A stretch of 64,000 bases of DNA from Pseudomonadota bacterium. Lineage in GTDB: Bacteria; Pseudomonadota; Gammaproteobacteria; Acidiferrobacterales; Acidiferrobacteraceae. Every line of letters begins with the position of its first letter. Positions within the stretch are counted from its first letter, which is position 1. Position numbers and translations under genes: made by a program. The notes under the pieces are model-generated. The model saw only the letters and a program-made list of their open reading frames with translations, searched no databases and was not told the origin of the DNA. Location: contig JAJYGP010000063.1 of assembly GCA_021785035.1 (NCBI GenBank), positions 17,254 through 81,253 of the forward strand. The letters run 5' to 3'. Shown here in pieces: positions 1 to 64,000 of the stretch.

Positions 1-968
1 TGTGCGGCGTCCTGGCTATCGGCGCCAATGTCATACACCACGATACGTGGCGCCGGCGCTGACGGGTGCGCTTGGGCCATGGCCACGAAACCGCGCTCCA
101 CGGCCTTCGCAGCCCGTGAAAAGGGCGAGGAGATCGGGAGCAAGAGGGCGACGACTTTGGGTGGCGCGCTCGAGCGTTGCCGGGCGACTAAAAGACCCTG
201 CAGGAAAGCGCGTGTAGGTTGATACTGACTATAGCGCCGCTGCCACTTTTGGATCGCCTTTTGGAGCTTGCGCGAACGTGGGGTATGGCGCCTTACGATC
301 AGTGCCAGGTGGGCCCAAGCGCCTGTTGCCGTGTCGGGACTGCGGTTATAAAGGGATCGCAGTCGCGATGTCGAAACGCCCCCAAGGGCCCGCCACAGGG
401 CCCGTTCGTTATTCGTGATCTGGCGCTGCGATGTGATGAGATGTTCGCGCGCGATGAGGTCTTGCGATGCCAAGAGCGGGTGACCCAGACTTAATGCCGC
501 TTGGGCCTCGACCCGGTCGATTTCCGCTAAGAGGCGGGGCCGAAGACCCGAGAAATGATGCGCGGCTCGGGCCTCCCGCAAGGCCCTTCGGGGGGCGCCT
601 AGTGCGTCGTCGATTTCGGCCTTGAGGGCGTCTTTGCGGGCCGCGAGGGGGCCCGGCAGGGGTTTCGATACCAACGCGAGTTCCTTGTTGGCCGCGCGTA
701 GCGCGCCTGCGCGCACCAGGGCCTCCGCCGCCTTGAGAACGAAGTGCGCACGCGTGGTGCCCGTAGTTTCGTCGGCTAGATGCTGATAGGCTTGAGACCC
801 TTTGATGTAGTGGCCGTGTTTTACAGCGCGTTGCGCGCGCGCCGCGCTGACCACGGTGGTCTTTCGGTACAGGGTCGGCGCGCAGCCGCTCAGGCTGACC
901 CCTATGAGGTTAAGTAGCGTCAGGGTCCAAACGGCGCGGGTGGCCAAAAGCAGCGGGGATCGGTTCAT
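1..968 (-). CDS. lpoA: LpoA-like penicillin-binding-protein activator lipoprotein (N-terminal ~322 codons; 3' end beyond window edge)
   Basis: Own translation of the minus strand from ATG (rc of 966-968), open to position 1: MNRSPLLLATRAVWTLTLLNLIGVSLSGC... gives a signal peptide plus lipobox LSGC. Later ...VVALLLPISSPFSRAAKAVERGF... resembles the start of the periplasmic-binding-like domain. Divergent from rsmI, as lpoA(yraM)/rsmI(yraL) in E. coli. Absent from the ORF track because it runs off the edge. Confidence 0.55.
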   Translation of the reverse strand, partial: MNRSPLLLATRAVWTLTLLNLIGVSLSGCAPTLYRKTTVVSAARAQRAVKHGHYIKGSQAYQHLADETTGTTRAHFVLKAAEALVRAGALRAANKELALVSKPLPGPLAARKDALKAEIDDALGAPRRALREARAAHHFSGLRPRLLAEIDRVEAQAALSLGHPLLASQDLIAREHLITSQRQITNNERALWRALGGVSTSRLRSLYNRSPDTATGAWAHLALIVRRHTPRSRKLQKAIQKWQRRYSQYQPTRAFLQGLLVARQRSSAPPKVVALLLPISSPFSRAAKAVERGFVAMAQAHPSAPAPRIVVYDIGADSQDAA

Positions 969-1022
969 GGGGCAAGTATCCGAAACGGCGCGCAAAATGT
1001 CTATCTTCCTCATGCGGCGACC

Positions 1023-1859
1023 ATGACCGGAGCCCTTTATGTGGTAGCGACCCCGCTTGGGAACTTGGCCGATCTATCACCCCGAGCGGTCGAGGTTTTG
1101 GGTTCGGTTGCGGTCATAGCCGCTGAAGACACCCGCCACTCCCATATCTTGTGCCAACACTGGGGTATCCACACCCCGCTCGTCTCTCTCCACGACTACA
1201 ATGAGCGCGCGCGCCTTCGGCCGCTGATCGAGCGCCTTGAAGCTGGAGAGTCGGTGGCGGTGGTGAGCGACGCCGGTACACCTCTCATTAGCGATCCCGG
1301 CTATCTTTTTGTGCGTGCCGCGCGCCAGAGCGGTATTCCGGTTTATGCAGTGGCCGGTCCGAGCGCCGTCATTGCCGCCTTATCGGTGGCCGGCATTCCT
1401 TGCGACCGCTTTGCCTTTGAGGGTTTCCCACCCCCGCAGGCCGCAGCCCGGCAGGCGTTTTTTTTGTCCCTGGCCCACGAGCCGAGAACGCTTGTATTTT
1501 ATGAATCGCCACACCGCTTGGGCGCTTCGCTAGTCGATCTCAGTCAAGCCTTGGGTGGCGACCGTGAGGCCGCGCTCATGCGCGAACTCACGAAGCGTTA
1601 CGAGGAGAGCGTACTGGGTACACTCGCGAGCTTAGCTGACGACTTTTCTGTACGATCGGTAAAGGGTGAATGTGTGTTGGTGGTTCGCGGAGCCTTGGAG
1701 CCGCGTCACGACGAAGACGGTGAGCGGGTTTTGCGTATTCTTCTCGATGCTCTGCCGCTGCGCCAAGCCGTCGATCTCACAGTCGCCATCACCGACGCGC
1801 CGCGCAAACCCCTCTATACGTTGGCGTTGAGCTTAAAGGATCGGCCAGAAAAGTCTTGA
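1023..1859 (+). CDS. rsmI: 16S rRNA (cytidine1402-2'-O)-methyltransferase RsmI
   Basis: 278 aa. N-terminus MTGALYVVATPLGNLADLSPRA...AAEDTRHS is typical of RsmI (tetrapyrrole-methylase fold). Conserved divergent pairing with lpoA. Confidence 0.9.
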   Translation: MTGALYVVATPLGNLADLSPRAVEVLGSVAVIAAEDTRHSHILCQHWGIHTPLVSLHDYNERARLRPLIERLEAGESVAVVSDAGTPLISDPGYLFVRAARQSGIPVYAVAGPSAVIAALSVAGIPCDRFAFEGFPPPQAAARQAFFLSLAHEPRTLVFYESPHRLGASLVDLSQALGGDREAALMRELTKRYEESVLGTLASLADDFSVRSVKGECVLVVRGALEPRHDEDGERVLRILLDALPLRQAVDLTVAITDAPRKPLYTLALSLKDRPEKS

Positions 1860-1954
1860 CGGCGCCCTGTTCTTTATAGGTCAGAAGCGAGCGCTATCAG
1901 GCCTGTTTCAAGGTATAAACAAGTAAATCGTTATGTTCAAATATATTAATTCAC

Positions 1955-1968
1955 TTGATATATATCAG
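1955..1968. promoter_or_regulatory. FNR/CRP-type palindrome TTGAT-ATAT-ATCAg in the AT-rich island upstream of the cytochrome c4/bc1 operon
   Basis: Read directly: ...cacTTGATATATATCAGtg... matches TTGAT-N4-ATCAA at 9 of 10 positions and contains the perfect 12-nt palindrome TGATATATATCA. About 135 nt upstream of ATG 2103, in the only AT-rich stretch of the spacer. Confidence 0.35.
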
Positions 1969-2102
1969 TGTGTCGCTTGAGAGGGATGCGGGCTTGTGCC
2001 AGAATCCTCGCTCGCAGGGTCCGGTTAAGAGACTAGAGACCGCGAAGCGCCTTGCAGAGGCCACAATGGTGTGCGGTAGTTAGCCAAGAGAGGGTAAGGT
2101 CG

Positions 2103-2726
2103 ATGGTGAGAGCAGTACGCAAGGCGATGTCTATGGGGGCGGGACTTGTCCTACTGGTCGGGAGCGCTTACGCAGCCGGCCCCGTTAAAGTTCCTACAAT
2201 CGTGACGACGACTTGTTCGGCTTGTCACGGATTAAACGGCGTGTCGATGGTCCCTACGTTTCCGAACCTTGCGGCCCAGGGCGCTCCATACCTCGTCAAA
2301 CAAATTAGGGATTTCCAAAACCACAAGCGTGCCGATCCTCTAGCCCAATCCATTATGTGGGCGATGGCCGCGACAATTCCGAAGAATAAGATTCACGAGA
2401 TCGCCGATTATTTCGCCAGCCAAAAAGGCGCGCCGGGCTCTCCGGAGAGCGCGCAGCTCGTGGCGGCAGGCCGGAAGATCTATATGGGTGGGGTCGCCAC
2501 CGACCATTTGCCTGCTTGTATGGCCTGTCACGGTTCGACGGCTCGTGGACTCCCGCCGCTTTTCCCGCGGCTAGCCGGGCAGCATATGACATACGTCATT
2601 GCCCAATTACAGGCTTTTAAGACCAAACAAAGAAGCAACGATCCTCTGGCAATTATGCGCACGATTGCCGCTAAGCTGTCGACAAAACAGATGGACGCGG
2701 TTGCCGCCTACGTTCGAACTCTTTAA
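2103..2726 (+). CDS. Dihaem cytochrome c4
   Basis: Two CxxCH motifs (CSACH, CMACH) in two repeated ~90-aa halves. Signal peptide ...MSMGAGLVLLVGSAYA. Start moved from track TTG 2052 to ATG 2103 behind GAGGGTAAGG. Confidence 0.85.
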   Translation: MVRAVRKAMSMGAGLVLLVGSAYAAGPVKVPTIVTTTCSACHGLNGVSMVPTFPNLAAQGAPYLVKQIRDFQNHKRADPLAQSIMWAMAATIPKNKIHEIADYFASQKGAPGSPESAQLVAAGRKIYMGGVATDHLPACMACHGSTARGLPPLFPRLAGQHMTYVIAQLQAFKTKQRSNDPLAIMRTIAAKLSTKQMDAVAAYVRTL

Positions 2727-2738
2727 GTGGGGATTGGT

Positions 2739-3521
2739 ATGCCGCATTACGAACCGCCCGCCGGATGCTTACAGGGGCGCGCGGTACTGGTAACGGGAGC
2801 TGGCGACGGTCTCGGGCGGGCCGTAGCGCGAGCCTACGGTCGGTATGGGGCGGAGGTCATTTTGCTTGGAAAGACGGTCGCGAAGCTCGAGGCCGTTTAT
2901 GACGAAATCCTCGGTCTCGGGGGCCCTGAGCCGGCCGTCTATCCTCTGGACCTTAGTGGCGCCCGGGCTCGGGATTACCGCGATCTGGCGAAAAATATAG
3001 AGAGCAAGATCGGACATCTCGATGGCATCGTTCATAACGCGGCCGTGCTGGAGCTTCTGACGCCGCTTGAGTTCCATCCGGCTGAGGCCTGGGACCGCAC
3101 CTTGCAGGCTAACGTGACCGGTCCTTTTCTTCTGACTCAAGCCTGCCTGCCGCTCTTAAGGGCAGCGCCCGATAGCGCGATTCTCTTTACGGGCGATGAA
3201 TGCGCCGTAACCCCGAAGGGCTATTGGGGCGCCTATGGGGCAAGTAAGGCGGCCCTGCATAACCTTGCATTTATGTGGTCACAAGAGCTGAGCGAAACGG
3301 CAGTCCGGGTCCATGTCTTGGATCCGGGACCTGTGCGTACCGATATGCGGCTGCGCACCCACCCTGGGGCGCCTTTATCGTCCTGGCCGTTGCCGGAAGC
3401 GCTAGTGCCGGCGTACGTTTATTTTATGGGTCCCGAGAGCCATAGCCGTCGGGACCAATTGATTCACGCTTCGGATTGGCTTGATACGTCTGTCGATGAC
3501 CGTCCAAAGGCCGCAGTGTGA
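2739..3521 (+). CDS. Short-chain dehydrogenase/reductase, YciK/SdrA-like
   Basis: Rossmann motif VLVTGAGDGLGRAVA and catalytic Y-x3-K (YGASKAAL). Start taken at ATG 2739, 12 nt inside the track ORF. Sits between the c4 and petA genes. Confidence 0.8.
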   Translation: MPHYEPPAGCLQGRAVLVTGAGDGLGRAVARAYGRYGAEVILLGKTVAKLEAVYDEILGLGGPEPAVYPLDLSGARARDYRDLAKNIESKIGHLDGIVHNAAVLELLTPLEFHPAEAWDRTLQANVTGPFLLTQACLPLLRAAPDSAILFTGDECAVTPKGYWGAYGASKAALHNLAFMWSQELSETAVRVHVLDPGPVRTDMRLRTHPGAPLSSWPLPEALVPAYVYFMGPESHSRRDQLIHASDWLDTSVDDRPKAAV

Positions 3522-3613
3522 GCGAGTTTCCGTTGTGCTGGTTGTACGGAAGGGGGGTCTTGGGGGCCGGAAGGTCACCGCAAGGCAAGGGCGTTGGAGG
3601 CTGAGGTGAAGGC

Positions 3614-4234
3614 ATGGCAAAGACAGTCGAGGATACAAAAGACAGACCCGACATGGGGCGGCGGCGCTTCCTGACGGCGGCGACGTCGGTGGTAGGGGTA
3701 GCGGCTATTGGAACGGTCGCGGTGGCAATGGTGGACAGTCTCGAGCCGACGGCCGCCGAGGCGGCAGCCGCTGCGACGGTAGTGAATTTGAGTCCTATCG
3801 AGCCAGGGATGCAGGTCACGGTGCCTTGGCAGAAAAAGCCGGTGATCATCGTGAACCGAACGCCCGCCATGCTGGCGACTCTCGCCGAGGCCGAGAGTAA
3901 GAAACTACTGAAAGATCCAAACTGCGACGTCCCTCAGCAGCCGCCTTATTGTAAGAACCAATATCGGGCGCGTAAGCCGGAGTGGCTTGTCATGGTGCGG
4001 ATTTGTACGCACCTTTGCTGTATTCCCCATTATCGGCCGAAGAAGGCCAGCGTAACGCCGTGGTGGCTTGGCGGTTTTCACTGCCCATGCCATGGTTCGA
4101 TGTACGACCTTTCCGGGCGGGTCATTAAGGGGTCGCCGGCTCCGCATAATATGGCGGTCCCCGAATACACGTTCTCGCCTAACGGGAAGACTGTGACGGT
4201 TACGAAGATGTATCCATTGGCGCACTTGTGCTAG
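3614..4234 (+). CDS. petA: Ubiquinol-cytochrome c reductase Rieske iron-sulfur subunit
   Basis: Tat-type signal GRRRFLTAAT. Rieske boxes CTHLCC and CPCHGSMYD. Confidence 0.92.
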   Translation: MAKTVEDTKDRPDMGRRRFLTAATSVVGVAAIGTVAVAMVDSLEPTAAEAAAAATVVNLSPIEPGMQVTVPWQKKPVIIVNRTPAMLATLAEAESKKLLKDPNCDVPQQPPYCKNQYRARKPEWLVMVRICTHLCCIPHYRPKKASVTPWWLGGFHCPCHGSMYDLSGRVIKGSPAPHNMAVPEYTFSPNGKTVTVTKMYPLAHLC

Positions 4235-4268
4235 GTCGGGCAGGCTCAGAACAGGGTAGGAGAGTCGC

Positions 4269-5477
4269 ATGAGCAAGTTTGGTGATTGGTTAAACGAGAG
4301 GTTTCCCGCGCGTGAAATGATGCGGGAGCATATGACGGAGTACTACGCTCCGAAAAACTTCAACATCCTGTACTACACGGGGTCGTTGTTACTCCTCATG
4401 ATCGTGTTGCAGCTGGTATCGGGCTTTTTGCTTATGGCCCATTATGTGCCGACAAGCAAAGACGCGTTCAATTCCGTCCAAGGCATCATGTATGACACGA
4501 AATGGGGTTGGCTCATTCGGTATATGCATGTCGACGGCGTGTCCCTTATTTTCATTTTGCTCTATCTTCATATGGGGCGGGGCCTTCTGTACGGCTCCTA
4601 CCGTAAGCCGCGAGAGCTTTTGTGGATCATAGGGTACGTCATTTACATCATGATGATGGGTGAGGCCTTCTTCGGCTATATCCTGCCATTCGGGAATTTG
4701 TCCTATTGGGCTGGACAGGTTATTACCTCAATCATCCATGCGGTGCCGCTCATCGGTCCGGGTCTCACCACCCTGGCGCGGGGTGGACCAGGAGTCGGGA
4801 CGGCCACGCTTGAGCGTTTTCTGGCGCTGCACGCTGTCCTCTGGTTCATGATCATAGCGGCGCTGATCGTGCTCCATATCTTGGCGCTTCATCAGGTCGG
4901 CTCGAACAATCCCGATGGTATCGAGATCAAAAAGCTCAAGGGTCCGGACGGCCATCCGCTCGATGGGATCCCCTTTCACCCATACTATACGGTCAAGGAT
5001 CTCTTCGGCGTTGGTGTGTGGCTCACGATCTTTGCTGCCATCATCCTTTATGCCCCCACGATGCACGGCGTGTTCCTGGAGCGCACCACTTTCTTCCGCG
5101 CTAACCCGATGGTCGGGCTTCCGGACGTCACGCCGCCTTGGTATCTGGCCCCTTATTACGCCATGTTGCGGGCAGTACCGAACAAGTATTACGGGATCGC
5201 ACTGATGTTTTTGGCGATCGTTCTTCCGTTCTTTCTGCCGTGGCTTGATCGCAATCCGGTGCGCTCCAGCCGCTACCGCCCGGTCTATAGGATCATGATT
5301 CTCGTCATGGGGATTACCTTCTTTACGCTGGCCTGGGTGGGCGAGCAGCCGCCCTTACCGAAGTATTTCCTCATAGAGCGTCTGGGAGCCGCGATCTATA
5401 TCGGTTTTTATTTCTTGCTTCCGATCATAAGTTCAATTGAACCGACCAAGAAAGTGCCGGAAAGGGTGAGGTCATGA
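4269..5477 (+). CDS. petB: Cytochrome b of the bc1 complex
   Basis: 402 aa, multi-TM. Motifs typical of cytochrome b (YMHVDGVSLIFILLYLHMGRGLLYGSY, PPWYLAPYYAMLR). Confidence 0.93.
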   Translation: MSKFGDWLNERFPAREMMREHMTEYYAPKNFNILYYTGSLLLLMIVLQLVSGFLLMAHYVPTSKDAFNSVQGIMYDTKWGWLIRYMHVDGVSLIFILLYLHMGRGLLYGSYRKPRELLWIIGYVIYIMMMGEAFFGYILPFGNLSYWAGQVITSIIHAVPLIGPGLTTLARGGPGVGTATLERFLALHAVLWFMIIAALIVLHILALHQVGSNNPDGIEIKKLKGPDGHPLDGIPFHPYYTVKDLFGVGVWLTIFAAIILYAPTMHGVFLERTTFFRANPMVGLPDVTPPWYLAPYYAMLRAVPNKYYGIALMFLAIVLPFFLPWLDRNPVRSSRYRPVYRIMILVMGITFFTLAWVGEQPPLPKYFLIERLGAAIYIGFYFLLPIISSIEPTKKVPERVRS

Positions 5478-6223
5478 TGAGGAAAACATGGACAGGAGGC
5501 CTCGTAGCCGCCTTGGCGACTCTCGGTCTGGGTTGCGGGCAGGCCGCAACCTTAGCGACGCCATCGTATACCTTTAACAAACCTACGGTGATCGCGGGCG
5601 CCAAGTTGTTCGCCGACCACTGTAGCGCGTGTCACGCCGTGAGCTCGCTTCGCTATAACCGTTTGGCGGCGGATCTCGGTATGACGAAGGCGGAAATCAA
5701 GAAGGACATCATGTTGCCAGGGGGCGCTAACTATCTTCAGGGCATGCAGCCGACCATGAGCCAGGCGGACGCCAAGAAGTGGTTCGGCCTGCCACCTCCC
5801 AACCTAAGCCATATAGTACGGGCCGAGGGAGCGCGCTGGGTCTACACGTATCTTACCTCCTTTTACTGGGATCCGAAGCGGCCGTCGGGATGGAACAACC
5901 ACATCTTTCCGAACGTAGCGATGCCGGATATCCTGGCTCCGTGGGGCGGGACCTACACCAAGAACGGCAAGCTTTTGCAGGCCGGTCGTGAGTCCCCGGC
6001 GCTTTACCATAAGCAGGTCGCGGAGATCGTGGCGTTCTTGCGCTACGCGAGCGACCCGTCGGTGTTTGAGCGCCGCGCGATTGGCCGCTATGTGCTCGGT
6101 ACCCTCATTCTTTTGACGATTCTTGCCTACCTCCTGAAGAAGGATTACTGGCGGGATATTCACAATAAGGACGAGGCGGAGAAGGCCAAAGCTGCAAAGA
6201 AGGCGGGCTCGGCTAAGGCCTAA
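5474..6223 (+). CDS. petC: Cytochrome c1
   Basis: Signal peptide, single CSACH, C-terminal TM anchor YVLGTLILLTILAYLL. ATGA overlap with petB. Confidence 0.88.
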   Translation: MMRKTWTGGLVAALATLGLGCGQAATLATPSYTFNKPTVIAGAKLFADHCSACHAVSSLRYNRLAADLGMTKAEIKKDIMLPGGANYLQGMQPTMSQADAKKWFGLPPPNLSHIVRAEGARWVYTYLTSFYWDPKRPSGWNNHIFPNVAMPDILAPWGGTYTKNGKLLQAGRESPALYHKQVAEIVAFLRYASDPSVFERRAIGRYVLGTLILLTILAYLLKKDYWRDIHNKDEAEKAKAAKKAGSAKA

Positions 6224-6247
6224 GCGCGACCGCTGTTCGAGCGTTTC

Positions 6248-6276
6248 AAAACCCCCGCCCTGTGCGGGGGTTTTTG
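6248..6276 (+). terminator. Rho-independent terminator of the c4-SDR-petABC operon
   Basis: aaaaCCCCCGC-cctgt-GCGGGGGttttt: 7-bp GC stem, 5-nt loop, T5 tail, about 25 nt after the petC stop. Confidence 0.85.
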
Positions 6277-6580
6277 TGTGTCTGGCATGGGCGCACTCTG
6301 AAAGGTGCAAGTCCTCCCGTGAACTGGCCATAGTGAACGAAGCGAAACGCCCCTGTGGAAGGGTGACTGACCGTTGGGGGGAAGCGTAGAGCGCAGCTGC
6401 GAGCCGATGAATAAGGAACCAGATAGAGGGCGCCCCCGAGCCGGGGGAGCGGCCGGGGAGCAGGCGCGCTCCTGCCATGGGTATCACAACTTGCGCTCGC
6501 AAGGGCATGATGTAAGCCGGACGGGACGGTCAGCTGAGGTTCAGTCACCGTCGCCACCGCCGCTAGGGGTAAAGCCTGTG

Positions 6581-9500
6581 TTATGGTCGCGGACCGCGCA
6601 GCATGGTATCTATGTCACGGAAAACGGCCTGGATGGCGGGTCTTAGCTGATAGATCCAGTAGCTGCGGAACGCGGCTTCGTTCCCGGTGTCGCCCTGGCG
6701 AAGCGCTGTTTCAAGTGGCGTCCAGGCGTCGAGCTGTCCGTAAACCGCGCGCCGCGTCTGTATCCACGCTTGCAGTTGGGCGTGACCGGCCAAGAGGCTT
6801 CTCGTATCGCACGAGGCATAGTGATCCGGCTCCAAAAAGGCGTAGCCGACCAATATCAAATCTTTGGTCGGAAAGACCGCGCCGGTCGACGTGCAGGTTG
6901 GATGGGACGTTTCAAGCCATACATAAAAATCGGATTCCGATAATGGCGGAGACAGCAGATAGCCCTGCACGTAGTTTCCTCCAATATGCCGCCATAAGGC
7001 GAGATCGTTTGGTTCCTCGATTCCCTCGGCGATCAGTCGGCGTCCAGAGAGTGTGCCAAGAAGCAGTACGGCGCTCGCTACGGCGAAGGCGTTTGGGTCG
7101 TATCGAAACGAGCGAATAAAGCGTTGATCAAGCTTCAGTTCGTCGACCGGCAGATGCACGGCTTCGTTAAGCGACGAGTAGCCGGTCCCAAAGTCGTCGA
7201 GCGCCACCGCAAAGCCCATCTCCTTGAGCTGGACAATAACCTGGGCGGCACGATGCATGTCGCTCAGTGCGACGTTTTCGGTGACCTCGATGCACAGACC
7301 CTCGCCGCTCGTTCCCTCGAGACGGGACGCGATATCCGCCAAAAATGCCGGGTGAAGAAAATGATGGGCACCGACGTTAAAGGCGACCCGCAGCCGGTAA
7401 CCAGCCGCCCGCAGCCGGGCTCGTACCTCGATGGCTTCCGAAAGGGCATAGCGTCCGAGGGCCCGGATCAAGGCCGGATCTTTTTCGACATCGGCGATGA
7501 AGTCGCTTGCAAGGAGGACGCCTTCAGCGGTGCGCCAGCGCGCGAGAAGTTCGAGTCCTTCGATGGTTCCGGCGAGGCAGCTCATCTGGGGTTGGAGAAG
7601 AAAATGAACCTGTTTTGCGGCCAGGGCATTAGGGAGGCGCTGATGGATTTGTAGCCGCCGCTCAAGGCGCTTGGCGATATCGCCGCCGAACAGGCAAAAC
7701 GTGTTGCGGCCACCGGCCTTGGCCGCATAGAGGGCCTCGTCGGCGTGGGCAAGAAGTGTCGCATAAGGGGTCTCGGCGGCATAGGTCGCCCAGCCAATAC
7801 TAGTCGTTATGTGTTTTTCATCATCCGCCTCGCCCACGGTCCGGAGTATGCGGTCCGATATCGCGGCCAGCGTGTCGGTCTCCTCGATCGTCACAAGGAG
7901 CCCAAATTCATCGCCCCCGAGGCGCGCTAAGCCCTCGTCTTTACGGATGACTTGGCGAAGCCGTTCGGCCACGGATTTCAGCAGATCGTCTCCGGCCTTG
8001 TGACCCTGAAGATCATTCCACTCCTTAAAACCATCAAGATCCATGATTCCCAATGCCATGGCGCGTCCGCTGCGGCTGGCTCGAGCCATGGCCTCGGTGG
8101 CGGAGCGTTCGAAGTAGGCACGATTAGGTAGGCCTGTGAGCGGATCGTAAAGGGACAGATGCAAAAGTTCTTGTTGGCGATCATAGTCGCTGACGGCTAG
8201 GCTAATGTCTCGTCCCAGCGTTTCGATGAGCTGAACCAGGTCGTAGTCGAAAAATTCGGTTTCGGCAGCCACGATGCCGAGGAGCCCTGACGGCCCGCCG
8301 TTATTTTTCCATGACACGGCGAGCGCGGATTGCAGACCGAGTGCGTGAGCCTTGCCGCGCCATTCGTCGTTGCCAAGCCAGTAGGCGCGCTTCTCAAAAA
8401 GCTGAGCGCCCTGCGCGCCTATGGTCTGGGCGTGCATGCCACCTAAGCCGTTATCGCAGGGGTTCAGGCTAATGGACGCCTCGTCTGTGAATGTTTTGGC
8501 GGGACCGCTGCTTGCGACCACCCGCGCGGAATCTCCTTCGATCAGTGAAATGAAGGTAAGCGGTACGCCGGTCGAAGTCGCCAGGACATCGCAGACGTGG
8601 CGAAAAAGTTGGAGCGGCTCATGTTGCCGGACCATGAGTTGGCTGGCCCGCGCGATGGCCTCGTAGAAGGCCCGGTAGCGATCGATCTGCCGGCTGGTGC
8701 GGTACCGGCTGAGCGCCACCCTGACGCTCGCCACAAGGTGCTCGAGCAGCGCCTGCAGGGCGGGGGTGAAGTAGTGCGGATCGGTTCCCTTAACGACGAG
8801 AACGGCCGTGGGGTTCGCCTTATCCTCTTCAAGTATTGGGTAAGCTACGACTGCACGCACGGATGATAAGGCAGGTTCGTTCTCCAAAGACTGCCACAGC
8901 TTAAGATCGCTTTCAGGATCAATCGGTCCGCAGGGAACCCCATTGCGAAAGGCGTGGGCGGCCGGCGTTTGTCCAAGCGGATATTCGCGTGGATCGTAGG
9001 ACAATGTCAGGCGTTCGAGGGCGCGCGTCACCTCCTCCGATTGGCCGGCTGCGACCTTGACGTAAAGTCGTTGATTGTCTGGTTGCGGCGTGGCGACAAA
9101 GGCCCCGAGGATATCGGTTTGAGTCTGCAATATCTGCACAAGCAAGGCGTAGACGTCATCTGGCCGCGGCGCGCGTATCAGCTCGAGCTGCATTTTTCCG
9201 ACCGCCACTTGGTAGCGTTGCAGGCGTAGGATGTCGAGTTGTTGCCGTCTTTGATTGACAGCGCTCATCAGTTGGTCGCCCAGTTCATGGATCAGCCCTT
9301 CCCATGGCACGGTGCGGGCGCGCCGCGAGGGCCGGATTACGATGAGAACGCCGGTTTTTCCCAAGGCCAAAGCAAGTGGTTTCTGGGGACCGTCAACGGG
9401 TATGTGGCGCCACTCATGGTCGACTGCCACCGTGAAGGCTGTGTGGGACACGTCGCTTGTAAATTCGGCGTTGGCCGGTCCGACCGCAATTCCCTCGGAA

Positions 9501-10573
9501 CGCGTACCGACAAACACATATTCCGCGAGAAGGTTCTCCTGAATGCGGCGTGCGGCATCTGCAAAAAGTATCTCGAGCGGCTGATCTTTCAGGGCCATTT
9601 GATTGAGGTGGTGGAGGGTTTCATGCCACTGTCGCAATTGCATCTCTCGGGATAAAAGCTTGACGACCAAGGTCGCTAAGTACTGGCTCGTCAAGAGCAG
9701 CAAAATAAAGAGCGGTAGCCAGGGGCGTACTCGTCGCCACCAAAACTTGAGCAGCGCAGGACGTGACCAGGCGGCGCTCACCGCCCAAGGGTAACCGGAT
9801 ATGGCCACCCGGCTCTCTCCGGCGACCCGTCGGCGCGATCGTGGCGGCATAAGCAGTTGTCCGTGGCACCATTCAACGAAAGGTTGGCCATCGCGGGCTG
9901 CCAAAAAGATGTCCAGATCACTTTTTGGTATGAGCGCGGTAAGACTCTTTAAGGCTATCGGGTCGCCGATATAGAGAAGGACCGCACCGGCTCGGGTTTC
10001 TACCTGATAACGAAGGGGTACGATGACGGTGCCGTAGCGGCGTGCAAAAATCGGGTCGGCGATGTTCGCTCGTGGCTGGCCGGGTAAGGGGAAGAACTTG
10101 GTCCCCTGTATAATCGGTCGCGGAGTCTGTGGGCGCGCAGACCACAGGATCCGGGTCTCGTTGGCATTGAGAATATTGACGTTGATGATGCCGCGATGGG
10201 TATTGAGAAATCGTTGCAGGGCGATCTTTGAGTCCCGGCCCAAGTGGTTTTGGTTTGCCCCTGCGGCTCGCAGTGAGCGCGCTAGAAAGCGCAGGTCGGA
10301 GAAATGCTCACCTAGTGTGCCTGCGAGCCGATTGGCGGCGCGTGACACCAGGGCCTCGGCGCGCAGACGCTCCTCGTGGTCTACGGTCGTGTAAGTGCTG
10401 TAGGCGTGCCAAAGACCGATGCCTCCCAGCGTGAAGCCAAAGACCACGAAGATCGCGGCGACCAGTGTGGTTTTTCGGCGTACTGCGGCATAGCCCTTAG
10501 TCAATCTGGGCTTTTCCCCATCGGGATATTGTAGAGGCGGTGAAGCCATGGGCTCTGCCTTAGATTGATCCAT
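6581..10573 (-). CDS. Membrane-bound multidomain c-di-GMP protein (periplasmic sensor, GAF-like regions, GGDEF, EAL, unassigned C-terminal tail)
   Basis: 1330 aa. Two TM segments (TTLVAAIFVVFGFTLGGIGLW; WLPLFILLLLTSQYLATLVV) flank a ~250-aa loop. GGDEF site RLGGDEFGLLV. EAL-domain motifs CIEVTEN, DDFGTGYSSL, AEGIEEP, QGYLLSPP. Confidence 0.88.
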   Translation of the reverse strand: MDQSKAEPMASPPLQYPDGEKPRLTKGYAAVRRKTTLVAAIFVVFGFTLGGIGLWHAYSTYTTVDHEERLRAEALVSRAANRLAGTLGEHFSDLRFLARSLRAAGANQNHLGRDSKIALQRFLNTHRGIINVNILNANETRILWSARPQTPRPIIQGTKFFPLPGQPRANIADPIFARRYGTVIVPLRYQVETRAGAVLLYIGDPIALKSLTALIPKSDLDIFLAARDGQPFVEWCHGQLLMPPRSRRRVAGESRVAISGYPWAVSAAWSRPALLKFWWRRVRPWLPLFILLLLTSQYLATLVVKLLSREMQLRQWHETLHHLNQMALKDQPLEILFADAARRIQENLLAEYVFVGTRSEGIAVGPANAEFTSDVSHTAFTVAVDHEWRHIPVDGPQKPLALALGKTGVLIVIRPSRRARTVPWEGLIHELGDQLMSAVNQRRQQLDILRLQRYQVAVGKMQLELIRAPRPDDVYALLVQILQTQTDILGAFVATPQPDNQRLYVKVAAGQSEEVTRALERLTLSYDPREYPLGQTPAAHAFRNGVPCGPIDPESDLKLWQSLENEPALSSVRAVVAYPILEEDKANPTAVLVVKGTDPHYFTPALQALLEHLVASVRVALSRYRTSRQIDRYRAFYEAIARASQLMVRQHEPLQLFRHVCDVLATSTGVPLTFISLIEGDSARVVASSGPAKTFTDEASISLNPCDNGLGGMHAQTIGAQGAQLFEKRAYWLGNDEWRGKAHALGLQSALAVSWKNNGGPSGLLGIVAAETEFFDYDLVQLIETLGRDISLAVSDYDRQQELLHLSLYDPLTGLPNRAYFERSATEAMARASRSGRAMALGIMDLDGFKEWNDLQGHKAGDDLLKSVAERLRQVIRKDEGLARLGGDEFGLLVTIEETDTLAAISDRILRTVGEADDEKHITTSIGWATYAAETPYATLLAHADEALYAAKAGGRNTFCLFGGDIAKRLERRLQIHQRLPNALAAKQVHFLLQPQMSCLAGTIEGLELLARWRTAEGVLLASDFIADVEKDPALIRALGRYALSEAIEVRARLRAAGYRLRVAFNVGAHHFLHPAFLADIASRLEGTSGEGLCIEVTENVALSDMHRAAQVIVQLKEMGFAVALDDFGTGYSSLNEAVHLPVDELKLDQRFIRSFRYDPNAFAVASAVLLLGTLSGRRLIAEGIEEPNDLALWRHIGGNYVQGYLLSPPLSESDFYVWLETSHPTCTSTGAVFPTKDLILVGYAFLEPDHYASCDTRSLLAGHAQLQAWIQTRRAVYGQLDAWTPLETALRQGDTGNEAAFRSYWIYQLRPAIQAVFRDIDTMLRGPRP

Positions 10574-10833
10574 AATACTGTCCTGGCGTCCTTGTGGCCC
10601 CTTTGTTCAAAAAGCCGTGGGCGCGTGCGTTACCCTGAGCTGATGCAACCATTGTACCAACCTTGATCTTGGTGAGGTTGGGGTATGCGGGAGAGCCGAA
10701 AGTCCGTATATAGTGGGCTTACAGATCCCATTCGCCATTTTTAATGGTAATCCCTTGGGTCCCCTGTGCGGCGTTCTATTGTGTAGGGCGCCAGTCGTGG
10801 GGCAATTTTGTCACTCCCTCAAAGGAGGCAGGT

Positions 10834-11259
10834 ATGAGTGTCATTCCGTTTTCCATTCAGGCCGATCGTCGCGAGCGCGGCCGAATTCTGAAGCGTCTTG
10901 AGGAGGCGGAGGGGGTACAGCTGGAGATGGTGGACTTGGAGTTCGGCGATTATCTGCTGCCAAATAAGATCGTCGTGGAACGAAAGTCAGCAACCGACTT
11001 TATCTTGAGCGTTGTGGATGAGGGGCTATGGGTCAATATCGAACATCTCGAACGCCTGTATGCTCGTATTGTCTACATCATAGAAGGCGACCCGTACGTA
11101 GCGCGTTTTCATCAGAAGGCCCTTGATGTTCACCGCGCGTTTGCACGCATGGTGGTTCAGCACAATATCTCGGTATTGCCGAGCGCGGACCCTGATCATT
11201 CGGCCATGCTCATTTATTTGATGGGTCTTGTGGTCCTTGAGCACGGCGAAAAGGCCTAA
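10834..11259 (+). CDS. ERCC4 (XPF/Mus81/Hef-type) nuclease-domain protein, stand-alone
   Basis: 141 aa from ATG 10834 behind AAAGGAGG. Signature ...EFGDYLLPNKIVVERKSATDFILS... (GDx(n)ERKxxxD). The track's earlier start 10744 has no SD. Confidence 0.7.
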   Translation: MSVIPFSIQADRRERGRILKRLEEAEGVQLEMVDLEFGDYLLPNKIVVERKSATDFILSVVDEGLWVNIEHLERLYARIVYIIEGDPYVARFHQKALDVHRAFARMVVQHNISVLPSADPDHSAMLIYLMGLVVLEHGEKA

Positions 11260-11499
11260 TGCTCTGGCGCCGAGCTTTTTGGCACGTCTGGAGGAGTTTT
11301 TAAGTGGCAAGCCAGCCGGCTCTGGCGAGACGGGGTTCAAGGGTGGATACTGGGTAAAAAAAGCAGTCATAGAGGCGCGATCCGCTAGGATTCCGGGTGT
11401 ATGGTCGCCGGGGTGGCCCCGGTTCCGAGTTGATGCCCGGGAGTCCAGAAATGGGATTCAGGTTGGATGTTACGAGGTTTTTGAAGGGTTGGGTGATGT

Positions 11500-12624
11500 A
11501 TGAATAGTATCGAACGTATCGCGGGTCTCGGCCAGCGGATCTGGTATGACAATATTAATCGCGAGTTGATCACGAGCGGCGGTTTGCGGTCTCTGGTGGC
11601 CTCAGGCGTACGCGGGGTGACCACCAATCCGACGATTTTTGAGAAGGCCATTCATGAAGGCCAACATTACGACGACGAGATTCGGGCGCTACAAGCCCAG
11701 GGCGCGGCCCCGGCCGAGATGGTCCGTGAGCTCATGATCAGCGATGTCCGGTTGGCGGCCGATGCCTTGCGTGGCGTCTACGACCGGAGCCTGGGCGAAG
11801 ACGGTTACGTGAGCATTGAGGTGGCGCCGGATAAGGCTCAGGACACCGAGGCGACAGTCGCCGAGGCGAAGCTTTTGTGGACGGCTGTGGGCAGGCCCAA
11901 TGTGATGATCAAGATCCCGGCTACCGAAGCCGGATACGGGGCCATACGCGCCGTGTTGCGGGCTGGTATCAACGTCAACGTGACCCTGATTTTCGCGCCT
12001 TCCTCCTATGAGCGGGTGGCCGCGGCTTATATGGCGGCGCTTGAGGATCGTCTGGCTGATGGCCAGTCCATTGATAGGCTCGCATCGGTCGCGAGCGTTT
12101 TCGTGAGTCGGGTGGACGCGGTTGTCGATGGTGTGTTGCGCGATAAGTTGAAACTCGCGCCGACATCTGAGGCGAAACGTTTGCAGGGTCTCCTCGGCCG
12201 TGCCGGGATTGCCAACGCTCAGCGCATCTACCAGCGCTATCGGGACTTGTTCCGCGGCAAGGGCTTTGCCCGTTTGCGCGCCCGGGGAGCGCGCCCCCAG
12301 TGGTTGCTGTGGGCCAGTACCAGCAGTAAGGATCCGAGCTATTCCGCGACCTGGTATATCGATCGGTTGATCGCGCCCGACACCATTAATACCGTGCCGC
12401 CGCAGACGTTTGCGGCCTTACTAAAGCACAATCGTCCTCGGGCCCTTCTAGAGGCGGAGTCGGGTCAGGCCCAGTCGGTTTTGGAGGGTATACGTCGTGA
12501 AGGGGTAGATCTTCCCGAGATCCTGGACTCCTTGCTCGAGCAGGGTTTGGGCTCGTTTCTTGCCTCCTACCATACTTTGACCGCTCGTCTCGCCGACAAA
12601 AAAGAGCTGCTCACGGCAGAATAA
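11500..12624 (+). CDS. tal: Transaldolase
   Basis: 374 aa. N-terminal ...GQRIWYDNINRELI...GVTTNPTIFEKAI and ...MIKIPAT... (active-site Lys region) are typical of transaldolase. Confidence 0.88.
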   Translation: MNSIERIAGLGQRIWYDNINRELITSGGLRSLVASGVRGVTTNPTIFEKAIHEGQHYDDEIRALQAQGAAPAEMVRELMISDVRLAADALRGVYDRSLGEDGYVSIEVAPDKAQDTEATVAEAKLLWTAVGRPNVMIKIPATEAGYGAIRAVLRAGINVNVTLIFAPSSYERVAAAYMAALEDRLADGQSIDRLASVASVFVSRVDAVVDGVLRDKLKLAPTSEAKRLQGLLGRAGIANAQRIYQRYRDLFRGKGFARLRARGARPQWLLWASTSSKDPSYSATWYIDRLIAPDTINTVPPQTFAALLKHNRPRALLEAESGQAQSVLEGIRREGVDLPEILDSLLEQGLGSFLASYHTLTARLADKKELLTAE

Positions 12625-12661
12625 GGCAAGCATCCGAGATTGAAGCGAGTATACTGCGGCC

Positions 12662-13000
12662 GGGAGTTGGCTAGGCAGTCGCTGCCCGCAAGGGTGGAGG
12701 AAAGTCCGGGCTCCACAGGGCAAGGTGCCAGGTAATGCCTGGGAGGCGCGAGCCTACGGAAAGTGCCACAGAAAATATACCGCCCGCTATGCGGGTAAGG
12801 GTGAAATGGTGCGGTAAGAGCGCACCGCGCCGATGGCAACATCGGTGGCAGGGTAAACCCCACCTGGAGCAAGACCGAATAGGGGGACTATGACGTTGGC
12901 CCGCGTCGTCCCCGGGTAGGTTGCTAGAGGCGCTTGGCGACAAGCGTCCCAGAGGAATGACTGCCCACGACAGAACCCGGCTTAACGGCCAACTCCCACC
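12662..13000 (+). ncRNA. rnpB: RNase P RNA, bacterial type A
   Basis: Universal blocks read directly: GGAGGAAAGTCCGGGCTCCACAGGGCA, GGTGCCAGGTAATGCCTGG, ACGGAAAGTGCCACAGAAAA, GGTAAGGGTGAAATGGTGCGGTAAGAGCGCACC, ACAGAACCCGGCTTA. P1 pairing GGGAGTTGGC...GCCAACTCCC closes the molecule. Confidence 0.95.
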
Positions 13001-13079
13001 TTTTTCTCCTTCCCTCCGGCTTTTGGCTGCACTTTGTGGCCCATAAGGGCCCCTTTCGTCTCCTTTTTGTGGTTCGTGC

Positions 13080-13109
13080 TTGACTTCGCTTTTCCCGCGT
13101 TACTATAGT
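13080..13109 (+). promoter_or_regulatory. Candidate sigma70 promoter of the dcw cluster (Pmra)
   Basis: TTGACT (13080-13085), 18 nt, TATAGT (13104-13109), immediately upstream of the MraZ repeats and 53 nt before the mraZ ATG. Confidence 0.55.
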
Positions 13110-13117
13110 GTCACGAA

Positions 13118-13142
13118 GTGGGTAAATGTGGGCATTTGTGGG
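13118..13142 (+). promoter_or_regulatory. MraZ operator: three GTGGG direct repeats with 5-nt spacers
   Basis: GTGGGtaaatGTGGGcatttGTGGG, exact 10-bp phasing, just downstream of the candidate -10. Same architecture as the E. coli MraZ binding site. Confidence 0.75.
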
Positions 13143-13161
13143 ATAGGGCGGAAGGGGAGAT

Positions 13162-13611
13162 ATGTTTCGCGGAGTTAACAGCATCAGTCTCGATAGTAAG
13201 GGACGAATTGCTATTCCGACTCGGTATCGGGAGGACCTCCTTGCGCGCTGTGCGGGTCGGCTGATCATGACCGTCGATCGTGACCACTGCTTGTTGCTTT
13301 ACCCGCTCCCAGAATGGGAGATCATTGAGTCAAAGCTCGTGCGTTTATCCAGCTTTAACATCCAGACTCGACGTTTGCAGCGCCTTTTGATTGGGCATGC
13401 GACAGAGTGCGACATGGACGGCGCTGGTCGGATCTTGTTGCCGGCACCGTTGCGGGAATTTGCCACACTGGATAAAGATATCATGTTGATTGGACAGGGT
13501 AATAAGTTCGAGCTGTGGGATCAGGGCATATGGAACGAACGCCGCACGGAGTGGCTGGCGGCGACCGACAACGAGGAATTATCGGCTGAGTTGCAGTCGT
13601 TGTCGCTGTGA
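13162..13611 (+). CDS. mraZ: Transcriptional regulator MraZ
   Basis: 149 aa. [19 protein letters not shown]... with a second SpoVT/AbrB-like repeat (DGAGRILLP). First gene of the dcw cluster. Confidence 0.95.
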
Positions 13612-14552
13612 CCGACGCGGGGCATCGACCGGTATTATTGGCCGAGGCGTTGGATGCTCTGGCCGTGAAACCGGGTGGGCGATATCTGGATGCCACATTC
13701 GGCCGGGGCGGTCATAGCGGGGCGATTGTGGCGCGGCTCGCGCCGGAGGGCCGGTTGCTTGTCATGGATTGCGACGAGCAGGCGATCGAGGTAGCGACGC
13801 GGCGTTTTGGCAAAGACCCGCGGGTTGCGATAGTAAAAGGGCGGTTCTCTATGATGGAACGTTACCAAGAGAACGCAGGTGAGCAGGGAGGCTTCGATGG
13901 GATCTTATTCGACTTGGGGGTTTCTTCGCCCCAGTTTGACGAATCGTCTCGCGGGTTTAGCTTTCGGTATGAGGGGCCGCTCGACATGCGGATGGATCAG
14001 CAGTCCCGACCTACGGCCGCGGAGTGGTTGAATGCCGCGGACGAGTCCGAGATCGCTCGCGTATTGCGTGAATTCGGGGAGGAGCGATACGCGCGCCGTG
14101 TCGCTCGAGCCGTTGTGGGTGCTCGGGCCTTGACGCCGATTACGACCACGACCCAGTTTGCGGCCCTCGTCGCCCGCGCTATTCCCCGGCGCGAGCCCGG
14201 GCAGGACCCCGCTACCCGTTGTTTTCAGGCGCTGCGTATCCTCGTGAACGATGAGCTAGGTGAGCTCGCCCGCGCTTTGCCCGTGGCTCTGCGTTTATTG
14301 CGACCTAGTGGCCGGCTTGCGGTGATCAGCTTTCATTCGTTGGAAGATCGTGTTGTGAAGCAGTTCCTGGTTGGCGAATCGCGTGGTGACAGTCATCCGA
14401 CACGACTTCCAGTACCCCACAAAGCCTTGCGACCGCGGCTCAAAGTCATAGGGAAGGCGGTCCGTCCCAGCGCATCCGAGGTCGCCCTCAATCCACGCGC
14501 CCGCAGCGCCGTACTGAGGGTCGGGGAAAGCCTGGGGGTGACGTATGACTAA
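13608..14552 (+). CDS. rsmH: 16S rRNA m4C1402 methyltransferase RsmH
   Basis: 314 aa. [13 protein letters not shown]...[10 protein letters not shown] motif. GTGA overlap with mraZ. Confidence 0.93.
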
Positions 14553-14826
14553 GAACGCGTCTTGGTTTTGGGTAGCCGCTTTGTTCGTATCTTCGCTCGC
14601 GCTTGTCGATATTCGCAGCCGGTATCTTCTGCTGTTTGCGCACGAACAACGGCTGATGAGCCAAAAGGATGCCTTGCATGTGGAGTGGGGTCGACTGTTG
14701 CTTGAACAAGGCACGCTTGCCGAGCACCGTCGGGTCGATCGTATCGCGCGTCGCAAGCTGGATATGGTCATGCCCGACCCGCGGCGCATTGTGTTGCTTT
14801 ACACGCGACCCAAGCGGATCCCATGA
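14545..14826 (+). CDS. ftsL: Cell division protein FtsL
   Basis: 93 aa, single N-terminal TM then a coiled region. Canonical position between rsmH and ftsI. Confidence 0.8.
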   Translation: MTKNASWFWVAALFVSSLALVDIRSRYLLLFAHEQRLMSQKDALHVEWGRLLLEQGTLAEHRRVDRIARRKLDMVMPDPRRIVLLYTRPKRIP

Positions 14827-16547
14827 ATGCGCACACACGTCATTTCACAGCGATATCTCCGGGCGGTTGGGGACGGTCGACTTTTGTGTTGCTCGTTATG
14901 CTGTTGGCCTTCGGGCTCATGGTGGTCCGCGCTTTTTTCTTGCAGGTTGTCGATGCCCCGTTTTTGCGCCACGAGGCCAGTCGTCAGCAGATCGAGACTA
15001 TCCAGGAGGAGGGGCACCGCGGCATGATTCTTGATCGCCACGGGCGCCCCCTTGCCATTAGTACGCCGGTCGATTCGCTGTGGGTCAATCCGCAGATCCT
15101 TATCAAGGAACCAGCCGCTTGGCCGCGCTTGGCCGCCGCCATCGGATGGTCGCTTTCGACCTTCAGGCAGACTTTGACCGCGGAGCGGCATGAGCAATTC
15201 ATGTACTTGCGCCGCCAGGTTGATCCCCAGTTTGCCCAGAGCGTTCTTGATCTCCGTATACCGGGCGTTGCTTCGCAACGCGAGTATCGCCGCTATTATC
15301 CGACCGGTGCCGTAAGTGCCACCTTGGTCGGTTTTACTAATATCAATGACCAGGGCCAGGACGGGGTCGAGCTCGCCTACAACTCCGAGCTCAGTCCGCA
15401 GCCGGGCCGGGCGGTTGTGATCCGCGATGGCTTGGGTCAGCCGATCGCCTTGCGCCAGGGGCCCCATCCCCCACGTCCAGGGAAGAATCTCGTATTAAGT
15501 ATCGACCAGCGCATTCAGTACCTTGCCTACCGGGAGCTTTTGAAGGCGGTGCGTTACCACGATGCTAGCAGCGGAAGTGCTATCGTGCTCGACCCGCATA
15601 CTGGCGAGGTGTTGGCGCTCGCCAATGTTCCGAGCTTTAATCCCAATACCCGGAGCGACCTGAACAGCGCCTACTACCGAGACCGAGCGGTGACGGATGT
15701 GATCGAGCCGGGCTCATCTCTTAAGCCCTTTACGATCGCCCTTGCCCTCCAAAGTGGCCGCATCCGCCCCCATACCCTGGTCAGTACCTCGCCTGGCAGT
15801 TATTGGGTCGGTCCCGACAAGATCAGTGATGTGGGCGATTTCGGTCTCATCGACGTCTCGCATGTGATTGCCGAATCGAGCAACGTCGGGGCCTCGAAAA
15901 TCGCTTTGACGACGCTTACCCGGCGCGCCATGTATGATAATTTTCTCAGGCTTGGTTTTACCCACTTTACCCACAGTGGTCTACCCGGCGAATCGCCCGG
16001 TTTTTTGGCCCCGCCCGACACCTGGGAGCCGATTCAGAAGGCGACCCTATCCTTTGGTTACGGGATTTCGGTTACGCCGCTTCAGCTCGCTCGCGCCTAC
16101 ACCGTCTTTGCCAATGGCGGTATCCTCGAGCCCATTACGATCCTAAAGCGTAAGGGTCCGGTGAAAGGACGGCGAATTTTTTCGCCAAGGGTTGTGCACG
16201 AAATGCGTCATATGTTGGAGCTTGCGGCGAGCCCGGTCGGCACGGGCGCGACGGCGGATATCGTCAATTATCGGGTCGCGGGCAAGACTGGGACCGCGCA
16301 TATCGCCGATAGGAAGGGTTACCATCGCCACCGCTATGTCGCTTCGTTTGCCGGATTTGCCCCGGCTTCCGATCCGCGACTGGTCATGGTCGTCGTGATT
16401 CGAGATCCCCAAAAGCACGGATACTATGGCGCCGAATGCGCCGCCCCTGTGTTTCAAAAGGTCATGACCGGTGCGTTGCGTATTCTCAATATTCCGCCAG
16501 ACAACCCTGTCACCACCATGGCGCGCGCTGAGACGACCATGCCATGA
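14823..16547 (+). CDS. ftsI: Peptidoglycan D,D-transpeptidase FtsI (PBP3)
   Basis: 574 aa. TM anchor; transpeptidase motifs SSLKP (SxxK), SSN (SxN), KTGT. Confidence 0.93.
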   Translation: MNAHTRHFTAISPGGWGRSTFVLLVMLLAFGLMVVRAFFLQVVDAPFLRHEASRQQIETIQEEGHRGMILDRHGRPLAISTPVDSLWVNPQILIKEPAAWPRLAAAIGWSLSTFRQTLTAERHEQFMYLRRQVDPQFAQSVLDLRIPGVASQREYRRYYPTGAVSATLVGFTNINDQGQDGVELAYNSELSPQPGRAVVIRDGLGQPIALRQGPHPPRPGKNLVLSIDQRIQYLAYRELLKAVRYHDASSGSAIVLDPHTGEVLALANVPSFNPNTRSDLNSAYYRDRAVTDVIEPGSSLKPFTIALALQSGRIRPHTLVSTSPGSYWVGPDKISDVGDFGLIDVSHVIAESSNVGASKIALTTLTRRAMYDNFLRLGFTHFTHSGLPGESPGFLAPPDTWEPIQKATLSFGYGISVTPLQLARAYTVFANGGILEPITILKRKGPVKGRRIFSPRVVHEMRHMLELAASPVGTGATADIVNYRVAGKTGTAHIADRKGYHRHRYVASFAGFAPASDPRLVMVVVIRDPQKHGYYGAECAAPVFQKVMTGALRILNIPPDNPVTTMARAETTMP

Positions 16548-18025
16548 CCAATAGCCCCATGACCCTGAAGACCTTGTTAACCGGTCTATATGAAATGAGC
16601 GGCGATGCCGATCGGCCTATCACGGCTCTCAGTTTGGATAGTCGGACCGTCTTGCCGGGGTCTTTGTTCATGGCTTTGCCCGGCAGCCAGCAGGATGGTC
16701 GGCGGTTTATTGCTGATGCCGTGGCCCGCGGCGCGGCCGCTGTCCTCAGCGCAAGCGGCCCCCCGGGTCACTTAGGTCAGGTGCCGATCCTCCCCTGCCC
16801 GTCCTTGCGCGAGCTGGTCGGGCCGATTGCGGACCGGTTTTACGGGAGTCCTTCGCGCTCACTCTCGATTATAGGGGTTACGGGCACAAACGGGAAAACG
16901 ACCACTACCCATTTGATCGCCCACGCCTTGAGCACGGTGAGCCCCTGCGCTCTTATCGGCACTCTCGGGAACGGCTTTCCCGGCGCCTTATTGCCGGCCG
17001 AACGGACAACTCCCGACGCGATCGCTCTTCACCGTTGGCTAAACCGCTTCCGTGCCGAGGGGGCACGGTCGGTGGCCCTCGAAGTGTCGTCCCACGCCTT
17101 GGATCAGGGACGGGTGGGTGGAGTGCGATTTGCGGGCGCGGTTTTTACGAATCTGACTCGTGACCATCTCGATTATCACGGCGACATGCATCGTTACGGA
17201 GAGGCGAAGGCCTTGCTTTTTAAGGTCCCCGATCTCCAATTCGCGGTCCTTAATTCTGATGACCCGTTTAGCGCCGTTCTTAAGGAGAAGGTCCAGAGTG
17301 GGGTCCGTTGTTGGTTTTACGGCTCGCAGGGTGACGTCCGGATCGATGACGTGAAGGCGAGTCCCGCGGGTCTTACGATCGAATTTGCAACCTGCGCGGG
17401 TCGGGCGACTCTGAAAAGCGCCTTGCTCGGATACTTTAATGTTCACAATTTGGCGGCCGCCCTCACAGCACTCCTTGCGCTCGGGTGGCACATTGAGGAT
17501 GCCCTACGGGTTTTGGGGGACGTGACACCCATTCCTGGACGTATGGAAATGTTTTCGGTGCGCGCGACTCAGCCGCTCGTGGTGGTCGATTATGCCCACA
17601 CCCCGGATGCTCTTGAAAAGGCCCTGGCTGGCGCCCGCGCCCACGCTCACGCCGAGGGGCGAGTGATTTGCGTTTTCGGCTGCGGCGGCGATCGTGATCG
17701 CGGTAAGCGGGAATTGATGGGGGCTTGCGCCAGCCGCTTCGCTGATTATCTGATCTTGACCCACGACAACCCCCGCCACGAGGATCCAGAGCGCATCATT
17801 GCCGATATTCTGCGCGGCGTGCCCGAGGAGGCGCGGTCACACCTCGCCGTGGTGGGGGACCGTAAGGCCGCCATTACCCTGGCCTTGCAGACGGCGAATT
17901 GCGGCGATGTAGTTGTGGTGGCGGGTAAGGGTCATGAAGAATATCAGCAATTCGGCGACCGTTGCGTGCCTTACAGCGATCGGCAAACGGTGCGACGGCT
18001 ATTGGAGGTAGCATGTTCACCCTAA
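16544..18025 (+). CDS. murE: UDP-N-acetylmuramoyl-L-alanyl-D-glutamate--2,6-diaminopimelate ligase
   Basis: 493 aa. Mur ligase P-loop GVTGTNGKTTT; C-terminal DNPR motif (THDNPRHEDP) typical of DAP-adding MurE. Confidence 0.93.
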   Translation: MTNSPMTLKTLLTGLYEMSGDADRPITALSLDSRTVLPGSLFMALPGSQQDGRRFIADAVARGAAAVLSASGPPGHLGQVPILPCPSLRELVGPIADRFYGSPSRSLSIIGVTGTNGKTTTTHLIAHALSTVSPCALIGTLGNGFPGALLPAERTTPDAIALHRWLNRFRAEGARSVALEVSSHALDQGRVGGVRFAGAVFTNLTRDHLDYHGDMHRYGEAKALLFKVPDLQFAVLNSDDPFSAVLKEKVQSGVRCWFYGSQGDVRIDDVKASPAGLTIEFATCAGRATLKSALLGYFNVHNLAAALTALLALGWHIEDALRVLGDVTPIPGRMEMFSVRATQPLVVVDYAHTPDALEKALAGARAHAHAEGRVICVFGCGGDRDRGKRELMGACASRFADYLILTHDNPRHEDPERIIADILRGVPEEARSHLAVVGDRKAAITLALQTANCGDVVVVAGKGHEEYQQFGDRCVPYSDRQTVRRLLEVACSP

Positions 18026-19380
18026 GTGAGATCGCAGCGGCCGTGGGGGGGCGGGTGATAGGGCCGGCCTGCTCGATTCGCGCGGTCGTTACGGACAGTC
18101 GGGCGATTACGCAGGGATGCCTCTTTGTGGCGCTGCGCGGCGAGCGTTTTGATGGTCACCAGTTTGTGGGTGAGGCGGCCCGTCAAGGAGCCGCAGCGGT
18201 GCTTGTTGATCGCGAGCCTGAGCCGGGAGGGCCGCCTGCGGTCCTTGTGGCCAACACGAGGGCCGCCCTTGGTCAGCTGGCCGCCTACTGGCGCCGCCAA
18301 TCGAAGGCCAAGGTAGTCGCGATTACGGGCAGTAATGGGAAGACGAGCGTGAAGGAAATGACTGCCCAGATTCTTTCTCGGGCCGCGCCTAGCATGGCGA
18401 CCGAAGGCAACCTCAATAACGACATCGGCGTGCCTTTGACCGTGCTGCGCTTACTCAAGTCCCATCACTACGCGGTCGTGGAGATGGGTATGAATCGGCC
18501 GGGCGAGATCGCAAGGCTGGCCGCCATTGCCGGCCCCGACGTGGCCTGCGTAACCAACGCCGGACTCGCACATTTGGCCGGTCTGGGTTCAGTGCAGGCG
18601 ATAGCCGAAGAGAAGGGCCAGATCTACGCGGCCTTATCGCCCCGCGGGGTTGCGGTCGTGAACGCTGATGATAATTTTGCCGATTACTGGCGCGGCCTCG
18701 CCCCCGGGCGAGTCGTGACCTACGGCCTCCAGGCCACGGCCGATGTGAGCGCTACCTATATCCTTGGTCGCGCTGGAAGCGAATTAATGCTAAAGACCCC
18801 AAGCGCTCCCACGCCCCTGCCGGTGACTCTATCCGTTCTGGGGCGGCACAACGTGATGAACGCCTTGGCCGCGGCCGCTATCGCCTTTGCCCTCGATATT
18901 CCGGGACCAACCATCCGCGAGGGCCTTGCCGCCGTGCGGCCCGTGCATGGGCGCCTGGAAACGAGTCCCGGATATAACGGGTCTTGCCTTATAGACGATA
19001 CCTATAACGCCAACCCCGATTCCGCGCGCGCCGCCCTCGATGTCTTGGCCCATGCGTCGGGCGAGCGTTGGTTTGTGCTCGGTGATATGGCGGAGTTAGG
19101 CCCGGACGCCGCGCGTTTTCACGGTGCCTTGGGCGAAGCCGCGGCCCACGCCGGCATCGAACATCTGTTGACGTTCGGCGATCTTGCGCTCCATGCGAGT
19201 CGTAGCTTTGGGACCCAGGCCCGGCATTATCGTGGTATCGACGAGTTGATAGCGGACTTGAAACCGGCTCTCCATCAAGGGACGGTCATTTTGGTTAAGG
19301 GGTCGCGGAGTGCGCGCATGGAACGGGTTGTAGCCGGCCTCCGCGATACGGGAGGGCGCCATGTTTCTGGTCATCTATAG
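18013..19380 (+). CDS. murF: UDP-N-acetylmuramoyl-tripeptide--D-alanyl-D-alanine ligase
   Basis: Mur ligase P-loop ITGSNGKTSVKE. Start moved to ATG 18013 (MFTLSEIAAAVGG...) behind GGAGG, overlapping the murE end. Confidence 0.92.
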   Translation: MFTLSEIAAAVGGRVIGPACSIRAVVTDSRAITQGCLFVALRGERFDGHQFVGEAARQGAAAVLVDREPEPGGPPAVLVANTRAALGQLAAYWRRQSKAKVVAITGSNGKTSVKEMTAQILSRAAPSMATEGNLNNDIGVPLTVLRLLKSHHYAVVEMGMNRPGEIARLAAIAGPDVACVTNAGLAHLAGLGSVQAIAEEKGQIYAALSPRGVAVVNADDNFADYWRGLAPGRVVTYGLQATADVSATYILGRAGSELMLKTPSAPTPLPVTLSVLGRHNVMNALAAAAIAFALDIPGPTIREGLAAVRPVHGRLETSPGYNGSCLIDDTYNANPDSARAALDVLAHASGERWFVLGDMAELGPDAARFHGALGEAAAHAGIEHLLTFGDLALHASRSFGTQARHYRGIDELIADLKPALHQGTVILVKGSRSARMERVVAGLRDTGGRHVSGHL

Positions 19381-20434
19381 GCTGCTTGCCCATGCCGGCC
19401 CCAGTTTTTTTATGGTCCGCGCGCTGGGTGCGCTGTTAACGGCGTTTGCGGTCGGTTTGGCGGCCGGGCCGCTTATGATTCGGCGTCTGACCCTGCGCCT
19501 GATCGGTCAGACGGTCCGGAAAGATGGCCCGCAAACCCACTACCAGAAGGCCGGGACGCCGACGATGGGCGGTGTTTTGATGCTGTTTTCGATTACGGTG
19601 TCGACACTCTTCTGGATGCGTCTTACGAATAAGGATACCTGGATCGCGCTGATGACGCTGCTTGCGTTCGGCCTTATCGGCTGGATGGACGACTACATCA
19701 AGCTCCTCCACAAAAATCCGCGGGGGATCGGTGCAAGGGCCAAGTTTATAGCCCAGATGCTGGCCTCGATCCTGGCCGTTGCGGCCCTTTTGGCGGATGC
19801 TCGCAAGGGTCCGGAAACTGGGTTTTATATTCCGCTGCTCCATCAGCCCCTGATCCCGTTGGGATCGGTCGCCTTCCTCTTTATCGGATTTCTTGTCGTG
19901 ACTGGCAGCAGTAACGCCGTTAATCTCACGGATGGTTTGGATGGTTTAGCGGCGGTCCCTACGAGTCTCGTCGCCTTGGCGCTGGGCTTGCTTGCGTATG
20001 TCGCTGGGACCCCGCACGTGGCCGCGGCGGTCGGCCACCCCTATATTCCCGGCGCCCGTGACCTCGTGATTTTCTGCTGCGCTATGGGGGGCGCCGCGCT
20101 CGCTTTTCTTTGGTTCAATGCCTATCCGGCCCAGGTCTTCATGGGCGACGTGGGGGCGCTGGCCTTGGGGGCGGCGCTTGGCATTGTCGCGGTCGTGATT
20201 CGGCAAGAGATCCTTTTGTTCATCATGGGCGGTGTGTTTGTGGTCGAGACCGTTTCGGTGATGTTGCAGGTGGGGTCGTTTAAGCTGACGGGTAAGCGGA
20301 TTTTTAAGATGGCGCCCCTGCACCACCATTTTGAACTCAAGGGCTTGCCGGAACCGCACGTCGTGATCCGTTTCTGGATCGTTACGTTTCTCCTTGTACT
20401 GGTTGGTCTTTCCACTTTGGGGGCGCGTTTATGA
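19361..20434 (+). CDS. mraY: Phospho-N-acetylmuramoyl-pentapeptide transferase
   Basis: 357 aa polytopic membrane protein. Motifs GTPTMGG, NAVNLTDGLDGLA, APLHHHFE. Confidence 0.94.
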   Translation: MFLVIYRLLAHAGPSFFMVRALGALLTAFAVGLAAGPLMIRRLTLRLIGQTVRKDGPQTHYQKAGTPTMGGVLMLFSITVSTLFWMRLTNKDTWIALMTLLAFGLIGWMDDYIKLLHKNPRGIGARAKFIAQMLASILAVAALLADARKGPETGFYIPLLHQPLIPLGSVAFLFIGFLVVTGSSNAVNLTDGLDGLAAVPTSLVALALGLLAYVAGTPHVAAAVGHPYIPGARDLVIFCCAMGGAALAFLWFNAYPAQVFMGDVGALALGAALGIVAVVIRQEILLFIMGGVFVVETVSVMLQVGSFKLTGKRIFKMAPLHHHFELKGLPEPHVVIRFWIVTFLLVLVGLSTLGARL

Positions 20435-21780
20435 CCCGCGAGGCCATAGTGGTCGGGCTCGGAGACACCGGTCTGTCCTGCGTTCCTTATCTGCAGCGCG
20501 CCGGTTACGGGGTGTCTGTCTGTGACAGTCGTTCGAACCCGCCGCTCATGTCCGTTATGCGCGAAGCGCACCCTGCGGTATCGGTGTTGACTGGGCCGTT
20601 TCGCGAGGATCAGTTGCTAGGCGCGGATATTCTGGTAGTGAGCCCCGGTGTGTCCTTGAAGGAACCGGCTCTCAAGGCCGCGGCTCAGGCCGGGGTTGCG
20701 ATAGTGGGCGATATCGAGCTCTTTGCGCGTGCCTGCGATGCGCCGGTCATAGCTATTACCGGATCAAACGGAAAAAGCACGGTTACGACCTTGGTGGGCG
20801 ACATGCTCCGCAAAGCCGGTCTGCGGGTCGAGGTCGGTGGTAATATCGGCGTACCGGCCCTTACGCTTTTGGATCGGCCGACCCCCGACGCCTATGTCCT
20901 CGAGCTGTCGAGTTTTCAGTTGGAAACGACGTCAAGCCTGAACGCGCGAGCGGCCACGGTACTCAATGTTACTCCCGACCATATGGACCGATACGACGAT
21001 TTGGTCGAGTATGCTCACGCTAAGGCCCGAATCTTTGCCGGTCTTGGACGTATGGTCATTAATCGCGAAGATCCGCTGGTGGCGGCCATGGTGCGCACCG
21101 ACCGTGAGGTGGTGTCGTTTGGCCTCGATCGCCCCCTTGGCCACGATTTTGGTCTCATAACGCAGGGCGCGGACCTGTGGCTTGCGCAGGGCAAGCAAGC
21201 GCTCATGCCCGTGGCCGACATTCCCCTACCCGGACGCCACAATCTCGCCAACACCCTTGCCGCTTTTGCGCTCGCCATGACCTTAAGCCGCGATACCGCG
21301 GCCTTGGCGTCGGCGGTCCGAGCGTTTCGCGGGCTTGCGCACCGCACCCAGGTCATAGGTCGTCGCGATAACGTGACTTGGATAGATGATTCTAAGGGGA
21401 CAAACGTGGGTGCCACCGCGGCGGCTCTCGCTGGTCTCGACGGCCGCGTGGTGCTCATTGCCGGCGGCGACGGTAAAGGGGCCGACTTCTCGGCTCTGGC
21501 CCCTGTTGTCCGCGACAAGGCCCGCGCGGTTGTGCTGATTGGCCGCGACGGTCCGCGTCTGGCGGCGGTCTTAAAGGGTGCTTGCCCACTGCATTTTGCC
21601 GAGGATATGGACGAGGCGGTGTTGATCGCGCAGCGCTGCGCGTGCGCCGGGGACCGGGTCTTATTATCCCCAGCCTGCGCGAGTTTCGATATGTTTCGCA
21701 ACTACGTCCATCGCGGTGAGGTCTTTACTGCCGCGGTGCAGCGTTTGATCCTGGATCCGCGAGGAGGCGCGCATGGCTGA
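20431..21780 (+). CDS. murD: UDP-N-acetylmuramoylalanine--D-glutamate ligase
   Basis: 449 aa. N-terminal Rossmann VVGLGDTGLS; P-loop ITGSNGKSTV. Confidence 0.92.
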   Translation: MTREAIVVGLGDTGLSCVPYLQRAGYGVSVCDSRSNPPLMSVMREAHPAVSVLTGPFREDQLLGADILVVSPGVSLKEPALKAAAQAGVAIVGDIELFARACDAPVIAITGSNGKSTVTTLVGDMLRKAGLRVEVGGNIGVPALTLLDRPTPDAYVLELSSFQLETTSSLNARAATVLNVTPDHMDRYDDLVEYAHAKARIFAGLGRMVINREDPLVAAMVRTDREVVSFGLDRPLGHDFGLITQGADLWLAQGKQALMPVADIPLPGRHNLANTLAAFALAMTLSRDTAALASAVRAFRGLAHRTQVIGRRDNVTWIDDSKGTNVGATAAALAGLDGRVVLIAGGDGKGADFSALAPVVRDKARAVVLIGRDGPRLAAVLKGACPLHFAEDMDEAVLIAQRCACAGDRVLLSPACASFDMFRNYVHRGEVFTAAVQRLILDPRGGAHG

Positions 21781-22921
21781 GACTTACGAAGTCGCCGCCA
21801 AGCGGCGGCTGCCGCCGCTCGACCCAGTTCTGCTTTCGGTGGTGTTGGCGCTCCTGGCCTTTGGACTGACGATGGTCTATTCCGCCTCAGCGTTCGTCGC
21901 GGCTCAGCGCACGGGTCACAGCGCCTACTACTTGTTGCATGATTGCGTCAATATCGCGATCAGTCTTCTGGCGTTTGCGTTGGTCGTACAGATTCCGATG
22001 GTCTTCTGGCGCCAAGTCTCCCCCTATCTCTTAATGATCGGGCTTTTCGGCCTCGTTATGGTGTTGATTCCGCATGTTGGGGTGCGCGTGAACGGGTCCG
22101 CGCGCTGGCTACCGCTCGGTGTTGCTAATCTTCAGCCGTCGGAATTCTTGAAGCTCTTCCTGGTGTTGTACCTGGCTGGCTACCTCGTGCGTCGCCAAGA
22201 CCGACTAAGTGAATTCACGCACGGTATTCTGACCGTGGCGACCCTTCTTATGGTGACCGGGGTCTTGTTGCTGCTCGAACCGGATATGGGCAGCGAGGTG
22301 ATTTTGTGGGCAGTCGCCTTTGGGATGCTGTTTGTCGGCGGCGTGCGACTTTCACACTTTATCGCCGTGCTGGTCGCCGGTCTCGGGGCGGGGGTTGTGC
22401 TGACCGTCGCCTCGCGGTACCGCGAGCGGCGCATTATCGGTTTTCTGCACCCCTTTGCTCAGGCCAAGGGCAACGGTTATCAGTTGGTTCAATCGCTCAT
22501 GGCTTTTGGTCGCGGCGGTTGGTTTGGACGTGGGCTCGGCTTGAGCCTCCAAAAGCTCTATTACCTCCCGGCGGCTCATACCGATTTCCTGTTTGCCATT
22601 ATCGCCGAAGAATTCGGTTTCCTGGGCGTGCTCGTGGTCATCGGGCTATTTGCGGTGCTTGTTGTCCGGGCCTTCCAGATTGCTGAGGGTGCGCGCCGTT
22701 TCGGGGATCTGTATTCGAGCTTTGTGGCGCAGGGCGTGGGTATTCTATTAGGGCTCGAGGCCATTATTAATATGGGGGTCAATATGGGTGTTCTGCCCAC
22801 CAAAGGCTTGGCCTTGCCCCTTTTGAGTTACGGTGGCTCGAGCACCTTAATGAGTTGCGTCGCCACCGCGCTCTTATTGCGAATCGATCGGGAAACGCGG
22901 GCGCAGGGGGCTTCACGATGA
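21773..22921 (+). CDS. ftsW: SEDS-family peptidoglycan glycosyltransferase FtsW
   Basis: 382 aa, ~10 TM. SEDS motifs (QPSEFLK; TDFLFAIIAEEFG). Between murD and murG. Confidence 0.9.
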   Translation: MAETYEVAAKRRLPPLDPVLLSVVLALLAFGLTMVYSASAFVAAQRTGHSAYYLLHDCVNIAISLLAFALVVQIPMVFWRQVSPYLLMIGLFGLVMVLIPHVGVRVNGSARWLPLGVANLQPSEFLKLFLVLYLAGYLVRRQDRLSEFTHGILTVATLLMVTGVLLLLEPDMGSEVILWAVAFGMLFVGGVRLSHFIAVLVAGLGAGVVLTVASRYRERRIIGFLHPFAQAKGNGYQLVQSLMAFGRGGWFGRGLGLSLQKLYYLPAAHTDFLFAIIAEEFGFLGVLVVIGLFAVLVVRAFQIAEGARRFGDLYSSFVAQGVGILLGLEAIINMGVNMGVLPTKGLALPLLSYGGSSTLMSCVATALLLRIDRETRAQGASR

Positions 22922-23994
22922 AGACCGTGTTGATACTGGCCGGCGGAACCGGCGGCCATGTCTTTCCCGGGCTTGCCGTGGCCCGTGGTCTGCGCGAGCT
23001 CGGGGTTCGCGTGGTGTGGGTCGGAACCCACCAAGGCCTCGAGGCGCGCTTAGTTCCCCAGGCCGGTTTGCCGCTCGAGTGGATCACGATTCAGGGATTG
23101 CGCCGGGGGTCTTTGCGAGATCTTCTGTTCCTTCCCGGACGACTTGTGGTCGCGCTTTGGCAGACGTTGCGGATTTTCCGTAGGCATAAGCCGAACGTGG
23201 TATTGGCCCTCGGGGGCTTCGTGGCTGGCCCCGGTGGCATCATGGCCTGGCTTACCCGGACTCCGCTTGTCGTTCACGAACAGAATGCCTGTGCGGGTCT
23301 TACGAATCGGTGGTTGGCCCTGATGGCGGATCGTGTGCTGTGTGGTTTTCCCGACGCCTTCCATTCCTTGCCCGGCGCGATCCATATCGGCAATCCGGTG
23401 CGTGCTGAGATGTTGCATCTTCCGAAGCCGGAGGTGCGGCTCGCGGGGCGTACGCCGCCTCTCCATTTGCTTATTGTGGGCGGGAGCCAGGGCGCGCGGG
23501 TATTGAATGACGTCGTTCCCGAGGCCGTGGCGCTGTTGCCGCCCGACCGGCGGCCACTCGTTCATCATCAGACCGGCCGATTGGATGCGGCGCGCACGGA
23601 AAGTCTGTACCAAAAGCATGGGATCGCGGCCACCGTAACACCTTTCATAGACGATATGGCAGCCGAGTATATGTGGGCCGATGTCGTTATTTGTCGTGCC
23701 GGGGCGATGACGATCGCCGAGCTCTGCGCGGTGGGGGTGGCGGCCATTCTGGTTCCGTTCCCGTTTGCCACTGAGGATCATCAAACCGCCAATGCCCGTT
23801 TTCTGGCGGACCGGGAAGCGGCTTTGTGTATCGCTCAAGGCGAGTTTTCCGTATCGCACGTAGCCGAGCTTTTGGAAGGTTTAGCACGCCAGCCTGAGGT
23901 CGGAACGCGGATGGCAGAACGAAGCCGTGCCTGCGCGAACCTTGATGCCACCGACCGAATCGTGGCGGCGTGTTTGGAGGTGGCTCGTGCATAA
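22918..23994 (+). CDS. murG: UDP-N-acetylglucosamine--lipid I N-acetylglucosamine transferase
   Basis: Starts [22 protein letters not shown] at ATG 22918 (ATGA overlap with ftsW). The track ORF begins 63 nt earlier inside ftsW. Confidence 0.92.
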
Positions 23995-25374
23995 GGTTCA
24001 GCGCATTCATTTTGTTGGCATAGGCGGGGCTGGTATGTGTGGAATCGCCGAAGTGCTTCACAACCTCAAATTTGAGGTGTCGGGGTCCGATGCGACTGAA
24101 TCTGCCACCACTAAGCGCTTGAGCGACCTTGGGATCACGGTCCATATCGGTCACGATGCGCAGTTTGTCCAAAAACAAGACGTGGTGGTGGTGTCGTCGG
24201 CCATCACGTCCCACAATCCCGAGGTCGTTGCCGCCCGGGCGGCGAAGATTCCGGTCATCCCGCGGGCGGAAATGTTGGGCGAGCTCATGCGTCTTCAGCA
24301 GGGGGTCGCGGTGGCCGGAACCCACGGCAAGACAACGACCACAAGCTTGGTGGCAAGCGTATTGGCCCAGGCCGGGCTTGACCCAACCTTCGTGATCGGC
24401 GGCCGGCTCAATAGCGTCGGTAGCCACGCGCGCCTAGGGCGCGGCCGCTATTTGGTCGCGGAGGCCGACGAAAGTGATGCCTCGTTCCTGCATCTTCAAC
24501 CGCTCATCGCGATTGTCACGAACATCGATGCGGATCACATGGGCACTTATGGCGGGGATTTCCAGCGCCTAAAGCAAGCTTTTGTCACGTTTCTTCATAA
24601 CCTGCCTTTCTACGGCTTGGCTATCGTCTGTATTGACGACCCTGTCATACGTGAGTTAGTGCCGGAGATCCACAAGCCGGTCTTGACCTATGGGGTGAGC
24701 CCTGACGCCGAATTGCGCGCCTACAACATTACCCAGGATGGCCAAAATATGCGCTTTGACGTGGCCTGTCAGGGTCACGAGGGTTGGTTGACCACATCGC
24801 TTCGTCAACCGGGTCATCATAATGTGCTCAATGCCTTGGCAGCTATTGCCGTGGGGCGCGAATTAGGCGCCAAACGGGAGGACATTGCTCAAGGGCTCGC
24901 CTCGTTTGCGGGAATCGGGCGCCGCTTCCAAATCAATGGGGTCGAGGCTTGGGGCGATGGCGATGTGCTGTTTGTAGACGACTATGCCCATCATCCGCGT
25001 GAGATAGCGGCCACTATCAGAGCGGCCCGCGAAGGCTGGCCCACGCGTCGGCTGGTCGTAGTGTTTCAGCCTCATCGCTATTCCCGTACCCACGATTTGC
25101 TGGAGGACTTCACCGCGGTTCTGGCGACCGTCGACAACCTCTTTGTTACCGAGGTCTATGCCGCCGGAGAAGCCCCGATAAGTGGCGCGGATGGCAGGTC
25201 TTTGTGCCGATCGATACGGGTCCGCGGGCGCCATCCGGTATTCGTGGAAAATCTCGCCGATTTACCAAAAATTCTGGCGTCGGTGGTGGCCGGTAATGAC
25301 CTCGTGCTGACGCTTGGGGCCGGCAATATCGGGCACGCGGCACTGGCCTTGCCAGCCGCGCTCAAGGGGGAGCT

Positions 25375-25378
<4 letters not shown>
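23987..25378 (+). CDS. murC: UDP-N-acetylmuramate--L-alanine ligase
   Basis: [24 protein letters not shown]... from in-frame GTG 23987 behind GGAGG. P-loop [11 protein letters not shown]. The track start 23927 lies inside murG. Confidence 0.9.
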
Positions 25379-27935
<2,557 letters not shown>

Positions 27936-27952
<17 letters not shown>

Positions 27953-29177
27953 CACCAAGCTCATTGTCGGCCTGGATATCGGTACGTCCAAAGTCCTCGC
28001 TATCGTAGGCGAGGTCGCGAGCGATGGGACAGTCGAGATCATCGGCGTAGGCCACCAGCCCTCGCGGGGCTTGAAGAAGGGGGTGGTTGTCAACATTGAA
28101 TCCACTGTCCAATCGATACAAAGGGCGGTAGAGGAAGCCGAGCTCATGGCCGGTTGCCAAATTCATTCGGTTTACGCCGGCATCGCCGGAAGCCACATCA
28201 ATTCGGTCAATTCACATGGCATTGTGGCCATAAAGACCAAAGAGGTGGCTCAGGGCGACGTCGACCGTGTGCTCGAGGCGGCTCGGGCGCTACCCATTCC
28301 GGCCGATCAAAAGATCCTACATATCCTGCCTCAAGAATTCATCATCGATAGACAGGAGGGCGTGCGCGAACCGATCGGAATGTCGGGGGTGCGCCTTGAA
28401 GCCAAGGTCCATATCGTTACGGGCGCGGTCAGCGCCGCGCAAAACATTATCAAGTGTGTGCGCCGATGCGGGCTTGAAGTGGACGACATTATTCTCGAGC
28501 AGCTGGCGTCGAGTATATCGGTGCTGACAGAAGACGAGAAGGAGCTCGGCGTCTGTTTGGTCGATATTGGCGGCGGAACGACCGATATCTCGGTCTTCAC
28601 GCAAGGTGCTATACGGCACACGTCCGTCATTCCGATCGCCGGAGACCAGGTCACAAATGATATTGCGGTGGCGCTTCGGACGCCCACGCAGTACGCGGAG
28701 GACATTAAAAAGCAATATGGCTGCGCCTACGGCCAAGGGGTAGAGGACGGGATGGTCGAAGTGCCGGGGGTCGGTGACCGCGCGCCCCGCAAGTTGTCGC
28801 GCCAAACTTTGGCGGAGGTTGTGGAGCCTCGTATTACCGAGCTCTATGAGCTGATATCCGAAGATTTACGAAAAAGCGGCTTTATCGATCTATTGGGTTC
28901 CGGAATCGTGCTGACGGGGGGCAGCTCGAAAATGGAGGGCATGGCTGAATTGGCGGAAGAGGTGTTTCACGCTCCGGTGCGTATCGGTATTCCCCAATAC
29001 GTAGGCGGGCTTAGTGGGGTGGTTCACAACCCCATCTTCGCGACCGGCGTGGGTTTGGTTTTGTACGGACATCGGCAGGCGGCGAGCTTGGATTTCACGC
29101 CCGCCGGACGCGCGGTTCCGGGACGGTTTTCCGAGATATTGAATCGCATGAAGGGCTGGTTTCAGGGGAATTTTTAA
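27936..29177 (+). CDS. ftsA: Cell division protein FtsA
   Basis: 413 aa. Actin-fold motifs LIVGLDIGTSKV and VDIGGGTTDI. Confidence 0.94.
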
Positions 29178-29226
29178 TGAAATGGAAATCGAAACGAGCA
29201 CAATCTAAAGGACAGGAGAGTCAACT

Positions 29227-30372
29227 ATGTTTGAAATAATCGACACAAGCGGCCAACAGGCCATTATTAAGGTCATAGGCGTGGGTGGTGGCGGGGGGAA
29301 TGCCATCGAGTACATGATGCGTTCGAACATCGAGGGTGTAGAGTTCATTGTCGCCAATACCGATGCCCAGGCTATCAAGAAATCCTCGGCAAACATCGTT
29401 TTGCAGCTTGGGTCCAACCTCACCAAGGGTCTAGGGGCTGGCGCCGATCCGAACGTCGGCCGGCAGGCGGCCATGGAGGATCGGGAGCGGATCGCAGAGG
29501 CCTTGGCGGGTGCCGATATGGTGTTCATTACCGCTGGCATGGGCGGCGGGACTGGCACCGGTGCCGCGCCGATCGTGGCCCAGATCGCTAAGGATCAGGG
29601 GATACTGACGGTGGCTGTGATCACAAAGCCCTTCCCCTTTGAGGGCAAAAAGCGCATGGCGGTCGCCGAACAGGGTATCCGCGACTTAAGCGAGTATGTG
29701 GATTCGATCATCACCATCCCGAACGAGAAGCTGCTCGCGGTAGTGGGACGCGACATGACCCTGCTCGATGCCTTCGGGCGCGCGAACCAGGTCTTGCAGG
29801 GGGCGGTACAAGGTATCGCTGAGCTCATTACCCGCCCCGGGCACATTAACGTGGACTTCGCCGATGTCCGCACAGTCATGTCCGAGATGGGTATGGCGAT
29901 GATGGGGTCGGCGGTAGCGCGGGGATCGGATCGGGCCCGGGAGGCGGCGCGGGCGGCTATTTCGAGCCCCTTGCTCGAGGACGTCGATATCGCCGGGGCG
30001 CGGGGCATGCTCGTCAATATTACTGCTGGTGCCAATATGTCCCTGGGTGAGTTTGCCGAGGTGGGCGACACGATTAAGGAGTTTGCCTCCGAGGATGCGA
30101 CCGTGGTCATGGGTACCGCGATCGATCCGGATATGGAAGAGGATATGCGCGTCACTGTGGTGGCGACCGGCCTTGGCCAGGGCCATCGGCGTGCGGTAGC
30201 CCTCAAGGTTGCTAAAGCGGCCTCTGCGGGGTCTGGGGGCCCGGTATCACCCAATTACGACGATCTGGACACGCCTACCGTCATTCGCAATCGGAGGGTG
30301 GGGGCCAAGGTCGACGCGTCGGCGGCTGATTACCTGGATATCCCGGCCTTTTTGCGCCGCCAGGCCGACTGA
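29227..30372 (+). CDS. ftsZ: Cell division GTPase FtsZ
   Basis: 381 aa. Tubulin signature GGGTGTGAAP; C-terminal DIPAFLRRQAD. Confidence 0.97.
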   Translation: MFEIIDTSGQQAIIKVIGVGGGGGNAIEYMMRSNIEGVEFIVANTDAQAIKKSSANIVLQLGSNLTKGLGAGADPNVGRQAAMEDRERIAEALAGADMVFITAGMGGGTGTGAAPIVAQIAKDQGILTVAVITKPFPFEGKKRMAVAEQGIRDLSEYVDSIITIPNEKLLAVVGRDMTLLDAFGRANQVLQGAVQGIAELITRPGHINVDFADVRTVMSEMGMAMMGSAVARGSDRAREAARAAISSPLLEDVDIAGARGMLVNITAGANMSLGEFAEVGDTIKEFASEDATVVMGTAIDPDMEEDMRVTVVATGLGQGHRRAVALKVAKAASAGSGGPVSPNYDDLDTPTVIRNRRVGAKVDASAADYLDIPAFLRRQAD

Positions 30373-30547
30373 GCCCGTCTGTCGGGGTGCCTATGCCGAC
30401 CGCGAACGCCTATCGCCACCGACCTGGACAGAACTGGGTTTTGTCTTTACAGTTTAGGATAATGCCGAAAATCAGGTCCGGCTGCCGTACAGGGACGTCC
30501 GGCATGGTCAGCAGGGTGCTTATTCTGCTTCATAGCGCGGAAGTCCC

Positions 30548-31462
30548 ATGATAAAGCAACGCACGTTAAAGAACGTTATCCGAGCCACGGGCGTCGGGCT
30601 GCATACGGGAGAGAAGGTGTATTTGACCTTGCGCCCCGCGCCTATCGACAGCGGCATTATCTTTCGCCGGGTCGATACCCCCCAGCTTATCGAGGTCCGC
30701 GCTTGTCCTGAAAACGTAAGCGATACCCGCTTATCCACAACCCTGGAGCACAATGGCGCGCGGATATCGACCGTTGAGCACCTCATGTCGGCCTTCGCCG
30801 GGCTGGGTATTGATAACGCCTATGTCGATCTTACGGCCGCTGAAGTGCCGATTATGGACGGCAGCGCGGGACCGTTTGTGTTCCTTATTCAGTCGGCGGG
30901 CGTAGACGAGCAAGCGGCGCCCAAGCGCTTTATTCGCATCCGCAAGACGATTGAAATCGAGGACAACGGCAAGTGGGTCCGGTTTGAGCCGTGGGACGGT
31001 TTTAAGGTGTCCTTTACTATAGATTTCGATCACCCCATCTTTCGCAACTCAACCCAGGTGGCATGCATAGACTTCTCGACGACCTCATTCGTGAAAGAGA
31101 TCAGTCGGGCGCGCACGTTCGGCTTTATGCGTCAGCTCGAGGCCCTGCGCCAAAACGGCTTGGCTCGTGGCGGCGGTCTCGATAACGCCATTGTCATGGA
31201 TGATTTTCGCATCTTGAACGAGGACGGGCTGCGGTATGAGGACGAATTCGTCAAGCATAAGATACTCGATGCTATAGGCGACCTGTATTTGCTGGGACAT
31301 CCGCTTATTGGTGCCTTTAGCGCCTGTAAGTCCGGACATGCGCTGAATAATAGACTGCTGCGGGCTTTGGTTGCGGATGCCGATGCCTGGGAGTTGGTGT
31401 CGTTTGAGGAAACCGACCAACCAGCCATTTCTTTCGCTCGCGCCTTGCCGGTTATGACATAA
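30548..31462 (+). CDS. lpxC: UDP-3-O-acyl-N-acetylglucosamine deacetylase
   Basis: 304 aa. [24 protein letters not shown]..., HALNN motif near the C-terminus. Confidence 0.95.
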
Positions 31463-31509
31463 GGACGGTGGCCGAGAGGGCCGCCAACGAGCTTTAAAGG
31501 AGGGGAGGA

Positions 31510-32004
31510 GTGAAGGCAGAACGACCCGCTCATCTGAGCGTACTCATAGTCGGCCACAGGCGACCTTGGAATCGCTCTTTTCGCCTAACCCCCAAGCAGT
31601 GGAAGCTTGCGGCGGCCCTCATCGGGGGCGTGATTCCGCTCTTCATGGCGGTCGGTGTTTATGGCGCCCTGGCATGGCTCTTTGCCCCCCATTCGCACCC
31701 GCTTGCCCAGGGGACCGAAGTGCGAGTGTTGCGCAATGAGGTGGCCCTGGTCACACACAATACCTCGGCCGGCCTCGATGCCATGGGACTTGAATTGGGG
31801 GCCTTGAATTCCGAGGCCGAGCATCTGACTACGCTCCAGGATCAGCTCATGCGGTCCACCGGTGTTCATATCCGCTTGGCCCGTCCACCCGCTTCCTCGG
31901 TCCGGCCTGATCAAGGGAGACATCTGATGGCCTCCCTGCGGACTCTGTCTCGGCAATTACAAACGCAACATTCCACGAAGCCAGTGCCTCGGCAGTCGTT
32001 ATGA
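31510..32004 (+). CDS. Hypothetical single-pass membrane protein (resembles the N-terminal module of the following M23 peptidase)
   Basis: GTG start 6 nt after GGAGG. One TM (LAAALIGGVIPLFMAVGVYGALAWLF) followed by a helical region. ATGA-type overlap with the next gene. Confidence 0.5.
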   Translation: MKAERPAHLSVLIVGHRRPWNRSFRLTPKQWKLAAALIGGVIPLFMAVGVYGALAWLFAPHSHPLAQGTEVRVLRNEVALVTHNTSAGLDAMGLELGALNSEAEHLTTLQDQLMRSTGVHIRLARPPASSVRPDQGRHLMASLRTLSRQLQTQHSTKPVPRQSL

Positions 32005-32924
32005 ATATCATTTTGATGCGCGAAGCCGACGCGAGCGCGCGGCGGATAACCTTGACGATTAGGCACCTCGTCTTCGGCGGCGTACTGCTGTTCGGGGTCG
32101 TTCCGCTTGTCTTGGGGGCACTGGCCTTTTGGGTTTCCGGTCTTGGTGGTCCGCTCCCCTTCGGCGCGAGGAGCCAGTCCGGCGGCCTGCAGCAGACGGT
32201 GGCGAGGGTTCAACGGCTACGGGACTTAAGCCGGACCGAACTCTCGGGTTTGGCTCAGGATATTGGGACGATAAAAGCGCAAACGAGCCGGCTCGACGTG
32301 TTGGGTGCGCGCCTGGGTGCCCTTGCTGATATTCGACCTACTGTGTGGCGCGGTCCGAACCCGACCGTGTCGCCGCCCGCGGGCCTTGGTAAGGATACGA
32401 ATTGGACCCTTGCAAGCCTCAAAACCCTATCGGCCAACTTACATACAGCCCTTGAGTATAAGGAAATGGAGCTTACCGCCTTGGGGGCTGTGTTGGCCGC
32501 GCGTCAAGTGAACGCGAACACCACACCCGGGGGTTGGCCGGTCCGAGGCGGCTGGATCTCCTCGCCCTTCGGGCCGCGCCCCGATCCGTTTACAGGACGT
32601 CCTGGCTTTCATCCGGGGGTCGATATCGCGGCCCCCACCGGGACCCCGGTCCGGGCCATGGCTGCGGGTATCGTGATATTCGCTGGGCTTGATGGCGGCT
32701 TCGGTCGGCTCATTAAGGTGTTCGATGGCCACAGTGAGGTCACGATGTATGCCCATCTCAGCGCCCGTTACGTGCATGTGGGAGAGATTATTCATAAAGG
32801 TCAATTGCTCGGTCGGGTAGGCGACACCGGCTATTCCACCGGTCCACACCTCCATTTTGAGGTCCTTTTGCACGGCACCCCCATCAATCCTATCGGTTTT
32901 CTCCATATAGCCGATCGTCGTTAG
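32001..32924 (+). CDS. M23/LytM-family metallopeptidase
   Basis: 307 aa. N-terminal TM plus coiled region. Catalytic motifs HPGVDIAAPTGTPV and GYSTGPHLHFEV. Confidence 0.88.
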   Translation: MNIILMREADASARRITLTIRHLVFGGVLLFGVVPLVLGALAFWVSGLGGPLPFGARSQSGGLQQTVARVQRLRDLSRTELSGLAQDIGTIKAQTSRLDVLGARLGALADIRPTVWRGPNPTVSPPAGLGKDTNWTLASLKTLSANLHTALEYKEMELTALGAVLAARQVNANTTPGGWPVRGGWISSPFGPRPDPFTGRPGFHPGVDIAAPTGTPVRAMAAGIVIFAGLDGGFGRLIKVFDGHSEVTMYAHLSARYVHVGEIIHKGQLLGRVGDTGYSTGPHLHFEVLLHGTPINPIGFLHIADRR

Positions 32925-32992
32925 CGCTCAAGTGTTCAAGTAAGGCGCCTTTTCAGCCATAATGCCGCTTTCCTCGGGTCGCCAAGAAGGCT

Positions 32993-35683
32993 ATGGTCGC
33001 AAACGTCTTAAGCAAGTTCTTCGGAAGCCGCAATGATCGTGTTGTGCGGCGTATGCGCCAGCAAGTCGGCCGCATCAATGAGTGGGAACCGAAGTGCAGC
33101 ACGCTCTCCGATGAGGCCTTGCGGGCCCAGACAATCAAATTCCGCGAGCGGCTTGCGCGCGGCGAGCCGCTTTCGGCGCTTTTGCCCGAAGCGTTCGCGA
33201 CGGTGCGCGAGGCCTCCAAGCGGGTTCTCGGTATGCGCCACTTCGATGTCCAGCTGATAGGCGGCATGGTCTTGCACGAAGGCAAGATCGCAGAGATGCG
33301 GACTGGAGAAGGAAAGACGCTGGTCGCCACCCTCGCGGCCTATTTGAATGCCTTGCCAGGATCGGGCGTGCATGTGGTCACGGTCAACGACTATCTTGCT
33401 GCCCGAGACGCCGAATGGATGGGGCGGCTCTATAGCTTCCTCGGCCTTACGGTAGGGACCGTCGTGTCCACCCTAGACGGCCCCGCAAGACGGGACGCCT
33501 ACGGCGCCGATATCACCTACGGCACCAATAATGAGTTTGGATTCGACTACCTCCGCGACAATATGGCTTTTAGCGCCGAGGAGCGGGTGCAGCGCGTCCT
33601 GAACTACGCCATCGTCGATGAGGTCGACTCGATCCTGATTGATGAGGCGAGAACCCCGCTCATCATTTCCGGGCCCACCGAAGAGAATACCGACCTCTAC
33701 GCAAAAATCGATGCCATCGTGCCGAAGCTTACGTGCCAGACCGAGGAGGGCGGAGCGGGGGATTACACGGTAGACGAGAAGGCCAAACAGATCTATCTCA
33801 CCGAAGAAGGTCACGAGGCCGCCGAACGTCTCTTGGCGAAGGCCGGTCTTTTGGCGGATGGAGCGAGTCTCTATGACGTCGCCAATATGGCGCTCCTCCA
33901 TCACGTCAATGCGGCCCTGCGCGCCCATGCCCTCTATCACCGCGAGGTGGACTACATCGTCTCTGACGGCCAAATCGTGATTGTCGATGAATTCACCGGG
34001 CGCATGATGCCGGGCCGCCGCTGGTCAGACGGGCTTCATCAAGCCGTTGAGGCGAAGGAGCGCGTCGAAATCCAAAACGAGAATCAGACACTTGCCTCGA
34101 TCACCTTCCAGAATTACTTCCGTCTTTACGAGAAACTGGCGGGTATGACCGGTACGGCCGATACCGAGGCGTTTGAATTCCAGGAGATCTATAACCTCGA
34201 GGTCACGGTGATACCGACCCATCGCCCGGCCGTCCGCGAGGATATGGGGGATCAAGTCTATCGCAGCGCCGCGGAAAAGCATGCCGCGATCGTGGCCGAT
34301 ATCGAGTCGTCGCATGAAAAGGGTCAGCCGGTGCTTGTGGGTACGGCGTCGATCGAAAGCTCCGAGAATTTGTCGGGCTTATTGAAGAAGAGCAAGATCC
34401 CTCATGAGGTTTTGAATGCCAAACACCATGAGCGTGAGGCCCACATCATTGCTCAGGCGGGCCGCGAGGGGGCGGTGACGATCGCCACCAACATGGCTGG
34501 TCGTGGAACAGATATCGTTTTAGGCGGGAATCCAGAGGCGGATACCAAGCAGGCAACCACCGATGAGGAGCGGGCTGCGGTCCTCCGGGACTGGCAGCTG
34601 CGCCACGATCGGGTTATCGCGGCCGGCGGCCTCAAGGTGATCGGAACGGAACGCCACGAGTCGCGGCGTATCGACAATCAGCTGCGCGGCCGCTCGGGAC
34701 GCCAGGGAGACCCGGGTACGACGCGGTTCTATCTCTCTCTTGAAGACAACTTGATGCGTATCTTTGGGTCGGAGCGCGTAGCCGGTCTCATGGATAAGCT
34801 TGGCATGGAACAGGGTGAGGCCATAGAACACCCGTGGGTAACGAAGGCCATCGAAAACGCACAACGCAAGGTCGAGGCGCACAATTTTGATATTCGTAAG
34901 CAGCTTCTGGAATACGATGATGTGGCCAATGATCAGCGAAAAGTCATCTATGATCAGCGCAATAAGCTGCTCGTCGCAGAGGACGTGAGCGCGAGCGTTG
35001 CTGCCATCCATCAGGATGTCGTTGAGGCGCTCATCAGTAGCCATATCCCCCGAAATAGCTTCGAAGAGCAGTGGGATATCGGAGGCCTTAAGGAGACGCT
35101 GATACGCGAACTCCGGCTCGAGTTGCCGCTCGACCGCTGGTTGAAGGAGGACAGCGCCCTCGATGAGGAGGCTCTACGGGCCCGCATCCAAGAGGAGGCA
35201 CAGAACAGCTATAAGCAGAAGACTGAGCAGCTTGGGGCGGAGACCATGCGCCATCTCGAAAAGGCGATCATGCTCCAGGTCCTCGATCTCCAGTGGAAGG
35301 ATCATCTGGCGGCTATGGACCATTTGCGTCAGGGTATCCAATTACGCGGCTATGCCCAAAAGAGCCCGCAGCAGGAGTATAAGCGTGAGGCCTTCGAGCT
35401 ATTTTCGCAAATGCTGGACCGCATCAAGCACGAGGTCATTACGACGATCGCTCAGGTTGACATCCAAGACGAGAGCGACATTGAATTCATAGACGAGCAA
35501 CGCCGTCAGCACGGGGAGACGTTTTACGAACACCCAAGCGTCCTCGGAGTGGAGGGTGAGGCCGACGATGTCGGAGCATCGGTCCAGACAGTGACCCGGG
35601 TGGGTCCCAAGGTCGGTCGGAACGATCCCTGTCCGTGCGGGTCCGGTAAGAAGTATAAGCAATGTCACGGCAGGCTTGCCTAG
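32993..35683 (+). CDS. secA: Preprotein translocase ATPase SecA
   Basis: 896 aa. N-terminal ...[14 protein letters not shown], Walker [11 protein letters not shown]-terminal zinc finger [14 protein letters not shown]. Confidence 0.97.
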
Positions 35684-35692
35684 GAGAATGGT

Positions 35693-36904
35693 ATGTCAGA
35701 AGCGATAATACCCCCTCTAGGAGTCGTGCCCGGCATACGCCTGGGGACTACCATGGCGGGGATCCGTAAGGCCGCCCGACCCGATCTCGTGGTCATCCAG
35801 TGTGAGTCGGGAACGACCGCCGCGGCCGCATTCACCCAAAGCCATTTCGCGGCCGCTCCGGTGTTGGTTGCCAAGGCCCATTTGGCGCGCGCCGAACCTC
35901 GTGCCTTAGTCATTAACACGGGTTTTGCGAATGCCGCGACCGGTGAGGGCGGGCAGCAGGATGCTTATGCCTGCTGTATGGCCCTCGCGCGCGAGTTGGG
36001 CTGTGGCCCAGAAGAGATTTTGCCATTTTCCACCGGGGTGATTGGCGAACGTTTGCCGGTGGCCGCTTTGGTGGCCGGCTTGCCGTCTGCAATCGCAAGC
36101 GCGACCGAGGATGGCTGGCTTCAGGCAGCGCACGGGATCATGACCACCGACACGGTGGCCAAGGCCTCGGCGGCAAGGCTTGTGTTGGACGATAAGCTGG
36201 TTCGGTTGGTGGGTATCGCCAAAGGGTCGGGGATGATTCACCCGAATATGGCGACGATGCTAGCGTTTATCGGCACTGATCTTTCGGCGCCTAGGACGGT
36301 TTTGAAGGCCGCCCTGGACGAGGCGATTCGGTCAACATTCAATGCGATCTCGGTCGATGGCGATACCTCGACCAACGATGCCGTGATCGCGCTGGCCACA
36401 GGCAAGTCGGGCGTGCGGATCGATCGCAGCGATGGTCCGGTGTTTGCGCGTTTTGTGGCGGTTCTGGAGACGCTCTGTGCCGAGTTGGCCCACGCCATCG
36501 TGCGTGACGGGGAAGGGGCGACCAAGTTCGTAAGGGTGGATGTTTCGGGTGGGCGCTCGCACCACGAGTGCCAAGTTGTCGCCAACACCATCGCCCAGTC
36601 GCCGTTGGTAAAGACCGCGCTTTTTGCAAGCGACCCCAATTGGGGTCGGATTCTCATGGCGGTCGGCCGGTCACCTATTGCCTTGGATGATCCAAATCGC
36701 GTCACCGTCACCCTAAACGGCCTACGGGTCTTTACCAATGGCGCCGTGGACCCCGCCTATCGCGAAGAGCAGGGTCAGAAGGCATTGGCGGCATCGGATA
36801 TCGTCATCGGCGTCGATCTCGGCCAGGGATTGGAAAAGGCCACCGTCTTTACCTGCGACTTGTCGTACGATTATGTCCGCATCAATGGGTCTTACCGCAC
36901 CTAA
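35693..36904 (+). CDS. argJ: Bifunctional glutamate N-acetyltransferase / amino-acid acetyltransferase ArgJ
   Basis: 403 aa. Autoprocessing site context ...PNMATMLAFI... and C-terminal VRINGSYRT are typical of ArgJ. Confidence 0.9.
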   Translation: MSEAIIPPLGVVPGIRLGTTMAGIRKAARPDLVVIQCESGTTAAAAFTQSHFAAAPVLVAKAHLARAEPRALVINTGFANAATGEGGQQDAYACCMALARELGCGPEEILPFSTGVIGERLPVAALVAGLPSAIASATEDGWLQAAHGIMTTDTVAKASAARLVLDDKLVRLVGIAKGSGMIHPNMATMLAFIGTDLSAPRTVLKAALDEAIRSTFNAISVDGDTSTNDAVIALATGKSGVRIDRSDGPVFARFVAVLETLCAELAHAIVRDGEGATKFVRVDVSGGRSHHECQVVANTIAQSPLVKTALFASDPNWGRILMAVGRSPIALDDPNRVTVTLNGLRVFTNGAVDPAYREEQGQKALAASDIVIGVDLGQGLEKATVFTCDLSYDYVRINGSYRT

Positions 36905-37823
36905 GCCCGTTGTCGTCGGAATTATCCAGGATCCGACCGGCCGGGTCCTCGTTGCGTGCCGACTGTCAACCAAGGTGGGCGGAGGTCTCTGGGAGTTCCC
37001 TGGTGGTAAGGTACGCGAAGGCGAATCCGAAGAAGCGGCTTTACGGCGCGAGCTTGACGAGGAGTTGGGGATAACGGCAGGGCGGTGTGAATCGCTTCCG
37101 CATTTTCGGGCGGATCCGCCCCCGTCTATCAGTCTGTCTTTTTGGCGGGTCCACAACTATCGGGGCGTGCCCTACGGGCGTGAGGGTCAGGATGTGCGAT
37201 GGTGCACTCTAGACGACCTCGTGACGTTACCTTTTCTGCCTGCCGATCTTCCAATTTTCCCGCGCCTCACCTTGCCGTCTCTCTATCTTATCAGCGATGT
37301 GGAGCGTCTCGGTGAACAGTTGTTTGAGGAACGATTGCAGGCAGCGCTCCTACGCGGCGCGCGTCTTATTCAGTTGCGCGAGCCTTGGGTCTACGCGCGA
37401 CTGGGCGCGTATGCCGGGCGGCTCAAAGATCTGTGCGCTCCTTATGGTGCGCGCTGCCTCGTGAACGGCGACCCGCAGCAGGTCGGTTCCTTTGCAGACG
37501 GTGTCCATCTCTCGTCAGCTCGCCTTTGGCAACTGTCCGAACGACCGCTGTCGACGGATTGCGTCATCGGCGCCTCGTGTCACAACGAACGGGACCTGCA
37601 AAAGGCGGCAGAAGTGGGCTGCGATTTTGCGGTTTTGTCCCCCGTTCGGCAGACCCAAAGCCATCCCGATAGGGAGCCTCTCGGTTGGTCGCGCTTCGCC
37701 GAACTGGCGGCCTCAACTTGGTTGCCCGTCTATGCCTTGGGAGGCCTGAAAGAACAGGATTGCCGAGAGGCTCACCAGGCCTTTGCGCAAGGCGTCGCCC
37801 TTCGCAGCGCCGTTTTTGGATAA
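36885..37823 (+). CDS. Nudix (MutT-like) hydrolase fused to a ThiE/TenI-like domain
   Basis: Nudix box GGKVREGESEEAALRRELDEELGI in the N-terminal half. C-terminal half has a TIM-barrel ThiE/TenI-like look (...LSPVRQTQSHP...VYALGGL...). Start taken at ATG 36885, overlapping the last 20 nt of argJ. Confidence 0.75.
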   Translation: MGLTAPKPVVVGIIQDPTGRVLVACRLSTKVGGGLWEFPGGKVREGESEEAALRRELDEELGITAGRCESLPHFRADPPPSISLSFWRVHNYRGVPYGREGQDVRWCTLDDLVTLPFLPADLPIFPRLTLPSLYLISDVERLGEQLFEERLQAALLRGARLIQLREPWVYARLGAYAGRLKDLCAPYGARCLVNGDPQQVGSFADGVHLSSARLWQLSERPLSTDCVIGASCHNERDLQKAAEVGCDFAVLSPVRQTQSHPDREPLGWSRFAELAASTWLPVYALGGLKEQDCREAHQAFAQGVALRSAVFG

Positions 37824-38072
37824 GGTGCACAAAAAAGGCGCGTCGCCCTTGCCAAATCTTTGATTGATCGAGTTCCGGACAAAGCCAAGCGGTTCCCATG
37901 TTTTCAGGGCCTTGCTGCCCAATACGGTATGCCGCATGTCGTGCGCTGCGCCACCCTCTGACGATCTAACCGTTGTGGCAAAGTCGCCTGCTTTCCTTTA
38001 GAGTCGTTCCTATGGCTCGTTTCGTAGAGCGGCAGATATCGTCCAGCGAGTGGCGGATTAAAGGGGTCGTCT

Positions 38073-38405
38073 ATGAGTAAAGCGGATAGCTTAAGTTCGG
38101 TTTTCGATCAGTTACTGTCGGATGTGAAGGCGGTGTTGGCCGATAGCGAACGACTGCTTCAGGTGACGACTGAGGAAGGGACTGAGGCGCTCGCGGTCTT
38201 GCGCGCCGATTTTGCAGAACGGCTCCACGCTGCGAAGGGGCGGTTAAAGACGGCGGAAAAAGTGGCTTTCGATAAGACGGCCGGGGGAATCGCGGTCGTA
38301 GAGGACGCGATTCGCACAAACCCCTGGCAGACGCTGTTAGTGGTCGGCGGGGCCGCGGCCCTTATAGGTTATCTGGCCGGTCGCGCTGGGTCTGGCCGTG
38401 GGTGA
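38073..38405 (+). CDS. ElaB/YqjD/DUF883-family tail-anchored stress protein
   Basis: 110 aa. Helical N-terminal part; C-terminal NPWQTLLVVGGAAALIGYLAG anchor typical of the family. Confidence 0.7.
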   Translation: MSKADSLSSVFDQLLSDVKAVLADSERLLQVTTEEGTEALAVLRADFAERLHAAKGRLKTAEKVAFDKTAGGIAVVEDAIRTNPWQTLLVVGGAAALIGYLAGRAGSGRG

Positions 38406-38763
38406 CGGGGACTTAGAAGGGCGCCCATCAGGTGGCGATCGCGCGGCTTCTAGCCCCTTTGTCGCCGGGCTCGTGTCGCTTCTAGCGGCGCTTATCAATC
38501 AGCGCTACGCAGAGCCCCTTCATGCGCTCCGCGCCGAAAAGCGCCGGCTTCTGCGGGGCGCGGCGTTCGCCGCTTGCGCCGCTCTCTTCTCCGTGATAGG
38601 TGTTGTGGCCCTGTCGTTTCTTGTGGTCGCGATCTTTTGGAATCATGATCGCCTAGTGGCGGTAGGAGCCGTGGTCGGCTTTTATTGGGTGCTAGCGCTG
38701 ATATTTTTCTGGCGGTGGCGGGTTCTTGTCAAACAGGGCAGTCATCTCTTTGGCCCGCGTTAG
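38398..38763 (+). CDS. YqjE-like small membrane protein (DUF1469-like)
   Basis: 121 aa, two TM hairpins. Overlaps the stop of the yqjD-like gene, as in yqjD-yqjE pairs. Assignment is by context and topology only. Confidence 0.5.
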   Translation: MGDGDLEGRPSGGDRAASSPFVAGLVSLLAALINQRYAEPLHALRAEKRRLLRGAAFAACAALFSVIGVVALSFLVVAIFWNHDRLVAVGAVVGFYWVLALIFFWRWRVLVKQGSHLFGPR

Positions 38764-38782
38764 CGGTGCGGGCCACTATCCC

Positions 38783-39382
38783 TTAGCCCGCAATGGGTTT
38801 TAGCAAATAGCGTTCATGGAGTGCGCGAACGCGTATCAAAAGCTCAGCCGGCGAATCGTCATTTACGATCAGGTCGTCTGCTAGGGCCCTACGTTTTTCG
38901 CGGTTCGCCTGGATCGCGAGCAGATTGTCGATTGTCTCAGGGGTGAGCCCGCGAGCCTGCAAGCGCCGTAGTTGTTCTTTAGGATCGACATCTATGACCA
39001 AAACCCGGTTCACAAAATCCGGCCGCCCGACCTCGGCCAGGAGCGGGATGACCAGCAGGGCATAGGGGTGGGCATCCTTGGATCGTCTTCGTAAGGCCTC
39101 GTGAATGGGTGGGTGAAGTATGGCCTCGAGCGTTTTACGCGCGACTGGGTCAGTAAAGACCCGTCGCCGCAGGAGCGGGCGCGCAATACGGCCCTCGCTG
39201 TCAGCGATGTCCTCGCCGAAGGTGGCCCGCAGGATGGTATTGATCTCTTGCCCTGGCTCCATGAGTTCGTGTGCAATGCTGTCGGCGTCGATAACGAGCG
39301 CCCCGCACTCGGCAAACATTTGGGCGGCGGCGGATTTGCCAGCGCCGGCACCGCCTGTCAAAGCGACCCTATAAGTGGCCAT
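38783..39382 (-). CDS. coaE: Dephospho-CoA kinase
   Basis: 199 aa. P-loop LTGGAGAGKS. Directly downstream of pilD, as in pilBCD-coaE loci. Confidence 0.9.
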   Translation of the reverse strand: MATYRVALTGGAGAGKSAAAQMFAECGALVIDADSIAHELMEPGQEINTILRATFGEDIADSEGRIARPLLRRRVFTDPVARKTLEAILHPPIHEALRRRSKDAHPYALLVIPLLAEVGRPDFVNRVLVIDVDPKEQLRRLQARGLTPETIDNLLAIQANREKRRALADDLIVNDDSPAELLIRVRALHERYLLKPIAG

Positions 39383-40241
39383 GTGCCATATGTAGATAAC
39401 CCGCCAGGATGGGCCAGCCGTAGAAAAGCCCGATCCATGTCGCCCAGCATAGGAATGGCCCGAAGGGCATCGGCGTATCGCGCTGTAGACGCCCGGTCAC
39501 GATCAATATGATCCCGTACACGGCGCCCGTGAGTGATGCGAGCAGTATGATCAAAGGAAGTATCTGCCACCCAAGCCATGCCCCGGCGACGGCAAAGAGC
39601 TTGAAGTCGCCATAACCCATGCCTTCTTTGCCTGTGGCAAAACGAAACGCGTGAAATATGACCCATAAAAAGAGGTAGCCAAACGCTGCGCCCCAGACCG
39701 CCGATGGCAAAGAGGTGTAAAGCCCTGCGGTATTCGCAAGGAGGCCTAGCCACAGAAGAGGTAGGGTAATGATATCGGGAAGAATCTGCTCTTTCGAGTC
39801 GATAAAGCTGAGTGCGATAAGGCCTGTGGTCAGAAGAAAGGCGAACCCGGCCCGCGCCGTCAGCCCGAAGTGTGCGACCGTGGCCAACGCGGCCAGGGTT
39901 GTCAGTACCTCGATCAAAAAGTAGCGGCTGGGAATCCGGGCGCGGCAGTGGCGGCATCGTCCTCGGAGCGCAAGGAAACCAAAGAGCGGGATATTGTCCC
40001 GCAGCCCTAAGGCCGTTTGGCATGCGGGACAATGGGATCCCGGCCACGCGAGGTTAAAGGTTGGTCCCGGTTCCGGGTGCGGCAAGCCTAAGGCTTCGCG
40101 ACAGTCCCGTTCCCAGTTGCGCTTCAGGATGAGAGGGAGTCGATAGACCAGCATGCTGAGGAAGCTGCCGATAACGGCCCCTCCCATGATGACAAATACA
40201 GCAACCACAAATGGCAGAGAGGGGTGAGTGCTTACAGTCAT
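39369..40241 (-). CDS. pilD: Prepilin peptidase / N-methyltransferase
   Basis: 290 aa. Cys clusters CPACQ...CRHCR; multi-TM; GMGYGDFKL aspartyl-peptidase motif. Confidence 0.92.
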   Translation of the reverse strand: MTVSTHPSLPFVVAVFVIMGGAVIGSFLSMLVYRLPLILKRNWERDCREALGLPHPEPGPTFNLAWPGSHCPACQTALGLRDNIPLFGFLALRGRCRHCRARIPSRYFLIEVLTTLAALATVAHFGLTARAGFAFLLTTGLIALSFIDSKEQILPDIITLPLLWLGLLANTAGLYTSLPSAVWGAAFGYLFLWVIFHAFRFATGKEGMGYGDFKLFAVAGAWLGWQILPLIILLASLTGAVYGIILIVTGRLQRDTPMPFGPFLCWATWIGLFYGWPILAGYLHMAHGHL

Positions 40242-40386
40242 GTTGGTTGGCTAATGAACTCAGTTAAAGAGCGGAAAGGTTGACGGCCCGGGGGGCTGCT
40301 GTCAATGACATCCGGGGATGTGTAGGACCAAGCTGCCGGGTGCGGTTGTCACCATCGTGCCCCCATCGCAGATCGGAGGGGTGGCG

Positions 40387-42111
40387 TTACTCGTTTGTGA
40401 CCCGCTCTACTTCCTCGAGGCTTGTGATCCCTTCCCTCACCTTTCTAAGACCCGACTGGCGCAAGTCGGCGATCCCTTCTTTGTGAGCTTGCTTGGCGAT
40501 GTCCGTAGGATTGCCGCCGCTCATGATGATAAGCCCAATCGCCGGAGTGACCGGCATGACCTGATAGATACCCACTCGGCCCTTGTAGCCGCCGTTGCAT
40601 TGATCGCACCCGCCTGGGCCATAAATGCGCAAGTTGGGAAGCTCGGCTTCGCTAAACCCCGCCTGAAGGAGGGCCGCGGCCGGAAGCTCCAGCGGTTTAC
40701 GGCAGCGCGAACACAGGCGCCGAGCCAAGCGCTGAGCGATAATCAGATTGACCGCTGAGGCGATATTGAAGGGCGGAACACCCATATTTACAAGCCGCCC
40801 CAGGGTCTGGGGGGCGTCGTTCGTATGCAGCGTCGAAATCACCATATGCCCGGTTTGCGCGGCCTTGATGGCAATCTCGGCCGTTTCCAGATCGCGTATC
40901 TCACCCACCATGATGACGTCCGGGTCTTGGCGCAGAAAGGCGCGCAAGGCCGTGGCAAAGGTCAATTTGGCGCGTTCATTAATGTTGACCTGGTTGATGC
41001 CGGCAAGGTTGATTTCCACCGGGTCCTCGGCCGTCGAAATGTTTCGGTCCGGGGTATTCAAGATATTGAGTGCGGTATATAGGGTCACGGTCTTACCGCT
41101 TCCCGTGGGTCCGGTTACCAACACCATGCCGTAGGGGCGGTGGATGGCCTCCATGTACACCGCCTTTTGTTCAGCCTCGAATCCCAATTTATCGACGCCT
41201 AAAGAGGCCGAAGCCGGATCGAGGAGGCGGAGCACGACCTTTTCCCCGAAGAGGGTGGGTAGAGTGCTGACACGAAAGTCGATTGCACGGGTTTTCGAGA
41301 CCCGAATCTTCATGCGTCCGTCTTGAGGGATGCGCCGCTCCGAGATGTCGAGCCTCGCTAAAATCTTAACGCGGGCCGCGATCCGCGCCGCAAGCGCGAT
41401 CGGTGGCGATGCCACTTCCTCTAGTACGCCATCGGTCCGAAACCGGACGCGATAGACGCGCTCGTAGGGCTCGATATGGATGTCGGACGCCCCGCGGCTA
41501 ATGGCGTCTAGCAGGATCTTATTCACAAAACGGACGATCGGCTTATCGTTGACGTCGTCCGCGCCATCTTCCTCTTTAGACTCGTTTTCTATGCCGACCT
41601 CGACGTTGTCGAGGGCCTCGCTGGCCGCCATGTCGGCGAGCGAGCTGTCTTGATGGTCGAGGTTGCGGTCTATCAGTTGTCCGAGCTTGCCTTCCTCTAC
41701 GAGCAGCGGTTCCGGCAGCAGACCGGTATTGAACTTGATCTCGTCGAGCGCCGCCAAGTTCGTGGGGTCGGCGACGGCTACGAATAGCCGTGTGCCGCGC
41801 TTGAATATCGGGAGTACACGATGGCGCCTTATGAGCTTCGCGTCGACGAGCTTGATCGGGAAGGTCTCGGTATCGAGTGCATTGATGTCAAGGAGCGGGA
41901 TACCGAACTCCTCAGATGCCACTTTCGCGATCGTCAGCGAGTCAAGCTTCTTGCTCTCGACGAGACGCGTAACGAAGGAGACCTTATTGGTCTGAGACTC
42001 GGTATTCAGGCGTTCGGCCTCAGCCGTGGTCAGCAGCTGATCACGTACAAGGCGCGCCGCGAGGCCCGTAAGAAGAACACCACCGTTGACGATCGGATTG
42101 ACTGTAGCCAT
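40387..42111 (-). CDS. pilB: Type IV pilus assembly ATPase PilB
   Basis: 574 aa. N-terminal T2SSE_N-type domain; Walker A GPTGSGKT; Asp/His boxes; tetracysteine CSRC...CDQC. Confidence 0.9.
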   Translation of the reverse strand: MATVNPIVNGGVLLTGLAARLVRDQLLTTAEAERLNTESQTNKVSFVTRLVESKKLDSLTIAKVASEEFGIPLLDINALDTETFPIKLVDAKLIRRHRVLPIFKRGTRLFVAVADPTNLAALDEIKFNTGLLPEPLLVEEGKLGQLIDRNLDHQDSSLADMAASEALDNVEVGIENESKEEDGADDVNDKPIVRFVNKILLDAISRGASDIHIEPYERVYRVRFRTDGVLEEVASPPIALAARIAARVKILARLDISERRIPQDGRMKIRVSKTRAIDFRVSTLPTLFGEKVVLRLLDPASASLGVDKLGFEAEQKAVYMEAIHRPYGMVLVTGPTGSGKTVTLYTALNILNTPDRNISTAEDPVEINLAGINQVNINERAKLTFATALRAFLRQDPDVIMVGEIRDLETAEIAIKAAQTGHMVISTLHTNDAPQTLGRLVNMGVPPFNIASAVNLIIAQRLARRLCSRCRKPLELPAAALLQAGFSEAELPNLRIYGPGGCDQCNGGYKGRVGIYQVMPVTPAIGLIIMSGGNPTDIAKQAHKEGIADLRQSGLRKVREGITSLEEVERVTNE

Positions 42112-42236
42112 AGACGTACGTTCGTACCTTACCGGATACTTCTGTGAGCTTGCCTTTTATAGTAGTTGAGTTAGCGCCATACGCCAGTCCCCGACGGAGA
42201 GTCATGAGGATTGACTTGACCTTCTTGATTCACTAT

Positions 42237-42253
42237 CTTAGACTAATTCTAAG
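42237..42253. promoter_or_regulatory. 6-5-6 palindrome CTTAGA-ctaat-TCTAAG over the candidate promoter of the rubrerythrin operon
   Basis: Read directly, 25 nt upstream of ATG 42278. TTGACT/TTGACC (42211-42221) lie 17 nt upstream of TATCTT/TAGACT, so the palindrome overlaps the putative -10. Confidence 0.4.
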
Positions 42254-42277
42254 TTAAACCCAAGCACGGAGTATAGT

Positions 42278-42697
42278 ATGAACCTGAAAGGCACTAAAAC
42301 CCATGACAATCTCAAGGCCGCCTTTGCCGGTGAGTCCCAGGCCAACCGCCGTTACCTCTATTTCGCCGCAAAGGCGGACATAGAGGGTTTCAATGACGTC
42401 TCCGCGGTCTTCCGCTCCACCGCCGAAGGGGAAACGGGCCACGCCCACGGTCATCTCGAGTACTTAGAGGCGGTAGGTGATCCTGCCACCGACCTGCCGA
42501 TCGGCAGCACCGCCAATAACTTGAAGGCGGCCATCGCCGGCGAGACCCATGAGTATACTGATATGTACCCGGGTATGGCGAAGTCGGCACGCTCCGAGGG
42601 CTTTGCGGAGATCGCCGACTGGTTTGAGACCTTGGCCAAGGCCGAGCGTTCACATGCCAACCGGTTCCAAAAGGCGCTCGACAGCCTAGGAAAGTAA
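42278..42697 (+). CDS. rbr: Rubrerythrin-family diiron protein (short form, no rubredoxin domain)
   Basis: 139 aa. [29 protein letters not shown]... plus two ExxH diiron motifs (EGETGH, ETHEY/ERSH). No C-terminal CxxC pairs. Confidence 0.88.
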
Positions 42698-42765
42698 GTT
42701 CTTAGATATGATGCGTGAGGATGCGCGGGTCGGCTTTGCCGGCCCGCCTTCTTTTTGGAGGGAGT

Positions 42766-44112
42766 ATGGAGCAAGATAACGGGAAGTCAGTTATGCGCGA
42801 AGGGAACCTCGAGGCTCCGACGCGGCACGCCATCTCTTGGCAGGATCCCGCCTATTTCGATGCGACGGCGATCAATGCTGAACTTTTTCGCGTTTTCGAC
42901 ATCTGCCACGGTTGCCGACGGTGCTTTAACCTCTGTCAGTCGTTTCCGACCCTCTTCGATTTGATTGATAACTCCTCAGGAATGGAGGTGAAGGACGTCT
43001 CGCCTAGCGATTACAGCCGGGTAGTAGACCAGTGCTACCTCTGCGACATGTGCTATATGACGAAGTGCCCTTATGTTCCGCCCCATCCCTGGAACGTCGA
43101 TTTCCCGCACCTCATGTTGCGGGCGAAGGCCGCCAAATTTCGCGACGGCAAGACTCGTTTCCGGGATCGTGTGCTCGCAAGTACGGATGCGGTCGGACGC
43201 TTGGCGGGAATACCGGTTGTCACTGACATCGTCAACGCCGCCAATCGCAATGGCGTTGCGCGCAAGGTCCTAGAGACCGTCCTTGGCGTAGATCACCGGG
43301 CCCATATTCCGAGCTACCACAGCAAAACTTTTCGGAAGGGGTGGCGGTCCCAGGATATCGAACCCGTGACGACGCCGGGCACGACGGGGCGCGTCGCATT
43401 GTTCGCGACATGCTACGGTAACTACAATGAACCCGAGCTCGCAGCGGATTTGGCGAAGGTTTTTTACCACAATGGGATCTCAGTGCGCGTGTTGGACGAG
43501 GAGCGCTGTTGCGGTATGCCGAGACTAGAAGTCGGCGATCTAGACGGCGTGGCCGCCTTAAAGGAGTTCAATATTCCACGGCTTGCGGCGCTCGTGGATG
43601 AGGGTTACGACATCATCGCACCAGTCCCGTCTTGCGTCTTAATGTTTAAGCAGGAATTGCCCTTGCTCTTTCCCGATGACGAGCGTGTCGCGAAGGTAAG
43701 GAAGGCCATGTTTGATCCGTTTGACTACCTGCTTTTGCGCCATAAGGGCGGTCAGATGAGGACGGACTTCAAAAATCCCTTGGGCAAGGTCGCCTATCAC
43801 GTCCCTTGTCATCAACGGGTACAAAATATCGGCTTGAAGACCCGCGATCTCTTGATGATGGTACCGGGTACTACCATAGAGGTGATTGAGCGCTGCTCGG
43901 GCCATGATGGGACTTACGGCGTTAAGCGCGAGTTCTATGAAGACGCGGTCAAGATCGGGCGCCCCGTTGTAAAACGCATCCAGGATGCGGCCCCTGATCA
44001 TTTCATGAGCGATTGTCCCATCGCCGGGCATCACTTGGCGAACGGCATGAGCGGAGGTAGCGCGCCGATATCGCGATACGCGCTTTTGCGTCGGGCCTAC
44101 GGCATTGAGTGA
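42766..44112 (+). CDS. (Fe-S)-binding oxidoreductase, HdrD/GlpC-like with CCG domains
   Basis: Two ferredoxin-type clusters ([11 protein letters not shown]; [13 protein letters not shown]) followed by Cys-rich CCG-type repeats (...ATCYGNY...ERCCGMP...; ...VPCH...CSGHDGTYG). Start moved to ATG 42766 behind GGAGGG. Confidence 0.8.
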
Positions 44113-44139
44113 TCTCATTCCATAAAAGGAGAATGTCTT

Positions 44140-44445
44140 ATGGCGCATGAAGGCATGCATGAGGACCGGTCGGAATTGACAGACGCCACTCGCGAGATGC
44201 ATAGGGCAATTGTCTCGCTTATGGAAGAGCTGGAAGCGATCGATTGGTACCAGCAGCGGGTAGACGCCTGCCGGGATCCGGAGTTGCGCGCGGTTCTCGC
44301 GCATAACCGCGACGAAGAAAAAGAGCATGCGGCTATGACCCTTGAATGGATACGCCGCCACGATTCCGTGTTCGACCACGAATTGCGCGAGTATCTCTTT
44401 CGGGAGGGAAGCATCGTCGGCAAGGAACATGAAAACAAGGCTTAA
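44140..44445 (+). CDS. EncFtn-type (encapsulin-associated) ferritin-like protein, without C-terminal targeting extension
   Basis: 101 aa behind AAAGGAGA. Core ...HRAIVSLMEELEAIDWYQQRVDACRDPELRAVLAHNRDEEKEHAAMTLEWIRRHD... matches, from memory, the Rhodospirillum rubrum EncFtn core almost block for block. Confidence 0.75.
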   Translation: MAHEGMHEDRSELTDATREMHRAIVSLMEELEAIDWYQQRVDACRDPELRAVLAHNRDEEKEHAAMTLEWIRRHDSVFDHELREYLFREGSIVGKEHENKA

Positions 44446-44454
44446 GGAGACCCT

Positions 44455-49131
<4,677 letters not shown>

Positions 49132-49135
<4 letters not shown>

Positions 49136-49929
49136 CCCGCTGGGCTCTCGGCATCGAATACAACGGCGCCCGGTTTTGCGGGTGGCAGAGTCAAGTCGGT
49201 GTGGCGACTGTGCAAGATGCGGTCGAGCGGGCGTTGTCCCGGGTCGCGGATGAGCCGGTGCGGGTGATTGCAGCCGGCCGGACTGACACCGGGGTTCATG
49301 CCCATGGCCAAGTTGTGCACTTTGATACCGGCCAAAGCCGGCGTTCCGAGGCCTTTACGCGCGGTGCCAATACGCATTTGAGCGCGGATGTCTCGATCTT
49401 GTGGGCTCGTCCGGTCCCAGACGAGTTCCATGCTCGGTTTTCAGCCGTGGGCCGGACCTACCGCTATGTGATCCTCAACCGTCGGGTGCGCCCCGGTCTT
49501 TGGACGTCGCGCGTCAGTTTTGATTATCGGCCACTCGATGAAAAGCGCATGCAAGAGGCCGCCAATGCGCTCCTCGGACGCCATGACTTCACCTCGTTTC
49601 GTGCGAGCCAGTGCCAGGCAAAAAGCCCCGTCCGGACCCTGCGTCGCCTTGTGGTCGAACGCCACGGGGCGTTTATCGTGCTGACGGTCGAGGCTGATGC
49701 CTTTCTGCATCACATGGTGCGCAATATCGGCGGCGTCCTGTGCGCGATCGGCGCCGGTGAGCGGCCCGTTTCCTGGGCCGAGTCGGTTCTGAAGGCCCGC
49801 GACCGCACCCTGGGTGGCTTGACCGCAACACCGGACGGGCTTTATCTGGACGCGGTCCACTACCCCGATAAGTACGGACTCCCTCCTCTAAAAGACCCGG
49901 CTAGCTCGGCGGGGTTTGTGTTGTTTTAA
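49132..49929 (+). CDS. truA: tRNA pseudouridine(38-40) synthase TruA
   Basis: 265 aa. ...[12 protein letters not shown]... and catalytic GRTDTGVHA. Confidence 0.9.
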
Positions 49930-50076
49930 GGAGCATCGGCGCTCCGACGCGATAGGTGCGGGCTTCAAGTCTGAAGGCGCAAGATGTCAGGAACCTCGAC
50001 GGAACACGGGTGCTCAAGGGGCCTACCCGCAGTGCGGACCCCGTGGCCCATGGAGATGGGCGGGGGCCTGGGCCAC

Positions 50077-50098
50077 TATATATCAATGTTGATATATA
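50077..50098. promoter_or_regulatory. Perfect 10-2-10 palindrome, candidate ArsR operator
   Basis: TATATATCAA-tg-TTGATATATA read directly. Ends 25 nt before the arsR ATG (50124), in an AT-rich island inside GC-rich DNA. Layout is like the 12-2-12 operators of ArsR/SmtB repressors. Confidence 0.6.
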
Positions 50099-50123
50099 TC
50101 GAATAACATATATACTGGCCGCT

Positions 50124-50489
50124 ATGGTCTCTGAAGACACGCTCCTTGCGGCTTTGGGAAATGCCAGCCGTCGACGGTTATTGATGCTGCTTGCAACGTT
50201 TGGCGAGCTCTGTGTCTGTGAACTCGTTCATGCGGTCGATCTCCCGCAAGCCACCGTTTCGCGTCATCTCGCGACGGTCCGCCAGGCGCGCCTTGTTGAG
50301 GCGCGCAGACAAGGGACATGGATGTACTACCGCTTCGCTCGCGAAGTACCGTCGTGGGTCCTGGATATTGTGAATGCCCTACAGGCCGGTCCCGCAGGGG
50401 CGCTTTATCGCGAAGATAAACGCCGACTTCGGGCCATGCCGAATCGGCCTGCCCGTTGTTGTGATTACGAGGAGGAGCGTTCTTCATGA
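50124..50489 (+). CDS. arsR: ArsR/SmtB-family arsenic-responsive repressor
   Basis: 122 aa from ATG 50124. Metal site ELCVCEL in the wHTH. The track ORF starts 168 nt earlier and would run across the palindrome. Confidence 0.88.
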   Translation: MVSEDTLLAALGNASRRRLLMLLATFGELCVCELVHAVDLPQATVSRHLATVRQARLVEARRQGTWMYYRFAREVPSWVLDIVNALQAGPAGALYREDKRRLRAMPNRPARCCDYEEERSS

Positions 50490-50935
50490 GTCGATTTCAC
50501 ATTCATGTGGCGGTCAGTGACATTGACGTCGCTGTGCGGTTTTATAGCGGGCTCTTTGCTCACGCCCCATCGGTCGTGAAGCCCGATTACGCAGAATGGG
50601 TGTTGGCGGATCCGCGGGTGAATTTCGCCGTATCGACGCGCAGCGATGTCCTGGGTCTCAACCACCTGGGGATACAGGCAGAGACCGAAGACGAGCTCGC
50701 GATGTTGACGGCTCGAATCGAAAATGGACCGGGTCCGGTCGTAAAGGAGGGGCTCACAACTTGCTGTTACGCCGAGTCTGACAAGTCTTGGACGTACGAT
50801 CCGGACGGCTTGCCGTGGGAGGCCTATCGCACTATGGGTCAGGCCGCGGCCTTTACGCGCGGCGCGGACAGCGCTTGCTGCGTCCCGACACCGGCTGTGA
50901 TGGTTCCTATGCCAAAGAGCGGTAAGCCGCGGTAG
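50486..50935 (+). CDS. arsI: ArsI/CadI-family glyoxalase-fold metalloenzyme (candidate organoarsenical C-As lyase)
   Basis: 149 aa. HIHVAV..., HLGIQ, vicinal pair in ...[24 protein letters not shown]..., as remembered for ArsI. ATGA overlap with arsR. Confidence 0.65.
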
Positions 50936-50981
50936 AGTCCCCAATTTTTTAAAACGGCCGCCCTGCCGGGAGGAAGCGCGA

Positions 50982-52292
50982 ATGGTTCTAGCATTGGCGG
51001 TATTCGGACTGACCCTGTTTTTGGTGATCGCTCAGCCGAGGGGTCTTGGTATCGGTTGGGGCGCGTCTATAGGAGCGCTGCTCGCTCTTCTTTTGGGTGT
51101 CGTTCATCTCGATAACATCCCCGTGGTTTGGGGTATCGTGTGGAACGCTACGTTCACCTTTGTCGGGCTTATTATCATCTCGCTTCTTCTGGATGAAGCC
51201 GGGTTCTTTCACTGGGCCGCACTGCACATGGCGCGAAAAGGACGGGGCCGGGGCCAGGTGTTGTTCCCCTTGATTATTTTGCTTGGGGCTTTGGTATCGG
51301 CCCTGTTTGCCAATGATGGCGCCGCTCTCATTCTTACACCGATCGTGCTTGCCATGCTTTTGGCGCTCGGGTTCCCCCCGGCCGCCGCTTTTGCCTTTGT
51401 GATAGGCACAGGCTTTGTCGCCGACACAACCTCTTTGCCGTTTGTGATCTCCAATCTTGTCAATATCGTGTCCGCCGATTTCTTTGGCATCGCTTTTCGT
51501 CAGTACGCACTTGTTATGGTGCCGGTCGACCTGGTGGCAGGTCTCTCGACGTTTGCGGCGCTCTGGGTCTATTTTCGGCGCGATATTCCTGCGTCATACG
51601 ATGTGGCCCAATTAAACGACCCCGCGTCGGTGGTTACGGATCCTTTGTTGTTTCGATTGAGCTGGCCTGTGCTCCTCATATTGCTTTTGAGCTACTTTGT
51701 GGCCGGACGGCTGCGGGTGCCGGTTTCGCTGCTGACCGGGATCGCGGCCTTGGTTTTGCTATTGATCGCGGCGCGCGTCTGGCGTGGGGGCAAGACGGCC
51801 ATAGTGCCGGTGGGGAAGGTGTTGCGCGGAGCGCCCTGGCAAATCGTCGTGTTCAGCCTTGGTATGTATTTGGTCGTCTATGGCCTACGTAATGCCGGAC
51901 TCACGGTCATGCTGGCTTCGCTGCTGCATACCTTCGCCGAACACGGCATTTGGGCCGCCACTTTGGGCACAGGGTTTCTGACCGCGGGTCTCTCTGCCGT
52001 CATGAATAATTTACCGACTGTGCTGGTGGGTGCCTTGGCCATCCACGGCATGGCGGCGGTGCCGGCTACGACCCGGCAGGCGATGGTGTATGCGAACGTC
52101 ATAGGGTGCGATATAGGCCCAAAATTCACCCCGCTTGGCAGCCTAGCTACCCTCCTATGGCTACACGTCTTGGCGCGTAAAGGACAGACCATATCGTGGC
52201 GAACTTACATGCGGGTCGGTCTTGCACTAACGCCCGCCGTGCTTTTGGTGACCTTGGTGAGCCTCGTGCTGTCCCTGCAGTGGCTCAACTAA
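50982..52292 (+). CDS. arsB: Arsenite efflux permease ArsB
   Basis: 436 aa, ~12 TM. ArsB-type sequence (...[15 protein letters not shown]..., ...NNLPTVLV...). Confidence 0.88.
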
Positions 52293-52321
52293 CTTGTGAA
52301 TATCCAAACCTAGCAGGGCTT

Positions 52322-52798
52322 ATGCGCGTGCTATTTTTGTGTACCGGCAACAGTTGTCGCAGCCAGATGGCGGAGGGTTGGTTGAGACATCTCGCGGGTT
52401 CCGGCATGGAGGTCGAGTCCGCCGGACTCGAGGCCCAGGGACTGAATCCGGCGGCCGTGCGCGCCCTGGCCGACCGCGGGACCGATATTAGCGCTCAGGC
52501 GTCGAAGGTGGTCGATGCCGCGATGGTGGCCCGCGCCCAGTTGGTCGTGACGGTCTGTGGCCATGCCGATGCGCATTGCCCGGCACTGCCGCGCGCTGTT
52601 GCCAAACAACATTGGCCATTCGATGATCCCGCGCGAGTGACGGGCGATGCTGCGACTATTGGGCGCGCGTTCGAGGAAACGTGTCATGCCATTGAGATGC
52701 GAATGCGGATTTGTTATCGCATACATAGTAGATACAGTAGGGGACAATTTGGAGGGCCGTATTGCCACCATTGTGGGAAATATTGCAAATGGAATTAA
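52322..52798 (+). CDS. arsC: Arsenate reductase, thioredoxin-coupled LMW-PTP type, with an atypical ~25-aa C-terminal extension
   Basis: MRVLFLCTGNSCRSQMAEGW (CX5R loop) and VCGHADAHCP (second and third Cys). Start at ATG 52322. The homologous part ends near ...HAIEMRMR and the reading frame continues into AT-rich DNA. Confidence 0.85.
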   Translation: MRVLFLCTGNSCRSQMAEGWLRHLAGSGMEVESAGLEAQGLNPAAVRALADRGTDISAQASKVVDAAMVARAQLVVTVCGHADAHCPALPRAVAKQHWPFDDPARVTGDAATIGRAFEETCHAIEMRMRICYRIHSRYSRGQFGGPYCHHCGKYCKWN

Positions 52799-53169
52799 TA
52801 TAACCGCTGCGTTACTTGTGCTTTCGCAACTGTTGTCAAAGTCGAATTCAGAGCCGAACGGAACCTGCACAAACTTTCCATGGGGGCCATGCGTTATGAA
52901 TAATACCGTGTATAATTGTGGCGATCCCGGCTATGCGGCACGCCTTAACGCGAATGGAATATAAAAAGCCGATCATTGCGGCCGCATTATTAAGTCCATT
53001 TATCAGTTCATTTAAGCAAAGCGGTAGGTGGACAAAAAAATATCACCGCGGCTGCCTATCGTTTTGCAGGCATATTTAGGAGAGATATTCCCAGTGAGAC
53101 TTTCGAAACCGGGTAAAATGTATATGAGCGAACCGGTAAGCCGTTACAGGCGGTCTTAAGGGGAGGGTT

Positions 53170-53487
53170 ATGACGATGCCATCGTGGGTGCTAGAACATA
53201 CGGTTGAATCTGGTTTGGCTATTAATATTTTGGCTGTCGCTGTTGGTGTCGCTATAGGTATTCGGATGTATCGTCTATGGGGGGAGAGATGGGCCAATGA
53301 GTCGCGTTTTCGGGTATCCCTCACCGTACTCTATACCCTCGTGAACATCGGCTTGGTCTCTCTTTCCTTTGTATTGCTGGAGTCCCATAGGCGGCTTACG
53401 GCTTTTACCGCGATAGCCTTAGTCATGACGACGGTTGCAGCTTTTATGACGTTAAGAAAATTTCATAGGCAGCGCCCACGATCATAA
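53170..53487 (+). CDS. Hypothetical small membrane protein (3 predicted TM) in the AT-rich patch
   Basis: ATG 53170 lies 4 nt after AAGGGGAGGG. Three hydrophobic stretches (LAINILAVAVGVAIGI; LTVLYTLVNIGLVSLSFVLL; AFTAIALVMTTVAAFM). No recognisable family. Confidence 0.45.
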   Translation: MTMPSWVLEHTVESGLAINILAVAVGVAIGIRMYRLWGERWANESRFRVSLTVLYTLVNIGLVSLSFVLLESHRRLTAFTAIALVMTTVAAFMTLRKFHRQRPRS

Positions 53488-53597
53488 ACATCCGAGTCCC
53501 GGATATAATACATAGGGCCCCGGATAACTTAGGAACGTTCGTAGGGCACCTCTGGGGTGGCCGCCATAAAGAAACGGGAATGGTAAAATGGCGCCAG

Positions 53598-53800
53598 TCA
53601 AACGGAATAAGTCTTTGCGCCAGCTTGCTGCACCTTAGCTTCTGGCGTCTTCGAGACCCACAGGAAGCCAACCCGCCCGGCCACGGCCTGATGTTTCAAT
53701 CGTTGCGCATATCGTGCCAACGTCTTCTTGGCTCACCTTCATTTGGGATCTACCGAGGCGACGACCGTTCTGATACGAGGGGACATGACCAGGCGAAAAG
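53598..53800 (-). pseudogene. Possible remnant of a tyrosine recombinase (phage-type integrase) C-terminus
   Basis: Own minus-strand translation: ...ALSFRLVMSPRIRTVVASVDPK*R*AKKTLARYAQRLKHQAVAGRV... Compare the usual integrase end ...[42 protein letters not shown]... Two in-frame stops; no upstream catalytic boxes recognisable. Confidence 0.3.
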
Positions 53801-54014
53801 AAAGCGCTTCCGGACTGGCAGCGCCGGTGTCCGCACCGCAGTTCCACGTGGGGCCGAGTTGACAATGTGGTGCACGCGCTCTTGTGATAGCGGGAAATGA
53901 GATTAGCCGGTGTCTGCGGCTGCGGGGGACCGTCTGATGTGTAAAGCGGCGGAAGCGTCTCCGCGATGAAGCCCGAGACTTATCTCATAGCCGCTTACGC
54001 TTGGTGGAAGCGGT

Positions 54015-55397
54015 TCACAGGATATCAGTCGCGTAGTCAGCAAGCCGTGAGCGCTCTCCGCGTCGCAAAGTCACATGTCCGCTGTGTTTCCAACCCTTAA
54101 AACGATCGATCACGTAGGTTATCCCAGAGGTGGTTTCCGTGAGGTAAGGGCTGTCGATTTGGGCGATGTTGCCAAGACAGACTACCTTGGTTCCGGGCCC
54201 GGCGCGGGTGATAAGGGTCTTCATTTGGTGCGCAGTCAAATTCTGGGCTTCATCAATAATGATGAACTTGCGCAGGAAGGTCCGCCCGCGCATAAAATTC
54301 AAGGATTTGATCCGCACCCGGGAGCGAATAAGGTCGGTGGCCGCCGCCCGCGCCCATTGCGATTGGGCGCGGCTTTCGAGTTCGGCTTGGTTTAGGACGT
54401 CGAGATTATCCTCGAGGGCGCCCATCCACGGCCCCATTTTCTCCTCCTCGGTTCCTGGAAGGAAGCCAATATCCTCGCCCACCGGGATCGTGACCCGGGT
54501 CATGATGATCTCGGTGTAGAGCTCTTGTTCCAGGGTCTGGTGAAGGCCGGCCGCCAGAGTGAGGAGTGTTTTGCCGGTACCGGCGTGGCCGAGGAGGGTG
54601 ACAAAGTCGATCGCCGGGTCCATTAACAGGTTGAGAGCGAAATTTTGTTCGGTATTGCGGGCGCGAACACCCCACACGGCCTTGCCTTGGGGGCCGTAAT
54701 CCCGTATGCCCTCAAGGCGAGCGCGGTTGCCACCCACTTCGCGCACGATAGCTTCGGTCGGGAGCCCATCGTCTGCGACCAGGAATTCGTTGGGGTACCA
54801 ATTCTCGGTGACGGCGCCGCACACCTCATAGCTGGGAAGACCGTTAGGCGACGGGTGAGCGGCGAGAGAATCTTTTGGTCCAAGATGCAGTGGTTCGATC
54901 CCCCGGTACAAAAGATCAGCGTCGTCCAAAACGCGATCACTCGCGTAATCCTCGGCCCTCAGACCCAAGGCACGGGCCTTGATGCGTAGGTTTATATCTT
55001 TACTGACAAGGATGACGCTTCGGCCCGTCTGGGTGTCGGCAAGATCCCGAGTGAGCGCCAAAAGCTGGTTATCCGCCGTGTGGGCGACGAATGCCTCTGG
55101 TAGGGGGCGGTTCGAGGTCTTTAGGGGGATAAAGAGCCGGCCAGCCGGCCGGTCTGCGCGGCTCGGGAGCGGAGCCCCCAACTCGAGGTTGGTCGCTTGG
55201 GTCAGGATTTCGTCAAGGAAGCGGCTGGCCTGACGTGTATTGCGGGCCACCTCGGAGCTTCCCGTTTTATGGGCGTCGAGTTCCTCTAAGACGATAATCG
55301 GGATGTAGACGTCGTGTTCCTCGAACCGATAGACGGCCGCGGGGTCATGCATCAAAACGTTGGTGTCAAGGACGAACAGCTTTCGGTTGGTTGTCAT
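54015..55397 (-). CDS. PIN-domain / PhoH-like ATPase fusion (PhoH2/YlaK type)
   Basis: 460 aa. N-terminal PIN (FVLDTNVLMHDP...; VSKDINLR). C-terminal PhoH P-loop GHAGTGKTLL and IIIDEAQN. Confidence 0.88.
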   Translation of the reverse strand: MTTNRKLFVLDTNVLMHDPAAVYRFEEHDVYIPIIVLEELDAHKTGSSEVARNTRQASRFLDEILTQATNLELGAPLPSRADRPAGRLFIPLKTSNRPLPEAFVAHTADNQLLALTRDLADTQTGRSVILVSKDINLRIKARALGLRAEDYASDRVLDDADLLYRGIEPLHLGPKDSLAAHPSPNGLPSYEVCGAVTENWYPNEFLVADDGLPTEAIVREVGGNRARLEGIRDYGPQGKAVWGVRARNTEQNFALNLLMDPAIDFVTLLGHAGTGKTLLTLAAGLHQTLEQELYTEIIMTRVTIPVGEDIGFLPGTEEEKMGPWMGALEDNLDVLNQAELESRAQSQWARAAATDLIRSRVRIKSLNFMRGRTFLRKFIIIDEAQNLTAHQMKTLITRAGPGTKVVCLGNIAQIDSPYLTETTSGITYVIDRFKGWKHSGHVTLRRGERSRLADYATDIL

Positions 55398-55398
55398 C

Positions 55399-55872
55399 CT
55401 AGCCGACGATCTCGCGCAGATCTTTTAGTACTGACAAGATGTGGCCTTCGACCTTTACTTTGCGGTATTCGCGCCGTAAGACCCCCTTTGCGTCAATAAT
55501 GAAGGTGCTGCGCTCTATCCCCATCGACTTTTTCCCGTAGAGGTTCTTTTCTTTGATCACATCGAAGGCCGCGCAAAGCGTCCCGTTACTATCGGAGATC
55601 AAGTCGAACGGAAAGCATTGCTTGTTCTTGAAGCCCTCGTGGGACTTCAGGTCGTCGCGCGAAACCCCCAGGATGACGGCGTTGAGGGCCTCGAATTCCT
55701 CGTAATGGTCACGAAAGTCCTGCCCCTCTGTCGTACAGCCGGGAGTGTTGTCTTTGGGGTAAAAGTACAATATAAGGTTTTTACCCCGTAATTCGGATAG
55801 TCGAAAGCTTTGGTCGTCAGTGGCCTGAACGGCCAAATCCGGGATCGGTTGACCGATTTCAATTGTGTTCAT
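55399..55872 (-). CDS. bcp: Thioredoxin-dependent peroxiredoxin Bcp
   Basis: 157 aa from ATG (rc of 55870-55872): MNTIEIGQPIPDL...YFYPKDNTPGCTTE (peroxidatic Cys). The track ORF's 66-codon N-terminal extension has no support. Confidence 0.88.
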   Translation of the reverse strand: MNTIEIGQPIPDLAVQATDDQSFRLSELRGKNLILYFYPKDNTPGCTTEGQDFRDHYEEFEALNAVILGVSRDDLKSHEGFKNKQCFPFDLISDSNGTLCAAFDVIKEKNLYGKKSMGIERSTFIIDAKGVLRREYRKVKVEGHILSVLKDLREIVG

Positions 55873-56145
55873 GGGCGCCTCTCTGTTGGTGGGCCATAGG
55901 GTATTGTAACAAGAGCAAGGTTGTCGACCACAACGGTAAGGAAGACGCGCTTTGCTTGGCCGCTCTTCGTTCAGTACAATACACAAGGGGCAGGAAGCGG
56001 TGCCGCGACAAATTAAAAATCTCTTTCGCGAAAAGTCGGACCGCGCTCGAAGAACGAGCTGTGACGTCATGTTTGTACGGCACGGCGGACTATTCGTGCG
56101 CCTGCAGCTCTAGGGGATTTTCTAGGGCGTCACCAGGGCTCGTTC

Positions 56146-59100
56146 TTGATGGTATCGGAGGATACATTGAGGAGAACTTTTGTGGCGACCGCAGTCAAGG
56201 AACTTAAGGGCCGAGTGCCAGCGCAACGCGCCACCCGGCATCGGCATGAGTCCAAATCCCAGGCAAGAACCTCCGATATGGAGCGGCTCCTCGCCGGCCT
56301 TCAGCGTCTGCACGAGGGCGATTTCAGTGCCCGACTCCGCTTGCGGGAGCCCGGCCTTTCTCAGCAAATTGCCGATATTTTTAACAGGCTTGCGCGCCGG
56401 AATCAGCAGTTGACGTACGAGTTCGTGCGGGTTGCGGATTTGGTGGGTCGGCAGGGCCGAATTGCCGAACGGGCATCCCTTGGGGGTATGCGGGGTTCGT
56501 GGGGCACCATGATGGATGCCCAGAATAGGGCTATCGATGATCTCGTCCAGACGATCATCGAGATTTCCCGGGTCATCCGCGCCGTGGCGAGCGGTGACTT
56601 GTCTCAGGTTGTGCCGGATGATGTGGCGGGACGACCGGTAAAGGGCGATCTCGTGCGGGCGGGACGCACGGTCAACACCATGGTCGACCAATTGCGGTCG
56701 TTCGCGGCTGAGGTGACGCGGGTTGCGAAAGAGGTCGGTATCGAGGGTAAGTTGGGCGGTCAGGCGCGAGTGAAGGGGGTCTCCGGCACCTGGAAGGACC
56801 TGACTGAAAACGTGAACCAATTGGCCGGCAACCTGACCTCGCAGGTGCGTAACATCGCCCTTGTGACGACCGCGGTCGCGAACGGCGATTTGTCGCAAAA
56901 GATCACGGTCGACGCCCGTGGCGAAATTCTTGAGTTGAAAAACACGATTAACACCATGGTCGACCAATTGCGGTCGTTCGCGGCTGAGGTGACGCGGGTC
57001 GCGAAAGAGGTGGGTATCGACGGCAAGCTGGGTGGCCAGGCCCGGGTACCCGGGGTCTCCGGTACTTGGAAGGACTTGACCGACAATGTGAACGGCTTGG
57101 CCGGCAACCTGACCTCGCAGGTGCGTAATATCGCCGAGGTCTCGACGGCAGTGGCGAACGGCGATTTGTCGCAAAAGATCACGGTCGACGCCCGTGGCGA
57201 AATTCTTGAGCTGAAAGACACCATCAACACCATGGTCGACCAATTGCGGTCGTTCGCGGCTGAGGTGACGCGGGTCGCGAAAGAGGTCGGTATCGAGGGT
57301 AAGTTGGGCGGTCAGGCCAAGGTGCCTGGGGTGGCTGGCACCTGGAAGGATCTGACCGAAAACGTGAACCAATTGGCTGGAAATCTGACGGCCCAGGTGC
57401 GCGCTATCGCTGAGGTATCGACGGCGGTGACAAAAGGCGATCTGACGCGCTCCATTACGGTTGAGGCAGAGGGGGAGGTGTTGGCACTTAAGGACAACAT
57501 CAACCAGATGATCAAGAACCTGAAGGAGACTACCGAGAAAAACATGGAGCAAGACTGGCTAAAGACCAATCTTGCTCGATTCTCGGCCATGATGCAGGGC
57601 CAAAAGAATCTGTCCGCGGTCTCGCGCCTCATCATGAGTGAGCTGACGCCGCTTGTGTCGGCTCAGCACGGCGCGTTCTATACCGTGAACATAGAGGATA
57701 ATAGGCTGGATCTCATCGCCTCTTACGCCTACAACAAAAGCCTGATGGTGCCGACGACCTTCGAGTTCGGCGAAGGTGTCGTCGGCCAATGCGCGCTGGA
57801 GAAAAAGCCCATCATATTGACCGCCGTTCCCGACGACTACATCCGGATTACCTCGGGCCTTGGGTACGCGGCGCCGGCCAATATTCTGGTGTTGCCAGTC
57901 CTTTTCGAAGGGGATGTCCTCGCGGTGATCGAGCTGGCTTCGTTTCAGTCGTTTAACTCGATCCACCGGGTATTTCTCGATCAGCTGATGGTGAGTGTTG
58001 GCGTGGTCCTTAATATTATCGGCGCCTCGATGCGTACAGAAGAACTCCTTCAGGAGCTTCAAAACTCGAACAGTGAGCTAGAGGCGCAGGCCAAGGAACT
58101 CGAAGAAAAGGCAACGCTTCTCGAGATCAAGAACCAGGAAGTCGAGATGGCAAGCCTGTCGCTTGAGGAGAAGGCCGAGCAGTTGGCCATGATCTCGAAG
58201 TACAAGTCCGAATTTTTAGCCAATATGTCCCATGAATTACGGACGCCGCTCAATAGTTTGCTCATCATGGCGAAACTCTTGGCAGAAAATCGCGACATGA
58301 ATTTAAATTCCAAACAGATTCAGTTTGCCAACACCATACATGCGTCCGGCCGCGACTTGCTCAACCTCATCAATGAGATACTTGATCTCTCGAAGGTTGA
58401 AGCGGGTAAGATGGGTATCGTGGCAAGCGACACTAAGGTGTCCGAGCTTGTGGACTATGTGGTGCGAGATTTCCGGGCGATTTCGCAGCAAAAGGATATC
58501 GAGTTCTCCATCGACCTTGCAGACGATGTGCCCCCCGCGATTTATACCGATGGCCAGCGGCTGCAGCAAGTCCTTAAGAACCTTTTATCCAACGCGTTTA
58601 AGTTCACCGATAGCGGCGCCATTACCCTCAGGGCTCGGCGCTACACCGGCACGCGCTCAGTGTTTCAGACCGAGTCGCTGCGCGAGGCTACGACTATCGT
58701 CGCTTTTACGGTCCGCGATACCGGCATCGGAATAGCGGACAATAAACAGAAATTGATATTCGAGGCCTTTCAACAGGTTGACGCCACAACGAGCCGTAAA
58801 TACGGCGGCACCGGGCTTGGACTTACGATCAGTCGCGAAATATCGCGGCTTTTAGGCGGCGAGATCCAACTTCAGAGCACGGTTGGCGAGGGGAGTGAGT
58901 TCACGCTCTATATGCCACAGACGTACGTTGGAGTCGATGTGGATATCGGACCCGTGGAGGCGGAGGTGGGCCCCTTTGGGGACGCCATCGAGGGAGAGGC
59001 GGAGGACGGCGGCGAGCAGGTTATCGCCTTTTCAGGGGAAAAGATTCTTGTCGTAGACGACGATGTCCGCAACATTTTTGCGATATCCAGCGTCCTTGAG

Positions 59101-59424
59101 AACCACAAGCTCAACGTGCTGTTCGCGGAAAGCGGAGTGGACGCCATCGAGATATTAGAGGCAAATGACGACATCGATGCGGTACTTATGGACATCATGA
59201 TGCCAAACATGGATGGCTACGAAACGACACAGGTGATCCGCAAGCTCGAAAGATACAAGCAATTGCCTATTATCGCACTTACCGCAAAGGCCATGAAGGG
59301 GGACCGAGAGAAGTCGTTGGAGGCGGGTTTGTCCGACTACATCACAAAGCCTGTGGACACCGTCGCCCTTTTAAAGATGATCAAAAGGTGGCTCATGAGT
59401 GGCGCGGGATCGATTGTGTCCTAG
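56146..59424 (+). CDS. Soluble hybrid sensor histidine kinase: poly-HAMP array, GAF, HisKA, HATPase_c, REC
   Basis: 1092 aa with no TM segment. Four ~92-aa HAMP-pair units; GAF-like region; H-box [15 protein letters not shown]; G-boxes DTGIGI and [10 protein letters not shown]; receiver ...[11 protein letters not shown]...LTAKAM. Exact start uncertain (TTG 56146, ATG 56149, or GTG 56182 behind GAGGAGA). Confidence 0.88.
56674..57501 (+). repeat. Three tandem 276-bp intragenic repeats (HAMP-pair units) with long identical tracts
   Basis: AACACCATGGTCGACCAATTGCGGTCGTTCGCGGCTGAGGTGACGCGGG recurs identically at 56674, 56950 and 57226, an exact 276-nt period. Other identical tracts are shared pairwise (units 1+3 or 1+2). 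Confidence 0.95.
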
Positions 59425-59433
59425 GAGACAGGA

Positions 59434-61782
59434 ATGGATGAGGAGGAGAAAGTCAGGATCCTCGTGGTCGACGACCGACAGGAGAATCTTCTTGCGCTTT
59501 GTGAGATTCTCGACAATCCCGGCTATGAGGTGGTGAAGGCGCAATCCGGAGAAGAGGCACTAAAGGAGGTTCTGCGCGGCGAGTTTGCCGTTATCTTATT
59601 GGACGTCCAGATGCCGGGATTGGACGGATTCGAGACCGCTGGGCTTATCCGAAAGCGGCGCAAGTCACGGTCGATACCGATTATTTTTATCACCGCCATC
59701 AATAAAGAGGAGCAGTACGTCTACAAAGGGTACACACTCGGCGCCGTTGACTACCTCTTTAAGCCGTTTGATGTGGATATCCTGCGCTCCAAAGTCATCG
59801 TTTTTGTCGATCTTTTTCAGAAAACGCGCCAGATTAAGGCGCAAGCCCGGCTTTTACAGGAAAGCGAGCGTCGGGAACGGGCTCGCCAGGTGGCCGAGGT
59901 CCAGCGTCGCGGCGAGCGGCGCTACCGGAATCTGGCTGATTTGGTTCCGCAGCTGGTGTGGACTGCAAGCAGCGATTTGCGTCTGGAGTACGCAAATCAG
60001 CGGGCGCTTACGTATTTTGGCATAGACATATCCCGAGCCGCCGAGCTGCAGTTGGAAGAGGTCGTCCACCCAGACGACCTCAAGGACAATACCGCGGAGT
60101 GGCGGGCCCTGTTGCGTGCGGGCGATGAACTTGTAGTCGAGATCCGTCTTAGGCGGGCGCGAGATCAGTCTTACCGCTGGCATTTGATTCACATACAGGC
60201 CGAACAGGATATTCGTGGCCGCGTCCGGTCGTGGCTCGGGACGGCCACCGACATCGATGACCAAAGGCGCACCGTTGAGGCCCTCGCGGCCGAAAAAGAA
60301 CAACTCGCGGTTACGCTGCGGTCGATCTGTGATGGGGTCATCACCACCAATATCGCGGGATCCATAGTGCTTATCAATAGGGTCGCCGAGAAGCTTACGG
60401 GCTGGTCGCAGAATGAGGCCCTGGGGCGCCCGCTCGAAGAGGTGTTCGTGGTCCGCGAAGGTTTTTTCCCGGCGACCGATGCTGGGGACCAGGGTCTAGG
60501 ACTCTCAGCACCGTTGCGCCGGGCCGTGCTCGTCGCCCGCGACGGGACCGAGTGTGACATTGCCGACGGCATCACGCCTATTCGTGATGGTGACGGCCAG
60601 GTGCAGGGAACGGTGGTGGTGTTCCGTGACGTTACCGATATCCAGCGGCTCGAAGAGGAACGGCAGAAGGCGAGTAAGCTCGAATCCGTGGGGCTCTTGG
60701 CGGGCGCTATCGCCCATGATTTCAATAATATCTTGACCGCCATCATGGGGAATATTTCGCTAGCCAAGCTCCATACTGGGGTGGGTGAACAGATATTCGA
60801 TCGCCTAGAGGAGGCCGAGCGAGCGGCTTTGTGGGCCAAAGACCTGACGCAGCAATTGCTGACCTTCTCCAAAGGGGGCGCGCCGGTCAAGAGGCCGATG
60901 GAAATTGGTTCGGTGGTGCGTGACTCGGCGGAATTCGCCTGTCGCGGATCGCCCGTCCTCTGTGAGGTCACCGTCCTCGGGCCGGTCATCGTCGAGGCGG
61001 ACGAGGGTCAGATCCGCCAGGTGATTCATAATCTCGCTTTGAATGCTCAACAGGCCATGCCGACCGGGGGGCGGATTCGGGTTACGGTCCAGGAAGTGAC
61101 CGGAGCCATGGTCGGCGGGCGATCCCTGCCGGCGGGGCGGTACGCGGAAATCGTCTGCGCCGACGAAGGGGTTGGCATAAGTGAAGCGAACATAGACAAG
61201 ATCTTCGATCCCTATTTTACGACCAAGCAAAAAGGGAGTGGCCTGGGTCTCGCCACCAGCTATTCCATCGTGCGTAAGCACCAGGGCTTCATTACCGTCG
61301 AATCAAAGCTCGGGCAAGGGACGCAGTTTCGGATCTATCTCCCGCTTTCCGAGAAGGCTATGGAGCCTGTCGGTGTGTTAAAGGCGGCTACGAAAGGAGG
61401 CCACGGCCGCCGGATACTCATCATGGACGATGAAAGTTTTATCCGCGATGTCTTGGGGCGGCTCTTTACCCACTTTGGCTACGAGGTCGGGTACGCGAGG
61501 GACGGCGCGGAAGCGCTCGCCGCGTACCGGTCTGCGGCCGAAGAGGATCGTCCTTACCATCTGGTGGTCATGGATCTGGTTATTCCCGGCGGCATGGGCG
61601 GGCGGGAAACTATCAAGAAGCTCCTCGATCTCGATCCCGAGGCCAAGGTGATCGTGTCGAGCGGCTACTCGAACGATCCCATCATGGCCAATTACAAGCA
61701 GTACGGGTTTTGTGAAGCGGTCGCAAAACCCTACAAGAACGAAGACCTGAGGACCATCGTGCAACGCGTCCTGGCCAGCTAG
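59434..61782 (+). CDS. REC-PAS-PAS-HisKA-HATPase_c-REC hybrid sensor kinase/response regulator
   Basis: 782 aa. N-terminal receiver (ILVVDDRQENL...LLDVQMPGLDGFE...FKPF); PAS-like regions; H-box AIAHDFNNILTAI; G2 GSGLGLATSYSIV; C-terminal receiver (ILIMDDE...VVMDLVIPGGMGG...AKPY). Confidence 0.88.
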   Translation: MDEEEKVRILVVDDRQENLLALCEILDNPGYEVVKAQSGEEALKEVLRGEFAVILLDVQMPGLDGFETAGLIRKRRKSRSIPIIFITAINKEEQYVYKGYTLGAVDYLFKPFDVDILRSKVIVFVDLFQKTRQIKAQARLLQESERRERARQVAEVQRRGERRYRNLADLVPQLVWTASSDLRLEYANQRALTYFGIDISRAAELQLEEVVHPDDLKDNTAEWRALLRAGDELVVEIRLRRARDQSYRWHLIHIQAEQDIRGRVRSWLGTATDIDDQRRTVEALAAEKEQLAVTLRSICDGVITTNIAGSIVLINRVAEKLTGWSQNEALGRPLEEVFVVREGFFPATDAGDQGLGLSAPLRRAVLVARDGTECDIADGITPIRDGDGQVQGTVVVFRDVTDIQRLEEERQKASKLESVGLLAGAIAHDFNNILTAIMGNISLAKLHTGVGEQIFDRLEEAERAALWAKDLTQQLLTFSKGGAPVKRPMEIGSVVRDSAEFACRGSPVLCEVTVLGPVIVEADEGQIRQVIHNLALNAQQAMPTGGRIRVTVQEVTGAMVGGRSLPAGRYAEIVCADEGVGISEANIDKIFDPYFTTKQKGSGLGLATSYSIVRKHQGFITVESKLGQGTQFRIYLPLSEKAMEPVGVLKAATKGGHGRRILIMDDESFIRDVLGRLFTHFGYEVGYARDGAEALAAYRSAAEEDRPYHLVVMDLVIPGGMGGRETIKKLLDLDPEAKVIVSSGYSNDPIMANYKQYGFCEAVAKPYKNEDLRTIVQRVLAS

Positions 61783-61785
61783 GGC

Positions 61786-62901
61786 TTAGGCCGATTGTGC
61801 GGCCTTCCCAGGGGCTGGGTGCTGGTCGAGATCGACCGAACGGAGTTTCAGCGCGGCCTCTTCGGGGCTTATGGTGTTCACGAAGAGTCCCGATCCGAGC
61901 TCGAAGCCCGAGGGAATCGAGGTTCGAGGGCAAATCTCCAGATGCCAATGGTAGCTCGCCTCGCAACCCCGGCTGTCAGGGCTATGTGGCAGAGAATGTA
62001 GGAAATAATTGTACTGCGCGCCCTCTATTACGGCTTCAAGGCGCGCCATCGTGCGGCGCAGTACCTGGGCCAAGTCGGCAAGGTCGGCTGGCGTGACCCG
62101 CAGAAACTCGGCATCGTGGGTGAGCGGCAAGATATGTACTTCCCACTCGTAGCGGCTGGCAAAGGGTTTGATGGCGATAAACCGTTCGCCCCGTTCTACC
62201 ACGTACTGCCCTACGCTGATACGGCGTTGTATGGCCCCAGAATCCCGGTCATAGATCGTCGCCTCGAAGGTCAGTGCCTCATCGATCAGCGAACAAAATA
62301 TGCAATGGTGATTTTTGGTGTAGTACAGGCGGCTGTGGTCGACTTCGGCCCGGACATTATGAGGAACGACCGGCATACCAATGATTTGGCTATGGGTGTG
62401 CGGAATACTGGCACCGGCGGCCGGACCGAAGTTCTTGAAGACCAAAACGTAGCGAAGTTGCTCGTTGGACTGGTAGAGCTGCTCCATGCGGATGCGATAG
62501 GCGGAAAAAAGTTCCACGAGATGCTCGTTGCTCATCTCGTGAACGGCTATACCGTGCTGGCTATGGTCGATAATGACCTCGTGCCGACCGTAGCCGTCGA
62601 TAGTCTGTTGTAGCCCGAGATTGAGGTTCCGGTAACGATGGTCATCACCCAGCACGGGGTAGAGGTTCTCGACGATCCGAATGTGCCACTGTTCTTGTTC
62701 CGGGTAGGTGGCGATGGCCGGAGGGGTCATATGTTCGTTGCCGTAACAGAACGGGCAGGTCCCGACATGGGGCCGACGGTCCCTTGCCACCGGTTGCTCG
62801 GCCTTCTTGGGCCGCATATTCCTCGCGGTGGCGACCAGGACGGATTCCGTTGGTATAATCGGATTGATGCGGATTTCGCGAACGCTGGGTGTTTCGGTCA
62901 T
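61786..62901 (-). CDS. GalT-family (HIT-superfamily) hexose-1-phosphate nucleotidyltransferase-like protein
   Basis: 371 aa from ATG (rc of 62899-62901) behind GGAGAG. Zinc knuckle CPFCYGNEH; active-site HTHSQI (HxHxQ). The track start 62934 adds 11 unsupported codons. Confidence 0.7.
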   Translation of the reverse strand: MTETPSVREIRINPIIPTESVLVATARNMRPKKAEQPVARDRRPHVGTCPFCYGNEHMTPPAIATYPEQEQWHIRIVENLYPVLGDDHRYRNLNLGLQQTIDGYGRHEVIIDHSQHGIAVHEMSNEHLVELFSAYRIRMEQLYQSNEQLRYVLVFKNFGPAAGASIPHTHSQIIGMPVVPHNVRAEVDHSRLYYTKNHHCIFCSLIDEALTFEATIYDRDSGAIQRRISVGQYVVERGERFIAIKPFASRYEWEVHILPLTHDAEFLRVTPADLADLAQVLRRTMARLEAVIEGAQYNYFLHSLPHSPDSRGCEASYHWHLEICPRTSIPSGFELGSGLFVNTISPEEAALKLRSVDLDQHPAPGKAAQSA

Positions 62902-63056
62902 CAAGGCTCTCCGAGCGGGAGGCGGTGAGAACACCGCCCAAGAAGGCCTTATTTTGCCACAATGGACCCAAGGAGTGCGAGAGGCGGTGGCGACCTGTTT
63001 TCCTTGCTTGTGGGCTAGGGGGCAAGTAGTATCGCGGTTTTATCACGGGGCCGGTT

Positions 63057-63935
63057 ATGTTTCGCGGTAGTCTGGTCGCCATCGTCACCCCCATGCGTCA
63101 GGACGGCGCTATCGATTTTTCTGCCCTCGATAGCCTGCTTGATTTTCATATACGCAACGGCACCCATGGGGTTGTCGCAACAGGCACGACAGGCGAGGCC
63201 TCGACTCTGGATGTCGATGAGCATATCGCGGTCGTCGCGCACATCGTGCGGTATGTCGCGGGGCGGATCCCGGTGATCGCCGGCACGGGAGCCAATGCGA
63301 CGGCCGAGGCCATTGCGCTGACGCAAGCAGCGGCCGCAGCGCGGGCCGATGCCTGTCTTGTTGTCACTCCGTATTACAATAAGCCCACTCAGGAAGGACT
63401 CTTTCAGCACTTTGCGGCGATCGCCGGAGCTGCTGACGTGCCTATTATCCTTTACAACGTGCCGAGCCGCACGGCCTGTGATCTGTTGCCGGAAACGGTG
63501 GCGAGGCTGGCCGAGGTCCCCGGTATTATCGGGATAAAAGATGCGACCGGCGATCTCGAGCGAGCTCGTGCGATGCGCCGCCTTTGCCCTCCTGAGTTTC
63601 TTTTATATGGAGGCGACGATGCGACCGGGGTCGCGCTGGGGCTCCTAGGGGCGGCTGGCGTGATCTCGGTGACCGCCAACGTGGCGCCGAAGACCATGAG
63701 TGCGGTATGGGAGGCCATCTTCGCAGGCGACGCTGAACTCGCGCGCCGACTCGATGAGACATTGGCGGGTCTCCACCGGGCCTTGTTCGTGGAATCCAAT
63801 CCGATCCCGGTGAAGTGGGCGCTGCATGCCATGGGGCTGATCGGGCCCGAGCTGCGGTTGCCTTTAACGCCGCTGTCATTAACCAAAGTAGCGGCCGTAC
63901 AAGCGGCATTGCGCCAGGCGGGGGTAGAGGCATGA
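63057..63935 (+). CDS. dapA: 4-hydroxy-tetrahydrodipicolinate synthase
   Basis: 292 aa. MFRGSLVAIVTPM...GTTGEASTL...; active-site Lys context GIKDATG. Confidence 0.94.
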   Translation: MFRGSLVAIVTPMRQDGAIDFSALDSLLDFHIRNGTHGVVATGTTGEASTLDVDEHIAVVAHIVRYVAGRIPVIAGTGANATAEAIALTQAAAAARADACLVVTPYYNKPTQEGLFQHFAAIAGAADVPIILYNVPSRTACDLLPETVARLAEVPGIIGIKDATGDLERARAMRRLCPPEFLLYGGDDATGVALGLLGAAGVISVTANVAPKTMSAVWEAIFAGDAELARRLDETLAGLHRALFVESNPIPVKWALHAMGLIGPELRLPLTPLSLTKVAAVQAALRQAGVEA

Positions 63936-64000
63936 GATATCGGTATTTAGGGGCCGCAGTACTGGCGGCGAGTCTGACTTTGGGGGGCTGTGCGTCGCCG
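63932..64000 (+). CDS. bamC: Lipoprotein, probably BamC (first 23 codons only)
   Basis: ATGA overlap with dapA. MRYRYLGAAVLAASLTLGGCASP gives a signal peptide plus lipobox LGGC. dapA-bamC(nlpB) adjacency is known from E. coli. Confidence 0.5.
   Translation, partial: MRYRYLGAAVLAASLTLGGCASP

Follow-up and report, generated by a model that had tools for sequence, protein, structure and literature searches.

The 101-residue protein encoded at 44140..44445 on the + strand of the window (the whole stretch of 64,000 nucleotides analysed here) is a genuine encapsulin-type ferritin (EncFtn), tail-less and with a full half-ferritin core. It belongs to a class that is already recognised, named and structurally solved, namely the short EncFtn-family ferritin-like proteins without targeting peptide, called s-FLP or Non-EncFtn. 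Its gene is the third in a four-gene, same-strand unit with gaps of 68, 27 and 9 nt, and this unit is the peroxide-defence cluster published for aerobic-type rubrerythrin, into which an s-FLP gene is optionally inserted. By analogy with the EncFtn proteins, s-FLP is probably (at a rough probability of 0.6) a free cytosolic decameric di-iron ferroxidase that removes labile Fe(II) with O2 or H2O2 alongside rubrerythrin (RBR) and an Fe-S oxidoreductase (RFO).

Family identity, ferroxidase site and C-terminus

The translation, MEELEAIDWY...RDEEKEHAAMTLEW...YLFREGSIVGKEHENKA, is identical to the sequence first quoted, and direct reading of the DNA reveals a Shine-Dalgarno sequence, AAGGAG, at 44126..44131 (+), 8 nt 5' of the ATG. 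The original prediction assigned the protein to the EncFtn family, and profile searches confirm this assignment: it matches Pfam PF22277 (EncFtn-like) with an E value of 1.6e-41 and 140.4 bits (cutoff 27) over profile positions 2-85 of 85, and NCBIfam TIGR04535 with 131.8 bits, above the cutoff of 125. Weak cross-matches to the Rubrerythrin and COQ7 models of Pfam are seen for this family as well. The best match in the PDB is 3k6c (NE0167 from Nitrosomonas europaea, 95 aa; E 6e-37, residues 1-91), and the R. rubrum EncFtn structure 5da5 is matched over residues 5-94 (E 1.7e-34).

Alignment with 5da5, at an offset of -2, equates the ferroxidase residues E30, E60, H63 and Y37, including the EXXH motif, with E32, E62, H65 and Y39 of the R. 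rubrum protein; the Glu, His and Tyr positions are thus intact, as had been claimed. The auxiliary residues E29, E32, W36, H55, E59 and E62 are likewise all present in this alignment, and both the ferroxidase and the auxiliary residues are invariant across 154 distinct relatives.

The short length of the protein is not a truncation artefact, because orthologues of 98-101 aa are kept in Acidiferrobacter genomes and the next gene begins 9 nt past the stop codon. The identical protein is present in two metagenome-assembled genomes (MAGs), GCA_027440465.1 and GCA_027440495.1, and the orthologue from Acidiferrobacter thiooxydans, GCA_003333315.1, is 85% identical, with the four-gene order unchanged. 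By itself, the length could suggest a truncated relic of a cargo gene left behind after loss of the shell. This idea is effectively refuted by the thousands of homologues of 94-104 aa that share 70-99% identity and invariant catalytic residues, and by the gene itself, which has a ribosome-binding site and is followed so closely by the next gene, with no remnant of a targeting peptide (TP).

A missing targeting tail was also part of the original prediction, and an alignment of 22 sequences that includes tailed EncFtn proteins bears it out. The tailed, TP-bearing homologues continue for another 25-45 residues, up to a terminal sequence of the GSLGIGSLK type, whereas the window s-FLP terminates approximately 4 residues beyond the shared core, its tail being GSIVGKEHENKA. 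No targeting peptide of the (G)SLGIGSLK or hydrophobic-x-hydrophobic-G-x-hydrophobic type is found in the window protein.

The novelty implied for a tail-less, shell-less EncFtn does not hold, since the class appears in two earlier publications. "Non-EncFtn" is a separate group in the work of He et al. (2016; PMC5012862), for which 3k6c served as the molecular-replacement model, and both the s-FLP naming and the choice of 3k6c as type structure come from a 2024 review (Eren, 2024; PMC11202242). The review describes 3k6c as a decamer; the entry itself holds 10 chains and is tail-less, and the crystal structure is unpublished. The review also lists LFTD(E/N)KPIAHE as a putative, uncharacterised targeting sequence and leaves the encapsulation status of these proteins unknown (PMC11202242). 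Compared with this consensus, the C-terminus of the window protein, LFREGSIVGKEHENKA, keeps L-F, Ile and the terminal His, but not KPIAHE.

Short forms and shell-linked forms

In a profile-free scan covering 1.84 billion representatives, the family amounts to 1,243 clusters at 50% identity. Among genomic relatives at species level, the 80 nearest to the window protein are short (94-102 aa wherever the ORF is cleanly readable); they belong to Gamma-, Beta- and Alphaproteobacteria, apart from a few records that carry the label of Acidobacteria or another phylum. Short and shell-linked forms separate in a neighbour-joining (NJ) tree of 154 sequences, which is built on only 93 columns, so that its deep order is not robust; the window protein falls in the short clade beside the Acidiferrobacter orthologues. 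The two groups also differ in sequence signatures. Cysteine occupies position 44 in 95 of the 97 short forms and in 2 of the 57 long ones, the shell-linked forms carrying Thr or Ala there; a His lies within the last few residues in 92/97 short and 5/57 long forms; and a TP-like motif occurs in none of the 97 short forms and in 50 of the 57 long ones. The window s-FLP bears both signatures of its clade, Cys44 (44269-44271) and the tail His97 (44428-44430). We found no description of the Cys44 and terminal-His clade signatures in the literature.

The Acidiferrobacter-type s-FLPs (the window protein and those of loci L005 and L008) lie at the border between the shell-linked and short clades, a placement that is tentative on 93 columns. 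Their tail, GSIV[GA]KEH, looks like the beginning of cargo linkers, GSIVAQE... Among other candidates considered, P. multocida PMCNA_RS00975 was rejected as an s-FLP, being a prophage capsid-like protein. Ten unusually long members of the family include no fusion to RBR, RFO or DUF3501; as Rosetta-stone evidence they were discarded, as they contain only EncFtn domains or are read-through or frameshift artefacts (Linocin, PdxA, PCI).

The search for shells used T. maritima encapsulin as a probe, and its match to 3dkt (589 bits, full length) served to validate it. It detects no family-1 shell gene in the 64-kb window (best E 3.6), and Pfam and context annotation, partly our own reading of the ORF list, gives no HK97-fold gene there; the claim that no shell gene is adjacent therefore stands for the window. 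At 87 s-FLP loci, no shell gene is found under sensitive phmmer settings (best E 0.25). As a positive control, the probe was run by tblastn (E <= 1e-4) against 80 metagenomic loci around tailed EncFtn, a set comprising 61 long forms (at least 119 aa) and 18 complete short forms. A shell gene lies 0-38 bp downstream in 52 of the 61 long forms, and seven of the nine shell-less long forms have less than 900 bp of contig remaining. Within 5-10 kb, a shell gene is found at none of the 18 metagenomic short loci, at none of the 80 genomic short loci and at no Acidiferrobacter locus. The split is clean, in that tailed forms go together with a neighbouring shell gene and tail-less forms with none.

Two long EncFtn proteins (L122 and L166) have TP-like tails and more than 2.6 kb of downstream contig with no detectable family-1 shell. 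They are possibly secondary cargos encoded apart from the shell.

This split bears on the speculation in the 2024 review that s-FLPs are still encapsulin cargo, belonging to a distally encoded shell and loaded via a non-canonical short C-terminal motif (PMC11202242). The C-termini of s-FLPs are indeed conserved (P-I-A-H-x), a short linker poses no steric obstacle to encapsulation according to the same review, and secondary cargo encoded apart from the shell operon has been proposed elsewhere, for example for BfrB in M. tuberculosis. However, a shell gene is a near-constant neighbour of tailed forms but is missing from the 5-8 kb around every one of the approximately 100 short-form loci; the hydrophobic L-x-I/V-G-x-L pattern occurs in 0 of 97 short tails; the tail of the window protein departs from the proposed KPIAHE motif; and the short forms are a separate clade. 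A weak argument in the same direction is that s-FLP genera are almost absent among the encapsulin census entries listed, which include a single Nitrosomonas sp. entry. Overall, a cargo role for the window s-FLP appears unlikely.

The rubrerythrin operon and its control

The first gene of the four-gene unit, at 42278..42697 (+), encodes an aerobic-type rubrerythrin of 139 aa with no rubredoxin domain (Pfam PF02915, 104.9 bits), whose closest PDB entries are the B. pseudomallei Rbr 9onm/4di0 (245 bits) and, at 178 bits, sulerythrin 1j30. The second, RFO, at 42766..44112 (+), is a GlpC/HdrD-like CCG Fe-S oxidoreductase (Pfam CCG, 55.8 bits) of 448 aa in identical contigs; it scores below the cutoff of the GlpC models, and no solved structural relative of it was found. 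Downstream of the s-FLP gene, 44455..45036 (+) encodes a DUF3501 protein of 193 aa (Pfam PF12007, 234.7 bits; PDB 3fjv, E 1.6e-54). The neighbours named in the original prediction, an Fe-S oxidoreductase, DUF3501 and rubrerythrin, are thus in place, with the CCG protein directly upstream, DUF3501 downstream and RBR further upstream. The four-gene order is conserved in Acidiferrobacter, Thiobacillus, Chromatiaceae, Competibacterales and other lineages. The stop codon of the DUF3501 gene overlaps the start of parE (45033-45038), and parE/parC recur after the rubrerythrin cluster in several lineages (neighbour clusters of 4 and 3 loci, and also L168), an unexpected adjacency.

An aerobic-type three-gene cluster of RBR, RFO and DUF3501 has been published (Cardenas et al., 2016; PMC5114695), and the B. 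pseudomallei Rbr, from the same cluster type, is induced by oxidative stress (PMC12154734). Neither Cardenas et al. (2016) nor the B. pseudomallei Rbr preprint mentions an EncFtn-like gene or an encapsulin, and no literature joining DUF3501 with encapsulin was found.

The s-FLP is not a fixed component of this cluster. The full RBR-RFO-s-FLP-DUF3501 arrangement is seen at 9 of the 80 genomic loci, with 2 more cut by contig ends, and DUF3501 alone lies upstream of the s-FLP gene at one locus; at the remaining loci, none of RBR, RFO and DUF3501 is found within 8 kb. Four of the 18 metagenomic short forms sit in the RBR-RFO-DUF3501 cluster. Conversely, in the clusters of four DUF3501 relatives at approximately 65% identity, an s-FLP gene is present in one and absent from three. 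Cluster-embedded s-FLPs are also scattered patchily over the short clade in the NJ tree. These three observations, namely the three related clusters without s-FLP, the patchy placement and the few loci inside a cluster, identify the s-FLP as an optional insert. In a Thiomargarita-labelled MAG (L022), DUF3501 lies 81 nt upstream of the s-FLP gene and no RBR or RFO is detected within 8 kb.

The DUF3501 link is therefore generally not a property of s-FLPs, and the proposal that DUF3501 is a dedicated partner fails on these counts (approximately 11/80 and 4/18 loci, and three of four related clusters without s-FLP) and on the location of NE0167 elsewhere. An all-vs-all clustering of ORFs within 5 kb on either side at the 80 loci reveals no other conserved partner of free s-FLPs, no family besides RBR, RFO and DUF3501 occurring at more than 5 loci. 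The small neighbour clusters, judged by eye, include a response regulator, MscS, class-III ADH, S-formylglutathione hydrolase, CFA synthase, an SDR and glutathione reductase. Because most s-FLPs stand alone in such unrelated contexts, the operon context in the window may say little on the general role of the family.

Upstream of RBR is a perfect palindrome, TTAGACTAATTCTAA (TTAGA-N5-TCTAA), at 42238..42252. It is a candidate 7-1-7 Per-box/Fur-family operator that overlies a predicted -10 element, where two overlapping sigma-70-like promoter matches, by consensus only (9/12 each), extend over 42211..42244 (+) 5' of the gene. The palindrome is the sole such site in the window at one mismatch or fewer. 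Of 15 distinct related clusters from Gamma- and Betaproteobacteria, 13 have it 5' of RBR; among the palindrome-bearing clusters, one is without s-FLP and one has two copies of the element. Compared with the published Per-box consensus, TTANAATNATTNTAA, the window palindrome has 1 mismatch, and that of one other locus is perfect. The element also resembles the ICE motif of Irr. Because the palindrome fits the Per-box and resembles the ICE motif, the regulator of the RBR cluster is likely a Fur-family, peroxide- or iron-sensing repressor. No description of a Per-box-like operator for the RBR-RFO-DUF3501 cluster was found in the literature. Upstream of 79 free s-FLP genes, neither a Fur box nor a shared 8-mer is enriched above background.

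Between RBR and RFO, a GC-rich hairpin with a 10-bp stem (9 GC pairs) is followed by a T-run (42725..42747, +). This candidate attenuator or partial terminator may dampen read-through into RFO, s-FLP and DUF3501, possibly allowing high expression of RBR and lower expression of the downstream genes.

The remainder of the window is housekeeping in character, with cytochrome bc1, RNase P RNA, dcw, secA, argJ, pilBD, parEC, truA and sensor kinases, as annotated from Pfam and context and in part from reading of the ORF list rather than from profile matches. RNase P class A RNA (337 bits) lies at 12663-13000 (+), directly upstream of mraZ and the dcw cluster, and no tRNA gene is present anywhere in the window. 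Downstream of truA is an ars operon (49956-52798) encoding ArsR, a 149-aa protein, ArsB and an ArsC of the LMW-phosphatase type. A second peroxide-defence gene, for a Bcp-like AhpC/TSA peroxiredoxin, is located beside a PhoH/PIN gene at 55399-56070 (-); no Per-box-like site is found at it.

Function and comparison with known systems

In the favoured reading, based on the known EncFtn structures, s-FLP would assemble as a ring-shaped decamer, like 3k6c and R. rubrum EncFtn, with di-iron ferroxidase centres formed at its dimer interfaces, and would work free in the cytosol. During peroxide or iron stress it would oxidise labile Fe(II) with O2 or H2O2 and so limit Fenton chemistry, while rubrerythrin would reduce H2O2 with electrons supplied via RFO, the presumed donor. 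Isolated EncFtn has no storage cavity, and in the published view it depends on the shell to hold the iron that it has oxidised; without a shell, a ferroxidase would thus require a sink for Fe(III). Of the acceptors suggested in the original prediction, a classical ferritin finds no candidate here, as no classical ferritin, Bfr or Dps is encoded in the 64-kb window according to an annotation made partly by ORF-list reading. Nor is DUF3501 supported as an iron acceptor: a confident AF2 model (pLDDT 90) matches only 3fjv, an uncharacterised structure of DUF3501 itself, and the idea of a recognisable iron-binding or cage fold was accordingly dropped. The alternative role raised in the same prediction, one related to O2 or H2O2, accords better with the operon context, given the rubrerythrin peroxide-defence cluster and its Per-box-like operator.

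A rival reading is a small rubrerythrin-like H2O2 or O2 reductase, in which the di-iron site would be a stable cofactor re-reduced by RFO, making s-FLP a second peroxidase module. The gene is inserted directly after that of RFO, the predicted electron-transfer protein; the fold and the EXXH di-iron site are common to s-FLP and rubrerythrins, as the weak Pfam cross-matches reflect; no Fe(III) acceptor or iron sink would be necessary; and the clade-specific Cys44 and tail His could serve in redox or electron transfer. However, no RFO lies near most s-FLPs, NE0167 among them, and every residue assigned to iron entry or exit in ferroxidase-type EncFtn is conserved. A reductase is thus possible but doubtful.

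It is very unlikely that s-FLP instead supplies iron, as a donor or metallochaperone, to restore the rubrerythrin di-iron site or the RFO Fe-S clusters once oxidation has damaged them. The operon is shared with two iron proteins, and the B. pseudomallei Rbr binds metals promiscuously (PMC12154734), suggesting that control of metallation could matter; nevertheless, s-FLP is optional in such clusters and most s-FLPs are encoded elsewhere.

The free ferroxidase remains our preferred reading. A broader proposal, which we offer tentatively, is that in some sulfur- or iron-oxidising Proteobacteria s-FLP would be the fourth component of a PerR-type-regulated rubrerythrin system, a shell-independent ring that takes electrons from RFO or passes iron to RBR or DUF3501, with Cys44 and the C-terminal His replacing the function of the docking tail. 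Because window-type s-FLPs branch beside the shell-linked clade and have a linker-like tail, they could represent a free ancestral state, from which encapsulated ferritins may have arisen by gain of a targeting peptide.

What a cavity-less ferritin-like ring does without a shell is a real question, as the 2024 review recognises (PMC11202242). The window locus does not open this question; it has existed since 2009-2016, owing to NE0167/3k6c. The present survey narrows it: the short forms are a separate clade with a near-invariant Cys and terminal His of their own, they are essentially never near a shell gene while tailed forms almost always are, and they have no universal partner gene. In about one-seventh of the sampled lineages, s-FLP has been recruited to a peroxide-defence operon with a Fur-family-type operator, and this operon, with its defined neighbours and operator, is a tractable setting in which to distinguish a ferroxidase from a peroxidase or an iron donor. 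Modestly new are the optional membership of s-FLP in a Per-box-type rubrerythrin operon and the clade signatures Cys44 and terminal His.

Among known systems, NE0167 is similar to the window s-FLP in being short, in having no targeting peptide, in sharing the same ferroxidase residues, Cys44 and C-terminal His, and in having no shell gene within 8 kb. There are also differences. The tail of NE0167 is of the common ...NKPIAH type, in contrast to GSIVGKEHENKA in the window protein, and the NJ tree places the window and Acidiferrobacter s-FLPs, unlike NE0167, on the margin of the short clade. The NE0167 gene, furthermore, stands outside a rubrerythrin cluster and comes after an RND efflux operon, which it overlaps. 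At that locus (L172/L173, 8001-8288), the gene overlaps the end of the RND pump gene of an OEP-MFP-ACR_tran operon by 11 nt, which suggests co-translation with the exporter.

R. rubrum EncFtn (Rru_A0973; 5da5) and the TP-bearing FLP cargos agree with the window s-FLP in fold and in the residues of the ferroxidase centre, the entry site and the outer site. The R. rubrum protein, however, has a disordered linker of approximately 40 residues leading to SLGIGSLK, together with an adjacent shell gene, and the window s-FLP has neither. The Cardenas cluster (4di0, 3fjv), like the unit in the window, brings a rubredoxin-less RBR together with DUF3501 and a COG0247/CCG Fe-S oxidoreductase as a unit on a single strand; it consists of these three genes, whereas the window and a minority of proteobacterial lineages add an s-FLP gene between RFO and DUF3501.
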